This document shows, piece after piece, positions 1 to 64,000 of a DNA stretch of 64,000 bases (position 1 is the stretch's first letter; the number at the start of each line of letters is the position of its first letter). The notes below the pieces were generated by a model. That model searched no databases, was not told the DNA's origin, and was given only the letters and a program-made list of their open reading frames with translations. Origin of the DNA: Actinomycetota bacterium (GTDB lineage Bacteria > Actinomycetota > Actinomycetes > S36-B12); assembly GCA_030681835.1 (NCBI GenBank), contig JAUXRN010000032.1:2487-66486 (forward strand), read 5' to 3'. The position numbers were made by a program, and so were the translations under genes.

Positions 1-210
1 GACCTGGCCATGAAGAAGGGCTGCGGCTACCCGATGGGGCCGTTCGAACTGCTCGACGTCGTCGGCCTGGACGTCTCCCTGGCCATCCAGCAGACCCTGT
101 ACCGGGAATTCCGCGAGCCCGGCTTCGCCCCCGCCCCTCGGCTCGAGCACCTGGTCACGGCCGGCTACCTCGGCCGCAAGAGCGGACGCGGGTTCCGGAC
201 CTACACCTGA
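1..210 (+). CDS. 3-hydroxyacyl-CoA / 3-hydroxybutyryl-CoA dehydrogenase, C-terminal end (partial, starts outside window)
   Basis: Frame 1 is open from the window edge. GYPMGPFELLDVVGLDV...GRKSGRGF is the typical C-terminal domain of this family. Confidence 0.75.
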   Translation, partial: DLAMKKGCGYPMGPFELLDVVGLDVSLAIQQTLYREFREPGFAPAPRLEHLVTAGYLGRKSGRGFRTYT

Positions 211-498
211 TGGGGCTGGCGCCTGCATGAATGATTGCTACGCGGGTTCCGGAGTCGATGGAATGGAAGGCAACTGGTTTCCTCGCTGATGGATGGATGT
301 GCTGCACAGGTAGGTGAGTCTTGACCTGCCCCACGGTTCTGTTACCGGGTGAGGCGACGCGACGCCGCAACCAGGGCGATTGCCCGGGTCGCCGAGCTCC
401 AATTGCCGGCCAATCGAACAGGGATCGCTTACTCGAAGAGCGCTAGCCTCGCTGGAGCGGCATTGAGATCAATCCGAAGATGACGGAAGTCCGAGCAG

Positions 499-1032
499 CT
501 AGCACTCGACGAGACTCACAGCGAGACCACCGAGAGATGTCTCCTTGTACCTGCTATTCATGTCTCGGCCGGTCTCACGCATCGTGCGAATCACTCGATC
601 AAGAGTCACTACGTGGACTCCGTCTCCGTTCAGCGCAAGTCTCGCTGCGGCAATGGCCTTGGTCGCGGCGATCGCATTGCGTTCGATGCACGGAATCTGC
701 ACAAGTCCTCCAATTGGATCGCACGTCATGCCGAGATGATGCTCAAGTCCGATCTCGGCGGCATTCTCGACCTGCGCAGGCGTGCCTCCCATTGCCTCGC
801 AAAGCGCAGCTGCAGCCATCGCGCAGGCTGATCCGACCTCTCCCTGACAGCCAAGTTCCGCGCCGGAGATTGAGGCATTTGCCTTGATCAGAAGCGCAAT
901 GGCCGCGGCAGTCAGCAGGAACCTGACGGTCCCCTCTGTCGTCGCTGTTGGGATGAACTTCGAGTAGTAGTGAAGGACGGCGGGGACGACACCTGCTGCC
1001 CCGTTCGTGGATGCTGTGACTACTCGCCCGCC
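499..1032 (-). pseudogene. sdaA: L-serine ammonia-lyase (serine dehydratase) fragment, 5'-truncated by IS6 element
   Basis: The minus frame reads [21 protein letters not shown]...[23 protein letters not shown]...[21 protein letters not shown] to a stop at 499. Only about the C-terminal 180 aa are present, and the frame runs directly into the IS terminal repeat at ~1033. Confidence 0.8.
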
Positions 1033-1855
1033 GGCACCGTTGCATTGACGGACCGCCGGGGTTCGGTGAGGCTGACGGGATGAAGCGCAACCGCCGTCCG
1101 AGGCCGGCCGTGCAGGCTCCTTCGGCGTTCGCGGGGTTCCGTTTCCCTCCTGATGTGATCCTCCTGGCGGTCCGCTGGTACCTGCGATACCCCTTGTCCT
1201 ACCGGGATCTGGAGGAGCTCCTCGCTGAGCGCGGCATCGAGGTCGATCACGTCACCTTGTACCGGTGGGTCCAGCGGTTCACCCCGGAGGTGATTGAGGC
1301 GGCCCGACCTTCCCGGCATGCGGTGGGGGACCGGTGGTTCGTCGACGAGACCTACGTCAAGGTCGCCGAGGTGTGGAGGTACGTGTACCGGGCGGTCGAC
1401 CAGCACGGCGAGGTCATCGATGTCTTCGTCTCCCACCGCAGGGATATCGCCTCTGCCAGGCGGTTCTTCACCACAGCCCTGGCCGGGCATCGCGCGCCGG
1501 TCGAGGTCATCACGGACCGGGCACCGGCCCTGGCGATCGTGATCGAGGAGCTGATCCCGGCCGCGTTCCACAACACCGGCCAGTACGAGAACAACCGGTG
1601 CGAAGCCGACCATGGAAGGCTCAAGGCCCGACTGCGACCGATGCGAGGCCTGAAGACTGATCGCACAGCGAGCGTCGTGATCCGAGGGCACGCGTTCATC
1701 CAGAACCTGCCCCGAGGCCACTACGAACTGGGAGTCGACGCGTCACCGGTGTTCCGCTTGGCGTCAGCCTTCGACGAGCTCCGGCTCGCGATCTGAAGGA
1801 TCCCTCCTCCGCCAACGATTCCGCACGCCCTACGTACGCCGAACGCAACACCGCC
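1033..1855 (+). mobile_element. IS6-family insertion sequence (~823 bp)
   Basis: The left end GGCACCGTTGCATT resembles the IS26-type IR GGCACTGTTGCAAA. An imperfect inverted copy (AACGCAACACCGCC) ends at 1855, matching 10/14 by hand. It carries a single transposase ORF and has the size typical of IS6. Exact ends are uncertain by a few nt. Confidence 0.75.
1080..1796 (+). CDS. IS6-family DDE transposase (238 aa)
   Basis: [47 protein letters not shown]...[10 protein letters not shown]...DRAPAL...[12 protein letters not shown] is colinear with IS6/IS26/IS6100 transposases. Confidence 0.9.
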
Positions 1856-1868
1856 GTCGGCGTGCCCG

Positions 1869-3497
1869 CTAGCGCGCCGAGTCGCGAAGGCCAAGGAGTT
1901 CTGAGCTCCTTTGTCGCATCTCAACTTTTCGAACCTTTCCAGTGACAGTAAGTGGGAAATCTTCCACAACGATGACGTACCGCGGGATCTTGAATCGCGC
2001 AAGCCGTCCGTCCGCGAAAGCGGCAATGCCAACGGCGTCCACTGCTGGAGCACCAGGACGCATCCTGACCCAGGCGCACAACTCCTCTCCGTAGTCGGCG
2101 TCTGGAACGCCAACAACTTGGACATCTTCGATATCCGGATGGGTGAACAGGAACTCTTCGACTTCCCTCGGATAGATGTTCTCTCCCCCTCGAATCACCA
2201 TGTCCTTGATTCTGCCGACGATTGCGCAGTATCCGTCCTCCTGCATGACAGCAAGATCGCCGGAATGCATCCACCCGTCTCTGTCGATCGCCTCAGCTGT
2301 GAGCGACGGTTCTCCCCAGTAGCCGAGCATCACTGAGTAGCCGCGGGTGCAGAACTCTCCGGGTGTCCCACGTTCGACCGTCTCCCCCGTATCGGGATCG
2401 ATCACTTTGATCTCGACGTGTGGATGTGCTCGGCCAACGGATTCCGTCCGATGTGTCAGGTCGTCATGGCGAGAGGTCTGGCACGACACGGGAGACGTCT
2501 CCGTCATGCCGTAGGCTATTGCGACCTCCGACATATGCATCTCAGAAATGCATCGACGCATCACCTCAACTGGACACGGCGAGCCGGCCATGATCCCAGT
2601 TCTAAGAGTCGAGAGATCGCGGTTCGCCACCGCCTGCGCTCGCAGCATCGCCACGAACATCGTCGGCACCCCGTAGACAGCGGTGCAGCGCTCACGTTCG
2701 ATAGCAAGCAGCGCTGCCTCCGGATCGAACGCGACGCTGGGAATGACGATCGTCGCGCCGTGGCTGATACATCCGAGATTCGCCATTACCATGCCGAAGC
2801 AGTGGTAGAACGGGACCGGCACAGCGAGCCGGTCCCGGGATGTTATGCCTATAAGTTCGGTCGTAAAGAATCCATTGTTGAGAATGTTGGCATGGCTGAG
2901 GGTCGCGCCTTTGGGAATGCCCGTCGTTCCGGACGTGTACTGAATGTTGACAGGGTCCGATGGATGCAACTCCCGATCTCGCTCCGCAAGCATTTCGTCA
3001 TCCTGAGGAGTGCACGGCGACAGGAGATGGACCCATTCAACGCTGTCGAAGAAGACCACGTGCTCGAGGCTCGGCACCTCACTTCGACACTCGCTGAGCA
3101 TCCGGTCGTACTCCGAAGTTTTGAACTGCCGGACCGCGAAAACCCATCGAGTCCCCGATTGTTTGAGTGCGAACTCGAGTTCACGAGTCCGGTACGCAGG
3201 GTTTATCGTCACTAGGATCGCGCCAACTCGTGCGGTCGCAACTTGGACGACGACCCACTCCGGGCAGTTTGGTGCCCAGATCCCGATTCGGTCGCCCGCT
3301 TGTATTCCGGCGTGAACTAACCCTTTAGCGACGGCGTCGACATCTGCGGCGAGCTCGCTGTAGGTCCAACGACGCCCACTAGCCACGTCAACCAAGGCGT
3401 CGTTCCCCCCGAAGGCGGTGGCGGCACGACGAAAGGTTGCTCCAATCGTCTCGTCGAGCAACGGCGTCGAACTAGGCCCAGCAGCGTAACTTCTCAT
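1869..3497 (-). CDS. AMP-dependent acyl-CoA synthetase/ligase (FadD-like)
   Basis: 542 aa. It has the AMP-binding motifs [18 protein letters not shown]-like (AYGMTETS) and a GDL...DGY...GRIKD core. An RBS (GGGAGGG) lies upstream. Confidence 0.85.
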
Positions 3498-3606
3498 TCG
3501 ATTACCCTCCCTTGTCGTCGTTCGAGACTGCCTCCGCCGAGCACAACGACTTGCGACCGAGGAAGAGCGAACTCTCAGATTTCTTCGTCACCTTGATTGC
3601 TAGATC

Positions 3607-4614
3607 TCAGCCTCGACCGATCGCTATCGGCCGCGACTCTCGTACCGACTGCCAGGCGGCGATCCCTATTGCTAGAGCCGATCGTCCGTCAGCACCTGAG
3701 ATCGGCGATTTCCCTCCATCTGCGACGTAGTCGATGAATGCAGTCCATTCGTCTAGGTAGGACTCCCGATAGCGGTCTAGGAAGAAGTGCTGGAGCGTCG
3801 CGCCTACCTCGCCGTCGACGGTAATCAAGCGCGCCGCGTCTCGCGGAACGTTCTCCGACATCGCCACGCCCGCGGACCCGAATACCTCAACACGCTGGTC
3901 GTATCCGTAGACGGCCTGGCGACTGTTGTCGATAGTTGTGAGCGCGCCATTCGCATGCGTCAGGACGATGACGGCGGTGTCGACGTCGCCAGCGTCTGCG
4001 AATGCGGGGTCGATGAGTGCTGCGCCCTTGGCGAAGACCTCGACGACAGGGGATCCGACGACAAATCGAGCCATGTCGAAATCGTGGATCGTCATGTCGA
4101 CGAACATGCCGCCGCTGTTGACGACGTAACTAAGTGGTGGTGGCTCGGGATCGCGACTGGTGATGCGAGCGAGGTGAACATCGCCGACGTCCCCCAGTTG
4201 CACCCTCATCTGGACGGAACGATGGCTCGGGTCGAAGCGGCGATTGAAGCCGACCATGAACGGCACTCCTGAACTCTCGATAGCGCACAGCGCGCGATCG
4301 ACTTCATCGAGGTCGAGGCTGATCGGCTTCTCGCAGAAGATCGCTTTCCCTGCTGCCGCGGCCCGGACGATTAGGTCGACGTGGGTGGAACTCGGGGTGC
4401 AGATCGCGACCGCGTCGATATCGGGAGAGTCGATTAGTTCGTCGACGGACAGCACCCCAACTCGGAGGTCGTCCGCGACTTCCACGGCTAGATGCTCCTG
4501 GGCGTCCGCGACGGCAATGACAGTTGCCCGCAGCGTATGTCGCGTAAGGATCTCTGCGTGCATCCGGCCTATGCGACCGACGCCTGCAATGCCGATGCGC
4601 ACCTGGGACGTCAC
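3607..4614 (-). CDS. iolG: inositol 2-dehydrogenase (Gfo/Idh/MocA family)
   Basis: It has an N-terminal Rossmann motif IGIAGVGRIGRMH, FCEKP and GFNRRFD motifs, and sits in the iol cluster. Confidence 0.75.
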   Translation of the reverse strand: MTSQVRIGIAGVGRIGRMHAEILTRHTLRATVIAVADAQEHLAVEVADDLRVGVLSVDELIDSPDIDAVAICTPSSTHVDLIVRAAAAGKAIFCEKPISLDLDEVDRALCAIESSGVPFMVGFNRRFDPSHRSVQMRVQLGDVGDVHLARITSRDPEPPPLSYVVNSGGMFVDMTIHDFDMARFVVGSPVVEVFAKGAALIDPAFADAGDVDTAVIVLTHANGALTTIDNSRQAVYGYDQRVEVFGSAGVAMSENVPRDAARLITVDGEVGATLQHFFLDRYRESYLDEWTAFIDYVADGGKSPISGADGRSALAIGIAAWQSVRESRPIAIGRG

Positions 4615-5516
4615 GAGGGGCTGCCCGCCAGTCGAGGCTCGATCTCACGGCCGACATACTCAAGACACGTGCGGACGTCGCCGATCGGTCCCTCGCGGTC
4701 GGCGGGCATCTCGCCCATGATCGCCGTGTCCTGCTCCAGAACGTAGAGGCCTTGGTAGCCGGCGTTCTCGAGCGCCACGACGATCTCGCTGATCGAGACG
4801 TCGCCCTGTCCGAAGGGCACGAACATGTCCGCCTGCACCGCCTCGAGCAGAGTCAGTTCACGACTGAGCGCTTTACTCGCGATGTCGAGGTTGACGTCCT
4901 TCAGGTGAGCGAGCCCAATGCGATCAGCGTTGTCTCGGGCGAACTGCAACGGATCCGTGCCGCCAATCGCTAGGTGGCCGGTGTCCAGGCACCACATCAC
5001 GTCGGACAGTTCCAGAGCGAGCCCGACGTCGGCCTTCGTCTCGACGAGCGTGTCCACATGCGGATGTAGGACTTGCACGACTCCGTAGTCGGCGCACACT
5101 TCGTCGATGAGCCGCAGGCCACGAGCGAGCAGGGCCATTCCACCGCGGTCGAGCGGAATGGGCCTCGACCACGAGTAGTCCTGCACCGCAGCTGTGACGA
5201 AACGGTCTCCGCCGCAGTACGCGAACAGCTCCGCGGCTGCCTTAGCATTCTCGACTGCGACGGCCAGCTGGTCCGGATCATGGAGGACCAGCGGTACGAA
5301 GCCGCCGGTCAGTGCCATGCCATGGGACTCCAGGATTTCCTTGACCTGCTCCTTGCTCTTCGGGAAGAAGCCGGGGGCCCCGAGCTCGGTAGCGCGCAGG
5401 CCGACCTCGCGCATCTCGGGCAGCACTCGGCTCGCGGGCATGATCGCGCCCCAGCCGGGAACCTCACAGACCCCCCACGAGATCGGAGCACCAACCAGTC
5501 GACATCGCACATCCAT
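4611..5516 (-). CDS. iolE: sugar phosphate isomerase/epimerase (xylose-isomerase-like TIM barrel), inosose dehydratase-like
   Basis: Start chosen at MDVRCRLVGAPISWGV, preceded by AGGAGAA. The upstream 50 codons of the raw ORF look non-coding. It overlaps the iolG start by 4 nt. The function is inferred from context. Confidence 0.65.
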   Translation of the reverse strand: MDVRCRLVGAPISWGVCEVPGWGAIMPASRVLPEMREVGLRATELGAPGFFPKSKEQVKEILESHGMALTGGFVPLVLHDPDQLAVAVENAKAAAELFAYCGGDRFVTAAVQDYSWSRPIPLDRGGMALLARGLRLIDEVCADYGVVQVLHPHVDTLVETKADVGLALELSDVMWCLDTGHLAIGGTDPLQFARDNADRIGLAHLKDVNLDIASKALSRELTLLEAVQADMFVPFGQGDVSISEIVVALENAGYQGLYVLEQDTAIMGEMPADREGPIGDVRTCLEYVGREIEPRLAGSPS

Positions 5517-5602
5517 AAACTTCTCCTGTACCTCTGTTGGACGCTGGAACGCTCGGCGGGGTGGGTTTTGCCCAGGCACGTCGGGCAACTGGCCTGGCAC
5601 GC

Positions 5603-6442
5603 CTAGCTGACCGTTCGTGTTGCCCTGAGGGCATTGGTCGCGATGGCGTCCACGATCTCGGGCCACAACTCTTTGGGAAGCTCATGCCCCATGCCGTCGA
5701 AGATGATGAGTTCGCTGCCCGGAATGGCATCGTGGATCGCTTCGCTTCCTGCGGGCTCGATCAGTCTGTCGTCGGAGCCATGGATAACCAACGTGGGGCA
5801 GGTTAGGTCCGGGAGTTGTGGCAGGGTGTCAAAGCCTCCCGCGATGGCTTGGCGCTGGCGAGCGATTCCGTCTGGGGCATAGCAGCGGTCCCACATGAGC
5901 CCGCCCTTCTCTCTGACCCATTGGACATCGAACGGATACGCGGTGGAACGGACGTCTGACTCGGATTCGACGAACAGCTCGATGGCCTCTTCCCGCGTCG
6001 TGGCGCGGGGGGCCTTGAGCAACCCGTCAATGCTCCGGCGTCCAGGCAGGATGTACGCGTCGGAGGGCGCCGTGTAGCACATCGTCAGGCTGAGCACTCG
6101 CTCGGGGAAGTTGATCGCGAAGATCTGGCCGATCATTCCGCCCATCGACTGACCCACGACGTGGGCCTGTGAAATACCGAGGCCGTCGAGGAGCTCCTCG
6201 ACGTCACGGGCCATATCAAGCAAGGTGTAGCCGCCGAGGGGGAACTTCTGTGAAAGCCCGGCGTCGCGGTTGTCGAACCGAACTACCCGAAACCCGCAGG
6301 CCGCCAATAGCTCGCAGAACTCGTCCCGCCATCCCACGAGCTGCGCGCCGAGACCCTCGATCAGGAGCATCGGAGTCGCGTCAGGCCTGCCAACGCTGTC
6401 CCATTCGATCGCGTTGCCGTCGCTGGTAGTAAGGGTCGTCAT
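5603..6442 (-). CDS. alpha/beta-fold hydrolase
   Basis: 279 aa with the nucleophile elbow GQSMGG and a C-terminal His region (GMGHELP). Confidence 0.8.
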   Translation of the reverse strand: MTTLTTSDGNAIEWDSVGRPDATPMLLIEGLGAQLVGWRDEFCELLAACGFRVVRFDNRDAGLSQKFPLGGYTLLDMARDVEELLDGLGISQAHVVGQSMGGMIGQIFAINFPERVLSLTMCYTAPSDAYILPGRRSIDGLLKAPRATTREEAIELFVESESDVRSTAYPFDVQWVREKGGLMWDRCYAPDGIARQRQAIAGGFDTLPQLPDLTCPTLVIHGSDDRLIEPAGSEAIHDAIPGSELIIFDGMGHELPKELWPEIVDAIATNALRATRTVS

Positions 6443-6500
6443 CAGAACTCATCTCGTGCGAGGTGCGTGGGCGGGGTCAGTTATCGGTGGGTCCTGGGCG

Positions 6501-7301
6501 CTACTCGGTGTGGCGCCGCATCTCGTCGACCTCGAGTTCCAAGTTCTCGAACTCCTCACCGCCGGCCATGAGGTTGAGCAGATCGTCTTTGGTCCGTTCG
6601 CCTCGACGGAAGTCCGCGGCGACTTCTCCTTGGATGAGAACGATGAAGCGGTCTCCGACCGTCATCGCGTGATGGGCGTTGTGCGTGATGAAGATGACGG
6701 CCAGGCCGTTGTTCTTGGCACGCATCACAAGCTTCAAGGTCTCGGCGGCTTCCTTGACACCAAGCGCCGACGTTGGCTCGTCGAGGATCAGCACCCGAGC
6801 CCCGAAGTACATGGCGCGCGCGATCGCCAGCGCCTGCCTCTCTCCTCCGGACAGAGTGCCGGCCAACTGCTGTCCGTCCTTGACGCGACGGATACCGATC
6901 TTGTGTATCTGCTCCAGCGAGACACGGTTCGCGAATGCATCGTCGTATCGCTGGAACGGTCCCCACCCGAGAGTTGGCTCGGCACCGAGGAAGAAGTTGC
7001 GGGCCACGCTCATCAGGGGGACCGTGCCGCCGTACTGGTGAACCGTGGAGATGCCCAGAGCGCGGGCGTCGTGGGCATCGGCGAACGACACCTCGTCTCC
7101 GTCGACGAGGAGCTTTCCGCCACTTGGGCGATGCACTCCGGACATGATCTTGATCAGCGTCGACTTGCCAGCGCCGTTGTCGCCCAAAAGGCAGATGGTC
7201 TCGCCGGCGAAAGCCGTCATGTTGATGTCGGTGAGCGCGTGAACACCAAGGAAGTTCTTCGAGATATGCCTGAGTTCGAGCACGGGGTCTGTGTTGCTCA
7301 T
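6501..7301 (-). CDS. sugar ABC transporter ATP-binding protein
   Basis: Walker A GDNGAGKST, signature LSGGERQ, Walker B ILDEPT. Start taken at MSNTDP (ATG 7301), just after the permease stop. Confidence 0.85.
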   Translation of the reverse strand: MSNTDPVLELRHISKNFLGVHALTDINMTAFAGETICLLGDNGAGKSTLIKIMSGVHRPSGGKLLVDGDEVSFADAHDARALGISTVHQYGGTVPLMSVARNFFLGAEPTLGWGPFQRYDDAFANRVSLEQIHKIGIRRVKDGQQLAGTLSGGERQALAIARAMYFGARVLILDEPTSALGVKEAAETLKLVMRAKNNGLAVIFITHNAHHAMTVGDRFIVLIQGEVAADFRRGERTKDDLLNLMAGGEEFENLELEVDEMRRHTE

Positions 7302-7305
7302 GGGA

Positions 7306-8427
7306 CTAGGAACCTCCGGACGACAGGGCAAGCTTGCGGAAGTAGTTGTTCATCAGAACCGCGAGGAGGACGAGCGCTCCGAGAAACAGTTGAACCCAGT
7401 CCGTGCTCCATCCGGTGTAGTAGATGCCGCTGGACACGACTCCGTAAGTGATCGCACCAAGGGACACCCCAATCGGGGATCCGTATCCGCCGGTGAGCAG
7501 GACCCCGCCGATGACGGCGGCGGCGATCGCGCTGAACACGAACGATGAGCCGCGAGAAGTGTCCGCCCCGTTGAACTGCAGGGTTTGCAGCACCCCGATC
7601 AGGGCAGCACCCATTGATGAGCAAATGAATAGGGTCCGCTTGACTCGGCGCACTGGGACGCCGTTCATCTTGGCGCTTTCCAAGTCGCCTCCGGTGGCAT
7701 ACACCCAGCTTCCGAAGACCGTCCTAAACAGGACCCAGGTGGCCACGGCACCGATGAGGAGCCACCAGCCGAGCGTTGCACTGAATGGGCCGATCTCGCC
7801 TGCGAAGAGCGCGTGGGCTAGCCCATCCGATTCGATGGAGATGCTGGTCGTTCCCGAGAGCAGGCGCGAGAATCCGAGCGTTAGACCTGTCAGCGCCATG
7901 AGCATGGCGAGCGTCACGATGAACGAGCCGACTCCCGTGCGCAAGGTGATATAGCCGTTGATCGCACCCACTACAGCGCCAAGGCCGATCGCCATCGCGA
8001 TGCTAAGCCAAATCGGCAGGCCGTAGTGGGTCGTCGCGATGGCCGTGGTCATCGAGCTTGCGGCGACCACCGCCCCGATCGACAGGTCGAACTCCCCGGC
8101 GATCAGCAGAGCGGCTACCGGGATGGCAATTACGCCAATCTCCGAGGCGGTATCGACCCAACCGGACGTGCCCAGCGGAGTGAGGAATCCATTGCCGCCA
8201 GCCGTGATCGCGAAGAAGACGAATAGTGCCAGCGCCGCCAAGGCGACGCCCGCTTCGGGGCGACGCGCGAGGGAGCGCAGCCGACCGCTCGATGCTGCGG
8301 GTTGTCCTCGTCCACTGTCGGACGAGGACAACCCCCCTGGGTTTGAGTGCGGCGCCGTGCTCGAACCGTGAACGAGCGACTCCGAATCGTTCGCCTGATG
8401 CGTCGTCATCGCACTCAACTCCCTCAA
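7306..8427 (-). CDS. sugar ABC transporter permease (RbsC/BPD_transp_2-like)
   Basis: A multi-TM hydrophobic protein lying between the SBP and ATPase genes. The N-terminal start is uncertain. Confidence 0.8.
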   Translation of the reverse strand: MRELSAMTTHQANDSESLVHGSSTAPHSNPGGLSSSDSGRGQPAASSGRLRSLARRPEAGVALAALALFVFFAITAGGNGFLTPLGTSGWVDTASEIGVIAIPVAALLIAGEFDLSIGAVVAASSMTTAIATTHYGLPIWLSIAMAIGLGAVVGAINGYITLRTGVGSFIVTLAMLMALTGLTLGFSRLLSGTTSISIESDGLAHALFAGEIGPFSATLGWWLLIGAVATWVLFRTVFGSWVYATGGDLESAKMNGVPVRRVKRTLFICSSMGAALIGVLQTLQFNGADTSRGSSFVFSAIAAAVIGGVLLTGGYGSPIGVSLGAITYGVVSSGIYYTGWSTDWVQLFLGALVLLAVLMNNYFRKLALSSGGS

Positions 8428-8433
8428 CCTTGA

Positions 8434-9513
8434 CTACGCCGCGCCGCGCACGCCGTTGTTGTCATTGTTCAACTGGATCGTCTTGTCGACGTTGTCCAGC
8501 GTGACCATTAGCGGTGCGGTCTTGACCTGACCGATGGGGTGCAGTCCGAGCTTTGCGTTCTGCGCTGCGGCAAGAACCCCGTAGTAGCCCTGCAGGTATG
8601 GCTGCTGGTCGACCGCGAACAGGATGGTTCCGGCCTTGACCGCTTCGAGCACGTTCTTCGACAGGTCGCCAGTGGCGAGCTTGGCCGACGACCCGGAATC
8701 GGAGATCGCGCGCAGTGCATTCTCGGCAATGCCCGAGCCGAGTGTGAAGACGCCATCGATGCTGGGATCCGAGCGCAGTGCACCTGCGATGGCGTTGGTC
8801 ACGGCAGTCGGGTTGCCCGCCTGGTCAGACGGGATGGTCAGCAGCGTCGCTGTCCCGCCAGCCGCCTCAAGCGCCTCTTGGTAGCCCTTGCACCGGTCTT
8901 CAAGCGTCGGGTTCCCAGGTACGTGGTTGACGCACAGTCCGTGCGTGACGCCGGCCTCGGCCATCGACTTGCCGGCACCGCTACCGAACACCGCGGGATC
9001 CTCACCGATGTAGGTGAGCGCACCGAGTTCCTCCCAGTTCGGGCCTGCGTTGATCAGCACCAAGGGGATACCTGCATCCGTGATCGCGTTGAAGCCAGGA
9101 TCCTGCACATCGGGAATGTATTCGCCTGCGACGACACCATCCGGATTGGCAGCCAGAGCCGCGTCCGCGAGACGAGTGAGGTCCGGGCCAAGGTTGGTGA
9201 GGTCTTTCGGAGCGGTGTAGTCGACCTGGATCCCGAGATCCTTGCCGGCCTGCTCGGCGCCGGCCTTCAGCGCACTGAAGAACGGATCGGACAGCGGGCC
9301 ACTGATGACGACAATCTTGATCTCGCTCGAGTCTTGCGGTGCTGCCTCTGACGCCTCCTCCGACACGGACGACGATCCGGCGGCGGCCGGGGAGGAGTCG
9401 CTGCTATCGCTCGAGGATGACGTGCTCGAACACGCGGCCACGAGTGCCAGGGCGGAAACGGCGATTGCCCCAACCACCGCACGGCGACGTGCGGTGTTCA
9501 ATCTTGTACCCAT
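8434..9513 (-). CDS. sugar ABC transporter substrate-binding lipoprotein
   Basis: It has a signal peptide with lipobox LVAACSS, a Ser-rich linker and a periplasmic-binding-protein type I fold pattern. Start taken at MGTRLNT (ATG 9513). Confidence 0.85.
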   Translation of the reverse strand: MGTRLNTARRRAVVGAIAVSALALVAACSSTSSSSDSSDSSPAAAGSSSVSEEASEAAPQDSSEIKIVVISGPLSDPFFSALKAGAEQAGKDLGIQVDYTAPKDLTNLGPDLTRLADAALAANPDGVVAGEYIPDVQDPGFNAITDAGIPLVLINAGPNWEELGALTYIGEDPAVFGSGAGKSMAEAGVTHGLCVNHVPGNPTLEDRCKGYQEALEAAGGTATLLTIPSDQAGNPTAVTNAIAGALRSDPSIDGVFTLGSGIAENALRAISDSGSSAKLATGDLSKNVLEAVKAGTILFAVDQQPYLQGYYGVLAAAQNAKLGLHPIGQVKTAPLMVTLDNVDKTIQLNNDNNGVRGAA

Positions 9514-9532
9514 TGGGTCCCCAATCGATATG

Positions 9533-9554
9533 GTTACTAACACGAATTAGTAAC
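9533..9554. promoter_or_regulatory. perfect 8-6-8 inverted repeat GTTACTAA-CACGAA-TTAGTAAC, candidate LacI-family operator
   Basis: Read directly from the sequence. It lies in the 100-nt divergent region between the SBP operon and the LacI gene. A second palindrome, AACACGA-N9-TCGTGTT, overlaps it. Confidence 0.4.
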
Positions 9555-9613
9555 TCGTGTTGGGTACAGTGCCGGTACTGCTGTCACCTGTCAAGACTCT
9601 GGGCGGAATCGTT

Positions 9614-10630
9614 ATGACTCGAGCGAGGAAGCGCGTGACGAGCGCGGATGTCGCGCGCGTCGCCGGTGTCTCCCGCACAACTGTCAGCTTCGTGCTGAAT
9701 GACACCAAGAACCAGTCAATCGCACCGGCGACGCGACGGGCAGTCTTCGATGCCGCTGAGGAACTTGGGTACACCCCATCGCCCGAAGCTCGAGCGTTGC
9801 GCTCAGGGCGCAGCGGAATTGTGCTGGGAATCCTGCCTGATTGGCCGATCGGTGGTGCCTTCGGCATGTTCCTCAGCAACCTGACTCATGAACTCTCATC
9901 GAAAGGGATGACCTTCCTGACGCACCAGATTCAGGATGCCGATGCCGACCTAGCCTCCGTGTGGGGCGCGCTCACGCCAGACATCGTCCTGGCTATGGGC
10001 GACCTCACCAGTTCCGATGTCTCGGCTCTAAGAGCACGAGGAGTGGGGATTGTCCGCTGGTTGGGCAGCGTCGAGGGATATCCGGACTCCGCCGTGATCT
10101 CACAGCACGAGGTCGGCGTGACTCAAGCCCGAATCCTCCTCGATCAGGGACACAAGCGACTCGCGTACGTGCAGCCGGCTGAGTCGTACTACCAATGGTT
10201 CAGTGACCGTCGCCTCGCCGGAGTCGCTGCGGAGTGCGCGGCTGCGAGAGTGCCGCGGCCTCGGGTTATGGTCGGCGACTTCAAGGCGGACAGCCTTGAG
10301 GAAAGCCTGTCCGCATTGCTGCACGGACCTTCCGCCGTGACGGGAATCTGCGCCTATAACGACGAAGTCGCGCTACTCCTCCTGACGACGATGAGACGAC
10401 TCAACCTCGTGGCGCCCACCGACGTTTCCGTAGTAGGCGTGGACAACTCCGAACTGGGAGCGGCGTGGGAGCCTGCGTTGTCGACCGTCGAGTTCGCCCT
10501 CACGGACGAGGCTGAACACGTCGCCAACCAGATTCGGCGCGTGGCGTCTGGACGCCCGCTCGGCAGGTCCAAGAAGACCGACGCGATCATTGCCATCGTC
10601 CGCGATTCGACTGGCGCACCTCGCAACTAG
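9614..10630 (+). CDS. LacI-family transcriptional regulator
   Basis: It has the HTH VTSADVARVAGVSRTTVSFVLN and a periplasmic-binding-like effector domain. Start taken at MTRARKR. Confidence 0.85.
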   Translation: MTRARKRVTSADVARVAGVSRTTVSFVLNDTKNQSIAPATRRAVFDAAEELGYTPSPEARALRSGRSGIVLGILPDWPIGGAFGMFLSNLTHELSSKGMTFLTHQIQDADADLASVWGALTPDIVLAMGDLTSSDVSALRARGVGIVRWLGSVEGYPDSAVISQHEVGVTQARILLDQGHKRLAYVQPAESYYQWFSDRRLAGVAAECAAARVPRPRVMVGDFKADSLEESLSALLHGPSAVTGICAYNDEVALLLLTTMRRLNLVAPTDVSVVGVDNSELGAAWEPALSTVEFALTDEAEHVANQIRRVASGRPLGRSKKTDAIIAIVRDSTGAPRN

Positions 10631-10705
10631 CGCACGGTGCCACGGAACTGCGAGACCCAGATGTGCTCGATGCTGGCCTTCGCCCGATGCCGCAGGCCGT
10701 CGCGG

Positions 10706-11497
10706 TCAGGCCGTCCGCAGGTGCACTTCGATGCTGTACAGACTTGCGACGTACACATGGTCGCCATACTCCACGATTCGGCCGCGGTCGTCATGCGTCG
10801 TGCGCTGCACGGTCAGGAGGGCGGTGCCCTTCGGCTGTTCGAGCAGTCGTGCCTCGCCGACCGTGGCGCTCCTTGCACCGATGGCCTGTGTTGCGGAGTG
10901 CAGCGTGATCCCGGAGCTTCGAAAGCGTTGGTAGAGACCACCGCCCTCGAGGGCGGCGGGGTCCAGCTCGATGATGCTGACGGGGATGGCGTTGGTCATG
11001 CGAGCGATCGGTACCCCTCCGGCGGACCGAACTCTTTCCAGATTCGTTACTGCGTCGCCGGGGGCGACCCCAAGGAGAATCGCGGTGTTGGAGTCGGCCT
11101 CGACGACCTCCATCCGCACAAGACGGGTCGTCGGAGTCCGACCGGATCTCTCAAGGTCGTCATACAGACTCGTGAGCTCGAGTGGCCGATGCACCTTTGG
11201 TTGAACAACGCGAGTGCCGATCCCCCGTCTGCGAACGATGAGACCCTGCTCCACGAGATACTGCATGGCCTGGCGCATCGTCGGCCGAGAGAGCGACAGC
11301 CTGTCGGCCAACTCAATCTCATTGCTGAACTGGCTGCCCGGGGGAATCTCTCCGCACGTGATCGCGGCCTGCAGGGCCTGAGCGACCTGGAAGTAGAGCG
11401 GTACGGGGCTGGACCTGTCCAAGTCCATGCGCGCCAGGACGTCGTCGATGTCGACCGGGACTAGGCGCTGCTGCGGTCGGACCGGGACGGCTTTCAT
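10706..11497 (-). CDS. GntR/HutC-family regulator with UTRA domain (IolR-like by context)
   Basis: It has the wHTH PLYFQVAQALQAAI...LSLSRPTMRQAMQYLVEQGLIVRRRGIGTRV and a C-terminal UTRA-like domain. It is divergent from iolA. Start at MKAVPV is uncertain. Confidence 0.8.
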   Translation of the reverse strand: MKAVPVRPQQRLVPVDIDDVLARMDLDRSSPVPLYFQVAQALQAAITCGEIPPGSQFSNEIELADRLSLSRPTMRQAMQYLVEQGLIVRRRGIGTRVVQPKVHRPLELTSLYDDLERSGRTPTTRLVRMEVVEADSNTAILLGVAPGDAVTNLERVRSAGGVPIARMTNAIPVSIIELDPAALEGGGLYQRFRSSGITLHSATQAIGARSATVGEARLLEQPKGTALLTVQRTTHDDRGRIVEYGDHVYVASLYSIEVHLRTA

Positions 11498-11540
11498 GCG
11501 CACAGCCTGCCAGTACTTAGGGCGAAAGTCCGATGAACCT

Positions 11541-11565
11541 AATGTCAGGACAAAGTATTGACATT
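11541..11565. promoter_or_regulatory. inverted repeat AATGTCA-N11-TGACATT in GntR/iolA divergent promoter, candidate operator
   Basis: Read directly. It sits in a locally AT-richer stretch between 11497 and 11672. Confidence 0.3.
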
Positions 11566-11671
11566 CGATAGCTCGACACTGTTTAGTGAGGCTTCCACCC
11601 GAGGTCGCGGTGCGGCGTCCGTGCCTGTCGTGCGGATGCCTTGAGATGGCGCCGCACGGAAGGAAGATGTC

Positions 11672-13171
11672 GTGACCACGATCGACCACTGGATCGGTGG
11701 CCGGACCGCCAGCGGCATGTCGCAGCGGACCAGCACCGTGTTCAACCCTGCAACGGGGGCGCCGTCCGCGGAGCTGCGCCTAGCGTCGGCATCGGACGTC
11801 GCAGACGCCGTGGGTGTCGCGGAAGCGGCGTTCGAGGGCTGGGCGCAGTCTTCGATCTCCAAGCGGGCGAAGGTGCTCTTCGCATTCCGTGAACTGGTGA
11901 ACAACCATGTCGACGAGTTGGCGGCGTTGATCGTGGATGAGCACGGCAAGGTGTTCAGCGACGCGCAGGGAGAGGTCCAGCGCGGACTGGAGGTCATCGA
12001 GTTCGCCTGCGGTATCCCCAGCTTGCTCAAGGGCGACTACAGCGACCAGGTCTCCAGTGGAGTCGATACCTTCTCTTTCCGCGAGCCGCTTGGTGTCGTC
12101 GCTGGCATCACGCCGTTCAACTTCCCCGTCATGGTCCCGATGTGGATGTACCCGGTGGCCATCGCCTGTGGCAACACTTTCATCCTCAAGCCCTCAGAGC
12201 GGGATCCGTCCGCATCGATGCTGGTTGCTGACCTCTGGCAGCGTGCTGGACTGCCGGACGGCGTCTTCAACGTCGTCCACGGCGACAAGGTGGCCGTCGA
12301 CGCACTCCTGGATGACCCGCGGGTCGCGGCCGTGTCGTTCGTCGGGTCGACGCCGATTGCCCAGTACATTCATGAGCGCGGCAGCGCCAACGGCAAGCGC
12401 GTGCAGGCGCTCGGCGGAGCCAAGAACCACGCCATCGTCATGCCCGACGCGGGCATCGACTTCGCGGCCGACCACCTTTCGGCTGCTGCATTCGGCTCGG
12501 CTGGCGAGCGCTGCATGGCGATTTCCGTAGCCGTTGCGCTGGGGTCGGCGGCGGATGCAATCGTCGAGGCGGTCACCGCCAGGGCGCTCGCTGTGAAGGT
12601 GGGCAACGGCCACGACGCGTCGCGCGAGATGGGTCCCGTCGTGTCGGCGGCCGCCCAGCAACGCATCAAGCGGCTGATCGGCACCGGAGAGGCACAGGGC
12701 GCACGCATCGCGGTCGACGGTCGTGACCTCGTGGTACCCGGCTACGAGAATGGGTTCTTCGTCGGACCGACGGTCCTGGACGACGTCACGACAAAGATGG
12801 ACGTGTACCAGGAGGAGATCTTCGGCCCGGTCTTGTCGGTCGTGCGCGCGGACAACATCGATGATGCGATCGCCATTATCAATGCGAATCCCTTCGGCAA
12901 CGGCACCGCCATCTTCACTGCCAGTGGTGAGTCCGCCCGACGATTCCAGCGGGGGGTTCACGTGGGGATGATCGGGATCAATGTTCCTGTTCCTGTGCCG
13001 ATGGCCTTCTACTCGTTTGGTGGCTGGAAGAACTCGTTGTTCGGTGACAAGCACGTGCACGGTCCCGAGGGCGTGTCGTTCTACACCCGTGCCAAGGTCG
13101 TCACAAGCCGCTGGCCTGAGGTGGCGGCATCGGCCGGTGCCAACTTCAACTTCAGTACTACAGCCCGCTGA
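11672..13171 (+). CDS. iolA: CoA-acylating methylmalonate-semialdehyde dehydrogenase
   Basis: 499 aa aldehyde dehydrogenase with ITPFNFPVMVPMWM, a FILKPSERDP core and a catalytic Cys region GERCMA. GTG start. Confidence 0.9.
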   Translation: MTTIDHWIGGRTASGMSQRTSTVFNPATGAPSAELRLASASDVADAVGVAEAAFEGWAQSSISKRAKVLFAFRELVNNHVDELAALIVDEHGKVFSDAQGEVQRGLEVIEFACGIPSLLKGDYSDQVSSGVDTFSFREPLGVVAGITPFNFPVMVPMWMYPVAIACGNTFILKPSERDPSASMLVADLWQRAGLPDGVFNVVHGDKVAVDALLDDPRVAAVSFVGSTPIAQYIHERGSANGKRVQALGGAKNHAIVMPDAGIDFAADHLSAAAFGSAGERCMAISVAVALGSAADAIVEAVTARALAVKVGNGHDASREMGPVVSAAAQQRIKRLIGTGEAQGARIAVDGRDLVVPGYENGFFVGPTVLDDVTTKMDVYQEEIFGPVLSVVRADNIDDAIAIINANPFGNGTAIFTASGESARRFQRGVHVGMIGINVPVPVPMAFYSFGGWKNSLFGDKHVHGPEGVSFYTRAKVVTSRWPEVAASAGANFNFSTTAR

Positions 13172-14166
13172 TGGCGAAGCCAAAGGAGAGGAGGGACGTG
13201 ACGGACGAACTTGACGTTCTGGCGGTCGGGCGAGTGAGCGTGGACCTCTACCCCGAGCAGTCCGGGGTACGGCTCGCTGATGTCAGAACCTTTGCCAAGT
13301 CGCTCGGCGGCACGGCGACCAACGTTGCTGTGGCGGCGTCGCGACTGGGGCACAGGTCAGCGGTATTGACGAAAGTCGGCGCCGACGGTTTCGGTGACTA
13401 CGTTCGAAGCGCGCTGACCGAGTTCGGGGTAGATGCTGCATACGTGTCGACGGCGGTGGGCCTGAACACTCCTGTGGTGTTCTGCGAGCTGTTCCCTCCG
13501 GAGGATCCGCCCCTGCTCTTCTACCGGGCACCAGCGGCACCGGACCAGATGCTCGTGCCCTCGGACGTTCCGTGGGACCTGGTCACAACGGTGCCCGTGC
13601 TCTGGGTAACAGGCACGGGCGTGTGCCAGGACCCGGCTCGCTCGACTCAACACGACATGCTCGCCCGTCGCGGTCGCCCATCTGCCGGCTCGGGGCGCCA
13701 CACGGTGCTCGACCTCGACTGGCGTCCCTCATTCTGGTCCTCGGCGGAGGAAGCCCGGGAGCAGTACGAGCGAATGCTCCCCTTTGCCACGGTCGCGGTC
13801 GGAAATAGGGCCGAGGTCGAGGTCGCGGTTGGCACCAGCGACCCGGAAGAGGCGGCTCGGCGCCTACTCGACTGCGGAGTCGAGCTCGTCCTGGTCAAGA
13901 AGGGCGCTGATGGCGTCCTTGTGGCCTCCCCCTCCGAGATGGTGACCGTCCCGCCCCACCTTGTGAAGGTCCTGTGCGGACTGGGAGCCGGCGACGCCTT
14001 CGGCGGAGCCCTCATTCACGGTCTACTCACCGGCCTTTCTCCCGAACGCACCGCTGCCCTGGCCAACGCGGCCGGCGCGATCGTCGCCTCGCGGCTGGCA
14101 TGTGCCGATGCCATGCCCACTCTGTCCGAGCTCGACGCTCTCGGGTCAGCACCACGGACGATCTGA
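13171..14166 (+). CDS. iolC: 5-dehydro-2-deoxygluconokinase (PfkB family)
   Basis: PfkB kinase pattern with GAGDAFGGALIHGL near the C-terminus. Its ATG overlaps the iolA TGA. Confidence 0.8.
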   Translation: MAKPKERRDVTDELDVLAVGRVSVDLYPEQSGVRLADVRTFAKSLGGTATNVAVAASRLGHRSAVLTKVGADGFGDYVRSALTEFGVDAAYVSTAVGLNTPVVFCELFPPEDPPLLFYRAPAAPDQMLVPSDVPWDLVTTVPVLWVTGTGVCQDPARSTQHDMLARRGRPSAGSGRHTVLDLDWRPSFWSSAEEAREQYERMLPFATVAVGNRAEVEVAVGTSDPEEAARRLLDCGVELVLVKKGADGVLVASPSEMVTVPPHLVKVLCGLGAGDAFGGALIHGLLTGLSPERTAALANAAGAIVASRLACADAMPTLSELDALGSAPRTI

Positions 14167-14194
14167 TGGCGAAGCCGATCACGAGGAGCACGTC

Positions 14195-15115
14195 ATGACC
14201 GATCACATCATCGATGAGAGGTGGTGCGAGCTCCTGGAAACCCGGGCGACGAACCCCGGCGCCATCGCCGAGGCCTACGCCCGGCGCGCTCGGCCAGAAG
14301 GACTTCTATCCGATCGCGGGACGATCTTCCTGGTCGCCGCGGACCACCCCGCGCGAGGCTCCCTCAGTACTGGGGGCGACCCCATGGCGATGGCTGATCG
14401 ACGATCCCTGCTTGAGCGTCTAGTGACCGCGCTCGCGGACCCGGAGGTCGACGGGGTGCTCGGCTCACCTGACGTCGTTGAGGAACTCCTCCTCCTGGGG
14501 GCGCTTGAAGGCAAGGTCGTCATCGGATCGATGAACCGGGGTGGCCTTGACGGAGCCTCGTGGACGTTGGACGATCGATTCACCGGCTACGACGCAGCCT
14601 CCATCGCCGCTGACGGCTTGCAAGGCGGGAAGATGCTGTTGCGCATCGAGGACGAAGCCGAAGGTGTGGCGCGCACGATCGAGGCCTGCTCGTCGGCGGT
14701 GACCGAACTCGCGCGGCATGGATTGATGGCGATGGTCGAGCCGCTCCCGTACCAGTGGGACGGTGAGGGCCAGTTGCGCCTGCTCAACGACACTCGATCG
14801 CTCGCACGCGCGATCACCATCGGTTCCGCACTGGGGAACACCAGTGCCTACACCTGGCTGAAGATGCCATCGTGCGCAGATCCGGAGGCGGTCTTCGGCG
14901 CGACGACCCTGCCGTGCGTCGTCCTCGGAGGCATACCGGGCCAGGACCCAGGTGCGGACCTGGTCTCCTGGGGTCGAAGCCTGACCCAGCCCACAGTGCG
15001 CGGCCTGGTTGTCGGCCGAGCATTGCTGTATCCCCGCGACGGCGACGTCGCCGCCGCCGTCTCTGCCGCGGCCCGTGTCCTGCGCGCAGCGCAGGACACC
15101 GAGGTCCCCGCGTGA
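14195..15115 (+). CDS. DhnA-type class I aldolase-like (beta/alpha)8 protein, probable 5-dehydro-2-deoxyphosphogluconate aldolase
   Basis: Start at MTDHIIDER, preceded by GAGGAG. It is the family usually found between iolC and iolB in actinobacterial iol clusters. The function is inferred from context. Confidence 0.65.
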   Translation: MTDHIIDERWCELLETRATNPGAIAEAYARRARPEGLLSDRGTIFLVAADHPARGSLSTGGDPMAMADRRSLLERLVTALADPEVDGVLGSPDVVEELLLLGALEGKVVIGSMNRGGLDGASWTLDDRFTGYDAASIAADGLQGGKMLLRIEDEAEGVARTIEACSSAVTELARHGLMAMVEPLPYQWDGEGQLRLLNDTRSLARAITIGSALGNTSAYTWLKMPSCADPEAVFGATTLPCVVLGGIPGQDPGADLVSWGRSLTQPTVRGLVVGRALLYPRDGDVAAAVSAAARVLRAAQDTEVPA

Positions 15116-16074
15116 ACCTGCATCGGCCCTTCCCCGAGGCGCGCGGTTCTACACCCGGGCTCGTCGTCGACATCTCGCCCGCCTCAGCTGGGTGGGAGTT
15201 CTGCGGCCTGACGGTGCTCGAGCTGCAGGCTGGTGTACCTCAAGACATCGTCACCGGCGACAGCGAGTACTTCGTACTCCCATTGCAGGCAGGGTTGCGA
15301 GTCGACGTCATGGCGGTGTCGGAACCCGACACGATCGAAGACACGTTCGAACTCCAGGGACGGGCCCACGTGTTCGACCGCATAACTGACTTCTGCTACG
15401 CCGGCCGGGATTCCATCGTACGACTCACCAGCGACCTTCCCGCCGTGGTCGCACTCCCGAACGCACGCTGCAGCACTCGGCTTTCCCCGCGCTACGGTCC
15501 TGCAGAAGGCGTGCCTGTTGAGGTCCGTGGAGCGGGAGAGGCGACCCGGCAGGTGACCAACTTCGGCGTCCCGGGCGTATGGGACCACGTAGAGAAGCTC
15601 ATTTGTTGCGAACTCATCACGCCCGCCGGAAACTGGTCGAGCTATCCACCCCACAAGCACGACCCCACGGCGCCATGCCCCGTGGTCAATGAGGAGATCT
15701 ACTACTACCGAATCTCCGGCGCTGACGGCGTGACTCCTGACCGCGGCGGGGTCGGCTATCACCGCTCCTACACGACCGGCGAGCACGAGGTCGCCGGACT
15801 GGCGAGCATTGACGTCATGCTGGAAGTACGCGACCACGACGTGGTCCTGGTTCCTCACGGCTACCACGGCCCGTGCATTGCGGACCCGAGCTACTCGATG
15901 TATTACCTGAACGTGATGGCCGGCCCCGCACCTGGCCGTGCCCTGAATGCGTGCGACGACCCGCCGCACGCCTGGATCAGGGATTCGTGGAGTGGGGCAA
16001 ATCCCGATCCACGCGTTCCCGTCACGTCGGCCGACGGTCGATGCGACCCGCATCGAACCGGGAGCCTGCGATGA
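15112..16074 (+). CDS. iolB: 5-deoxy-glucuronate isomerase
   Basis: Cupin core with NWSSYPPHKHD...EEIYYYR...HGYHGP. The GTG start overlaps the upstream TGA (GTGA). Confidence 0.85.
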   Translation: MNLHRPFPEARGSTPGLVVDISPASAGWEFCGLTVLELQAGVPQDIVTGDSEYFVLPLQAGLRVDVMAVSEPDTIEDTFELQGRAHVFDRITDFCYAGRDSIVRLTSDLPAVVALPNARCSTRLSPRYGPAEGVPVEVRGAGEATRQVTNFGVPGVWDHVEKLICCELITPAGNWSSYPPHKHDPTAPCPVVNEEIYYYRISGADGVTPDRGGVGYHRSYTTGEHEVAGLASIDVMLEVRDHDVVLVPHGYHGPCIADPSYSMYYLNVMAGPAPGRALNACDDPPHAWIRDSWSGANPDPRVPVTSADGRCDPHRTGSLR

Positions 16075-17987
16075 CCTCGAAAAGCATTCGACTGAGCACC
16101 GCTGAAGCCCTCGTCAAGTGGATGACGGCCCAGCGAGCCGAGCTGCTCGACGGGACCGAGGTGCCGCTGTTCGCGGGAGTCTTCGCGATCTTCGGCCACG
16201 GCAACGTACTCGGGCTCGGCACGGCCCTCCATGAGGTGCGGGACACCCTGCCCACGTGGCGTGGCCAGACCGAGGAAGGTATGGCGCTGGCCGCGGTGGC
16301 ATATGCGCGCGCCATGGACCGCAGACAGGTGATGGCTGCGACGTCTTCGGTTGGCCCGGGAGCGCTGAATATGGTCACTGCCGCGGGTGTTGCCCATGCA
16401 AACCGGCTGCCCATCCTCTTGCTCCCGGGCGACACGTTCACCGGACGTGGACCTGACCCGGTGCTGCAGCAGGTCGAGCACTACGGCGATCCGACGATAA
16501 CGGCCAACGATGCGTTCAGACCCGTGAGCCGCTACTTCGATCGAATCACCAAGCCCGAGCAGCTTCTGTCGTCGCTGCCCCAGGTGGCTCGCGTTCTCAC
16601 CGACCCTGTCGACGCGGGGCCGGTTGTCCTCGCGTTACCGCAGGACGTACAGGTAGAGGAGTTCGACTTCCCGCGAGGAATGTTCGAGGTCCGCGTTCAT
16701 CGAGTACCACGCACCCGGCCGGACGAGCAGCAGCTGGGCCACGCGGCTCGACTCCTTCGCACCAGCGAGCGACCGCTCCTTATCCTCGGGGGAGGCGTCC
16801 GATACTCCGGCGCGAATCTCGAAGTGATCTCATTCGCGGAAACGCACGGGATCCCGATCGTCGACACAGTCGCCGGACGAACCCTGATCGACCACGATCA
16901 CCCGTTGTACGCCGGGCCGCTCGGCATTATCGGCTCCTCGTCGGCCAATGTGATGGCGCGCGACACCGATGTGGTTCTCGCGGTCGGCACTCGCCTCCAG
17001 GACTTCATGACCTCGTCCTGGACAGCGTTCGCCCCGGACGTTCGTATCCTCGCGGTGAACGCAGCCGGGTTCGACGCTGTCAAGCACTCCGCCCTCAGCA
17101 TCGTCGGCGACGCGCGGGCCGCGGTGACCGAACTGCACGCCCAACTCAACGGGTGGGCCGCGGCGGCAGCGTGGACCCAAGCTGCTCGGAGTGGGCGTGC
17201 GGAGTGGGATCTGCATGTGGACTCGTTGCGCGACGGGGCCGCCGCTGACGGCTCTCTGACTTACGCGCAGGTACTTGGCGCTGTCAACGACGCAAGCACA
17301 CCGGATGACTACCTCGTCGGGGCCTCCGGTGGCTTTCCGGGTGAGATCCATGGTGGCTGGCGATCCGCAGCCTCTGCGCGCACCACCACATCCGGATCCA
17401 CGATGGACCTTGAGTATGGGTTCTCGTGCATGGGCTACGAGATCGCCGGTGCCTGGGGCGCGGCGATGGCGCGAGCAGCCACGCACGCGGGTGGGATTGT
17501 CACGACGCTGCTCGGCGACGGCTCGTACCTCATGCTGAACAGTGAGTTGTATTCAGCAGCCTTCTCCGGCCATCCGTTCGTCGCCATAGTCTGCGACAAC
17601 GGCGGCTTCGCGGTGATTCACCGGCTGCAGACTAATCAGGGTGCGACAGGGTTCAACAACCTGCTCGCTGACTGTTCCGGGCCCGGCGCGGACGGCGGCG
17701 GGCTGCGAGTCGACTTCGCCATGCACGCCCGTTCACTCGGCTGCCTAGTTGAGGACGTGCCGTCAGGTGGCTCACTCGAGGACTTCCGAGCCGCGTACGA
17801 CCGGGCGCGAGCGGCGGTTGCGACAGGCAAAGGTCCTGTCGTAGTGATCTGCCGGACGCACCCGTCCACGTGGACGGACTCGGGGGCCTGGTGGGAGGTC
17901 GGTGTGCCGGTATCGCTCAGCGGTCGTGCGGCGTTCGAGGCGGGCAAGGTCCAACAGCTTCGTTGGGTTTCGGACTCGGGTTCCTGA
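16071..17987 (+). CDS. iolD: 3D-(3,5/4)-trihydroxycyclohexane-1,2-dione acylhydrolase (ThDP-dependent)
   Basis: ThDP enzyme pattern (GHGNVLGLG, GPGALN, LLGDGSYLM...N). ATGA overlap with iolB. Confidence 0.9.
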   Translation: MTSKSIRLSTAEALVKWMTAQRAELLDGTEVPLFAGVFAIFGHGNVLGLGTALHEVRDTLPTWRGQTEEGMALAAVAYARAMDRRQVMAATSSVGPGALNMVTAAGVAHANRLPILLLPGDTFTGRGPDPVLQQVEHYGDPTITANDAFRPVSRYFDRITKPEQLLSSLPQVARVLTDPVDAGPVVLALPQDVQVEEFDFPRGMFEVRVHRVPRTRPDEQQLGHAARLLRTSERPLLILGGGVRYSGANLEVISFAETHGIPIVDTVAGRTLIDHDHPLYAGPLGIIGSSSANVMARDTDVVLAVGTRLQDFMTSSWTAFAPDVRILAVNAAGFDAVKHSALSIVGDARAAVTELHAQLNGWAAAAAWTQAARSGRAEWDLHVDSLRDGAAADGSLTYAQVLGAVNDASTPDDYLVGASGGFPGEIHGGWRSAASARTTTSGSTMDLEYGFSCMGYEIAGAWGAAMARAATHAGGIVTTLLGDGSYLMLNSELYSAAFSGHPFVAIVCDNGGFAVIHRLQTNQGATGFNNLLADCSGPGADGGGLRVDFAMHARSLGCLVEDVPSGGSLEDFRAAYDRARAAVATGKGPVVVICRTHPSTWTDSGAWWEVGVPVSLSGRAAFEAGKVQQLRWVSDSGS

Positions 17988-17988
17988 C

Positions 17989-19149
17989 ATGCGTACGCAC
18001 CGCAGGTTTGGCGTCGGGATCATCGGCGCGGGATGGCTCGGCGATGTGCACGCCCGGGCTTGGACCCGGCTGAGCCACCACTACCCCGAACTCGGCCTGA
18101 CTCCGGACTTGGTTGCCGTGGCCGACCCGTCGGAAGCTGCGCGTCGTAACGCCATCGATAGGCACGGTTTTCACCGTGCGTACGAAGACCCGTACGAACT
18201 CATCGCCGACCCCCGGGTCGATGTGGTCAGCGTGACAGCCCCCAACCTGCTGCACCGTGATCTCGGGGTTGCGGTGGCTCGTTCGGGCAAGCATCTATGG
18301 ATCGAGAAGCCGGTCGGTCTGACAGCCGACGATGCGCGCGCCGTCCGCGACGCGGTCGCGGACGCTGGTGTTCACGCTGTCGTCGGCTTCAACTATCGCG
18401 CCGTCCCTGGAATTGTCGCTCTCCGCGAACTCGTGGCGACTGCCCAGATCGGACGGCCGACACACGCACGAATCCGCATGCTTACCGACTACGCCGCACA
18501 TCCCCTTGCGCCGCTCAGCTGGCGATACACCTTGGCCGAGGGCGGGCATGGAGTCCTTGCGGATCTGGCCTCGCACGCGGTCGACCTCATCCGGCATGTA
18601 CTTGGTGGCATCGCCAGTCTTGTTGCCGTGACCGGTGTTTTCGTCCCGCAGCGGCCCCTTGCGCCAGAAGGAGCAGCCCACTATTCGCTAGCGGAGGCAG
18701 GTTCGCCGTTCGGGGAGGTCGAGAATGAGGACTACGTCTGCGCGCTGCTTCGCACCGTCGATGGCGTCCTGGTTACGCTCGAGTGCAGCAGGGTGGCGGT
18801 GGGCGAGCAAAACAACTACGGGCTGGAGATCCATGGCTCTCAGGGCCTGGTCTCCTGGGACTTTCGCACTCCTGGGGAGATTCTGCGTTCCGTCGGTGTC
18901 GGGTATTCCAATCAGCCGGTTGAGCGTTACCTGACAGGACCCATCGACGGCGACTACGGGCGCTTTCAACCTGGTGCGGGCATCGCGATGAGCTACGACG
19001 ACACAAAGGTCATCGAGCTCGCCCAGTTGGCCGGCGCGGTGCTGGGCGGGCCGACGGACGGTCCGACCCTTGACGACGCGATTGCGTCCGCGATCGTCCT
19101 GGAGGCCCTGGTGCGCTCGGCACAGGCCAAGGCATGGATTGACCTGTGA
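17989..19149 (+). CDS. Gfo/Idh/MocA-family oxidoreductase (second inositol dehydrogenase-like)
   Basis: GVGIIGAGWLGDVH Rossmann motif and EKP motif (WIEKPVG). Last gene of the iol plus-strand operon. Confidence 0.8.
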   Translation: MRTHRRFGVGIIGAGWLGDVHARAWTRLSHHYPELGLTPDLVAVADPSEAARRNAIDRHGFHRAYEDPYELIADPRVDVVSVTAPNLLHRDLGVAVARSGKHLWIEKPVGLTADDARAVRDAVADAGVHAVVGFNYRAVPGIVALRELVATAQIGRPTHARIRMLTDYAAHPLAPLSWRYTLAEGGHGVLADLASHAVDLIRHVLGGIASLVAVTGVFVPQRPLAPEGAAHYSLAEAGSPFGEVENEDYVCALLRTVDGVLVTLECSRVAVGEQNNYGLEIHGSQGLVSWDFRTPGEILRSVGVGYSNQPVERYLTGPIDGDYGRFQPGAGIAMSYDDTKVIELAQLAGAVLGGPTDGPTLDDAIASAIVLEALVRSAQAKAWIDL

Positions 19150-19465
19150 TTGCGCACACTCGATTCGATTGTTCTTCGGCGTGTTTCTGGGTTGCTGCCC
19201 GGATGGGACTGACGTGCCTGAGTGCGTGGGCGGTCGTTCGCCAGTCCATTGCCGGCATGGACTTCTCGGAATGATGAGCGGTTCCCACGAATTGCCCGGC
19301 GGGTTCGGGGACCTCAGAGTGGTGACTTCTCCGCAATGTCGGACAACTCGTCATTGTTGTCACCTTGCTGGAGAGTGAGGATTGAAGGCGTCACTCGATC
19401 ATTCGGGCGCGAGCACCAAGCGAAGCTTGCGAAGAAGCAGATAACTGGACACATTCCCGACTGCC

Positions 19466-19552
19466 GCGCGCACCTGGACGACTGCACCCAGCAAAGCTTG
19501 GATCCCGTGGGACATCGGGTCACTATCCTGCCCATCAGCATGGGCGGTGCTA
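19466..19552 (+). pseudogene. remnant of the 3' end of a DUF5615/PIN-like toxin gene
   Basis: It translates to RAHLDDCTQQSLDPVGHRVTILPISMGGA, compared with RTHLETGALVTVDPVGHRVTVLPISMGGA at the end of the intact gene (22571-22948). No N-terminal part and no partner antitoxin are present. Confidence 0.45.
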
Positions 19553-19598
19553 ATGTCCACGCGCCGACGCGATCGAATCTACGCATGGACGCCCACCC
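19501..19598 (+). repeat. 98-nt degenerate direct repeat, copy A
   Basis: Hand alignment to 22895-22992 gives 76/98 identities without gaps, including a 24-nt perfect block TCCTGCCCATCAGCATGGG and ATCTACGCATGGA. Confidence 0.6.
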
Positions 19599-19627
19599 GG
19601 AGGCCCTGAAGTCGTGCGTGAGTCACG

Positions 19628-20317
19628 TCACAGGTCTGCGTCACGAGCTGACCGGCGGCCTCCAGGCAGCCCCAAGAGGTCTGCGATGCGTGCCAGGATC
19701 GGCTCGCGCTCGCTGTCGTTGTGTGCCGCCGGGAAGCGATTGCCCTCGAGCGCGAGAGCTCCGTAGACGGGCTGGAGTCCTTGAATCAGACGAGTCACAT
19801 TGCGCAAGGCGGTGTCGTGCGGAAGGTCGATCCAGCGGAATCCCTTTCGTGCGCTCGTCACGCCCTCGTCCCAGGAGCGAAAGTTCGCGTGTTCTGCAAC
19901 TCGGTCCTTCTTCGCTTGGGTCCTTCGTCGTCCTTCTAGGCGCTTGGTCGCGGTTTCGGGACTTACCTCTAGGAGGATGCATGACGGATCAACACGCTCT
20001 CGGAAGGCGGCGAGTTCAGGGTTGCGGGATGGCGCCACGAGCCACGGGCCCGCAGCGATAAGGACGGCATCGTCACTACGCAGCTGGGAGCTTAGAAACT
20101 CGCGCTCCAAGCGGGCTATCTCGACGAGGGCCGCTTCGCGGCCAAGTTTGAGAAACAGCCCGTAGATGTGTTTCCCGATCATGTTGTCCTGGTGCTGGGC
20201 CGCAATCCAATCGTCGGAGTCCAAGGTCGTGATGTCAGACCCCCATCGCTTGCGCGCCGCGGCTGCGACGTTGGATTTCCCGGCGCAGGAGAAGCCGATC
20301 AGCACGACGGTGGGCAT
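19628..20317 (-). CDS. P-loop NTPase, shikimate-kinase-like fold with C-terminal extension
   Basis: Walker A is GFSCAGKS directly after the start (MPTVVLIGFSCAGKS). An LDSDD motif sits where shikimate kinases have DTD. ILLEVSPETATKRL resembles the SK lid region, but the SK GGG motif is absent. An alternative GTG start lies at 20365. Confidence 0.6.
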   Translation of the reverse strand: MPTVVLIGFSCAGKSNVAAAARKRWGSDITTLDSDDWIAAQHQDNMIGKHIYGLFLKLGREAALVEIARLEREFLSSQLRSDDAVLIAAGPWLVAPSRNPELAAFRERVDPSCILLEVSPETATKRLEGRRRTQAKKDRVAEHANFRSWDEGVTSARKGFRWIDLPHDTALRNVTRLIQGLQPVYGALALEGNRFPAAHNDSEREPILARIADLLGLPGGRRSARDADL

Positions 20318-20392
20318 GGGACCAGCCTGACAGCCGGATCCTGCCGAGAGAGTAAGAATACTCACTCAGACGTTGGAGAATGGGGGTGGACT

Positions 20393-21304
20393 TTGGTTTC
20401 GACGTTCCACATCTTGCGTCTGCTTTCCGGCTTCGCCCGGTCGGATACTGACGAGGCACGCACTTTGGTCACGTGGCAGAGCGCGGCAGGTGACTACCGG
20501 TCGGTTCCGCCCGAGGAGTGGACGACGTTCAATTTTGCGTTGCGCATCGCACGGCTCGGGACGCTCGTTGGTCATGACAAAATGACCGCCAGCCTTCACA
20601 ATCGATCACTTGAGGGCGGAGACACTCGCACGCGTAGGCCGCCGAGTGGTGCCGATGTCGAGCTTGCTATTCAGACTCCTGTTGGTTGGGTCAACCTCGT
20701 GCTTCAAGCGAAGCGTGCAGAGCATCGACGAGATAGTTCGCTTGCCTTCCCCTCCTGGAAAGCAGACCAGGTCCGGTCGCTTCGAGCGTGGTGCAGAGAT
20801 CGAACGGCGAGCGAAGGATCCGAGCGCCAACCTGCGATGCTTCTGTATCTCCCCTTGATTGGCCCGATCGACCGTGAATCCGACGGGAGGGTTCTCCAGG
20901 GCCTCTGCTGCTACGGCGCTTTGTGGCAGACCCCTGTAGCGAGCACGTTCGCCTTCGGTACCTCTCCCGAGTTTTCGCCTCTGGGCATCTCGATCGTCCC
21001 GTTCTGGTCTAGCGGCCGACTTCCAGGGTTGCTGGCCAGCGACCGCGCGACCTTCCGAGAGGCGTGCCCTCGCATGCATCCAATCGAGTGTCTGGCGTGC
21101 CCCTATTCCTCGGGCATGCGGGCGATCAGTTCGCCGATCGATTGGGGAGGTGTCTTGTATCACCCCGACATTCCCGAATGGGCACGTCAGGTTGAACAAC
21201 GAGCGAACGACCCGCGGAACTACGGCCCCGACCAGGAGCCATCGGATGAACAGACTCCGCGGCTGTCAGTCGTGATGCGCTCACCGCAGGACGAACCCGG
21301 CTAA
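20393..21304 (+). CDS. hypothetical protein with Mrr-like PD-(D/E)xK (QxK) nuclease core motif
   Basis: SGADVELAIQTPVGWVNLVLQAKR resembles the Mrr_cat signature (D...QAKR). The C-terminal ~190 aa is unrecognised and contains Cys/His (HPIECLACP). Start is proposed at TTG 20393 after GGAGAATGGGGGTGG, because the upstream part of the raw ORF overlaps the kinase gene. Start is uncertain. Confidence 0.45.
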   Translation: MVSTFHILRLLSGFARSDTDEARTLVTWQSAAGDYRSVPPEEWTTFNFALRIARLGTLVGHDKMTASLHNRSLEGGDTRTRRPPSGADVELAIQTPVGWVNLVLQAKRAEHRRDSSLAFPSWKADQVRSLRAWCRDRTASEGSERQPAMLLYLPLIGPIDRESDGRVLQGLCCYGALWQTPVASTFAFGTSPEFSPLGISIVPFWSSGRLPGLLASDRATFREACPRMHPIECLACPYSSGMRAISSPIDWGGVLYHPDIPEWARQVEQRANDPRNYGPDQEPSDEQTPRLSVVMRSPQDEPG

Positions 21305-21485
21305 CGGACCGTCTCATCTGACCCTCTGCTCGTGCCGTTGGTGCGGAGATCGTGGCCGACTTCGAGTCGTTCCTTCTCGAGGTCGGCGACTGGCGGGCCC
21401 TCGAGCCGCCGACTCGTTGGCGCCACTAGCCCTCCCCGACGGCTGGGCGACCTAGTCGAGATCGACAGTGGGCGCGATCCCGCGT

Positions 21486-22274
21486 TCAGGGGCGGTGAAA
21501 GGACACCGAAGGGTCGGCTCCGAGGAGCTGCCGGGCCAGTGCCCGGATGTGCCCGGGTAGTTCCGTCAGCGAGGTCATGGCTGGCACGTCTTCGGGCTGT
21601 CCACCTCGACGATGGCGGTCGATCCACACGGGCGTCAGGCCCGCCGCGCGTGCCCCGATCGCGTCAGCGGCGAGGTCGTCGCCGACGTACACGACCGCCG
21701 AAGCGGGCAGGTGCAGGGTCGAGCAGAGGGACTCGAAGGCGAGCTTGTCCGGTTTGAACGCCGGCAGGGCGCTTGCAGCCAGGACCGCGTCGAATTCGTC
21801 GAGGACGCCCATGCGGCGGAGCTTGTCCTCCTGCTGGTCCTGCTCGCCGTTGGTGAGCACGGCCAGCACCATGCCCATCGAACGGAGCTCGCTCAGGGTG
21901 GCCGTCACGTCGGGGTAGGGCAACCATGCACTGCGGTAGTGATCCAGGTAGTCGGCGAAGAGGGCATCGACGTCCTGAGCTCCGGACTCGAGGTCGATGG
22001 AGTCGAGCAGGCCGCGCATTCGCCGTCGGCGCTGCTCCTGGAAGTTGATCGAACCGGCGGCGTACTCGCGGAAGTGGACGTCCTCGAGCTCCAGCCACGC
22101 GGCGCCTGGGTCCCCTGGGTGGGTCCAATCGCGCGACGACAGGAAACTGACGATGGCTGAGCGCGCAGCACCCGCGTGGTCGAAGAGCGTTCCATCGAGG
22201 TCGAATCCCACCGCTGCAACCACGAGGGCAGCGTATGTCGTCCAAACAGAGGTTCTCCCACGAGCCGACGGCAT
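21486..22274 (-). CDS. HAD-superfamily hydrolase
   Basis: Motif I FDLDGTLFD, motif II VLTNG, motif IV YVGDD. The N-terminal start is uncertain. Confidence 0.8.
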   Translation of the reverse strand: MPSARGRTSVWTTYAALVVAAVGFDLDGTLFDHAGAARSAIVSFLSSRDWTHPGDPGAAWLELEDVHFREYAAGSINFQEQRRRRMRGLLDSIDLESGAQDVDALFADYLDHYRSAWLPYPDVTATLSELRSMGMVLAVLTNGEQDQQEDKLRRMGVLDEFDAVLAASALPAFKPDKLAFESLCSTLHLPASAVVYVGDDLAADAIGARAAGLTPVWIDRHRRGGQPEDVPAMTSLTELPGHIRALARQLLGADPSVSFHRP

Positions 22275-22346
22275 GGGCGGAGCTACTGCTGCGGGGCACC
22301 AGCCACGACGTAGTCCCGTGACGCCCCCTGCCGCTATCGTTCAGGC

Positions 22347-22574
22347 ATGGCTCCACTTGATCGCGTGACCCGGTCCATCGACGTGATGGGCGGCAAGCCG
22401 TGCGTGGGCGGCACCCGCGTGACGGTCGGCACCGTCGTCGGCCTCGTTGCGGCGGGCAAGTCGATCGCGGAGATCCTGGACGCCTACCCGTACCTGGACG
22501 AGCAGGACGTGATGCAGGCCCTCGCGTACGCCGCCTGGCGAGTCGAGGAGATCGAGATCCCGATCTCCGCATGA
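22347..22574 (+). CDS. DUF433-family antitoxin-like protein
   Basis: GGKPCVGGTRVTVGTVVGLVAAGKSIAEILDAYPYLDEQDVMQALAYA is the canonical DUF433 pattern. Confidence 0.85.
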   Translation: MAPLDRVTRSIDVMGGKPCVGGTRVTVGTVVGLVAAGKSIAEILDAYPYLDEQDVMQALAYAAWRVEEIEIPISA

Positions 22575-22948
22575 GGTTCCTCGTCGACATGAACCTCAGC
22601 CCGAGGTGGATCGACTTCCTCACAGCCGCAGGTCACGAAGCTATCCACTGGATCGACGTCGGCGAGCCAAACGCCCTTGATCGCATGATCCTGGAGCACG
22701 CCCACCGCAACGGGCAGGTCATCCTCACCCAGGACCTCGACTTCGGCACCCTGCTCGCGGTTGGCGGCCTGGCGACACCGAGCGTGATCCAGTTCCGGGC
22801 GCAGGCAGTCCTGCCCAGTGACGTAGGCGAGCAACTGCTGGCCGCCATCGCTGTGGCGCGCACTCACCTCGAGACCGGGGCGCTGGTCACCGTGGATCCC
22901 GTAGGGCATCGAGTCACAGTCCTGCCCATCAGCATGGGTGGTGCTTAG
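22571..22948 (+). CDS. DUF5615 (Mut7-C/PIN-like) toxin-like protein
   Basis: MRFLVDMNLSPRW...ILTQDLDFG. ATGA overlap with the DUF433 gene. Confidence 0.85.
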   Translation: MRFLVDMNLSPRWIDFLTAAGHEAIHWIDVGEPNALDRMILEHAHRNGQVILTQDLDFGTLLAVGGLATPSVIQFRAQAVLPSDVGEQLLAAIAVARTHLETGALVTVDPVGHRVTVLPISMGGA

Positions 22949-22992
22949 GTCCGGGCGGAGCATGAACCGGATCTACGCATGGAGTCCCGCCC
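22895..22992 (+). repeat. 98-nt degenerate direct repeat, copy B (last 54 nt of toxin gene plus 44 nt downstream)
   Basis: See copy A. 76/98 identities by hand. Confidence 0.6.
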
Positions 22993-23104
22993 TTTCCGTC
23001 GCCCTTTCTCGGTGTCGCTGGGTGCGACTCGGGGTGGCGCTCGGCGTCACGAAACCCTTTGATACGCAATAGCTCCTAGGGGCGGATCCATGCGTGGGGG
23101 CAGT

Positions 23105-23123
23105 CTCGTAATGCGTAGGTCCG
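23105..23123 (+). other. short copy of tRNA-Thr anticodon-loop/stem core (att-like)
   Basis: CTCGTAATGCGTAGGTCCG. The first 15 nt are identical to 26055-26069, and similarity ends after ~19 nt. Confidence 0.4.
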
Positions 23124-23167
23124 ACTGGGAACCGTTGCCGTTGTAGCCCAGACGAGGATCGGGCTCG

Positions 23168-24574
23168 TCAAGTGCTGACGTCTGGTGCTGGACTTTGCGC
23201 GTCGGCCGGAACCAGTTTGAGTAGGCGGTCACGGAGGCATTCGCCTACGGCGAGCGGGTCGGGGCCGCAGGTGGGGTCGGCGACGACGCTGATGGTCAGC
23301 TGCCCGGCGTAGGTGATGCTCGCGAAGGCGATCGTCGTGTTGCCTTGGTTGAGCACCAGCGGGGTGATTCGGGTGACCGGTGTGCCGACGAGTGCCACGG
23401 GGTGGGTGGGTCCAGGCAGGGCGGTGGCGAACGTGTTGACAAGGCGCTGTCTGTCGGTGAACCAGCGCACGAGGTGCAGCGCGTGCAGGACCCGGAACGC
23501 GGCAAGCGCCAGCGGTAGCGACGCTCCGGCGTCTTCGCCATCGCCTTCCAGCCGGGCGTGCCGCCAGGCGGCGACCGCAGCGATCCTGTGGGTGACCGGA
23601 CCTCGGGTGGGTACTGGGGTGGGCATGACTCCCACCGCGTTGGTCGCGGCCGCGTCAACCAGGCCGGCCCGGACTGCGGTGCTGCGGTGTCGGGCGGCGA
23701 CAGGGACGGACACGACGACCGGGTCAAGGTCCTGCCCGCGTTGTGCTGCCTGCTCGGCGAGGATTTCCGCGAGGACTGTGAGGACGGCGTCGTTGAGCGA
23801 CCCTCCTGAGCCGCGTGCGGCACTGCGCAAGGGCGCTTCGGGCAGGGTGACGGCTGCGTGGCGGCGCGCAGGGCCAGTGCGGCGGTTCAATGTGCTGCGC
23901 GGGGCGAGGGTGCCGTGGCCGATACCGAGCTCGTGCAGCGCGGGGCGCAAGGATCGGGCTACCGACGGTGCTCGCCCAAGTGCACGCAATCTCCCGGCCC
24001 ACGCGTTCCGGGCCAGTGCCGGCCACGACGGCATGGTGCTGGGCAGTCTCTGAGTGCCCGTGTCAGGACCGGTCCCCGTCATTACCGGTGGATCGGGCCG
24101 TGCCAGGGCTGTGAGGAGTTGGATGCCGGCGAGGCCGTCGGCCAGAACGTGGTGCAGCACGACAAGCACGGCGACGGGCGTGCCCTCCTCATCGGTGAGG
24201 ACATGGGCGGCCCATGGCGCTCTCCCGGGCGGGAACGGCTGGCTCATGAGCACGGTCGCGCGGGCGAGGAGGCTCTCGTCAGCGTGCCCGACCTGGTTCT
24301 GGATGGATACGTGGTCGCGAACCGAGCCGTTATCGGCTAGCCAGATCGGGTTCCCGGCCCCGAACGGCGGCTTCACCGGAAATCGGGCCAGGGATGGCAC
24401 TCTGGCGAGCCGTCGACGGAGGTGGTCGACCAGCTCCGCGGCGGTAAGAGACGTGGGCCCGAGGTGGAGCAGGCCGGCGATGTGTTGCGGCACCGGGCCT
24501 ACGTCGGCCTGCCACTGCATGAGGTCGCCGCCGGACAATCGAGCGATCCGCCTACCGTTCTGTGGCTTCGACAC
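23168..24574 (-). CDS. wax ester synthase/diacylglycerol acyltransferase (WS/DGAT) family
   Basis: 468 aa with the catalytic HHxxxDG motif (HHVLADG). Confidence 0.85.
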   Translation of the reverse strand: MSKPQNGRRIARLSGGDLMQWQADVGPVPQHIAGLLHLGPTSLTAAELVDHLRRRLARVPSLARFPVKPPFGAGNPIWLADNGSVRDHVSIQNQVGHADESLLARATVLMSQPFPPGRAPWAAHVLTDEEGTPVAVLVVLHHVLADGLAGIQLLTALARPDPPVMTGTGPDTGTQRLPSTMPSWPALARNAWAGRLRALGRAPSVARSLRPALHELGIGHGTLAPRSTLNRRTGPARRHAAVTLPEAPLRSAARGSGGSLNDAVLTVLAEILAEQAAQRGQDLDPVVVSVPVAARHRSTAVRAGLVDAAATNAVGVMPTPVPTRGPVTHRIAAVAAWRHARLEGDGEDAGASLPLALAAFRVLHALHLVRWFTDRQRLVNTFATALPGPTHPVALVGTPVTRITPLVLNQGNTTIAFASITYAGQLTISVVADPTCGPDPLAVGECLRDRLLKLVPADAQSPAPDVST

Positions 24575-24580
24575 GATCGC

Positions 24581-25204
24581 TCATCCACGCCTAGCTGGAA
24601 GCTCGGCCTGGGTCTCTGCTCGGCTGCGGATTCCAACGAGCATGCGTCTCATCATCGGGAAGTCGCCCACCTCCATGAGCATGAGGGTCACGGGCAGGAA
24701 GGGACCGAGCTGATAGCGGGCTTTGAGTCGAGTCACGAGTCTCGTTCCACCAGCGTCATCGGCGGTGAGTTTCCACGCCCACGTCGAGTCAGGCTTGCTC
24801 CAGACCAGCACCGACGGTTCAACGGCCTCAGCGACGACGAACGAGTTCTGGTCGTTGGCAGGCGAGGCCATGGGTGCGGCCACGTCACCCACGGCGACTG
24901 ACGCGAAGTCGGGCAGGATCTCAGTGGCGCTCGGACGCCCCAGATTGTCGAGCAGGTCGTAGGAGTAGAAGCCTGCTCGTCCGAAGCCCACCTGGAGTAG
25001 CCACGGCCACACCCGACCCGGCGGCGCGGCGATGGAGACGGCACGGGTCGCGGTGAAAGCGGCGCCATCGAGGAGGTCATCTCCGGGCATCGGCCTATTG
25101 ATCTCCTCGTCCGTGGCACCCCACCGCAGGTGCCAGGACCGGTACTTCGCTCCCGCTGTCGCTAGGCATAGGGCGACGCACGTTGCCAGTAGGAATCGGC
25201 GCAC
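24581..25204 (-). CDS. SRPBCC-family protein with N-terminal hydrophobic segment
   Basis: 207 aa. The RVWPWLLQVGFGRAGFYSYDLLDN pattern is recalled from actinobacterial SRPBCC/polyketide-cyclase-like proteins. It lies 6 nt upstream of WS/DGAT. Confidence 0.55.
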   Translation of the reverse strand: MRRFLLATCVALCLATAGAKYRSWHLRWGATDEEINRPMPGDDLLDGAAFTATRAVSIAAPPGRVWPWLLQVGFGRAGFYSYDLLDNLGRPSATEILPDFASVAVGDVAAPMASPANDQNSFVVAEAVEPSVLVWSKPDSTWAWKLTADDAGGTRLVTRLKARYQLGPFLPVTLMLMEVGDFPMMRRMLVGIRSRAETQAELPARRG

Positions 25205-25388
25205 GTCATTCAGGCTAGTGAGGGGGTCGAGACGTGTCCCGTCGTCTCGACCGTCAACGCACGACGATCCCCGCTCGACGCATGACCTGCCGCAGGGGCC
25301 GGGGCTGAAGGAAAGGGGTGAGGCTCTGCGCCGTGCAGGCCTGTTTTGGTTCCGTGCACGGGCCGATATTCGGGCCTATCGTTGTCTC

Positions 25389-25670
25389 ATGCAGACGCTT
25401 CCGATCTCCAAGGTGAAGGACCGGCTCAACGATCTGGTCGATGCCGCGTCGATCACGCACGAGCAGGTCACGATCACCAAGAACGGCACCCCGGCTGCGG
25501 TGCTGATCGGTATGGATGAGTGGGAGTCGCTGCAGGAGACGCTGTTCTGGCTGTCCCAGCCTGGGATCCGAGAGTCGATAGGTGAGGCGAGGGCAGATGT
25601 GGTCGCGGGCCGCGGCCACACCCAGGAGCAGATCCGGGCGGAGTTCAACGTCCCGACCCGTGATCGGTGA
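25389..25670 (+). CDS. Phd/YefM-family type II antitoxin
   Basis: MQTLPISKVKDRLNDLVDAA...VTITKNGTPAAVLIGMDEWESLQETL is the canonical pattern. Confidence 0.85.
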   Translation: MQTLPISKVKDRLNDLVDAASITHEQVTITKNGTPAAVLIGMDEWESLQETLFWLSQPGIRESIGEARADVVAGRGHTQEQIRAEFNVPTRDR

Positions 25671-25933
25671 GTTACGAGGTCGTCGTGACCGCCACGGCGA
25701 GGCGGGACCTGCAGCGAATCGCGCCGCGCATCGTCCCGGCGATCGTCGAGTTCGCGTTCGGTGACCTGGCCGCCGCGCCGCGCCGCGTGGGGAAGCCGTT
25801 GCAGCGGGAGCCCGAGGGCCTGTACGGCGCCCGACGCGGCCCCTACCGGAACTTGTATTCCGTCGATGACGACGCCAACCGAGTCGAGATCCTGCGTATC
25901 GACCACCGTTCCGACGTCTACCGAAGCGACTGA
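25667..25933 (+). CDS. RelE/ParE-family type II toxin
   Basis: 88 aa. GTGA overlap with the antitoxin. It has ARRDLQRI...YRNLYSVDDDANRVEILRIDHRSDVY. Confidence 0.8.
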   Translation: MSYEVVVTATARRDLQRIAPRIVPAIVEFAFGDLAAAPRRVGKPLQREPEGLYGARRGPYRNLYSVDDDANRVEILRIDHRSDVYRSD

Positions 25934-26054
25934 CCGAGGACGGCCGGAATGCCCCGGAAATGACCCGGAACAAGCACGGTGCATGGCCGGACATGGCTGG
26001 GTAGGCCCGGGGTATGCACGAGTAAGAGCGTGGCCTTAGGGGGCCGGCGAGCGG

Positions 26055-26099
26055 CTCGTAATGCGTAGGCCCGGGGTTCAAACCCCCGAGGCGGCTCCA
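26055..26099 (+). pseudogene. 3' half of a tRNA-Thr(CGU): anticodon loop to CCA, no 5' half (attachment-site remnant)
   Basis: It reads CTCGTAA (loop, U33, anticodon CGT, A37), TGCGT, AGGCC (variable), CGGGG-TTCAAAC-CCCCG (T arm), AGGCGGC, T, CCA. No complementary acceptor, D arm or anticodon 5' strand lies upstream. Confidence 0.6.
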
Positions 26100-26328
26100 C
26101 GGGAAATCCGTTGATCCCCACGAGCATGACCGGCGCCTGACCGTCGTGGCCTTGACCGGCCGCGGCCGGGTCCTGGCCGAATCCGCCATCCGGTTCCGCC
26201 CCGCCTACCTGGCCCACATCACTCGCACCTGGTCCGGCGACGAGCGATCCATCTTCGCGGACCTGGTGACGCGCTTCGCGGACGAGATCATCGCCACCCC
26301 ACCCCTCGGCCTTGAGGAGCCCGGATGA
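26100..26328 (+). pseudogene. MarR-family regulator, N-terminally truncated (wing plus C-terminal helices only)
   Basis: The frame reads ...SVDPHEHDRRLTVVALTGRGRVLAESAIRFRPAYLAHITRTWSGDERSIFADLVTRF. The DxxDRR...LT..G wing motif begins immediately after the tRNA fragment. The stop overlaps the next gene (ATGA). Confidence 0.65.
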
Positions 26329-26957
26329 ACATCACCGTCCTTGGCGCGACAGGGCGCACCGGCAGCCCGTTGGTGGAGGAGCTGCTCCGCCGCGGGCACA
26401 CCGTCACGGCCCTGGTCCGTGACCCCGCCAAGCTCGGGCCGGTCGTCGACCGGGTCCGCGTCGTCGTCGGCGACAGCACCGACCCCCGCGCCGTCGACGA
26501 CGCCTTGCACGGCGCCGACGCCGTCGTATCCGCACTCGGCCCCACGAGCAAGGAACCGGACCTGCACACCCGCACTGCGCAGGCGCTGATCGGGGCCATG
26601 CCCGCGGCCGGCGTGACCCGGTTCGTCGGTGTCAGTGGCGCAGGGATCGACGTCCCGGGGGACCGCAAGGGCACCCGCGACAAGATCATTTCCACCCTGA
26701 TCCAGCGACTCGGCGGAGCGGTCGTGGCCGACAAGCCCCGCGAGTACTCCGCGTTCGCAGCCAGCGACCTGGACTGGACCCTGGTGCGCCCGCCTCGCCT
26801 GATCGACGGGCCGGCCACCGGGCGGATCACCCACGACGCCCACGCGCCCGGTCGTGCAACCACGATCAGACGGGCCGACCTCTCGGTCTTCTTGGCTGAC
26901 GTACTCGACCAGCACCTCTACCCGCGGCAGGCGCCCTTCGTCTCAGCGGCGAAATAG
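26325..26957 (+). CDS. NAD(P)H-binding NmrA/SDR-like protein
   Basis: MNITVLGATGRTGSPLVEELLRRGHTVTALVRDP Rossmann motif. Confidence 0.85.
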   Translation: MNITVLGATGRTGSPLVEELLRRGHTVTALVRDPAKLGPVVDRVRVVVGDSTDPRAVDDALHGADAVVSALGPTSKEPDLHTRTAQALIGAMPAAGVTRFVGVSGAGIDVPGDRKGTRDKIISTLIQRLGGAVVADKPREYSAFAASDLDWTLVRPPRLIDGPATGRITHDAHAPGRATTIRRADLSVFLADVLDQHLYPRQAPFVSAAK

Positions 26958-27433
26958 TCTCCCTGGAGCACACTAGGGACGGTTCGGTCAGTCGCTGGGT
27001 TCGATCTCGCTGGGTCGCCAGGCTCGACCTGGACGACCTCGGCGAGGTACGCCCGGGCCGACGGTGCAGAACGGCACGGGCAAGCCCTCGCCGTCCTAGA
27101 TTCGTGGCGATCGTGACGGGACCGGCATCCAGGCCGCGTCCCAGCCGCCGGCCCGCCCGGGCGAGCGGCGTGCCCACCCAGACCGTCGACCTCGCGTCTT
27201 GCCTACGGTGCATCACCGAGCCAGCTATCGGGGCGCCGATGTCTCTCAATGCGATACATGGTCCGGCCGCGTCTAAGCCAGCAACGAGGCTGAGTGGCCT
27301 CGGGAATCCGGAGGCGCCATCAGGCTGCTAGTGGTTGGTTCAGCGGAAGTGACGGGGTTACGCTCTGCTCCCGGACGCTGGGGCGACCTGCCGCCCATGA
27401 TGATGATGCGACGAGCCTGAGAGGAGCGCAACG

Positions 27434-28411
27434 ATGTCACGACCGGTCTTCGACGCGAGCGAGCCCGCGACGCCGCTGGACTTCCGGTCAGCCGCCCAGC
27501 TCGTTCTGAGCTACCTCAATGCGAACCTTCCCTTGGCGCTGTGGTCGGTGACGCGAGTGGAGAACGGCCGCCAGACGTTCCTGATTCTCAACGAGGAGAA
27601 CGGTTACGCAAAGGTGCGAGGCGACTCCCACGCATGGGAGGACTCCTTCTGCATTCACATGGCTGCCGGCCGCGCCCCGGCCATCGCGACTGACGCTCAG
27701 GCGGTGCCTACCTACGCGATGGCCGGCGTCAACGAGACGACGAGGATCGGAACCTACGCCGGAGCCGTCATCCGTGAGCCGAGCGGCGAGCTCTTCGGAG
27801 CCATCTGTGGCCTGGATCCCGACCGGCACGTCGACGATGTGGCCCTGGCATCGGCCGGCCCTCTACTGCAGATGTTCGGTGAACTACTGACACTGGCACT
27901 TGCCAACGACCGCGTCCACGACCAGCTCGCCGTCGAGCTGTCGAGCGCCCGAGTCGCGTCAGAGACCGATGCGCTCACCGGGCTGGCAAACCGGCGATTC
28001 TGGGACCGGGCCATCGCGGACGAGGAGATTCGCTTCTCCCGGCACGCCGATCCCACGGTGGCCGTGATGATGGACCTCGACCGCCTCAAGCACATCAACG
28101 ACACCCACGGCCATGCGGCCGGCGACGACTACATCAAGGCCAGCGCTGGTGCTCTGCGTGACTGCGTCAAGGACCACGACGTCGTCGCGCGACTCGGTGG
28201 AGACGAGTTCGGCATCCTGCTCCGAGGCTGCACCACAGTCCTTGCAGCCGAGGTGGTGGATCGCATTCAACAGCGTCTGGACACGGTCGGCGTGTCCGGT
28301 TCCCTGGGTTGGTCACCCGTTACCTTGCTCCGCGGATTTCCGGACGCCTTGGCGTACGCCGAGGAGCAGATGTACGCGATGAAGGCATCGCGCAGGGTCG
28401 AGCGTGCCTGA
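27434..28411 (+). CDS. diguanylate cyclase, GAF-like sensor plus GGDEF
   Basis: It has an N-terminal GAF-like ~150 aa, DALTGLANRR, and an intact GGDEF motif (RLGGDEFGILL). An RBS (GAGAGGAG) is present. Confidence 0.85.
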   Translation: MSRPVFDASEPATPLDFRSAAQLVLSYLNANLPLALWSVTRVENGRQTFLILNEENGYAKVRGDSHAWEDSFCIHMAAGRAPAIATDAQAVPTYAMAGVNETTRIGTYAGAVIREPSGELFGAICGLDPDRHVDDVALASAGPLLQMFGELLTLALANDRVHDQLAVELSSARVASETDALTGLANRRFWDRAIADEEIRFSRHADPTVAVMMDLDRLKHINDTHGHAAGDDYIKASAGALRDCVKDHDVVARLGGDEFGILLRGCTTVLAAEVVDRIQQRLDTVGVSGSLGWSPVTLLRGFPDALAYAEEQMYAMKASRRVERA

Positions 28412-28493
28412 TCGAACAAGCGGGTCGACATGCGGCTCACGAATCGCCCCTTCTCGCGGGCCTTGACCCAGCCCATATATAGCGATTACGTTT

Positions 28494-28538
28494 CTACACA
28501 CATCGATCATCGATATATTTCGAACGATTACTGTGTAG
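28494..28538. promoter_or_regulatory. AT-rich promoter region with inverted repeat CTACACA-N31-TGTGTAG and repeated CGATTAC
   Basis: Read directly. This is the only strongly AT-rich stretch in this part of the window, immediately upstream of the DUF2975/HTH operon. Confidence 0.3.
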
Positions 28539-28551
28539 TGAAAGGGTCACC

Positions 28552-29037
28552 ATGGCTCGCCTGGCTACTGCTGCTCTTAGGCTCGTGATTGCCATCGCCC
28601 TTCTTGGGTCTCTCGGCGTGCAAACGGTCATGATGCCCGTCGTCTGGCACGACCTTGAAGGCACCGACAACTGGGTGAGAACGGCTTTCGTCGTCAGCGT
28701 GACTTTGGGGATCGTCACTTTGCAGGTGATCGCCCTCTGCATCTGGCGCCTGCTGACGCTTGTCCGCCGGGGCGAGGCCTTGTCGCGGTCGGCATTCCCC
28801 TACGTGGATACCGTGATTGGCTCATTGTTCGCGGGCGCGGTCCTGATGGGATCAATCGCGTTCGTACTTGCACCGGGAGCGACGCCGCCGGGGATCGTCG
28901 GACTGGTGTGCGGAGCCGCGTTGGTCATCGGAGGAGTCGCTCTCGTGGTCCTGGTCCAGCGCACGCTGCTGGCCCAGGCTGTGGCGCAGAACGCCGAGGT
29001 GCAGGAACTGCGCACAGAGCTCAACGAGGTGATCTGA
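28552..29037 (+). CDS. DUF2975-like 4-TM membrane protein
   Basis: It has four hydrophobic segments and forms the classical pairing with a downstream YozG-type HTH gene, with a TGATG overlap. Confidence 0.7.
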   Translation: MARLATAALRLVIAIALLGSLGVQTVMMPVVWHDLEGTDNWVRTAFVVSVTLGIVTLQVIALCIWRLLTLVRRGEALSRSAFPYVDTVIGSLFAGAVLMGSIAFVLAPGATPPGIVGLVCGAALVIGGVALVVLVQRTLLAQAVAQNAEVQELRTELNEVI

Positions 29038-29267
29038 TGCCCATCGTCGTGGACATTGACGTGATGCTCGCACGCCGGAAGATGGCCGTGGGCACCCTCG
29101 CTGGTCGCGTGGGCCTTTCCCCGGCCAACATCGCGGTGTTGAAGAACGGCCGGGCGAGGGCGATCCGGTTCTCCACCCTCGCCGCTCTCTGCGAAGTCCT
29201 CGAGTGCCAGCCCGGAGACCTGCTCCGGTGGGAGCCTGACACCCATTCAGAAGTCGCGGCGACGTAG
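29037..29267 (+). CDS. XRE/YozG-type helix-turn-helix regulator
   Basis: IVVDIDVMLARRKMAVGTLAGRVGLSPANIAVLKNGRARAIRFSTLAALCEVLECQPGDLL is the canonical pattern. Confidence 0.85.
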   Translation: MPIVVDIDVMLARRKMAVGTLAGRVGLSPANIAVLKNGRARAIRFSTLAALCEVLECQPGDLLRWEPDTHSEVAAT

Positions 29268-29316
29268 CTACCGCAGGAGCACCGCTACCCGCGACGGAGA
29301 TGAGCCTGCTCAGAAC

Positions 29317-29916
29317 CTACCTCGGGGACCTTGCGGACAGCCGCCGCACCGACAGCGCCACCGCCAGCGGCCACACGTTCAGAAGGACGGCAGCGGCGCG
29401 CTCCGACAGTCCCACAGTCGCCCCCTCGGCGACCGCGTCGTGGAAGAACCATGCGGTCACGGCCATCAGTCCGCATCCTGCGGTGAGGGCGACATCGCGG
29501 CGCAGGCCCCAGGCAACCGACTCGCCCCGGCGCCAGCTGGCCAACGGCCAGGTGGCGAGTGCCGCGAAGGATCCCGCAGCTGCGACGGCGTGCACGGTCG
29601 CCGACTGCCCCGCTGTGGGTAGCGGGTTCAGTCCGACGAGGATCGTGCACACGCCTCCCGTGGCGTAGACGAGCCGACCGGGCAGAGCCGCCGGTCGAAG
29701 GGCGACAGCGGTCGCGACCTGGCAGGCACCTGTGCCCAGGATGGCGGTGGTCATCACCCACCGCTGCGACGCATCGGCCCCGGCCAGATCGCTGATCGTC
29801 TCGGTGACCGCGTCGAAGCTGCCCGGCTGGAGGCGAGCGGCGATCGTCCAGCCGGCGACGAGCAGGATCGGGGCGGCCGCGGCCGTAACCACCCCCCACA
29901 CCGGCAATCGCCCCAT
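29317..29916 (-). CDS. DUF998-like integral membrane protein
   Basis: 199 aa with ~6 TM segments and an ETISDLA motif. Confidence 0.65.
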   Translation of the reverse strand: MGRLPVWGVVTAAAAPILLVAGWTIAARLQPGSFDAVTETISDLAGADASQRWVMTTAILGTGACQVATAVALRPAALPGRLVYATGGVCTILVGLNPLPTAGQSATVHAVAAAGSFAALATWPLASWRRGESVAWGLRRDVALTAGCGLMAVTAWFFHDAVAEGATVGLSERAAAVLLNVWPLAVALSVRRLSARSPR

Positions 29917-30043
29917 CGCGTCAGACTAGGCCCGGTTGCTCGAGCGCATGTGGCGCGGCCCTTGTGGCGCCGACGCACCGCCCGGCGTGACGTCATGCTC
30001 TCGCACGCTCACCGGAGGGCTGCCGAGCGCGCTCCCCCCGGTC

Positions 30044-30823
30044 TCAGCGGCAGGCGAGCTCGACGGTGCCGAGTCGATCGAACCGGGCGACGACGGTGTC
30101 CCCGGGTGCCACGGCGACCGCCTCGGTCAGCGCGCCCGCCATGACGACCTGGCCGGCCCGCAGGCCCTGGCCGCGAGCGGCCATCCGACGGATCATCCAC
30201 GCGACGCTGGCCGCCGGGTGTCCGAGCACCGCCGCACCAGCCGCCGTGGCGAGCAGGACGCCGTTCTTCTCGAAGGCGCAGCCGACGAGGCGCAGGTCGA
30301 TCCCGCGCGGATCCACCCCCTGCCCGCCGAACACGAAGCCCGCGCAGGAGGAGTTGTCGGCGATGACGTCGCTGCCCGTGAACTTGTAGCCAGCGAAGCG
30401 GGAATCGAGCACGTCGATGGCCGGGAACACCAGGGTGGTGGCGGCCAGCACGTGAGCGGCCAGGACATGCGGCCCGGCGAGGTCATGGCCGAGGAGAAAG
30501 GCGACCTCGGGCTCGCACCGGGGCTGGATGTAGTCGCTGCACGTGAGTTGCCCGCCTGTGTCGAGCTGCATGTCGTCGGTGAGCCAGCCGTACAGCGGCT
30601 CGGAGACGGCCATCTGCCGCTGCTTGGCCACGCTGGTCAGGCCGAGTTTCGCGCCCACGATGATTGCTCCGGCCTCCAGCCGAGCGTGGACCACGGCGTC
30701 CTGGACCTCGTAGGCAGTCTCGGGGTCGAGGTCGGGGTAGTCGTCGGTCAGGGGATGCACGGCCGTGCGCGTGCGCGCCGCCTCGATGAGCGTCTGGGCG
30801 ATCTGCTCCTTGGGGAGGTTCAT
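30044..30823 (-). CDS. 2-oxopent-4-enoate hydratase / 4-oxalocrotonate decarboxylase family (dmpH position)
   Basis: FAH-like fold with GAKLGLTS...EPEVAF...GALT. ATGA overlap with the aldolase gene. Decarboxylase versus hydratase cannot be decided from sequence reading. Confidence 0.8.
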   Translation of the reverse strand: MNLPKEQIAQTLIEAARTRTAVHPLTDDYPDLDPETAYEVQDAVVHARLEAGAIIVGAKLGLTSVAKQRQMAVSEPLYGWLTDDMQLDTGGQLTCSDYIQPRCEPEVAFLLGHDLAGPHVLAAHVLAATTLVFPAIDVLDSRFAGYKFTGSDVIADNSSCAGFVFGGQGVDPRGIDLRLVGCAFEKNGVLLATAAGAAVLGHPAASVAWMIRRMAARGQGLRAGQVVMAGALTEAVAVAPGDTVVARFDRLGTVELACR

Positions 30824-31860
30824 GACTGGGGCTCCTGTGCGGCGTGCTGGGCGGCCAGCTCGAGGGCGACGTCGATGATCATGTCCTCCTGGCCGCCGAC
30901 GACCTGGCGCCTGCCGAGTTCGAGGAGGATCTCGGCCTGGCTGACGTTGTACCGCTTGGCGGCGCGCTCGGCGTGCAGGAGGAACGAACCGTAGACGCCG
31001 GCGTAGCCCAGGATGAGGCCTGCGCGATCGATGACCTGCTGGCGGGGCATGAGGGGCCGGACGACCTCCTCGGCGAGGTCCATGAGCTTGAGGGCATCGA
31101 CGCCGGTGGTGATGCCGTACTTGTCGCTGACGGCGGCGAGGATCTCGGTGGGGCAGTTGCCCGCCCCGGCCCCCAGTCCGGCGCTGGTGCCGTCGAGGTT
31201 GCGGGCGCCTTCCTCGTAGGCGGCGATGGAGTTGGCGACGGCCATCGAGAGGTTGTTGTGGGCGTGGACGCCGACCGGGACATCGAGGGCCCCGACGAGG
31301 GCGTTGACCCGGGTGCGGACGTCGTGCGTGGTCATGGCACCGGCGGAGTCGGCGATGTAGATGGTGTCGGCCCCGTAGGACTGCATGAGCAGGGCCTGCT
31401 CGACCAGCCCTTCCGGGGAGTTCATGTGGGCCATCATCAGGAAGCCGATCGCCTCCATGCCCAGGCCCTTGGCCACCTTGATGTGCTGCTCGGTGATGTC
31501 GGCCTCGGTGCAATGCACCGCGATGCGTGCCACCTGCACGCCCATCTCGGCGACCTCGCGCAGGTCGTCGGCCAGGCCGATGCCCGGGAGCAGCAGGCAG
31601 GCGATCTGCGCGTTCGTGGTCGACTCGCATGCCTTCGCGATGAGCTCCTTCTCGGGCACCGCGGAGAAGCCGTAGTTGAAGCTCGAGCCACCGAGGCCGT
31701 CGCCGTGGGCGATCTCGATGACCTGCACGCCGGCGGCGTCGAGGCCCTTGACGATCGCGATGACATCCTCGTCGTGGTACTGGTGGCTGATCGCGTGCGA
31801 CCCGTCCCGCAGGGTGGAGTCGATCAGCCGGAAGTCGGCCTGCGCGGTCGCGGCGGTCAT
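30820..31860 (-). CDS. mhpE: 4-hydroxy-2-oxovalerate aldolase
   Basis: [17 protein letters not shown]...[13 protein letters not shown] is the canonical DmpG/MhpE pattern. Confidence 0.9.
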
Positions 31861-32786
31861 GCCGGCACTCCTGCCTTGTGGTGGGCGATGGCCTCGCCCA
31901 CTCGCTGGGCGGCGGCGGTCATGATGTCCAGGTTCCCTGCGTATGGCGGCAGGTAGTCCCCTGCCCCTTCGACCTCGAGCAGCACTACTGCGCGGTGCGG
32001 CACGACACCGCCCGGCGTGTTGAACGGGCCCTCCTCGATCACCGGCGGGTTCTTCAGCCGGTAGCCCGGCACGTACGCCTGGACCGCCCGCTCCATCTCA
32101 TGGACCGAGGCGAGGACGGCGTCATGGTCGGTGCCCTCGGGCAGGGCCGCGAAGACGGTGTTGCGCATCATGATGGGCGGCTCGGCCGGGTTCAGGATGA
32201 TGATCGCCTTGCTCAGCTCCGCGCCGCCGATCTCCCGCAGCGCCGTCGATGTCGTCTTGGTGAACTCGTCGATGTTCTGCCGCGTCCCCGGTCCCGCTGA
32301 CTTGCTTGCCACGGTCGACACCATCTCCGCGTACGGCAGCGACTCCACGGCCCGGCGCACCGCGTAGACCATCGGGGTGGTCGCCTGGCCGCCGCACGTG
32401 ACCATGTTGATGTTCGGCGAGGAAAGGTGCTGCGTCAGGTTCACTGCCGCGATCACCTTCGGCCCCCGCGCCGCCGGCGTGAGGTCGACCGCCACGATGC
32501 CCGCCTCCGCGTACTGCTTGCAGTGGCGCACGTGCACGTAGGCGCTCGTCGCGTCGAACAACATGTCGATGTCGTCAGCGTGGTCCAGGATCCACTGAGG
32601 GCCTTCATGCGGGCCCTCGATCCCCAGCGCCTTCGCCCGGGCCAGGCCGTCCGAGGCAGGGTCGATGCCCACCAAGGCCACCAGTTCCAGTGGTGTCCGG
32701 CCGCTGCCGGACGCCTCCGTGCCCTTGAGCAGCTTCATCATCAGGTCCGTACCGATGTTCCCGGACCCCAGAATCACGCACCGCAT
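31857..32786 (-). CDS. mhpF: acetaldehyde dehydrogenase (acetylating)
   Basis: [16 protein letters not shown]...[14 protein letters not shown]...NLDIMT is the canonical DmpF/MhpF pattern. Start at 32786; the upstream part of the raw ORF is rejected. Confidence 0.9.
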
Positions 32787-32788
32787 TG

Positions 32789-33589
32789 TCAGTCCCTCGC
32801 CATCGTGATCGTGATCGGGCCGAGCCGGTCGAAATCGGCGCGGAAGACGTCCCCGGGAGCCACCGGCACCATCGCGTGCAGCGCGCCGGTCATGATGACG
32901 CTCCCGGCCGGGAGCGTGACGCCCATCGGGGCGAGCGTGTTCGCCAGCCACGCCACCGCGGCCAGCGGATCCCCCAGGGCGGCCGCGCCTGCACCAGTCG
33001 CCACGACCTCGCCGTTCCTGGTGAACACCATCCCGACCAGGCGCGGGTCGAAAGCGTCGATCGGGACGACCAGGCTGCTCAGCGCGATGGCCCCGCTGCT
33101 GGCCAGGTCTGCGACGGTGTCGGCGAGCTTGATCTTCCAGTCCCGGATCCGGGAGTCCACGATCTCCAGCGCCGCGACCAGGCCGCGTGTCGCCAGCCGT
33201 GCGGTCGCGGGCGTGCAATGCGGTCCCGACAGGTCCGAACCCAGGATCACCGCGATCTCGGCCTCCATGCGCGGCGCGATGAACCGGTCGACCGGCAGCA
33301 CCTCACCATCGCGATACACCGTCGAGGCGAACACCGGGCCGAAGTCCGGCTGATCCACGCCCAGCAGTTGCTGCATCGGCGCAGACGTCAGGCCCAGCTT
33401 GTAGCCGACGATCGCCTCCCCGTCATCGAGCAGTCGGCGGACCAGGTGCTGCTGGATGGCGTACCCGTCCTCCATCCCCAGCGCGGGGAGGCCGTCAGTG
33501 AAGGCCGCGATCGGCATCATCGTGCGACGAGCCTCGTACAGCGCATCGCCGAATGCCTGCACCTGCACCGGGGACAGGATCACGGTCAT
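32789..33589 (-). CDS. 2-keto-4-pentenoate hydratase (dmpE position)
   Basis: GYKLGLTS...EAEIAV...TGAL. Paralogue of 30044-30823. Confidence 0.85.
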
Positions 33590-33721
33590 CGGTTCTCCTC
33601 AGCTTGGATCCGGAGGGTGCATTTGTCTATGCAGGGTACGGCTGCCGCGGTCCGTGCGTTCATGGGCGCACTCCTGGGCGGACGCCCGGCGAGCGGGAGT
33701 GCGGTTGCGCCACCTCCGCCG

Positions 33722-34630
33722 TCAGCGCCAGTACCTGGTCAGTGGCTCGCCGCTGAAGAACTCCGAGAGGGTTGCGATCATCTCGGCTGCGGCGTCGGTG
33801 CTGGTGGCCCATGGGGGATCAACGATGACGTGAATGAAGCCCATCCTCTCGATGGCATCGCGGACGACGTCCACGACGCGATGCTGTGAGTTCACATCGG
33901 AGTGGAGCTTCAGCACCGGACGCGCCGTGGTGCCCAACTCCGTGCACCAGTGCGAATAGGCCTGCAGGGATGCGGACATAGCGCCCGAATCCCATGCGTG
34001 CGCGGCAGAGATCGCCATCCAGCCGCCGGCGCGAGCGGCGCGCCTGAGCGCGGGCGCGGCCATCCCGCCGACCAGCAGTGGGACTTCCCTGCCGTTCGCC
34101 GGCGTCGGGTGCAGGACGATGTCCGACGGGATCCGGACCTGCTCCCCATCGAAGGCCCCCGGCCTGCCCGACCACGCATCGGCCAGGACTTCGAGTTGCT
34201 CCTCGAACCTCCGGGTACGGCCCTTGAACGGGTAGCCCAGGGCCTCCATCTCCGGGATGTTCCAGCCGGAGCCGACACCCAGAATGAAGCGGCCGTTGCT
34301 GAGCCGGTCGATCGTTGTTGCCTCCTTGGCGACCTGAAGCACATTGCGCTGAGGAAGAATCAGGACGGCAGGCCCGACGACCGCAGTCCGCGTTGCTGCG
34401 GCTAGCGCGGCGCAGCACACGAGTGTCTCGAGGTAGTCGTCAGCGACGTCCCACGTGAGCCGTCCGTCGTCGCTGTAGGGGTAGTAGTCGACGGGTGTGT
34501 CGACCATGAGCAGGTGGTCGCTGAGCCACAGGCCCTCCGCTCCGGCCGACTCGGCGACGCGGGCCATGTCGACAGGATGGAGCCGGGAGGCGACGGCTCC
34601 GCTGTTGGGGATGATCACACCGATGCTCAT
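33722..34630 (-). CDS. LLM-class (luciferase-like) flavin/F420-dependent oxidoreductase
   Basis: Start at MSIGVIIPNSG after GGAGG. It has GLWLSDHL...LSNGRFILGVGSGW motifs. Confidence 0.8.
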   Translation of the reverse strand: MSIGVIIPNSGAVASRLHPVDMARVAESAGAEGLWLSDHLLMVDTPVDYYPYSDDGRLTWDVADDYLETLVCCAALAAATRTAVVGPAVLILPQRNVLQVAKEATTIDRLSNGRFILGVGSGWNIPEMEALGYPFKGRTRRFEEQLEVLADAWSGRPGAFDGEQVRIPSDIVLHPTPANGREVPLLVGGMAAPALRRAARAGGWMAISAAHAWDSGAMSASLQAYSHWCTELGTTARPVLKLHSDVNSQHRVVDVVRDAIERMGFIHVIVDPPWATSTDAAAEMIATLSEFFSGEPLTRYWR

Positions 34631-34725
34631 GCTGCCTCCGTTGAGCGTGCTCCCGAAAAGGGTGAGCGCCTGCTGCGGCGAGAATACGGTGCAGTCACGC
34701 CTACCGAGCGGATCTCCCGCAGCGC

Positions 34726-35250
34726 TTAGCCCCCGAGCTCCAAGACGTGCGCACGGCTCCACAGTCCGGTGTCGTCGCTGGTGAACACCGTCAGCGATGA
34801 CATCGTGCAGTGCACCGGTAGCCCTCCGGTGAAGGCGTCGGATAGCTCCCGGTGCAGGGCGGCCTGCGCTGGGGGTGAATTCGCGAGGCCCACCGTGAGG
34901 TGAGGTTGCGGGTCCGGAAAGGCCCCGCCATAGGGAGGGAATTCCGGGAACGCTGTCCACAAGGCGCGGGTCAGCGCCCTGAACGGGTTGTCGGGTTCGG
35001 GGCGAAGCCACAGGACCCCGGGGAACTCGTCTACGCCGGCGAGGAGGCACGCGAACGGCTTCACATCGGCGAGCACCATGCGCAGCCGCTCGATCACGGC
35101 CGCGTCGAGGTCCGGGGGTGGGACGAACGGCCACAGCGCGGTGATGTGGGCCGGGATACCGCGGGCGGTGACCGGGTCATAGCGCTCGCGCCAAGGGCCG
35201 ACAAGGGGCTCGGCCTCGGGCACCTCGATGAGGAGCGCTGTCTCGCGCAC
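34726..35250 (-). CDS. 2H phosphoesterase / 2'-5' RNA ligase superfamily protein
   Basis: Two HxT motifs (HITALWPF and HLTVG) at the expected spacing. Confidence 0.75.
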   Translation of the reverse strand: MRETALLIEVPEAEPLVGPWRERYDPVTARGIPAHITALWPFVPPPDLDAAVIERLRMVLADVKPFACLLAGVDEFPGVLWLRPEPDNPFRALTRALWTAFPEFPPYGGAFPDPQPHLTVGLANSPPAQAALHRELSDAFTGGLPVHCTMSSLTVFTSDDTGLWSRAHVLELGG

Positions 35251-35371
35251 GGACCGAGTCTGCCAGCCCTCCGCTCGCAGCGGCTACAGCGGACAGGCGT
35301 GAACGAGCGGCAACGCATCGACGTAGTGGGACTGGTTGAGCACTCGGGGCCCGGTGCGTACTGTCGGCTGG

Positions 35372-35740
35372 ATGGATGTCGCCGAGTACCTCACCGGGCT
35401 TCAGCATTCACGTAAGTCCGACGTTGAGCGGATCAGGGCGGCCATTCTGGGCGCGGAACCTGCAATGTCCGAGACGATCAAGTGGAACGCGCCCAGCTAC
35501 GTCTTCGCGGGGGAGGATCGTGTGACATTCCGGCTGCAGCCGGGAGACCGCGTCGACCTGGTGCTTCATCGGGGAGCGCGCACCCGCGCCGACGCCGACG
35601 ACTTCGTGTTCGATGATCCTTCGGGCTTGATCCAGTGGGCGACTCCGGACCGCGGGGTCATCTCGATCCCGGAGGGTGCCGACCTTGACGAGCTCCTGGA
35701 CCAGATCCTCCCGGTCATCTGGGCGTGGGTCCGGTCGTAG
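35372..35740 (+). CDS. DUF1801 (YdhG-like) domain protein
   Basis: IKWNAPSY...F motif. ~122 aa. Confidence 0.65.
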   Translation: MDVAEYLTGLQHSRKSDVERIRAAILGAEPAMSETIKWNAPSYVFAGEDRVTFRLQPGDRVDLVLHRGARTRADADDFVFDDPSGLIQWATPDRGVISIPEGADLDELLDQILPVIWAWVRS

Positions 35741-35789
35741 TGCGTGGCAGTGACGCGCCCCGTCCCGCTGCAGGGGACGGGGATTTGTC

Positions 35790-36788
35790 ATGAGCGACTT
35801 CGATGGCGAGCTTGACGCAGCCGCTCGCGAGTCAGGCTTCTCCGGTGCCGTCCTGGTCGATCGGGCCGGTTCCGTGATCACCGCGGCGGCGTATGGCCTC
35901 GCCGATCGTCGATCGGCCATTGCTGTCGAGTTGTCCACCCAATTCGGCCTGGCGAGCGGTACGAAGCTGTTCACGGCACTGACCGTGACGAGCCTGATCG
36001 AGTCCGGGCAGCTTCAGCTCGACCTACCCGTTCGCGGTCCGCTCGGGACGGACCTGCCCCTCATCGGTGACGACGTCACGATCGAGCAGCTCCTGTCGCA
36101 CCGCTCGGGCATCGGGGACTATCTCGACGAGTCGCTCTTCGACGACATCACGGACTTCGAGCTGCCGGTGCCGGCTCAACGGCTGTGGTCGACCGAGCAG
36201 TACGTCCCGATCCTCGACGGCCATCCACGGGTGTCGGCGCCAGGAGCGGAGTTCGAGTACAACAACGGCGGCTACGTCGTCCTTGCGCTGATCGCGGAGC
36301 GGGCAGCAGGCCGACCCTTCGACGTGCTCGTCCGCGAGCGCGTCTGCGACCGCGTTGGGGTCAAGGCAACCCGCTTCCTGCGCTCCGACGAGCTCCCAAG
36401 GTCCGCAGCGCTGGGCTACCTCGACGGGGAGGGCCTGCGCACCAATGTGTTCCACCTTCCCGTTCTCGGCAGCGGTGACGGTGGCATCTACTCGACCGTT
36501 GCGGATGTCGGCGCTGTCTGGCGTGCCTTCGTAGGTGGCCGGATCGTGTCGCCCGAACTGGTCCGTCAGATGCTCGTCCCGCGTAGGGGCTCGGGGGACG
36601 CTCTTGATTACGGACTCGGTGTGTGGATCCATCGCGACGGAGTGCTCGAGGTTCACGGCTACGACGCCGGTGTTTCGTTCTACAGCCTGCACGACCCCGC
36701 GTCGTCCACGACGTGCACAGCCATCTCCAACACCGGGAAAGGGACCTGGGCGCTCGAAGAGTTGCTGGCGCATCGCGTCAGGCAGTGA
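35790..36788 (+). CDS. serine hydrolase, beta-lactamase/PBP4-like (class C fold)
   Basis: SxxK motif (ASGTK) near the N-terminus and a YNNGGY (Y-x-N-like) region. Confidence 0.85.
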   Translation: MSDFDGELDAAARESGFSGAVLVDRAGSVITAAAYGLADRRSAIAVELSTQFGLASGTKLFTALTVTSLIESGQLQLDLPVRGPLGTDLPLIGDDVTIEQLLSHRSGIGDYLDESLFDDITDFELPVPAQRLWSTEQYVPILDGHPRVSAPGAEFEYNNGGYVVLALIAERAAGRPFDVLVRERVCDRVGVKATRFLRSDELPRSAALGYLDGEGLRTNVFHLPVLGSGDGGIYSTVADVGAVWRAFVGGRIVSPELVRQMLVPRRGSGDALDYGLGVWIHRDGVLEVHGYDAGVSFYSLHDPASSTTCTAISNTGKGTWALEELLAHRVRQ

Positions 36789-36796
36789 CGGGGACT

Positions 36797-36830
36797 GTGT
36801 GGTCCTTGAGGTGAACCTCAAGGACCACAC
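36797..36830. terminator. perfect 15-bp stem hairpin between convergent genes
   Basis: GTGTGGTCCTTGAGG-TGAA-CCTCAAGGACCACAC, read directly. It lies 9 nt after the hydrolase stop and 10 nt from the stop of the minus-strand small ORF. There is no U-tract. Confidence 0.6.
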
Positions 36831-36839
36831 ACGAGCCCT

Positions 36840-36995
36840 TCACTCGTCCTGAGTTGAGGCTTCCTTCAGTTCATCGGTGACGACGCCGGTGGGCGGGCCT
36901 GCATCCTCGTAGCCGTCCTGGACCTGGCGCACCTCTTCACGCGCGTCGGCATCCTCCGGGAGCTGGGGCGCATTGACAGTCGGGCCCTCAGACAT
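36840..36995 (-). CDS. small acidic protein (51 aa), hypothetical
   Basis: It is not in the ORF track (<60 aa). The sequence is MSEGPTVNAPQLPEDADAREEVRQVQDGYEDAGPPTGVVTDELKEASTQDE, with high GC3. Its ATG overlaps the upstream stop (ATGTCTGA). Confidence 0.35.
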   Translation of the reverse strand: MSEGPTVNAPQLPEDADAREEVRQVQDGYEDAGPPTGVVTDELKEASTQDE

Positions 36996-37305
36996 GGGAG
37001 TTCCCGGCCGGACTGGGCGCCCTCTGAATGCGGGTCTGGGCGTCCAAGAGTTGCTGTTCCACCTTGTCGGCCGCCGTGTCTACGACGTCGCGTGTTGCCG
37101 AAGTCGCGAGATCGGCTGAAGCCTTGGCGACGCCCTCACCGCTCTCCTGAATTCGATCCGCAGCGTCCTTGAGCCCCAGATCGGATGCCAGCGAACTGGT
37201 CCTGGCCCGGATCCGTTCGTAGGCTGGCCGCCCGGCCGCCGCCCCAGTGACGTATCCGGCTGCAAAGCCGGCCCCCAGAGCAATCAGGGTGCGCAAACGC
37301 ATCAT
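36988..37305 (-). CDS. membrane-anchored helical protein, YtxH-like (hypothetical)
   Basis: It has an N-terminal TM (LIALGAGFAAGYVTGAAAG) followed by an Ala/Asp-rich helical region. An RBS (GAGGAG) is present. Confidence 0.5.
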   Translation of the reverse strand: MMRLRTLIALGAGFAAGYVTGAAAGRPAYERIRARTSSLASDLGLKDAADRIQESGEGVAKASADLATSATRDVVDTAADKVEQQLLDAQTRIQRAPSPAGNSHV

Positions 37306-37455
37306 CGCAGCTCATCTCCTCGTCGCCGTGCTCCTTCTGGAGCCCAGGCGTTGGTGTGTGTTCGACCAGTCGGCATACGTGTGTCTCGTCCGTCACCGAC
37401 ATGTCGACTGCCTTTCGCAGAACATGTACCCCCGCCACAGGACGCGAAACTGCTG

Positions 37456-37683
37456 TCAACGGAAGCGCTGGGCGACATTTCGGACAGAATCCAGGACGAG
37501 GTGCCACTCGCGGCTGATCGGCCGCTCGGTGCAACCGCACCAGCCGCAGACAGATGTGGGTGCGGCCTGGTTGACCCAGTTCATCCGCCATTCATGGGCA
37601 CCGAGGAGGCAGCCGGTGGGAATGTCGATGACGCGCGAGGTCATCGACCCCGTCTGTCGGTTCGTGAGGTGGTTCTGGCGCAT
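37456..37683 (-). CDS. small Cys-containing hypothetical protein (75 aa)
   Basis: Start at MRQNHL directly after GGAGGAGAACC. It contains C...CGWCGC. Family not recognised. Confidence 0.45.
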   Translation of the reverse strand: MRQNHLTNRQTGSMTSRVIDIPTGCLLGAHEWRMNWVNQAAPTSVCGWCGCTERPISREWHLVLDSVRNVAQRFR

Positions 37684-37881
37684 GGTTCTCCTCCATGGTT
37701 GCCGGGGGATGGAGAAGTACCCCGCTACAGCTCCGTGACACATCAGCCAGTGCCGGCCTTGGACCGACGGTCCGCGGCGGCCACCCAGGCCGGGGATCAG
37801 CATGCCCGGCACGGTCGTTTGGATCAGGACGAGAGCGGGTAAGTGGACCGCGACACTGGATTCACGAGCAAAGGAAGATCA

Positions 37882-38157
37882 ATGGACTTTGTGTGGGCGA
37901 TTCTCTCGGCCATTGTTACCGGGCTCATCATCGGTGCCCTAGCGCGCCTGGTCGTCCCCGGCACAAGGGGGATCAGCATCATCGTCACGATCCTGCTGGG
38001 AATTGCTGGCGCAATCGTCGGCAGCCTCGTTTACGGACTTCTCGGTGGCGGGGACACATCCGGCATCGACTGGATCCGACTCGTCGTCGAGGTCATCGTC
38101 GCGGCGGTCTTCGTGTGGATCTACGTTGCCGTGTCGGGGCGAAGGTCCAACGTCTGA
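37882..38157 (+). CDS. GlsB/YeaQ/YmgE-family stress membrane protein
   Basis: WAILSAIVTGLIIGALARLVVPG...ILLGIAGAIVGS is the canonical pattern. Confidence 0.85.
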   Translation: MDFVWAILSAIVTGLIIGALARLVVPGTRGISIIVTILLGIAGAIVGSLVYGLLGGGDTSGIDWIRLVVEVIVAAVFVWIYVAVSGRRSNV

Positions 38158-38234
38158 CGAGATGCGGTCGCTGCCAGACCGGAGCCAAGAACACGAACGC
38201 CAGCACCATATGGGTCGCGTGACGGGTAGCGAGT

Positions 38235-38594
38235 TCAGGCCAGCGGGACACCGTAGTAGTCGACGCGGGCCATGAGGCCGACTCGAAACGTGAACAGGTC
38301 GTTGAACGCGAAGCGGAAGGGGCCGTGCTCGACGCTGACTCCACGTCCTTCGCCAGTCGTCACGACGACGTTCCCGTCTTCGAGGACCCTGTGGACCTCG
38401 AGTTGGGGGCTTCCGGAGAACGCTGGGTTCTCGATCTCCTCGCCGAACTCGGTCTTGCCGCTCGTGATGCGATGCCCGTGGATCACCCACACGACGTCAT
38501 CCGTGAGAGTGGAGAGGATGCGTGCGTTGTCGCTGACCCGAAAGCCGTCGAAGTACTGCTCGACGAGAACGCGCTGGCGGGTTCGTTCCGACAT
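38235..38594 (-). CDS. SnoaL/NTF2-like fold protein
   Basis: 119 aa with the pattern VEQYFDGF...DDVVW...HG. Confidence 0.7.
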   Translation of the reverse strand: MSERTRQRVLVEQYFDGFRVSDNARILSTLTDDVVWVIHGHRITSGKTEFGEEIENPAFSGSPQLEVHRVLEDGNVVVTTGEGRGVSVEHGPFRFAFNDLFTFRVGLMARVDYYGVPLA

Positions 38595-38647
38595 GCTGAG
38601 CTCCGATCGGGGCGGCAGAACGTCCTGGATGGCTGCGAGTGGTGGCC

Positions 38648-39292
38648 CTAGCGGCTGAAGGTGACGTGGGTGACGCCGCTCGGTGCGGCAACGGCAGTGA
38701 CGCGAGCGTCGTTCTCTAGCCCACGAAGGTCGTCCCAGAGGCGGATCCCCCGCCCGAGGACTATCGGGGCGATCGCGAGGTGCAGATCGTCGACCAGCCC
38801 TGCCTGGAGGAAGTCCCGGACCGTCGACGCGCCGCCCCCGATGCGGACGTCCTGACCCCCCGACGCGGCGGCCGCGTGCGCAAGCGCCTCGGCAGGGGAG
38901 GCGGACAGGAAGTGGAACGTGGTGCCGCCCTTCATCGGGATCGGCTCGCGGGGACTGTGGGTGAGCACGAAGACGGGCACCCCGAATGGCGGCTCGTCGC
39001 CCCACCATCCCGTCCAGTTGGGGTTGTCTGGGAAGGAATGAAACCCGAACATCCCGGCGCCCATGATCTCCGCGCCGATTCCCTCGAAGTACCGAGCCGC
39101 GAACTCGTCATCGACGTCGGTAGTGCCTGCGCCGGTCGTGTCACCAAAGACCCGAGATCTGACGGTGCGCGTGGCGGCATAGGCCTGCGTGAGTCGCAAC
39201 CAGTCCTGGCCGATCGGATCCTCGGGTGTCTGGTCGGTTGTGCTGGCGAACCCGTCGAGGGAGATGTTGAGGTCGACCCTCACTCGCGTCAT
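38648..39292 (-). CDS. dihydrofolate-reductase-family (RibD C-terminal domain) protein
   Basis: DLNISLDGF...FVLTH...GGGASTVRDFLQAGLVDDLHLAIAPIVLGRG. Confidence 0.8.
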   Translation of the reverse strand: MTRVRVDLNISLDGFASTTDQTPEDPIGQDWLRLTQAYAATRTVRSRVFGDTTGAGTTDVDDEFAARYFEGIGAEIMGAGMFGFHSFPDNPNWTGWWGDEPPFGVPVFVLTHSPREPIPMKGGTTFHFLSASPAEALAHAAAASGGQDVRIGGGASTVRDFLQAGLVDDLHLAIAPIVLGRGIRLWDDLRGLENDARVTAVAAPSGVTHVTFSR

Positions 39293-39697
39293 GGCTGCTC
39301 CTGCTTCTGGTGGTGGCGGAATGGTGGCAGCGCCACCACGTCCATCTTGGGCCGGCGACGCGCTCGAGCGCGACGCATCGCCGCCGCACGCAGGGACGGA
39401 GTTGAACGTATCCAAGCCATGTGGCGATGACAAGGCCCTTCCGGGCACTCATGCCGGACACGCCTGGCCTGGAGGCAAACGCGATGGTCGGCACCTGGGA
39501 AGCCCGGGGAATCCGTCGCCAGTGATCGCAAGGCGAGGGACCTGCCCGGTGGGTGGGCCTGCACTCCCCGGATGCTCCGCTCCAGGTGTGCCGGGCCTGC
39601 GTTTGGCGTGGGCACAAGTGGGTATGTGGCCAATCGGGAACGCATCGCGTTCGGACAGGCCCGTACCCGTTCCACGAGAGGACAGAAGGGGAGAGCG

Positions 39698-39862
39698 ATG
39701 ATGCCTGCTACGCCGGAGGGCAACAACCCTCCAGAGCCGATCTTGCCGGACATCCCCGACGTCGGACCATCGCCCGACGTGCCCGTCTCCCCGCCCGACG
39801 TGGGGCCGCCCCCAGATGAGCCTTTCAACGCCACTGGGGGAGTGACAGACGCAAGTCGGTAG
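39698..39862 (+). CDS. small proline-rich hypothetical protein (54 aa)
   Basis: An RBS (GAAGGGGAG) precedes ATGATG. PDV/PPD repeats. GC3 is only moderately high. Weak call. Confidence 0.3.
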   Translation: MMPATPEGNNPPEPILPDIPDVGPSPDVPVSPPDVGPPPDEPFNATGGVTDASR

Positions 39863-39958
39863 TCAGCGTTTGGACACCTGCGCTTCTCGGCGGCTCTGGT
39901 CTGTCAAGCCACTCGGGGCTACCGTTGCCCGTGTCAGTCTGATCAAGAAGGGGTCGCT

Positions 39959-40165
39959 ATGAGCGTTTACCGGGTAGTGGATGTGATCGGGACGAGCTCC
40001 GCGTCGTGGGAGGCCGCAGCTGCGGATGCCATCGCGACAGCCGGGGGAACGCTGCGCGACATCAGGGTCGCCGAAGTCACGAAGCAAGACGTCGTCGTCG
40101 GTGACGAAGGATCGCTGGTCTACCGGACCCGGCTCCAGCTGTCCTTCAAGTACGAGTCGGAGTAG
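39959..40165 (+). CDS. dodecin-family flavin-binding protein
   Basis: MSVYRVVDVIGTSSASWEAAAADAIATAGGTLRDIRVAEV...SFKYE is canonical dodecin. Confidence 0.85.
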   Translation: MSVYRVVDVIGTSSASWEAAAADAIATAGGTLRDIRVAEVTKQDVVVGDEGSLVYRTRLQLSFKYESE

Positions 40166-40231
40166 CCCAGTATCTGGACTCGGCGCGCTGCGGATCATCA
40201 CCACCGCCTGACCCGCAGCAGTTTTCGCACG

Positions 40232-41317
40232 TCAGCTTGGTCGTGCCCGTCGCCGCGAGTACATGTCGTGATCGGCCCGGCGGATTAGTGCGTCGACGTC
40301 GAGGTGCTGGTCGTCAACGATGGCGCTGCCGATACTGACCTCGAGCGGCCAGGTACCCAAGGCGGCTCGGCTGCGTCGGATGCTCTCCCGCACGCGCTGG
40401 GCCAGGGCATCGGGTTCTTGCGGCGATCCGACGCCGAGGACGAGGAACTCGTCCCCGCCCCACCGCCCGAGGATGTCGCCGTGGCGCACGCTCGCCTTGA
40501 GCGCGTCGGCGACCACGGTGATGACCTGGTCGCCGAACCCGTGCCCATGCGTGTCATTGGCCTGCTTCAACCCGATGATGTCGACGAACACGGCGAACAC
40601 GGGCGACTGCTCTCGACCCGCCGAGGCGACGAGGTCCGGAAGGCTTCGCTCCACCCCGTGTCGATTGAGCAGGCGGGTGAGCTGGTCCTCGGACGCCAGG
40701 GCCGCGACGCGGGCTGCCAACTCACCCAGCTCGGCGATGCTGCGCAGCCGCAACCACAGCAGCGTCATCCCGATTGCGACAGCCGCCAGCGACGCGATCA
40801 CCCAGTCGGTGGCCTCGGTCGACGGGAACTGCCGGGAGACGAGGACGCATCCGACAACCATGGGTGCTGCCACCACGACGGCGGGCGTCCAGGCAAGCGT
40901 CAGCGGCGAGTAGGCGACCACGATGAGCAGGACGTAGGCGAACGCGGCCCCGTCGGGGTGCATCCACACCTGGATCTGGCCGGCCGTCACCATGGCCAGG
41001 GCGCACGCGGCTGCTACCCACGGCGTGACGCGCGACGGCACCCAAGACCGGTGGGTGAGCACCGCCCCTGCCCCGAGGAGCAGAGCCACCAGTCCGTTGA
41101 GGAGGATCGTCGTGGCGGACATGGGCGGCCCGAAGAGCGCATTGATGACCGTGATGGAGACGAAGCACACCGCGACGACCGCCAGAGTACGAGGCGTCTC
41201 ACGCGAGGCCACCGACAACCGGAACGCGGTCCTGCCCGCCGCGCTGAGTGTCATCGAATGCCTACCCCGTCTTGCCGGCGGTGCCGCGATCGCTTGATGG
41301 CTAGACGGTAGCGTCAT
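40232..41317 (-). CDS. membrane-anchored diguanylate cyclase (GGDEF)
   Basis: ~5-6 TM N-terminus, then DQLTRLLNRH...GGDEFLVLG. Start is uncertain. Confidence 0.85.
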   Translation of the reverse strand: MTLPSSHQAIAAPPARRGRHSMTLSAAGRTAFRLSVASRETPRTLAVVAVCFVSITVINALFGPPMSATTILLNGLVALLLGAGAVLTHRSWVPSRVTPWVAAACALAMVTAGQIQVWMHPDGAAFAYVLLIVVAYSPLTLAWTPAVVVAAPMVVGCVLVSRQFPSTEATDWVIASLAAVAIGMTLLWLRLRSIAELGELAARVAALASEDQLTRLLNRHGVERSLPDLVASAGREQSPVFAVFVDIIGLKQANDTHGHGFGDQVITVVADALKASVRHGDILGRWGGDEFLVLGVGSPQEPDALAQRVRESIRRSRAALGTWPLEVSIGSAIVDDQHLDVDALIRRADHDMYSRRRARPS

Positions 41318-41388
41318 GACGCGCCACCCGCGTTCCCATGTCCACGCATCCGGGAGACACGGGACGCACGGCTAGGGAGGGAAGCACG

Positions 41389-42609
41389 ATGGCCGGACGA
41401 CGCATGCCGCGGCCGAGCGAGGTGTTGCCGCTGATCGGCCGGCCTGATCGCAGCCGCACCGCCCTCCAGCGTCGGCTCGAGCGCTGCGCCAGCGTATGGG
41501 ACGTGCGGACGATGGCTCGCCGGCGTGCGCCCCGAGCGGTGTTTGACTACGCGGACGGCGCGGCGATGTCCGAGGCCAGCCTGGCCCGCAGCCGCGACGC
41601 GTACCGCCGCGTGGAGTTCACTCCGCGGGTGCTGCGCGACGTCGCGCAGGTCGACCTGCAGGTGGAGATCCTCGGCCAGCGCAGCGCGCTGCCGTTCGTG
41701 TTCGCCCCGACCGGGTTCACGCGCATGATGCACCACTCCGGCGAGCGCGCGGTCGCGGCCGTCGCGGCGGACAAGGGCATCCCTTACGGGCTGTCTACCC
41801 TGGGCACGACCAGCATCGAGGATCTCGCGAATGCCTGCCCGGACGCCCGCCGGTGGTTCCAGCTGTATGTCTCGCGCGACCGCGGATCTGCGGAGGGCCT
41901 CATGCGACGGGCCGACGAGACCGGCTACGACACGCTCATCCTCACGGTCGACACCGCCGTCGGAGGGATCCGCCGCCGAGAGGTCCGCAATGGCCTGACG
42001 ATCCCGCCGCAACTGCGGCTGTCAACCCTGGCCGAGATGGCCCGTCATCCACGGTGGTGGTTCGACGTCCTGACCACCGAACCGCTGACCTTCGCCAGCC
42101 TGTCGTCAAGCGGCGGCACCGTCGGCGACCTCCTGACCCGCGTCTTCGACCCTGGAGTCACCGGAGCGGACATCACCTGGATCCGCGAGAACTGGTCCGG
42201 AAAGGTGATGCTCAAAGGCATCCAGAGCCGGGCCGATGCGGAGCTCGCGGCCGACCTCGGCGTGGATGCCATCGTGCTGTCCAACCACGGTGGCCGCCAG
42301 GTCGACATGGGCAACGTCCCTCTTGAGCTCCTGCCGGAGGTCGTCGCAGCCGTGGGAGACCACGTCGAGGTCTACATCGACGGCGGCATCATGAGCGGCA
42401 CGGACATCGTGGCCGCGCTCGCCTTCGGTGCCCGGGCGGCACTGGTCGGCCGCGCGTATCTCTACGGGCTCATGGCCGGTGGCGAGGAGGGCGTACGCAG
42501 GGTGGCGGAGATCCTCGAGAAGGAGGTGCGCACCACTATGCAACTCATCGGGACGAGGACGGTGGCGGAGGTACGCACGGCAGAGGTCCGGCTCAGAGGT
42601 CGCCCTTGA
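41389..42609 (+). CDS. FMN-dependent alpha-hydroxy-acid oxidase/dehydrogenase (L-lactate dehydrogenase-like)
   Basis: RRAPRAVFDYADGAA...SNHGGRQ...DGGI. Start at MAGRR after GGGAGGGAAG. Confidence 0.85.
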   Translation: MAGRRMPRPSEVLPLIGRPDRSRTALQRRLERCASVWDVRTMARRRAPRAVFDYADGAAMSEASLARSRDAYRRVEFTPRVLRDVAQVDLQVEILGQRSALPFVFAPTGFTRMMHHSGERAVAAVAADKGIPYGLSTLGTTSIEDLANACPDARRWFQLYVSRDRGSAEGLMRRADETGYDTLILTVDTAVGGIRRREVRNGLTIPPQLRLSTLAEMARHPRWWFDVLTTEPLTFASLSSSGGTVGDLLTRVFDPGVTGADITWIRENWSGKVMLKGIQSRADAELAADLGVDAIVLSNHGGRQVDMGNVPLELLPEVVAAVGDHVEVYIDGGIMSGTDIVAALAFGARAALVGRAYLYGLMAGGEEGVRRVAEILEKEVRTTMQLIGTRTVAEVRTAEVRLRGRP

Positions 42610-42657
42610 GCAGGGCACCCGAATGCCGGGGCCGGTGAACATCGCCGGCCCGAGCGT

Positions 42658-44055
42658 TCACCGGGTCACTGACCCGTCTCCCCGCTGGGCGATCAGGTCG
42701 CGCAGGGCGGGCTCGAACGCCTCGCCGTAGGTGGGAAAGGCATGGACGACGTCGACCAGGACGGTGAGAGGGATCTGGGCCCGGATGGCCAAGGCCGCCT
42801 CGGCCAGCCATTCGTCGGCATTCGGGCCGATCGCGGCCGCGCCCACGAGCACTCCGCTCGCACGGTCTGCCGTCAGAACCAGGATTCCCTCCGAGGGGCC
42901 GTCGATCGCCGCTCGACCCGTCTGGTCCAGATCCATCATGGCGGTGAGCAGGCCCTCGTCCGGAGTGCCCGTCCCGGCGCTCCGTCCCACGCTGGCGACA
43001 GGAGGATCGGTGTAGATGGCTCGCGGAATGGCGATGTAGCTGGCCGATCGATCGCATCCGAGGAGGTTGTCGGCGACGATGCGTGCCTGGTAGTTCGCGG
43101 TGTGGGTGAAGGGGGCGACGCCGGTGACATCCCCTGCTGCCCAGACATGCTCGTGGCCCGTGACCCGGCACTGGTCGTCGATGGGGATGGCACCCCCTTT
43201 GTCGACCTCGATGCCGAGGGTATCCAGCCCGAGGTTGTCAGTATCCGGGTACCGCCCCGTGGCCACGATGATGCGCTCCACGTCGACGCTCGTGCCGTCC
43301 GACAGGCTCGCGCGCACCGCTCGGTCTGAGGCCGTGACCTGCACGGCGGTCGTCCCCAGCCTGACGTCGATGCCGTCACTCCTCAGCACCCGGGCCAGCC
43401 GTGCGGCCACCTGAGCCTGCTCGCGGCCAGCCAACTGTGGCCCCGCCTCAATGAGGGTCGTGACAGCTCCGAAGCGGGCGAAGACCTGCGCGAGCTCGCA
43501 GCCGACGGGCCCGCCGCCCAGCACGAGGACTGACGATGGGCGGTGCGAGGCCGAAAGGGCCTCATCGCTCGTCCACGTCGCCACTCCGGTGAGCCCCTCG
43601 ATCTCCGGCCTGGCTGGTTGCGATCCAGTGCTGATCACCAGGTCGGTCCAGCCGAGTTCTCGGTCATCCACGGCCACCACCCCCTGGCGCCGGATGCGGG
43701 CCTTGCCACGAACCAGCTCGACGCCGTGGGACTGAAGCCTGGCTGCGGCGCGGTGGTCGTCACGGTGCTCTGCGATCTCGTCCCGTCGCCGAACTGCTCG
43801 CTGGAAGGCTGCGTCGTCGATGAGGGACGCTGACGCGACGGATGCGGCTCCGAGTGGATGGGAAGCCACGTCGTCGTGGTGCTCCCGGGCGCTTCGAAGC
43901 ATGGCCTTGCTCGGCATGCAGGCGACGTAGGGGCACTCACCGCCGACGCGACTTCCCTCAACGAGCGCGACGGTCCGACCAGCGTCCACGAGGAGCGTCG
44001 AGAGCAACTCCCCGGCCGACCCGCCCCCTACGACAACGACATCGAAGTGCTCCAT
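42658..44055 (-). CDS. FAD-dependent pyridine nucleotide-disulfide oxidoreductase (class I, dihydrolipoamide/mycothione reductase-like)
   Basis: VVVVGGGSAG, redox-active GGECPYVAC, C-terminal HAFPTYGE. Start at MEHFD after GAGGAG. Confidence 0.85.
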   Translation of the reverse strand: MEHFDVVVVGGGSAGELLSTLLVDAGRTVALVEGSRVGGECPYVACMPSKAMLRSAREHHDDVASHPLGAASVASASLIDDAAFQRAVRRRDEIAEHRDDHRAAARLQSHGVELVRGKARIRRQGVVAVDDRELGWTDLVISTGSQPARPEIEGLTGVATWTSDEALSASHRPSSVLVLGGGPVGCELAQVFARFGAVTTLIEAGPQLAGREQAQVAARLARVLRSDGIDVRLGTTAVQVTASDRAVRASLSDGTSVDVERIIVATGRYPDTDNLGLDTLGIEVDKGGAIPIDDQCRVTGHEHVWAAGDVTGVAPFTHTANYQARIVADNLLGCDRSASYIAIPRAIYTDPPVASVGRSAGTGTPDEGLLTAMMDLDQTGRAAIDGPSEGILVLTADRASGVLVGAAAIGPNADEWLAEAALAIRAQIPLTVLVDVVHAFPTYGEAFEPALRDLIAQRGDGSVTR

Positions 44056-44251
44056 CGGCGTCTCCTCGGGCATGGTCTTGCAGTGGCAAGGCTTTGGAGC
44101 GTTCATGCCCGCCTTCGGCGACGGCCGAGTGGACGGCCCCGGCCGCAATGCCGACGCTAGCCCGGTGCGGGGGTTGTTGTCAGTCGGGTGAGACCTCCGG
44201 CACGGGCGGAGTACAGCCAACCGCGCGGTGGCCTGGGCGCTATGTTGAAGC

Positions 44252-44791
44252 ATGGGTACTGCGCATCACGTCGATCGCATCGACCCCCCAGTGGCCGCCG
44301 ACGAGGCCCGGACGCTCCTAGGTTTTCTCGACTACCAGCGTGCGACGCTGCGCTGGAAGTGCATGGGTCTGAGCGCGAGCCAACTCGGCACACCGGTTGC
44401 GCCAACGACCCTCACGCTCGGGGGCCTGCTCAAGCACCTGGCCGTCGTGGAGGCGGGATGGGTGAACCAGACCTTCGCCGGGGGAATCGTCAAGCCGTCG
44501 TGGTTCGACGAACTTGACCATGACGACCCGGATTGGTCCTTCACCTCGGCGGCGGGCGTCTCACCCGAGCAGTTGTTCGCGTGGTTAGACGAGTCCATCG
44601 CGGTGTCAGATCGTGTTATTGCCGATGCGCTGGCAGGCCCTGACGGCCTCGGATCTCTATCCGTAGGGGTCGAGGACGGGCGGCCCATCTCCCTGCGCTG
44701 GATCATCTGTCACTTGATCGAGGAGTATGCCCGCCACAACGGCCACGCCGACCTCCTTCGCGAGGCGATAGACGGGTCTACCGGCGAGTAG
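44252..44791 (+). CDS. DinB/DUF664-family protein (mycothiol-transferase-like fold)
   Basis: LLGFLDYQR...LLKHL...HLIEEYARHNGHADLLRE. Confidence 0.8.
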   Translation: MGTAHHVDRIDPPVAADEARTLLGFLDYQRATLRWKCMGLSASQLGTPVAPTTLTLGGLLKHLAVVEAGWVNQTFAGGIVKPSWFDELDHDDPDWSFTSAAGVSPEQLFAWLDESIAVSDRVIADALAGPDGLGSLSVGVEDGRPISLRWIICHLIEEYARHNGHADLLREAIDGSTGE

Positions 44792-44934
44792 CAGCCGGGC
44801 AGAGCGCGTCGGTACTGCGCACGGCCCACCGGATCCGACGTTGCGCTTCCGACCGCCGTTGGCGTGCCGTTTGAAGAGCATCAGTGCGGGTACATAACGG
44901 CGACCCCGCGGAGGGGCATCGATCGGAGGAAGCC

Positions 44935-45171
44935 ATGAATCTTGTCGGGTTGAATGCGGCACGGTGCGCCGAGGGTCGCCACGCGTGGGTACCGATGGAC
45001 GTTCTGCGTCGTCCCGGTCAGCACCAGGAGCGGTGCCGGGGGTGTGGGGCACACGGGGTGTGGATGTCGGCAGCGGACGCCGTCAGCGGGACCGAGAGGC
45101 AGGCTAGCCACGCGACTTCGTCGCTTCTGGCGACTTCAGGCACGCTGGCGACGGGTCGGCTGGGGAGCTAG
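44935..45171 (+). CDS. small hypothetical protein with C-x5-H...C-x2-C pattern (78 aa)
   Basis: A strong RBS (GGAGGAAGCC) precedes the ATG. Family not recognised and coding quality is moderate. Confidence 0.3.
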   Translation: MNLVGLNAARCAEGRHAWVPMDVLRRPGQHQERCRGCGAHGVWMSAADAVSGTERQASHATSSLLATSGTLATGRLGS

Positions 45172-45324
45172 CCGGCTGCGCCCTGGCGCACCTCGTTCCG
45201 CTCGCTTCCCTGCTCCGCAACGTCGGTGATGCGTTGCTGTCTGAGCTGCGCCGGTGCCGGGTATCTCCCACCCAATCGGGGCTGGCACGCCTGCTGGGGC
45301 CGACCCAGACGAGCGAGGATCACG

Positions 45325-46578
45325 ATGACATCTGATACGCAGTTCCCTGTCTCCGGATACGATCCGCAGGCCTCGGAAGTCCCCACTACATCACAAGGAA
45401 CGCCGCTCGCGTACACGGAGCGCTCCTTGAAGGTCGGTCGACGAGGCCCGACGCTCCTCGCGGATCACCATTTGCGTGAGATGACCACGAATCCTGACTA
45501 CGAGCGCATTCCCGAGCGCGTGGTGCACGTTCGAGGGGCGGGCGCCCATGGAACCTTCGTCGGTAACGGTGCCGCGGCGGCCTTCTGCCGGGCAGGCTTC
45601 CTGGCGAAGGGCGTGGAAACTCGACTGTTCGCGCGCTTCTCCACTGTGGTCGGATCTCGCGGCTGAGCAGACACGGCTCGCGATACCCGTGGGTTCGCGG
45701 TGAAGTTCTATACCGGAGAGGGGACCTTCGACCTCGCGGGGAACAACATCCCGGTGTTCTTCATCCAGGACGGCATCAAGTTCCCTGACCTCATCCATGC
45801 CGCCAAACCCCACCCGGACACGGAGGTCCCGCAAGCGCAATCGGCCCACGACACCTTCTGGGACTTCGTCTCATTGCACACGCAGGCAACCCACCACGTG
45901 CTGTGGGTCATGAGCGACCGCGGGATACCGCGGTCCTATCGGATGATGGAGGGCTTCGGAGTGCGCACCTTCCGCGTCTCCGACGCCGAGGGCAAGACGG
46001 CACTGGTGCCCGATCTCGCAGCCGAGGTTGGAGCGCAGCTCGGGCTCACCCCGCCCTCTGTCGATGAGGCGCCCAAGGGCTTCCTGTCACCGGCACCCAG
46101 CCAGCTGAATCGCGGCGTGTTTCCCGCACAGGGGCGCGTCATCGGGATTGTGGTTGGCAGCACGACCGCCGTCGCGGGCTTCGACGATGCACTGGCAGTG
46201 GCTGCGGAGGCGGGAGTCACCGTGCGGCTGGTCGCTTCGACGGGAGCGCCGGTTGACGTGGACGGCGCCGCGATCGGTCCGGACCGCACCTACGCCGCGA
46301 CACGATCGATCGAGTTCGACGCGGTGGTCATCCTCGCCGCCCCGGAAGCGGAGCTCGATGCGCGCGTCATCACCCTGATCGAGGAGGCATACCGCCACGG
46401 CAAGGCGATGGCTTTCGCAGGAGGCTTCACTGCCATGGACGCCGGGATCGTCGAGGACGAAGGCGCATTGACGACGGAGTCACTCGCTGATGCGGTCGCC
46501 ACGCTGATCGAAGCACTCGGTACCCACCGGGTCTGGTCGCGGCTGGAGATGCTGGGCGCACAGACCCACGCCAGCTAG
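45325..46578 (+). pseudogene. katE: large-subunit (HPII/KatE-type) catalase, inactivated by in-frame TGA and ~300-aa internal deletion
   Basis: The N-terminal part reads ERIPERVVHVRGAGAHGTF...RFSTVVGSRG, then TGA (45664-45666), then continues in the same frame as [16 protein letters not shown]...[16 protein letters not shown]...[16 protein letters not shown]. After ...GKTALV it jumps to the linker and C-terminal DJ-1/flavodoxin-like domain ([10 protein letters not shown]...). Confidence 0.8.
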
Positions 46579-48413
46579 GTCCCGGCAGGGCGATCGTTTG
46601 GGTCGTTGCTCCGGGGGCGTGCGGCCGGTGCCAATCGCGCGTTACCGGAGTCGAGCAGTCGACTCGCCGTTTCGTCGATCCGACCGATTCCGGGGCGGAG
46701 GGCATCTAGCCCCGCGGGGAGTGCCTGGGGAGGCACGCCCCGGCGGGCCAGCAGGTGCTCGAGCCAACCGAGGAACTCGAAGAACACGGTGTCGTCGCGC
46801 GCCGCGAGCGCGGCCGCCAGGAACTGCACGACATAGACGAGATCCTCCCGGGTCCGGGCGAGCTTGGCCTCGTCGTACGCAGCCATGGCCGGGAACGATC
46901 GGGCGAGGCCCTGCATCGCCTCCGCGCCAAGCGCGTCGGCATCAGCGAAGAGTTGAGCAGCGACCGGGTCGAGGGGGATCGGTGCAGGGTTGACGGTGGG
47001 GCGGGTGGAGCGCCAACTGGCAATGACGGGTGCGGCCTCCTGGGCGGAGGCCGCCCAGGCGTCGGCTCCAAGGTGCAGGGCGCGACGCGAGTCCGTGCCG
47101 AAGGCCCGGCCGCCGACGATGGCAGGGATCCCGCGTGCATGTGCCGCATCGATGAGTCGGATGACGCCTGGGAAGAAGATCGGCAGGCTGCAGGACACGG
47201 CCAAGGCGTCGCAGCTTGAGCGGTCCAGGAAGTCGGCGACGGCGTCGACGGGCGTGGAGGCCCCGAGCACGCTGACGCCGAAACCATGCGATCGGAGCGA
47301 CTCGCCGAACATCTGCGCGGCCAAGGAGTGCCAGTCCCCTTCCGAGCAGGTCACGACCGTCAGACCGCTCACGTCGACGTGGCTCGTCTCCGCGGCGAGG
47401 GCGTCGAGGGCCGCGGCCGCCACGCCACTCGCCAGGTGCTCGTCGACGGGCGTGAGCTCGTTGCGCTGCCAGCGCTCGCCGACCTCGCACTGCGCGGCAG
47501 CCAGCAGGTCCACCACGATCTGCTCGTAGGGAACGTGGTTGTCCAGGAGGTCGAGCGTCTGGCGGACACCCCCAGTTCGGTCGCCGCTCAGGGCGTCGCC
47601 AAGGTAGGACTCGACGAAATCGCCCGGGGTGGACGTGGTCGTGTGCGTCCCGGCCCGTGCCCAGACCCAGCGGTCGCGTCCGGCCTCCTTCGCCTCGTAT
47701 AGCGCGGCGTCGGCCCTGGCCATCACCTCGGCGGGGTCCCCCGACGACAGCGCGATCCCGGCCGAGAAGGTGATCGGCTGGGGGCGCACCGCCAGCCAGT
47801 GGTCACGCAGCCGGGAGAGGAAGGCGTCGGGGTGGGCCGAGGCAGGAAGGACAACGACGAACTCCTCACCGCCGTAGCGTCCGACGGTGTCGCGACCGCG
47901 GACAGTGGCGAGCAGTGCCGCGCCGAAGGAACGCAGTACGTCGTCCCCCACCGCGTGCCCGAAGTCGTCGTTCACCGCCTTGAAGTGGTCCAGGTCAAGC
48001 ATGATCACGGCTTCGGAATCGGCGAGCCTTCCCAGCGAGCGCTCCAGCATCCTGCGATTCGGCAGCCCCGTGAGGACATCGGTCGACGCCGACTCGGCCA
48101 GTCGCTCCACTCGATCGCTCAGCTCCAGCGCCTGCCGGGCGTCGAGCAGGAACGTCGGCAGGTAGCGGTCGAGGAGAGTGCGTGCGCTCGTGGCGGGCCG
48201 TGCGGCCGCCAGGACGGGAGCGCCTTCCCCGAAGGAGAGGTCTGCTGGGATCGCGCTTCCGTCGGCCGTGTCAGCCGGGACGACGTCGCCGCCGAGGCCC
48301 TGGACCAGCGTCGCAGCAATGCGCGCCGCGTCGGCGGCCGTGTCCACCCACAGCAGCGAGCGCGTCGCCTCAAGGACCGCGTTCGGAACCACGGCCCGGG
48401 CATCATTCGCCAT
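46575..48413 (-). CDS. multidomain diguanylate cyclase: N-terminal domain, GGDEF, B12-binding cap (Wx9EH), Rossmann B12-binding domain, C-terminal helical domain
   Basis: GGDEF with GGEEF (aa ~108-255). [18 protein letters not shown] matches W-x9-[14 protein letters not shown]...SCSL...VGGRAF matches DxHxxG...SxL...GG. A C-terminal ~130-aa helical domain of unknown type follows. Confidence 0.85.
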
Positions 48414-48741
48414 TGCTCACCCCAGGATCAGGGAGGAGCCGGTACCGCCGGAACGCCGTGCCACGGGGGCGTTCGGGGGTGGATGGGATCCGCGCGTGGG
48501 AGCGTCGGTGGTCATCCGACTTCATGTACTCCCCGAATCGCTCGGCGTCGTCCCACCAGGACACCATCTGGAACACTCCCGGCGCGTTGATGTCCTGCCA
48601 CACCTCGAGTCGCTGGAACCCGGGCGCGGCTTCCACCAGGTGCAGGCGGTCGCGGAAGGCTCCGTCGAGCTGGCCGCTGAATTCGGGGGAGATCGTCACC
48701 TCGCTGCTGACGATGAACGCATCTGGCCTGTTGGGAATCAT
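48403..48741 (-). CDS. antibiotic-biosynthesis-monooxygenase (ABM/HmoA-like) domain protein
   Basis: 112 aa ferredoxin-like ABM pattern (FQRLEVWQD...FQMVSWWDDAERFGEYM). It overlaps the downstream GGDEF gene by 11 nt. Confidence 0.7.
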   Translation of the reverse strand: MIPNRPDAFIVSSEVTISPEFSGQLDGAFRDRLHLVEAAPGFQRLEVWQDINAPGVFQMVSWWDDAERFGEYMKSDDHRRSHARIPSTPERPRGTAFRRYRLLPDPGVSNGE

Positions 48742-49454
48742 CGCCTGTCACCGTGCCGTCCGACCGAGCGGATCCCGGTGTCGCAGGAGATCACGACGGG
48801 TGGGGGCTTGTGACCGACGCGAGCATCAACGACGACCGTGGGGCAGTGCATCCCGGCGTCAGCCGTGAACTCCCATGCTCCGCGGTGCACGCGCAGGCTG
48901 AACCCGTCCGCCCCCGATGTGACGGTTCGGTGTCTCGTGCCGGAAGTTGCGGTCACCGTGGCGGACGCCCCAATGGTCTCGCAATCCTCGCCCGGGCGCT
49001 GAACCGGGCAGGTGGGTCCCAGGTCGACTCGGCCCCGCAGCGTGACCATTCCCGGCTCGGTCAGCAGTGCCCGGTAGGTCCGCCAGCGGGCGGTCGCGCA
49101 GCCATCCGCACGGTCGAACCGGGCGTCGACCGGCGAGCCCCGCCACTGTCCGACTACCCGAGCCCTCTCCGGGCCCGAGAAGACCATCGTGCACGCCATC
49201 CCCGTGGGTGCCTTGGCGAACGGGGCAGCGAGGCCGTCCAGGAACGCGCAGGCCTCGACGCGATTGGGATGGGTTCCACCCACGGGGTCGCACTGCAAAG
49301 TCCACGTGTCCGTCAATCCCGGCGCCCAGCGCATGGTCACCGTCAGCTCTGATGCCCGAGGGATGGCCTGCGAAGGCCCCGACGGGCCGATCGTGGAGGC
49401 GAGGACGACGATGACTGCCGCCGTGGTGCTGAAGAGGCGCTGCCCCGGGGTCAT
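48738..49454 (-). CDS. secreted protein with subtilisin-inhibitor (SSI)-like N-terminal domain
   Basis: It has a signal peptide, then LTVTMRW...WTLQCDPVGGTHPNRVEACAFL...CTMVFSGP...G.WRG, typical of SSI. An extra C-terminal ~100 aa follows. Start at MTPGQ. Confidence 0.65.
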   Translation of the reverse strand: MTPGQRLFSTTAAVIVVLASTIGPSGPSQAIPRASELTVTMRWAPGLTDTWTLQCDPVGGTHPNRVEACAFLDGLAAPFAKAPTGMACTMVFSGPERARVVGQWRGSPVDARFDRADGCATARWRTYRALLTEPGMVTLRGRVDLGPTCPVQRPGEDCETIGASATVTATSGTRHRTVTSGADGFSLRVHRGAWEFTADAGMHCPTVVVDARVGHKPPPVVISCDTGIRSVGRHGDRR

Positions 49455-49838
49455 ACACCATTGTGTACCCGATCGGAGCGCCGAGTCGCATGGCATGACA
49501 ACGACGAGGCGATGGTCCTACGGTTGACGTGCATCCGGTGGCCGATGGCCCACGTGGCGGGCGCACTCACCCCGGCGAGTCCGCCGACCCCCCTACGCCG
49601 TGCCGCACAGCTGGCGGCGCCTCGCGAAATCCTCCTCATCGCGGGCGGAGCTGTCGAGGACGAGCTGCCATCCGCCATGTCGATCCAGGCGGGCTCCCCG
49701 GAAACGGTGTCGGCTTGGGCGATTCCCGCAGCAGGCACTGGCCGGACTGGCGAGCCAGCCCCAGGAATGGGAACGACGCGTCAGAGGAATCCTGGATGCC
49801 GAGCTCGGTGCGGCGGGCGGAAGGCCTGCGCCGCGATA

Positions 49839-50828
49839 ATGGCGAGCATGGTGACCAGCCGGCCAGTCCTTGTCGTGGCTTTGGCGGTCGGGTTGGCATG
49901 GGGTGTCGGAGCGGCGCCCGGGATCGTGTCCGCCCAGATTGCTGCGCTGCGCCCGGTGCCCGGCACCGACTGCCCGCTCTTCCCGGCCAACAACTACTGG
50001 CATGCCCGCGTCGATTCCCTGCCGGCCCATGCCGCGTCCGCGCGATGGATGGCGAACATGCATCCCGCGAGCGATCTTCATCCCGACTTCGGCCCCTCCT
50101 TCGGGGAGCAGGAGGTTCCGTACGGCATCCCGATAACCGTGGTTCACGGTGCTGCCCGCGTTCCTGTCGCCTTTGACTACGCCGATGAAAGCGACCGGGT
50201 CCCGTATCCGCTGAACAAGGACACCGCGATAGAAGGCGGCAGGAATGCTGATGGCGACCGGCACGCCATCGTGGTGGACGCCGACACCTGCACGCTGTTC
50301 GAGACGTGGAACACCCGGCAGACAAGCGCAGGATGGACGGCCGGGTCGGGTGCTGTGTGGTCACTGCGGTCGAACAAGCTGAGGCCCCGGTCATGGACGT
50401 CGGCTGACGCTGCCGGATTGCCGATACTTCCCGGCCTGCTGAGGTGGGACGAGGTCGAGGCCGGTCGGGTCGACCACGCCATCCGCTTCACGACCGACGT
50501 CACCCAACGGGCATTCATCTGGCCCGCCCGCCACCAGGCGGGGTCGACCCCATCCCGGGCCTTCCCGCCGATGGGCGCGCGGTTCCGCATGAAGCCCGGC
50601 TACTCCACTGCGGGCTTCTCGGCAAGGGCGAAGGTGGTCCTCACCGCCATGAAGCGATACGGCCTGGTCCTCGCAGACAACGGCTCCCCGTGGTACTTCC
50701 AGGGTGATGCGGATCCGGCATGGCCCGCCGACCTGATCGAGGAGCTCAAGCGCATCCCCGCCTCCGCATTCGAGGCCGTGGATACGGCCGGGCTCCGGAT
50801 ATCGCCAAACTCAGCGGCGTCCAGATAG
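49839..50828 (+). CDS. secreted conserved hypothetical protein
   Basis: Start at MASMVTS with a signal peptide ending AQIAA. It has strongly conserved-looking motifs (FPANNYWH, GDRH, WTSADAAGLPILPGL, HAIRFT, ADNGSPWY). Family not recognised. Confidence 0.6.
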   Translation: MASMVTSRPVLVVALAVGLAWGVGAAPGIVSAQIAALRPVPGTDCPLFPANNYWHARVDSLPAHAASARWMANMHPASDLHPDFGPSFGEQEVPYGIPITVVHGAARVPVAFDYADESDRVPYPLNKDTAIEGGRNADGDRHAIVVDADTCTLFETWNTRQTSAGWTAGSGAVWSLRSNKLRPRSWTSADAAGLPILPGLLRWDEVEAGRVDHAIRFTTDVTQRAFIWPARHQAGSTPSRAFPPMGARFRMKPGYSTAGFSARAKVVLTAMKRYGLVLADNGSPWYFQGDADPAWPADLIEELKRIPASAFEAVDTAGLRISPNSAASR

Positions 50829-52979
50829 AGCCAGCCGGTCGTTTGCCGACTTCTGCGAATCGCCGTGAATGTCAATGGTCGGCAGCAGCCTGGCAAGCCA
50901 CGCCGGTAGCCACCAGTTGGCCTTGCCCATGAGCGTCATCGTCGCGGGGACAAGCACCATGCGCACGATCGTCGCGTCGATGAGGATCGCGGTGGCCAAC
51001 CCCAGGCCCATCATCTTGGTCGCTGGGTCCTCGCCGAACACGAAACTGAAGTACACGCAGATCATGATGAGGGCGGCCGACGTGATGACCCGGGCCGACG
51101 ATGCGATGCCACGCACGACGGATGCCGTGATGTCGCCTGTGCGCACGTACTCCTCGCGGATGCGCGAGAGCAGGAAGACCTCGTAGTCCATCGACAGTCC
51201 GAACAGCACCGCGAACATGAACATCGGGATGAACGGGATCACGGGGACCGTCGACTCGAGACCGATGAGGTTCATGCCCCATCCCCACTGGAACACCATG
51301 ACGATGACGCCGTACGCGGCGCCGATGCTCAGCAACGTCATGCCCGCAGCCTTGAGGGGTACCAGCACCGACCGGAACACCACCAGCAGCAGCAGGCAGG
51401 ACAGGAGGATGACACCGGTGATGAACAGCGGGAGGCGGTCACGCACCTTGTGGCCGATATCGGCCCAACTGGCCGTCTGACCGCCGATGTGGGCGGAAGC
51501 GGCACTGCCGGCGAGCACCGGTGGGAACACATCCTCACGAAGTCTCTCGATTGTCGCGACTGTGGCGTCCTCCTGCGGAGCGGTGGTGGGGAACGCGAGC
51601 ATCGTGGCGACCCCCGCGGAGGTCTGTACCTCGGGGTCCGTCACGAAGGCGATCCCTGGATCCGCAGCGACGGCCTCGCGCAGCGGCTCGACTACGGCCG
51701 GGTCGGCCGACACGTCGACTGCGATCAGGAGCGGACCGTTGATGCCGGGACCGAAGCCCTGGGCAACGAGGTCGTAGGCGAGGCGCTCGGTGCGTGACTG
51801 CGGCAGCGAGCCCTCGTCGGGGAAGCCCAGGCGCAGGGCCAGCACGGGAGCGGTGAGGGCAAGCAGGAGCGCCGTCGTGCCGACGAGGTAGAACCAGGCG
51901 TTGCGGGAGACATGCGACCCCCACCGCATCCAGCGGGCACTGACATGGTGAGCGTCGGCCGTGACGATCCCGCGGCGGCCGCGGCGGTTGATGCGTTGAC
52001 CAGCGACACCCAGCAAGGCCGGCAGCAGGGTCACCGAAGCCGCGACCATGACGAGCACGATGATCGAAGTGGCGATGCCTGCCGCGGTCATGAAGGGGAT
52101 GCCCGCAAACGCCATTCCGAGGACGGCGATGACGACCGTCCCGCCCGCGAAGATGACCGTCTGGCCCGCCGTGGCAACTGCACGGCCGGCGGCCTCGGGC
52201 ACCGGAAGCCCTTGCGCGAGGAACTCGCGATGCCGGGTAACCAGCAGGAGGGCGTAGTCGATGCCCACACCGAGCGCGATCATGCTGGCCATCTGTGGCG
52301 CCCAGCTGGGGATGTCGAAGATGCGAGTGACGAGCGCCATGGAGCTGACGCCTACGACTAGGCCGATCAAGGCGATCCCGATGGGCAGGCCCATCGCGAT
52401 GAGAGATCCGAATGCGATGAGCAGGATGATCATCGCGGCGATCAGGCCGACCAGCTCACTGGTGGCGGAAGCGGTTTCCTCGAACGTGAAGAAGAGGTCA
52501 CCGCCGGCCTCGATCTGTAGGGGCGACCCGACCCGCGCCTCGGCGACGGCAGCCTTGAGGCTCTCGAGGTCGGCGGTGGTGAGGTCGGCAACCATCGGGT
52601 ACTGCAGGCGGACGATTGCGACGGTGCCATCAGGCGATACCTCCTCGGTGGTCTCCAGTACGTGCGGCAGTCCGGCAACGATGGACTGGACCTCGTCGAG
52701 TGCAACCCGGGCGGCGGGCGAGGTTGTGAAGGTGGTGGCGGCATCGAGCGGCGTCATGACGACCTGCGCGGTGATGCCGCCGCCGGTCGCGCCCGCGGAC
52801 TGAAGGAGGTCGACGGCGGCCTGGGAGTCCAGCCCCGGCACGACGAAGGAGTCCTCCATCTGCTCGCCAAGGCCTACCGAGGCGCCGACAACGAGTACGG
52901 CTGCGACCACCCATGCAGCGATGACCGCCCACGTGTGCGTCGCGGCGAATCTTCCCCAGCGGAACAGGTAACTCGACAT
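50811..52979 (-). CDS. MMPL-family (RND superfamily) membrane transporter
   Basis: Start at MSSYLFRWGRFA. 722 aa with a 2 x 6 TM plus two extracytoplasmic loops pattern and GVGIDYALLLV / GLSMDYEVFLL motifs. Confidence 0.85.
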   Translation of the reverse strand: MSSYLFRWGRFAATHTWAVIAAWVVAAVLVVGASVGLGEQMEDSFVVPGLDSQAAVDLLQSAGATGGGITAQVVMTPLDAATTFTTSPAARVALDEVQSIVAGLPHVLETTEEVSPDGTVAIVRLQYPMVADLTTADLESLKAAVAEARVGSPLQIEAGGDLFFTFEETASATSELVGLIAAMIILLIAFGSLIAMGLPIGIALIGLVVGVSSMALVTRIFDIPSWAPQMASMIALGVGIDYALLLVTRHREFLAQGLPVPEAAGRAVATAGQTVIFAGGTVVIAVLGMAFAGIPFMTAAGIATSIIVLVMVAASVTLLPALLGVAGQRINRRGRRGIVTADAHHVSARWMRWGSHVSRNAWFYLVGTTALLLALTAPVLALRLGFPDEGSLPQSRTERLAYDLVAQGFGPGINGPLLIAVDVSADPAVVEPLREAVAADPGIAFVTDPEVQTSAGVATMLAFPTTAPQEDATVATIERLREDVFPPVLAGSAASAHIGGQTASWADIGHKVRDRLPLFITGVILLSCLLLLVVFRSVLVPLKAAGMTLLSIGAAYGVIVMVFQWGWGMNLIGLESTVPVIPFIPMFMFAVLFGLSMDYEVFLLSRIREEYVRTGDITASVVRGIASSARVITSAALIMICVYFSFVFGEDPATKMMGLGLATAILIDATIVRMVLVPATMTLMGKANWWLPAWLARLLPTIDIHGDSQKSANDRLALSGRR

Positions 52980-53180
52980 GGTGGCTACTCCCGGTATCTC
53001 AAGCGCGTCGGTCTGGTACCGACCCGGATACAGGGTGATCGCCCGAAGGTCCGTGGGGATCGGCCTCCCGGCCGGAACTCCCTCGGCCATGCGGTGGGCT
53101 CTGGGCTCGTCCTTTCGACCGATCCGTCCGCACCCCACAGCATCTACGCTGCAGGCGTGGTGCGATCCGGATTGCTCTCC

Positions 53181-54302
53181 ATGTGGGATGAGCCGGCTGT
53201 TCCAGATCCCCCGCGCCGCGTGTGGCGTGACTGGGTCCTCATCGCCGTGCTCGAGACCGCTGCCGTCCTCGAAGGCATCCTTCGTCCGGACGTGACATGG
53301 CGACCGATCGTCACCGCCCTGTGCATGGCGCTGATCCCGTCGCTTCTCTGGCGTCGGACTCACCCGTTGGCAGTCATCGTCGTCGTCTTCGGTGCCATCA
53401 CCGTGGTTGACGTGCTCGCCCCGGTCACTCCCGACGACCCCGTCGGTCTGTACGCCACCGCGTTCGTGCTGCTGCTGCCGTATGCGCTGGCTCGGTGGGG
53501 CTCAGGGCGCCACATCGTCATCGGTCTCGCAGTCACCATTGGGCTCCACGTCGTGCGCACGCTCGTGCACCTCAACGTGGGCGACATGGTCATTGGCATG
53601 CCGTTCCTGCTCCTGCCCGCTCTGCTCGGCCTCGCCGTTCGGTACCAGCTCAGTTCGCGCGCTCGCGAGCTCGAACAGGTGACGATGCGCGAACGCGAGC
53701 AGCTGGCCCGGGAGCTCCACGACACCGTCGCGCACCACGTCTCCGCGATCGTCATCCAGGCGCAGGCGGGGCGCGTCACGGCCGGCGTCCGGCCGGAGGC
53801 GGCCCTCGAAGCGCTTCGCGTCATCGAGTCGGAGGCCTCGCTCACTCTTGCGGAGATGCGCGACATCGTTGGGACCCTGCGCACCGGGGAGGCGGCAGAG
53901 CTGGTTCCTCATCGCGGTGTGGCCGACCTGCCGGCCCTCGCGGGCCTGGCTGGCGGCTCGCCACTCGTCGACATACGGGTATCCGGCGACATGGATGACC
54001 TGCGCCCGTCGGTGGGAGCGGCGGTTTACCGCCTCGCGCAGGAATCGATCACCAACGCCGTACGGCACGCGCGCCACGCAACTCGGGTCGATGTGCATGT
54101 GGTCGGCGACGCGGACGCTGTCCGCCTCACCGTCGTCGACGACGGCGACCCGACGTCGGCTGCCCGGTCACCCTTCGGTTACGGGATCGTGGGGATGAAG
54201 GAGCGAGCGGCCCTGCTGGGCGGGACCCTCGAGGCTGGTCCCGATCCCGGGCGCGGCTGGACCGTCTCGGCAGTCCTTCCGCGTGCGGGAGGCGGGCGAT
54301 GA
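53181..54302 (+). CDS. sensor histidine kinase (HisKA_3/NarX-DesK type) with multi-TM N-terminus and no obvious ligand-binding domain
   Basis: ~5 TM segments, then the H-box ELHDTVAHHVSAIVIQ and the HATPase region (NAVRHA...DDG...GYGIVGMKERA). Confidence 0.85.
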   Translation: MWDEPAVPDPPRRVWRDWVLIAVLETAAVLEGILRPDVTWRPIVTALCMALIPSLLWRRTHPLAVIVVVFGAITVVDVLAPVTPDDPVGLYATAFVLLLPYALARWGSGRHIVIGLAVTIGLHVVRTLVHLNVGDMVIGMPFLLLPALLGLAVRYQLSSRARELEQVTMREREQLARELHDTVAHHVSAIVIQAQAGRVTAGVRPEAALEALRVIESEASLTLAEMRDIVGTLRTGEAAELVPHRGVADLPALAGLAGGSPLVDIRVSGDMDDLRPSVGAAVYRLAQESITNAVRHARHATRVDVHVVGDADAVRLTVVDDGDPTSAARSPFGYGIVGMKERAALLGGTLEAGPDPGRGWTVSAVLPRAGGGR

Positions 54303-54952
54303 TCCGGGTGCTCGTCGCTGACGACCAGGAACTGGTCCGCACTGGCCTCACGATGATTCTCGAAGCCCAGCCCGACATCGAGGTGGTGGGCAGTGCGGCC
54401 GACGGACGCGAAGCGGTGGCGATGGCGATGGCGTTGCGGCCCGACGTGTGCCTCTTCGACATCCGTATGCCCGAGGTCGACGGCATTGAGGCCACGCGCC
54501 GACTCGCTGGTGCCGGAGTGGCCGACCCCATCGCCATCGTCGTCATCACCACATTCGACCTTGACGAGTACGTCCACGGTGCGTTGAAGGCGGGGGCTCG
54601 GGGCTTCCTGCTGAAGGACTGTGGGCCTGATCTGCTCGTTCAGGCGATCCATGCCGCGGCCGATGGGGATGCGCTCATCGCACCCAACGTCACGGCCAGG
54701 CTGCTTGCCGAGTTCGCTCGATCGGGGGCGGGTCCGGCACCGGCGCAGCCGATCGCGCCACTGACCAGCCGCGAGGAGGAGGTGCTCGTCACGCTGGCCA
54801 AGGGGCGCACGAACGCCGAGATTGCCGACGAGCTCCACATCAGCCTCAGCACGGTCAAGACGCATCTCACCAGCCTCATGGGCAAGCTTGGCGCCCGGAA
54901 CCGCGTCGAGATGGCGATGTGGGCTTACGAGACCGGACGCGTGCGGGCATAG
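54299..54952 (+). CDS. NarL/LuxR-family response regulator
   Basis: MIRVLVADDQELVR...DVCLFDIRMP receiver plus a C-terminal LuxR HTH (LTSREEEVL...EIADELHISLSTVKTHL). ATGA overlap with the HK. Confidence 0.9.
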   Translation: MIRVLVADDQELVRTGLTMILEAQPDIEVVGSAADGREAVAMAMALRPDVCLFDIRMPEVDGIEATRRLAGAGVADPIAIVVITTFDLDEYVHGALKAGARGFLLKDCGPDLLVQAIHAAADGDALIAPNVTARLLAEFARSGAGPAPAQPIAPLTSREEEVLVTLAKGRTNAEIADELHISLSTVKTHLTSLMGKLGARNRVEMAMWAYETGRVRA

Positions 54953-55055
54953 GCGTCGTGGGATGGTCATGGCGACGCGACGACCACCGGGGCCACCCGA
55001 ACTCCGGGAGCACCGTGGTGGATCCTTGGAAGGTGACCATCGAAAGGACCAAGCA

Positions 55056-55853
55056 ATGACCGCGTCCCCGGCAGCCGTGTCAGACAGCGCCACGATCAGT
55101 CAGCTCGGCAGGATCCGGCGATGGAACGTCATCGCAGGGTTCGCGCATCTCGCGCAGCTGTTTGCGATCCTGGTGCTCGCCAACGATTTCACCTTGCCGG
55201 TGACCGCGAGCTACATGGCCGGGCCTCCCGGCACGCCCTCATCCGATCCGGTCGTATTGTTCGACACGCGGATCGCCTGGGGTGTAGCCCTCTTCTTCGG
55301 ACTGTCGGCCGTGTTCCACTTCGCTGTGTCCCTGCCGCCCTTCAACCGGCGATACATGGCCGGGTTGGTCGCCCAGCACAACTACTTCCGGTGGGTGGAG
55401 TACTCGCTCAGCTCTTCGGTGATGATGGTCCTCATCGCCCAGATCGTCGGCATCTCCGACGCCGCCGCGCTCATCGCCATCTTCGGTGTCAACGCGTCCA
55501 TGATCCTGTTCGGCTGGCTCCAGGAGAGGTACGAGACCCCCGGGAGTGGCGGATGGATGCCGTTCGTTTTCGGATGCATCGCAGGCATCGTCCCCTGGCT
55601 CGCGGTCGCGCTCTACGTGATTGCGCCGGGCTCGACCACCGGCGCAGAACCGCCCGCCTTTGTTTACGGGATCGTCATCTCGCTGTTCGTCTTCTTCAAC
55701 TCCTTCGCCCTCGTCCAGGTGTTGCAGTACAAGCGTCTGGGCAAGTGGTCGAACTACCTCAACGGGGAACGCACCTACATCACGCTCAGCCTGGTGGCCA
55801 AGTCGCTGCTCGCGTGGCAGATCTTCGCTGGCACCCTTGCGCCTGGTTCGTGA
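55056..55853 (+). CDS. heliorhodopsin (7-TM retinal protein, inverted topology family)
   Basis: 265 aa, nearly colinear with heliorhodopsin 48C12 as recalled: ANDFTLPVT, GPPGT, FRWVEYSLSSSVMMVLIAQ (counterion Glu), FGVNASMILFGWLQERY, FGCIAGIVPW, FFNSFALVQ, GKWSNYL, SLVAKSLLAWQIF (Schiff-base Lys). Confidence 0.9.
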   Translation: MTASPAAVSDSATISQLGRIRRWNVIAGFAHLAQLFAILVLANDFTLPVTASYMAGPPGTPSSDPVVLFDTRIAWGVALFFGLSAVFHFAVSLPPFNRRYMAGLVAQHNYFRWVEYSLSSSVMMVLIAQIVGISDAAALIAIFGVNASMILFGWLQERYETPGSGGWMPFVFGCIAGIVPWLAVALYVIAPGSTTGAEPPAFVYGIVISLFVFFNSFALVQVLQYKRLGKWSNYLNGERTYITLSLVAKSLLAWQIFAGTLAPGS

Positions 55854-56389
55854 GCCATGCTGTCGACCAGTTCCTGAGGGCGGTCGTGACCGACCAGTCC
55901 TGGGTGTTCCCCGAGGTCCCAGGCCGAGACCTGCTGATACATGAGTACCTGCTGCCGGGAGAGTTCCCGGCGAAGGTCAGCATCACGATCATCGCCTTCA
56001 AGCAATGGCAGCAAGGCCAGGTCGACGCGTGGATCAGCAGGATTGCGCAGGAGGGGATCCCGCAGACGCCTCACGGGTGCACCGACCTCGACCAGGTGAT
56101 CCTCGAGTTGCCGGTCATATCGGGGCGCTATCAGGTCGTCCGCCGGTTCATCGATGGCGGCATGGCTGCCAGCATCCGGGACCCTGAGGTCCTCGCACGG
56201 ACCATCACGCTGTACGGCTCTGTGGATCGCTTCTGCTCGCCGCTGGGAATCTCGTCTCGCGAGGACGTCTCCGTTCGGGTCGTCCGGCGCGATGGCTCAG
56301 TGGTGTGGGGAACCACAGGGCGCGTCAGCGAGCCGGGCATCGTGGACCTGCTCGTGGCACTGGGAGGGATCGATCCCTCGGCGCAGTGA
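55850..56389 (+). CDS. hypothetical protein (179 aa) translationally coupled to heliorhodopsin
   Basis: The GTG at 55850 overlaps the heliorhodopsin TGA (GTGA). GC3 is high throughout. It has no TM segment or signal peptide. Family not recognised; there is a vague thioredoxin-fold/ATP10-like feel (ITIIAFKQW...VRVVRRDGSVVWGTTG). Confidence 0.6.
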   Translation: MSHAVDQFLRAVVTDQSWVFPEVPGRDLLIHEYLLPGEFPAKVSITIIAFKQWQQGQVDAWISRIAQEGIPQTPHGCTDLDQVILELPVISGRYQVVRRFIDGGMAASIRDPEVLARTITLYGSVDRFCSPLGISSREDVSVRVVRRDGSVVWGTTGRVSEPGIVDLLVALGGIDPSAQ

Positions 56390-56412
56390 TCGGAGCGGGT
56401 ACTGCCCTGTGC

Positions 56413-56853
56413 TCAGGTGGCGGCGAGTCGTGCGGCCAGGCGGGTGATCGACGTCTGGAATCCCTTGCGGGCGGCAGCCGCAACGGGCCGTGCAAGAAAC
56501 TGGGGCACTCCGGGAACGCGAATGTCCTCGACCCAGGTGAGGCGTGAGGTGGAGTCACCGGTCGAGGCGACCGACAGGTGGACCTGCCCGGTCAGCACGG
56601 GGCCGATCTTCGTGATGCGCACGGTCATCGCCGCTGGATCGAGTTCGTCGACGCGCATGCGGTCCGGCAGGGCAAGGGGCCCGATACCTGAAGTGGCGAC
56701 AAACTCGGTGCCTGGCCCACCGTCGCCGGAGATGACCTTCACCCGGGTCAGGGGCACCCAATTTGCGTGGCCTCTCCAGTCGATCAGCTCGCCGAAGACG
56801 ACATCGGCAGGCAGTGGCAAGTCACGTATGACCGTGAAGCAGACACTCGCCAT
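56413..56853 (-). CDS. SRPBCC (polyketide cyclase/dehydrase-like) family protein
   Basis: 146 aa with the typical pattern V...L..W..W.P.... Confidence 0.7.
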   Translation of the reverse strand: MASVCFTVIRDLPLPADVVFGELIDWRGHANWVPLTRVKVISGDGGPGTEFVATSGIGPLALPDRMRVDELDPAAMTVRITKIGPVLTGQVHLSVASTGDSTSRLTWVEDIRVPGVPQFLARPVAAAARKGFQTSITRLAARLAAT

Positions 56854-56903
56854 GAGATTGATCCTTCGTTTCGTTGTTGCGCCGTCCGTCCGTCCGTGCT
56901 TCC

Positions 56904-57284
56904 CTAGCCGTCGACGATGACCTCACCGTCTCTCACCGATGCGGGCAGGACGGTCAAGGGCGCCGGCGACTTGCCCATCGCGATGAGCCGACGCGACCAC
57001 GTGGGGGCCTTCAAGCCGGCGAAGCCCGGAGTCCAATCCAGGTTCTGCCCCGAGCAGACGTCGAAGCTCGAGTTGTGCCACGGACAGGTGATGACCCCGT
57101 TGTCATAGCCTCCCCGCGGACCTCGGCTCAGACTGAGCCCGGCATGGGGGCACCTGTCCCTCACCACGCAGACCTCGTCGGGGGACTGGGACCGGCGGAC
57201 CACGAGATACGCGTCGCCGTCAATGGTGACTTGCGTGGGCTCGTCCACGGCGAAATCGGTGAGCAGACCCAGTGACGTTGGCAC
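56904..57284 (-). CDS. Rieske [2Fe-2S] domain protein
   Basis: CPH (RDRCPHAG) and CPWH (ITCPWHNSSF) ligand boxes. Start proposed at GTG 57284. The upstream part of the raw ORF overlaps the photolyase promoter and start. Confidence 0.7.
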   Translation of the reverse strand: MPTSLGLLTDFAVDEPTQVTIDGDAYLVVRRSQSPDEVCVVRDRCPHAGLSLSRGPRGGYDNGVITCPWHNSSFDVCSGQNLDWTPGFAGLKAPTWSRRLIAMGKSPAPLTVLPASVRDGEVIVDG

Positions 57285-57341
57285 ACGGCCACAGTACGCG
57301 TTGCCGACGGGCTCGCACGCTGGGCGGCGGGCGGGGGAGGG

Positions 57342-58835
57342 ATGCGATTGACTGGGGTCGTGACGAGGCGCTGGCTGTTCGGCGACCAGCTCGGCCCGCA
57401 CTTCCTGGACGACCACGACCAGCCGGTGCTGATGATTGAGTCACGCGAGGTGTTTGCCCGTCGCAGGTTCCATCGAGCGAAGGCCCACCTGGTGCTTTCG
57501 GCAATGCGCCATCGGGCGGCGGAGCTGGGCGAGCAGTGCGTGTATGTGCGGGCCGCCAACTACACGGTGGCGCTGGACCGCATTGGTGAGCCGCTGAGCG
57601 TGTGCCACCCGACGTCCCGTTCGGCCCTCACGTTCGTCCTGGGGCATGGCGACATCGACATCCTGCCGGCGCGTGGCTTCGCGACGTCAGCTGATGACTT
57701 CGCACGCTGGGTGCAGTCCCGCGGGCGCAGGCGACTGCTGATGGAGGACTTCTACCGAGACTCGCGACGTCGGCTCCGAGTGTTGATGGATGGCGAGGAG
57801 CCAGTCGGGGGCCGCTGGAACTTCGACGCCGACAACCGGGAGCCACCACCCCGTTCGTCATCGCTCGGCGTTGCCGAGCCGGCATGGCCCGTGGAGGACG
57901 AGATCGATCAGGAGGTGCGCGACGACCTGGATCGGTGGCAGCGCGATGGGCACGTGAGGTTTCTGGGCGTGGACGGACCTCGGCGTTTCGGCGTCACCCG
58001 CGATGAGGCGCTGGCCATTCTCGACCGCTTCATCACCCATCGCCTACCCAAGTTCGGCCCGCACGAGGACGCAATGCTGTCCGGTGATCCCTGGATGGCG
58101 CACTCGATGCTGTCGGCGCCGATGAACCTGGGCCTGCTCGAGCCCGTTGAGGTCGTCGCGCGGGCCGAGGGTGCCTATCGGCGTGGCGAGGCCCCGCTGG
58201 GGTCCGTTGAGGGGTTCATCCGGCAGGTCCTGGGCTGGCGCGACTTCGTCTGGCACCTGTACTGGCATCTGCCGGCGTCGTACCGCGACCTCAATGAGCT
58301 CCGCGCGACGGAGCCCCTGCCGGACTGGTTCGCCGAACTCGACGCGGGCTCAGTCGATGCGGCCTGCCTGTCCGGGATCCTTGCCGACGTGCGCGATCAC
58401 GGCTGGGTGCACCACATCCCGCGGCTGATGGTGTTGGGCAACTACGCAATGCAGCGCGGGTGGGACCCAGCGCAGGTCACTGACTGGTTCCATCGCGCGT
58501 TCGTCGACGGGTACGACTGGGTGATGGTGCCCAACGTGGTCGGGATGTCGCAGTATGCCGACGGCGGCATCCTGGCGACCAAGCCGTACGCCGCCGGGGG
58601 CGCCTACATCAACCGGATGGGCGACTATTGCCGTGGCTGCCGCTATGACCCCCGCACGAGGGTCGGGGACGACGCCTGCCCGTTCACAGCGGGCTACTGG
58701 TCCTTCTTGCACCGCAACCGTGAACTCCTCGCCGGCAACGCACGCCTGGCCCAGCCACTGAGCGGACTGGCCCGACTCAACGACCTCGAGGAAGTCCTCG
58801 CTCAGGAGTCCGCGCGCGGGTCCTCTGCTCCCTGA
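57342..58835 (+). CDS. FeS-BCP cryptochrome/photolyase family protein (PhrB/CryB-like, bacterial (6-4) photolyase type)
   Basis: Colinear with Agrobacterium PhrB as recalled: GDQLGP, SAMRH, PVGGRWNFDADNREPP, VEGFIRQVLGWRDF, HHIPRLMVLGN, PNVVGMSQYADGG, and the Fe-S Cys cluster CRGCRYDP...DACPF. Confidence 0.9.
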   Translation: MRLTGVVTRRWLFGDQLGPHFLDDHDQPVLMIESREVFARRRFHRAKAHLVLSAMRHRAAELGEQCVYVRAANYTVALDRIGEPLSVCHPTSRSALTFVLGHGDIDILPARGFATSADDFARWVQSRGRRRLLMEDFYRDSRRRLRVLMDGEEPVGGRWNFDADNREPPPRSSSLGVAEPAWPVEDEIDQEVRDDLDRWQRDGHVRFLGVDGPRRFGVTRDEALAILDRFITHRLPKFGPHEDAMLSGDPWMAHSMLSAPMNLGLLEPVEVVARAEGAYRRGEAPLGSVEGFIRQVLGWRDFVWHLYWHLPASYRDLNELRATEPLPDWFAELDAGSVDAACLSGILADVRDHGWVHHIPRLMVLGNYAMQRGWDPAQVTDWFHRAFVDGYDWVMVPNVVGMSQYADGGILATKPYAAGGAYINRMGDYCRGCRYDPRTRVGDDACPFTAGYWSFLHRNRELLAGNARLAQPLSGLARLNDLEEVLAQESARGSSAP

Positions 58836-60112
58836 AATGGCTGTGGCCCACGGGCGGCGCCGAGAGCTCCGTCGAGGACGGCGCGGAAGTCGATGGTGGC
58901 GGAGATGCTGGTGAGCAGGGCGAGCATCCCGGTGACTGCTCGATGCTCCAGCAGCAGGCCCGGCGGGAAGGTCAACTTGCCGACGTTCTGCAATGACGCT
59001 GCCGGGTCGGACCAGCCATCGGCGCGCCCGGTCATCCACTCGGACGTGAACTGGAACTCCTCCTGCTCGTAAGGCGTGAGGTCGATCGCCAGAAGTGCCA
59101 CGAGTTCCTCCGCCGTCGTGGAGTCGACGAGCATTCCCGCGTCCAGCCACATCTGTCGCAGGCCGTCGAGGTCATCGGCGGCGGCGTACTCGAACGTCCG
59201 CACGAAGAGGTCGGTGAATGCGCGGGCGGGATGCCCGACCGAGCCGAAGTCCAGGACGCCGAGGGAGCCGTCGTCGAGCAGGCGGTAGTTGCCCGGATGC
59301 GGGTCGGCATGGATGGCTCCCACGAGGTGCGCGGACCACAACGTGAACCGAGCGAGGCCCCGGCCCGCTGCATCGCGTTGCTCCTCTGGGGCATCGGCGA
59401 GGCTTGAGTACGGAATGCCCGGGAGCCATTCGGTCACGAGCAGCGTGGGCTCGGCGAACAGGACCCTCGGGATCGTGACCACGCCCGGGTGCACCTCGCT
59501 CCACGCCTTGCGGAAGGTCTCCTGCCAGCGAGCCTCGCGCGTGTAGTCGAGTTCCTCCCACAATCGCTCCGCGTGCTCGTCGAGCAGGGCCTTCACGTCC
59601 AATGTCGGGAGCAGCCGGTGGATAAGGGGGATGAAGGTCCGCAACTGCAGCAAGTCCGCGCGGACGATGCGGTGGGCGTCGGGGTACTGGATCTTCACGG
59701 CAATGGGAGTTCCGTCTGGCCACGTCCCGGCATGCACCTGGCCGAGGCTGGCGGCGGCGATCGCATCCGGCTCGATGTGGGTGCCGGGCGGGAGCCCCAC
59801 GACGAGGGCCTCGACCTTGGACCACGGACGCGGTCGCGCGTTCTCATACAGGCGTCCGAGCGAGGCCAGCATGGCCGCCTGCTCCGGCGGGAGGGTGGAG
59901 GAGAAGAGCGCCAGGATCTGGCCGAACTTCAGGGCGGGACCCCGCGCCTTCGCCAGTGCGCTGGTGAGGGACTCCACCGATGCCTGCATCGCATTGCCGT
60001 ACGCGGCGTCGCGATCGGCTCCAAAGGCGGTCGCCGTCGCGGCTGAGGCGAAGCGGGCACCTGACTTCACCGGGACAGCAGCGAGCGAGGCCGCGCGAGC
60101 AAATAGCCCCAT
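58802..60112 (-). CDS. ABC1/UbiB/AarF-family atypical protein kinase
   Basis: LKFGQILA...AAASLGQVH...AVKIQYP...HADPHPGN...LDFG. Start at MGLFAR, 6 nt after AGGAGA. Confidence 0.85.
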   Translation of the reverse strand: MGLFARAASLAAVPVKSGARFASAATATAFGADRDAAYGNAMQASVESLTSALAKARGPALKFGQILALFSSTLPPEQAAMLASLGRLYENARPRPWSKVEALVVGLPPGTHIEPDAIAAASLGQVHAGTWPDGTPIAVKIQYPDAHRIVRADLLQLRTFIPLIHRLLPTLDVKALLDEHAERLWEELDYTREARWQETFRKAWSEVHPGVVTIPRVLFAEPTLLVTEWLPGIPYSSLADAPEEQRDAAGRGLARFTLWSAHLVGAIHADPHPGNYRLLDDGSLGVLDFGSVGHPARAFTDLFVRTFEYAAADDLDGLRQMWLDAGMLVDSTTAEELVALLAIDLTPYEQEEFQFTSEWMTGRADGWSDPAASLQNVGKLTFPPGLLLEHRAVTGMLALLTSISATIDFRAVLDGALGAARGPQPFQGAEDPRADS

Positions 60113-60282
60113 CGGCATTCTCCTAGCGTTCAGTTCACGGCAACGGTGTCCTCCGCAGCACCAGTCTGCCTGTTCCCGGATCGAGCGCCGAATCGGTCTC
60201 GGGGGCTGTATCTGAACATGGTTAGGCAAGCATGACTTGTGTGACAGCATGGCGTCGCACGCGGTACCCAAGGAGGGCCCGG

Positions 60283-61314
60283 ATGAGCGTTGCACGCAAG
60301 GGCCTGATCGCCGGCCTGTGCGTCGTCCTCCTGGGACTGGCACCCTCGACAGCGCTCGCAGACGACGCCGACGTGCAGACCCAGGCGGCCAAGGAGCCGG
60401 TCACGGTCTCCATCCCCATACGCACGATCAACACCCCCGGTCGATCCGGGCAGAACGGCATCGTGGAGATCCGGGTAGGCAGGTCGGCCCCCATGGCGGT
60501 CATGCTGGACACCGGGTCGGTGGGGCTGCGGCTGTGGGGAGGCCGGCCAGCCGGCGCCGCGCTGTCGTCGACAGCCGTGTCGTCGCAACTGGACGGTGCG
60601 AGCGTCAGCGGCCTTCTCGGCAAGGCGCGCATGGCGCTGGGCGGCGTGACCACGACTCTGGCTGTCCCCTTCCAGTACATCAACACGGACAGCGCCTACA
60701 TCCAGCAGTGGAAGGACCGCGGCATCGTCGGCATCCTCGGCGTCGGCGTGGGAAGCGGAGCACTCACGAACCCGCTCGTGGCCCTGCCGGGTGTCCTGGG
60801 GCTCCGGTGGAGCGTGCACTTCGCCCGAGGCGCGGGCGATGGCGCGGGCCGAATGGGGGCGCTCGTCCTCGGTGCCGAGCCGGACCCTTCGTCGCTCATG
60901 CACTTCACGCTCCCCTTCCTTGGGGAGAACGTGAATGGCGCCCGGCTATGGGATGACCACGCAGCCGACGGTTGCTGGACGTTCGGCACGATGCGCGAGC
61001 AGTGCGTACCCACATGGTTCGACTCCGGGTTCACCACCATGCGGATCAAGGGCACGATCTTCTCGCGACTGCCCACTGCCAAGTCCGGACTTCTGCGCCT
61101 TGGCACGCGCGTGCGCCTTGCCGCGGGCTCCAGCGCCTTCATCGGGCATCGTTTCGTGGCGGGCCGTTCCGGCTCGCAGAACCTCGCCCGGGTGTTCCCC
61201 CGGGGGCGTGCGGGGATCAACACGGGCAACTCGTTCTACTTCGACTACACCGTCACGTACGACGTGGCGACCGGCGACATCTACCTGAGTGAACCCGCCC
61301 GGAAGGGTCGCTGA
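60283..61314 (+). CDS. secreted bilobal aspartic-protease-like (pepsin-fold) protein
   Basis: It has a signal peptide (ALA-DD). The first lobe has VMLDTGSVGLRLWG, a GIVGILGVG motif and GALVLGAEPD. The second lobe has WFDSGFTTMRI, 171 aa after the first Asp. An RBS (AAGGAGGG) is present. Confidence 0.6.
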   Translation: MSVARKGLIAGLCVVLLGLAPSTALADDADVQTQAAKEPVTVSIPIRTINTPGRSGQNGIVEIRVGRSAPMAVMLDTGSVGLRLWGGRPAGAALSSTAVSSQLDGASVSGLLGKARMALGGVTTTLAVPFQYINTDSAYIQQWKDRGIVGILGVGVGSGALTNPLVALPGVLGLRWSVHFARGAGDGAGRMGALVLGAEPDPSSLMHFTLPFLGENVNGARLWDDHAADGCWTFGTMREQCVPTWFDSGFTTMRIKGTIFSRLPTAKSGLLRLGTRVRLAAGSSAFIGHRFVAGRSGSQNLARVFPRGRAGINTGNSFYFDYTVTYDVATGDIYLSEPARKGR

Positions 61315-61318
61315 CGCC

Positions 61319-63283
61319 ATGGCGCAAGGCACGGGAAGCCAGCTGGGCCTGAACCGGCGGCGACTGCTACAGGCGGCGGGGATTGCCGGAGTCGCCGCAG
61401 CGGGCCTGGCGGCTACGGGCGGACCGGCCCATGCGGCCCCAGTCGCCCCATTCAAGCCCCGCGGCCGGCTGCGCCGCCGCCCCAACTTCCTCATCGTCAT
61501 GATGGACGAGCAGCGGACCGCGCCGTTCTACGAGAGCGCGGAGCTCCAGGCCTGGCGGCTGGCGAACCTGCCTTCCCAGAACTTCCTGCGCCGCCACAGC
61601 CTCGAGTTCACCCATCACCACGTGATGTCGGTGGCCTGCCAGCCGAGCCGTGCCTCCATCTACACCGGCCAGTACCCCTCCCTGCACGGGATCGCCCAGA
61701 CCTCGGGGGCGGCGAAGACGGCCATCGAGCAGGACCTCTTCTGGCTCGATCCGACGACCGTCCCGACCTTGGGGTCCTGGTTCCGCACTGCGGGCTACGA
61801 CACCTACTGGAAGGGCAAGTGGCATATCTCGGACGCCGACCTCTACCAGCCGGGCAGCTACAACCCCGTCCCGTCATACAACGACATCGGCGGGCGTGAC
61901 CGCTACCTGGAGGACATCTACCTCGAGTCCGAGCGATTGGAGAGGTACGGGTTCACGGGGTTCATCGGACCGGAGCCGCACGGCAGCAATCCGCTGAACT
62001 CCGGATCGTCGGGACCGGGCGGCAGGGGCCGCGACGAGGTGTATGCGCAGCTCGGGGTCGAGCAACTGCAGCACCTTCGGGCATCGAGCAATCCGTGGCT
62101 CCTCGTCACGTCGTTCGTCAACCCGCACGACATCACGCTGTGGGGGAGCCTGGCGCTGGCCGGGGACCTCTCCGGGGCGCAGGGGTCCTTCTACCTCGCC
62201 GAACAGCTGGTGGGCTCGAACGTGCCGCGCAATCTGTTCGGGCCGGCGTACAACCAGTCGGCGAACGAGGACCTCAGCACGAAGCCCGTGGCGCAGAAGA
62301 GCTTCGTCGCGCAGTACCCGAAGGCGTTCCAGCCGCTGCGCAACGACATGGAGTACCACCGCTTCTACTACCAGCTGCAGAAGAACGTGGACGAGCAGAT
62401 CGGCAAGGTGATCGACGCGCTGACGGATGACCGGAAGCAGTACCGCGACACCATCATCATCTACCTGTCCGATCACGGTGAGATGCTCGGAGCGCACGGC
62501 GGGATGTACCAGAAGTGGCATGCCGCGTACGACGAGATGCTGCGGGTGCCGTTCGTGTTCCACAATCCCGAGCTGTTCCCAGCCCATGAGACCAGCGACA
62601 TCCTCACCAGCCACGCCGACCTGATCCCGACCATGCTCGGCCTCGCAGGGCTCGACGAGGACGTGCTGGGCAAGCAGTTGCGCGAGACGCACACCCAGGT
62701 CCGGCGACTGGTCGGGAACGACCTGTCCGGCATCCTCCTCGGGGAGGAGGACGGTTCCCGGTTCGACGCGAGCCCGGTGTACTTCATGACCGACGACCAG
62801 CCCTTCAAGGGCGCGAACGCGGTATCCATCCTCGGCCTGCAGTACCAGCCCGTTGACCAGCCGAACTGCGTCGAGACCGTGGTCGCCTACCTGCCTACGG
62901 GTCCGGCGGGTGCCAACCATCGCTGGAAGTACTCCCGCTACTGGGACAACCCGCAGTTCTGGACCACGCCCAACGTGCAGGACGTGCAGACGTTCATCCC
63001 GGGGCCTGTCAACCAGCCGGGCAACAAGGTCGCGCAGACGACGGTGAAGGCGATGAACCCAACCGGCGGCCAGGTGGCGCCGCCAGCGGACCAGTTCGAG
63101 CTGTACAACGCGTCCGTTGATCCCGCCGAGTTGACGAACCTCTATGGCAACCCCGAGTACGCAGCGACCCAGCAGGTCATGGCAAAGCTGCTCCAGGCAC
63201 AGCGCAACGCGAAGCGGCTGGCGCCTGTGCAGGAACCGTGGGCAGACGGATCCGCGCAGCAGTTCCCGTTCACGCCGAGCTGA
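61319..63283 (+). CDS. Tat-exported sulfatase (Cys-type, formylglycine-dependent)
   Basis: Twin-arginine signal NRRRLLQAAGIAGVAAAGLAA..AHA, PNFLIVMMDEQR, CxPxR motif (CQPSRASIYTGQ), SDHGEMLG. Confidence 0.85.
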   Translation: MAQGTGSQLGLNRRRLLQAAGIAGVAAAGLAATGGPAHAAPVAPFKPRGRLRRRPNFLIVMMDEQRTAPFYESAELQAWRLANLPSQNFLRRHSLEFTHHHVMSVACQPSRASIYTGQYPSLHGIAQTSGAAKTAIEQDLFWLDPTTVPTLGSWFRTAGYDTYWKGKWHISDADLYQPGSYNPVPSYNDIGGRDRYLEDIYLESERLERYGFTGFIGPEPHGSNPLNSGSSGPGGRGRDEVYAQLGVEQLQHLRASSNPWLLVTSFVNPHDITLWGSLALAGDLSGAQGSFYLAEQLVGSNVPRNLFGPAYNQSANEDLSTKPVAQKSFVAQYPKAFQPLRNDMEYHRFYYQLQKNVDEQIGKVIDALTDDRKQYRDTIIIYLSDHGEMLGAHGGMYQKWHAAYDEMLRVPFVFHNPELFPAHETSDILTSHADLIPTMLGLAGLDEDVLGKQLRETHTQVRRLVGNDLSGILLGEEDGSRFDASPVYFMTDDQPFKGANAVSILGLQYQPVDQPNCVETVVAYLPTGPAGANHRWKYSRYWDNPQFWTTPNVQDVQTFIPGPVNQPGNKVAQTTVKAMNPTGGQVAPPADQFELYNASVDPAELTNLYGNPEYAATQQVMAKLLQAQRNAKRLAPVQEPWADGSAQQFPFTPS

Positions 63284-63289
63284 CCGGCC

Positions 63290-64000
63290 ATGTGCCTGTC
63301 GCCTCAGTTCGACCTGGTGGCGGGACTCGCGATCTCCGTTGTCGCGGTCGACGCGCTCTGGCACTGCCGTAACCCCCGGCTCCTGGGCCTTGCGGCCCTC
63401 CCGGCGATCTTCGCCGTGCACACCTTCAGCTCTGCAGCGGTGTGGCTAGGGCTGCAGGGCAGCGTTTCGGCGACAGTCCTCGACGTCGCGACGGCGTCCT
63501 ACCTTTTCGTGGCATTCGTGATGCTGCCCGTCTACCTGCCTCTCGCGATCCTTGTCATCGAGCCGCGCGGCTGGCGACGACCGACCTTGCTCCTGCTCAC
63601 GGCCGCGGGCGGCTACGCGGCGGTGGAGTTCATGCTCGCCATGGCCAGCGGGCGAGGCAGCGCGGCGGCCTGCGACGGCTACATCGACTTCAGCGTCACC
63701 GCCACGAGCAGCTACTCGGCCGTCCTGTATGTGCTGGCGACCTGCGGGGCCCTTCTCCTGTCGGGCCAGCGGATCCTGTTCATCTGGGGCGTCACGAACG
63801 TCGTCGCCGTCGGGGCGCTGTCCATCTGGGCGAGCCGGGGGCTGCCGTCGTTGTGGTGCCTGTGGGCAGCCTGCAGCAGCGTCCTGGTGGCGTGGTACCT
63901 GCGGCGCCTGACGAAGGGTCGCGCTGAGGGGAACCCATGGCCGTGGGAGCCGGGAGGTCTGGACAGTCAGCGCCTCCGAGCCGACACTGGTGCTGGCCCC
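63290..64000 (+). CDS. integral membrane protein, hypothetical (partial, runs off window)
   Basis: I translated it by hand from ATG 63290. The frame is open to the window end, with ~6 hydrophobic segments and high GC3. It is not in the ORF track because no stop lies inside the window. Confidence 0.5.
   Translation, partial: MCLSPQFDLVAGLAISVVAVDALWHCRNPRLLGLAALPAIFAVHTFSSAAVWLGLQGSVSATVLDVATASYLFVAFVMLPVYLPLAILVIEPRGWRRPTLLLLTAAGGYAAVEFMLAMASGRGSAAACDGYIDFSVTATSSYSAVLYVLATCGALLLSGQRILFIWGVTNVVAVGALSIWASRGLPSLWCLWAACSSVLVAWYLRRLTKGRAEGNPWPWEPGGLDSQRLRADTGAGP

Follow-up and report, generated by a model that had tools for sequence, protein, structure and literature searches.

The transducer ASRT is a small soluble cytoplasmic protein (~125 aa, all-beta) encoded just downstream of, and co-transcribed with, Anabaena sensory rhodopsin, while transducers of the Htr type possess two transmembrane (TM) helices together with HAMP and MCP signalling domains. 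The gene neighbourhoods of heliorhodopsin (HeR) are already known to be promiscuous. HeR function itself is still debated, with few functional results, which stem from testing operon neighbours. The HeR clients described are glutamine synthetase (AbHeR), photolyase (TfHeR) and the OmrDE ABC transporter (OcHeR), which HeR has been proposed to modulate by direct binding via its cytoplasmic loops (PMC9529153, PMC9769723, PMC11109279). Glutaredoxin and GSHPx genes overlapping or adjacent to HeR have also been reported (Bulzu et al., PMC8612252). The ATP10-like family described below is not among the ten HeR neighbour groups in PMC11109279 and is absent from the Pfam-based HeR neighbour lists (PMC8612252, 10.1101/2021.02.16.431466); these three published Pfam-based surveys missed it because its HeR-linked clade escapes every Pfam and NCBIfam model. 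It represents a new candidate HeR partner, adjoining HeR in two phyla and in several arrangements.

The gene behind the heliorhodopsin stop codon

The window, a 64,000-nt stretch of an Actinomycetota genome (assembly GCA_030681835.1, contig JAUXRN010000032.1), contains the features listed in Table 1. Its HeR (NCBI name heliorhodopsin HeR, MDP1876321.1) displays the motifs WVEY and SLVAKSLLAWQ in translation, which, from knowledge of HeR 48C12, we take to carry the counter-ion Glu and the Schiff-base Lys, respectively. The HeR frame is terminated by TGA at 55851-55853, within the sequence cgcctggttcGTGAgccatg (55840-55859), and reading from a GTG at 55850-55852 gives an open reading frame (ORF) ending in TGA at 56387-56389.

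Table 1. Features of the window around the HeR/ORF junction
Feature	Coordinates	Strand	Basis
Histidine kinase (HisKA_3 + HATPase_c), upstream, co-directional	53172..54302 (start approximate)	+	Pfam
NarL/LuxR-type response regulator	54299..54952	+	Pfam Response_reg + GerE
HeR gene, 265 aa	55056..55853	+	Pfam PF18761, E=2.2e-98, full-length match 1-242/242
GTGA overlap; candidate ORF start GTG shares TG with HeR stop TGA	55850..55853	+	Sequence
ATP10-like ORF, long form, 179 aa + stop	55850..56389	+	Translation; NCBI MDP1876322.1, hypothetical protein, 179 aa
36-nt in-frame insertion, HeR/ORF junction	about 55855..55890 (edges ambiguous by a few nt)	+	DNA alignment A3
Shine-Dalgarno-like GAGGG, 5 nt 5' of GTG 55886	55876..55880	+	Sequence
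ATP10-like ORF, short form, 167 aa + stop, alternative GTG	55886..56389	+	Homologue length and N-terminus
SRPBCC protein (Polyketide_cyc2), convergent, stop 23 nt from ORF stop	56413..56853	-	Pfam, E=4.5e-11
Rieske [2Fe-2S] protein (longest-ORF coordinates)	56904..57416	-	Pfam PF00355; synteny L174/L175
DPRP, cryptochrome/photolyase-related	57342..58835	+	Pfam PF04244, E=1.7e-36; synteny L174/L175

Two alternative ORF starts exist because the 36-nt insertion, common to the window and loci L014 and L176 (reference without insertion in alignment A3: L174, L015 and L017), separates the overlapping GTG from the one at 55886. Most homologues (160-167 aa) begin at approximately query residue 13 in alignment A1, the equivalent of 55886; the ORF was called as 167 aa in both L174 and L176, and in the latter a GGAG precedes an ATG at the site equivalent to GTG 55886. 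NCBI annotation gives 179 aa in the window MAG and 164 aa in a sister MAG. The protein is 179 or 167 aa long and its true start is uncertain: GTG 55886, with its own Shine-Dalgarno-like motif, is at least as plausible a start as the overlapping GTG, and in the window genome the latter may not be the one actually used. By either start the ORF belongs to one transcription unit with HeR, overlapping its stop codon or beginning 32 nt after it. When operon partners are defined as genes on the same strand that overlap helR or lie ≤30 bp from it, the 4-nt overlap places the ORF among them, and the gap is 32 nt if GTG 55886 is used. A tandem-duplication origin of the insertion was considered, as CGACCAGT..CCTG could be seen twice by eye, and was dropped when a repeat finder confirmed no repeat. 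A promoter and terminator scan of positions 54200-57000, uninformative for a high-GC actinobacterium, found none, and an Rfam scan of 52000-59000 returned sub-threshold chance matches only.

The ORF (55850/55886-56389) is a real gene, and its product is a leaderless, cytoplasmic protein of ~18 kDa with a thioredoxin fold. GC content at the three codon positions was 0.67, 0.44 and 0.83 (GC1/GC2/GC3), a pattern absent from the other two frames. The maximal Kyte-Doolittle 19-residue window reached just 0.98 (versus 2.3 in HeR), and the protein therefore has no TM segment or signal peptide. Homology searches produced 149 close homologues at E<=1e-3 (best 1e-97), and an A1 profile search for remote homologues recovered 1969 representatives of 50%-identity clusters at the same threshold. 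All homologues were unnamed, and a lookup of ten remote cluster representatives returned “hypothetical protein” from metagenomes only. Comparison with ten orthologues gave dN/dS values of 0.13-0.39. Long ORFs do arise easily at 66% GC, and this one can be followed without a stop for 422 codons back into HeR; nevertheless, the ~2000 cluster representatives, the dN/dS range, the GC3 signature and a confident compact fold already refute the reading of a spurious ORF, a long open frame in a GC-rich genome that is not a gene. The first-pass annotation had proposed that a GTG at 55850, sharing bases with the HeR TGA, opens a soluble, unrecognised 179-aa coding frame; the sequence bears out the overlap, and GC3, the absence of TM segments, the homologues and dN/dS all agree with the coding frame, its length being 179 or 167 aa.

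Upstream, the kinase and response regulator genes share 4 nt at the kinase stop, and the regulator gene ends 103 nt ahead of the HeR start; L003 and L006 also have kinase/regulator pairs within ~5 kb, in non-adjacent positions. Downstream, the same SRPBCC gene follows the ORF on its 3' side in L174, L175 and L176, and the Rieske protein was called as 126 aa in L174. DPRP is a second light-related gene, ~1 kb downstream. A fusion of SRPBCC and ATP10-like domains was found in one protein (P0204); as a Rosetta-stone link it was set aside as a hint only, the similarity of its SRPBCC part to the window SRPBCC protein being weak (26% identity, E=0.01).

Fold, conserved site and relationship to ATP10

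An AlphaFold2 (AF2) model of the ORF protein was obtained with a pLDDT of 91 and a pTM of 0.86. In a Foldseek search of the PDB the best matches were to TlpA, Etrx1/2, Sco, ResA and peroxiredoxins, the leading ones at E about 4e-6 with TM scores of 0.5-0.57 and the set as a whole spanning E values of about 4e-6 to 1e-4 and TM scores of 0.45-0.57. The top 50 all had a probability of 1.00 and TM scores of 0.43-0.57, with the N-terminal beta-hairpin extension included; sequence identity to these structural matches was only 9-16%. At the sequence level, the window protein had no match in Pfam (even at E<=10) or NCBIfam, failed to reach the gathering score of PF05176 (22.3 bits), did not match the Redoxin, AhpC-TSA or SCO1-SenC models, and gave 0 matches at E<=10 in a sequence-profile search of PDB sequences.

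Its relatives were more informative. Pfam ATP10 (PF05176) was matched at E<=0.01 by 41 of 149 remote relatives (best 8e-12) and weakly by six of 31 close ones, and one protein (P0072) was collinear with positions 96-254 of the 256-position ATP10 profile. Two more, P0174 (32.8 bits) and P0148 (23.5 bits), scored above the PF05176 gathering score and were retrieved by the A1 profile with E=1.4e-34 and E=7e-38, respectively. A Redoxin match occurred in just one of 149 relatives (E=0.005). The ORF protein thus falls into a bacterial branch of the ATP10-like superfamily that is large and uncharacterised, comprising ~2000 clusters at 50% identity and having a sharply conserved non-cysteine site. An initial guess at a thioredoxin-fold/ATP10-like protein, offered as speculation in the first-pass annotation, has gained the backing of AF2, Foldseek and the ATP10 matches, and holds at the level of the superfamily because it is the remote relatives that match PF05176 and the window protein does not.

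About a quarter of the remote relatives had a signal peptide, a TM anchor or a fusion to a secreted fasciclin domain; the ATP10-like domain can thus also operate in places from which it would not reach the cytoplasmic face of HeR. A homologue search with full-length P0174 was dominated by its fasciclin domain and says little on the taxonomy of this secreted branch: it recovered mostly Planctomycetota FAS1 proteins, of which one in 119 (P0273) had the ATP10-like domain.

The only cysteines of the ORF protein are C77 and C129, neither of which is conserved, and no Cys-rich column was present in family alignment A2. The region corresponding to the thioredoxin CXXC reads F50-K-Q-W-Q-Q55-G-Q-V58-D59, with Q55, V58 and D59 placed there by an inferred secondary-structure register. 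Conservation in A2 was 99% for Q55 and 100% for W61, and the polar signature of the family is AF-x-[RQ]-x-[QH]-Q55-x-x-V-D59-x-W61, E86-x-P88, R98..I-D102-G-G-M105 and T118-x-T120-x-Y122. While sharing the thioredoxin fold and the N-terminal extension with TlpA, ResA, Etrx, Sco and peroxiredoxins, its best structural matches, the ORF protein differs from them in having no CXXC, CXXXC, peroxidatic Cys, signal peptide or anchor. Because none of these cysteine motifs is present, a thiol-redox function is ruled out.

Heliorhodopsin linkage across genomes

The ORF start overlapped HeR in L003-7, L014, L015, L017, L098, L100 and L174, with a junction of the ATGA or GTGA type in L006, L014, L015, L017, L098, L100 and L174. 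In Actinomycetota the HeR/ORF junction was kept while the surrounding genes were rearranged. The closest Actinomycetota clade contained eight HeR-linked sequence clusters and at least two unlinked ones. No HeR was found near several close relatives (L016, 77% identical, as well as L102/L103, L094, L096, L099 and L101), and a whole clade at 56-65% identity was without a nearby HeR. The Chloroflexota loci had HeR and ORF placed divergently, co-directionally or convergently; most of the linkage was divergent, which speaks for co-regulation and against stoichiometric coupling. In one Chloroflexota example HeR was divergent from an operon consisting of a fasciclin gene, an LPOR/retinol-dehydrogenase-like SDR gene and the ORF, and a position of the ORF after these two genes was frequent in this phylum; this SDR and fasciclin module around Chloroflexota HeR is hereby brought to notice. 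Across loci, the ORF formed a tight gene pair with such an SDR in 16 cases and had a LigB dioxygenase as neighbour or fusion partner in seven, while Caroten_synth was located directly upstream in L002 and dodecin was a neighbour in L001.

Collectively, at least five distinct HeR/ORF architectures were present in two phyla. HeR occurred within the flank in 18 of 73 informative 95%-identity clusters (55 were without HeR) and was the commonest neighbour family among 145 non-redundant loci across both phyla. By our own estimate, chance would place HeR in the 10-kb flank of a ~3-Mb genome in ~0.3% of cases, and within a few kb in about 0.1-0.3%. The link to HeR is recurrent and not universal, and a functional tie of the ORF to HeR is well supported. 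That the family should be a universal HeR transducer is unlikely, because most of its members are not linked to HeR.

Two expectations raised on first inspection of the window were borne out in part. The 4-nt overlap had been taken to mean stoichiometric co-expression: co-translation stands, the overlap being conserved, but neither 1:1 stoichiometry nor binding is implied. Homologues that are widespread and unlinked to HeR had been held to count against a partnership; with ~2000 representatives and the linked minority given above this is partly the case, yet HeR remains the top neighbour.

Possible roles and comparison with known systems

Our preferred reading, held tentatively at a probability of about 0.45, is that the ORF protein acts in the cytoplasm as an accessory of HeR, docking on it and being switched by light. 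The protein would be produced together with the receptor and would dock on the receptor's cytoplasmic loops, which are short and basic. The long-lived state that HeR enters on photo-activation would then switch or stabilise the conserved pocket of the docked protein, a putative ligand-binding or non-redox catalytic site. In its favour are the conserved overlap, the separate Chloroflexota architectures, the neighbour statistics and the binding of a polytopic membrane protein by Atp10p; against it count the unlinked majority of the family, the mostly divergent Chloroflexota linkage (which suits shared regulation just as well as binding), the exported or membrane-anchored remote relatives and the ambiguous start codon in the window. 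Glutamine synthetase, photolyase and OmrDE have been reported to follow a similar pattern with HeR, and here too a protein widely distributed independently of HeR may have been placed under HeR control in some lineages. We infer direct HeR binding, or a transducer role, as part of this reading. A bolder version, in which the leaderless clade would be a dedicated cytoplasmic HeR partner (a transducer or light-gated effector) in Actinomycetota and Chloroflexota, coupling the photocycle to retinoid/lipid chemistry together with the SDR, seems rather unlikely.

It is also quite possible, if somewhat doubtful, that the ORF protein never contacts HeR and is a co-regulated member of the same pathway, handling a small hydrophobic compound (a retinoid, a carotenoid or one derived from lipids) that it would bind or convert within a light or photo-oxidative-stress regulon; its place beside HeR would then reflect nothing more than expression of both under shared conditions. 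The shared intergenic region of the mostly divergent Chloroflexota loci, the tight pairing with the SDR, and neighbours or fusions suggestive of hydrophobic ligands (SRPBCC in P0204 and as neighbour, Caroten_synth, dodecin, LigB) all point this way, as does a set of conserved polar pocket residues that resembles a ligand or catalytic site more than a docking surface; HeR linkage is absent from the larger part of the family, and a lipid-related role of HeR neighbourhoods was also proposed by Chazan et al. (10.1101/2021.02.16.431466). However, the Actinomycetota start/stop overlap has survived several rearrangements and is tighter than membership of a regulon requires, and no family member has a known ligand or activity. 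Inherited synteny in a few related lineages, devoid of functional meaning, would explain why Actinomycetota loci share HK/RR, MMPL and ArsR-SRPBCC genes in shuffled order, as expected of related genomes, and why a single survey's closely related MAGs supply many of the Chloroflexota loci. Such a fortuitous adjacency is nonetheless very improbable given the number of architectures in two phyla, its persistence through rearrangement of all surrounding genes, and the rank of HeR as single commonest neighbour family against an estimated chance of about 0.1-0.3% per genome.

The superfamily relationship suggests one more role, that of an ATP10-style assembly chaperone which, delivered by coupled translation, would bind nascent HeR on the cytoplasmic side and aid its insertion, retinal loading or oligomerisation. 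Atp10p acts on the matrix side (the equivalent of the cytoplasm) and binds newly made Atp6p, a polytopic membrane protein, post-translationally (PMC12315970), and the ORF start overlaps HeR in the closest clade. We regard this role as unlikely: E. coli is known to produce folded HeR from a wide range of organisms in the absence of any comparable factor (e.g. PMC7807009), other genes adjoin the majority of HeRs (ten groups in PMC11109279; DegV/DUF2177 in 10.1101/2021.02.16.431466), family members are mostly encoded without a HeR in the vicinity, and the window protein, unlike Atp10p, has no membrane anchor. Nor was any ATP synthase gene present in the neighbourhood gene calls examined; as far as gene content can tell, a role in Fo assembly (subunit a/Atp6) appears to be argued against.

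Set beside ATP10 itself (PF05176, thioredoxin-like clan; mitochondrial Fo assembly factor), the cytoplasmic accessory proposed here shares remote collinear sequence and a thioredoxin-like fold free of redox cysteines, whereas Atp10p is membrane-anchored (PMC12315970), the bacterial ORF has no link to ATP synthase genes and adjoins a gene for a different membrane protein, a rhodopsin, and fusions to fasciclin or SRPBCC domains as well as occasional secretion are seen in the bacterial branch. If the bolder, dedicated-partner version is true, mitochondrial ATP10 would be a specialised offshoot of an older bacterial thioredoxin-fold family that docks onto polytopic membrane proteins.

Among rhodopsin transducers, ASRT resembles the ORF protein in being a small soluble cytoplasmic product of a gene immediately 3' of a sensory-type rhodopsin in an operon. 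The ORF protein is distinguished by its alpha/beta thioredoxin fold and by the partner, HeR belonging to a different rhodopsin family with inverted topology; having no TM segment and no Pfam HAMP or MCPsignal match, it falls outside both Htr and ASRT. The glutaredoxin and GSHPx neighbours of HeR are likewise small thioredoxin-fold proteins encoded on the same strand <10 bp from HeR, with the same kind of junction, but they are Pfam-recognised thiol-redox enzymes, whereas the ORF protein has no cysteine chemistry and represents a different branch of the fold. The HeR clients glutamine synthetase, photolyase and OmrDE have known enzymatic or transport activities and measured binding, whereas the ORF protein is a candidate known from its sequence and predicted structure; in common with them, it is encoded on the same strand directly adjoining helR and has a wide, HeR-independent distribution, with linkage to HeR in some lineages only.

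A gene directly behind heliorhodopsin

The heliorhodopsin (HeR) gene of the window encodes a 265-aa product which matched the Pfam Heliorhodopsin model PF18761 along its entire length (E = 2e-98) and is named heliorhodopsin HeR by NCBI (MDP1876321.1, Actinomycetota MAG). Its stop codon overlaps the in-frame GTG of a downstream ORF (55846–55856, ggttcGTGAgcc), and whichever start applies, the two genes lie 0–32 nt apart on one strand. Consensus scans, which are weak for such genomes, revealed no promoter- or terminator-like site between them. HeR and the ORF form one transcription unit.

The GC1/2/3 values of the ORF were 0.67/0.44/0.83, a pattern typical of coding sequence at a genomic GC content of 66% and absent from the other two phases of the region. 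The peak 19-residue hydrophobicity window of the product was 0.98, compared with 2.3 in HeR, and dN/dS against ten orthologues was 0.13–0.39. A search of a large protein collection at E ≤ 1e-3 gave 149 homologues (best 1e-97), every one named 'hypothetical' and none containing a Pfam domain; an exhaustive profile search returned 1969 cluster representatives (50% identity), of which 1019 reached E ≤ 1e-10. The ORF is a real gene, and every sequence fact reported by the first-pass annotation (TGA/GTG overlap, open frame, G/C-ending codons, no TM segment or signal peptide) was correct.

A clean ATGA joins HeR to the ORF at three related loci (L015, L017, L006) and a GTGA at a fourth (L174), where the conserved N-terminus M-S/T-D-Q-S-W-x-F-P comes immediately after. 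An in-frame insertion of 36 nt is present past the overlap (~55855–55890 in the window) in the window, in its sister MAG (L014) and in a metagenomic contig (L176), with a second start at its end (GTG 55886 in the window, ATG in L176), preceded by GAGGG and GGAG, respectively. The 4-nt start/stop overlap with HeR is therefore the ancestral arrangement. Homologues are mostly 160–167 aa long, with their N-terminus at the second start position in the family alignment, and the NCBI pipeline gives the product 179 aa in the window MAG and 164 aa in the sister MAG; its length in the window genome is less certain, being either 179 or 167 aa. The HeR upstream of the ORF in L176 (3537–3968) was called at just 143 aa, which could reflect a frameshift, an assembly error or a decaying HeR beside an intact ORF.

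Genes around HeR in the window, and arrangements of HeR and the family gene (ORF) in Chloroflexota loci
Feature	Position (strand) or loci	Remark
MMPL transporter	-	first in local order, before kinase
HisKA_3 kinase	~53172-54302 (+)	4-nt overlap with regulator
NarL/LuxR response regulator	54299-54952 (+)	ends 103 nt upstream of HeR
HeR	55056-55853 (+)	ATG 55056, TGA 55851-55853, 265 aa
ORF	55850-56389 (+)	GTG 55850-55852 (in frame), TGA 56387-56389
SRPBCC	56413-56853 (-)	after the ORF
Rieske protein	56904-57416 (-)	after SRPBCC
DPRP cryptochrome/photolyase-related protein	57342-58835 (+)	after Rieske
ABC1 kinase	-	after DPRP
HeR divergent from ORF	L038, L042, L043, L045, L056, L060, L115, L120, L125, L137, L144	315-809 nt between
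HeR divergent from SDR-ORF operon	L143, L146	L143: SDR 3037-3900, ORF core 4001-4402
HeR divergent from fasciclin-ORF operon	L057, L074
HeR divergent from fasciclin-SDR-ORF operon	L165
HeR co-directional	L169, L156	gaps ~90 nt and ~209 nt
HeR convergent	L048

Fold and conserved site

An AlphaFold2 model built with 31 family members (pLDDT 91, pTM 0.86) was confident from residue ~20 onwards, with a disordered stretch of ~13–20 residues at the N-terminus. The fold search proposed in the first-pass annotation, run with Foldseek against the PDB, matched exclusively thioredoxin-fold proteins of the TlpA/Etrx/ResA/Sco/peroxiredoxin type (E from 4e-6, TM 0.45–0.57, identity 9–16%), while sequence profiles of the family had zero matches in the PDB and the window protein matched no Pfam or NCBIfam model. 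Weak matches to ATP10 (PF05176) were seen in 6 of 31 close relatives, and 41 of 149 remote representatives (family-profile matches at E ≤ 2e-28) matched PF05176 at E ≤ 0.01 (best 8e-12); the remote protein P0072 was collinear with profile positions 96–254 of 256. Two of ten fusion or long members scanned one by one exceeded the gathering score (P0174, 32.8 bits; P0148, 23.5 bits). The earlier guess of a thioredoxin-fold/ATP10-like protein therefore held at superfamily level, and the product is a bacterial, anchor-less, rhodopsin-linked ATP10-like thioredoxin-fold protein.

No cysteine is conserved across the family alignment (C77 and C129 of the window protein are variable). Conserved positions comprise A49, F50, Q54/H, Q55 (99%), V58, D59, W61 (100%), E86 (98%)-x-P88, R98, I101-D102-G-G104-M105 (99%), T118 (99%)-x-T120-x-Y122, G149 and G157. 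Read from the secondary-structure register of the model, Q55 to D59 would sit at the N-terminus of helix alpha1, the CXXC position of thioredoxins, and T118 to Y122 would form strand beta3, beside the usual cis-Pro loop. Such a sharply conserved polar cluster, at the end of the fold where the active site normally lies, suggests that the protein binds a ligand or catalyses a non-redox reaction there.

Linkage to heliorhodopsin across the family

Homologue loci were gathered from GTDB species representatives (80 loci), metagenomes (80) and look-ups of individual proteins (16), and scanned for HeR by tblastn with the window HeR and one Chloroflexota HeR as queries. After collapse into 95%-identity clusters, 18 were HeR-linked (8 from the close clade, 10 from clades below 55% identity), 55 had no HeR despite flanks of 1.2 kb or more on either side, and 33 had flanks too short to judge; we estimate chance adjacency in such flanks at ~0.3% (~3-Mb genome, one HeR). 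Clustering of every ORF lying up to 2.5 kb from the family gene in 145 non-redundant loci placed HeR as the top genuine neighbour family (23 loci), followed by SDR (16 loci, always on the same strand and directly upstream); the one bigger cluster consisted of the family gene's own antisense shadow. The association is real but extends to just about a quarter of the sampled family.

The order HeR-ORF-SRPBCC-Rieske-DPRP-ABC1 is retained in L174/L175 (ORF 84% identical). At two other Actinomycetota loci (L003, L006) only the HeR-ORF pair is kept, with kinase/regulator, MMPL and ArsR-SRPBCC genes shuffled around it, so the junction is more stable than its surroundings. DPRP places a second photoreceptor-type gene 1 kb from HeR; HeR-photolyase cooperation is on record in another system (PMC9769723). 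The kinase/regulator pair beside HeR (53172–54952) agrees with the link between HeR and two-component systems described by Bulzu et al. (PMC8612252), and in L003 and L006 it lies near HeR but is non-adjacent.

Not every relative is paired with HeR. In L016 (77% identical) no HeR lies within 5 kb, and directly upstream of the family gene is a large ORF that reads as a putative glycoside hydrolase. HeR was likewise absent from L102/L103, where upstream sequence was sufficient, and not seen in the shorter flanks of L094, L096, L099 and L101; throughout the 56–65% identity clade a small lipoprotein gene upstream and a GH43-like gene downstream stand in place of HeR. Several freshwater MAG contigs with homologues 59–62% identical (L018, L021, L025) bear public 'Bifidobacterium breve' titles, which look like mislabelled taxonomy.

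Chloroflexota members adjoining HeR are 45–51% identical and occur in several arrangements. SDR and the family gene form a tight two-gene unit there (e.g. L143, L146, L165, L161, L034, L131), often divergent from HeR, and truncated SDR remnants lie between HeR and ORF in two of the directly divergent loci (L056, L137). The SDR best matched PRK06197 in NCBIfam and 3rd5 and light-dependent protochlorophyllide reductases in the PDB, and is a member of the LPOR/retinol-dehydrogenase-like group. Some loci have a separate signal-peptide FAS1 gene between HeR and ORF (L057, 4063–4632; L074, L165, L161); since the ORF at these loci lacks a signal peptide, its product and the FAS1 protein would be on opposite membrane sides. 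One Chloroflexia MAG contig (CAWGWF010000001.1) carries two paralogues in different places (L032, L034), neither with HeR within 5 kb. There are therefore at least two paralogue types in Chloroflexota, each with HeR-linked members in other genomes.

Wider family and possible roles

An N-terminal signal peptide or TM anchor is present in about 30 of 126 remote representatives, the remainder being leaderless. Fusions among the metagenomic proteins combine a signal peptide, one or two fasciclin (FAS1) domains and the family domain in either order (P0172, P0174, P0182, P0201, P0237, P0247); P0204 begins with an SRPBCC domain, and P0207 contains a similar fragment. The family domain is thus a general module on both membrane sides. 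P0136, P0148 and P0161 share a C-terminal extension without a Pfam match, an unnamed domain fused repeatedly to the ATP10-like domain; its ~130 aa are conserved in these three, P0132 and P0143 (VEQFEFAFDPRFR..LGITP.TAHVTVT..RFGPW). Further direct neighbours include LigB dioxygenase (7 loci) and a luciferase-like monooxygenase, and the domain is often found beside proteins handling hydrophobic or aromatic small molecules. In single cases, both pigment- or cofactor-related, the gene immediately upstream of the family gene encodes a Caroten_synth (PF04240) membrane protein (L002, 5250–5972, 28-nt gap) or a dodecin flavin-storage protein (L001, 5654–5953, 47-nt gap).

Published HeR neighbours comprise glutaredoxin, GSHPx, glyoxalase, catalase, DICT and histidine kinases (Bulzu et al., PMC8612252; same strand, <10 bp from HeR), ten groups in Cho et al. 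(PMC11109279: GS, NAD+ synthetase, photolyase, MerR, TerC, ABC transporter, SDR, alpha/beta hydrolase, DUF2177, DUF2238), and DegV and DUF2177 as highlighted by Chazan et al. (10.1101/2021.02.16.431466). Two of these three studies classified neighbours by Pfam domain and none names the ATP10-like family, nor did our literature search find a paper joining heliorhodopsin with ATP10 or thioredoxin-like partners; the family is a previously unlisted HeR neighbour.

The first-pass hypothesis of a direct HeR partner or transducer is supported by the conserved linkage and weakened by the breadth of the family and the ambiguous start. Our preferred reading, at a probability of roughly 45%, is a cytoplasmic HeR accessory: made together with HeR, the product would dock at the cytoplasmic side of the receptor, whose photo-activated state would control the conserved pocket of the product. 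The main competitor, a tentative one, is that the two are co-regulated in a light or retinoid-lipid pathway and make no contact; the divergent arrangements in Chloroflexota, the pairing with SDR and the ligand-type neighbours speak for it. Atp10p, which faces the matrix and binds newly made Atp6p (PMC12315970), makes an analogous chaperone role in HeR biogenesis attractive, but HeRs fold in E. coli without such a factor and the majority have no ATP10-like neighbour, leaving this role unlikely. Fortuitous synteny is poorly supported and improbable, and a spurious ORF, equally poorly supported, has a negligible chance.

The family is unlikely to be a universal answer to HeR function, and it opens part of that question to a simple experimental test. 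HeR is reported to bind its operon neighbours GS, photolyase and OmrDE directly (PMC9529153, PMC9769723, PMC11109279). Known HeR clients are, like this family, widespread proteins linked to HeR in some lineages only, a pattern which the cytoplasmic-accessory reading matches.
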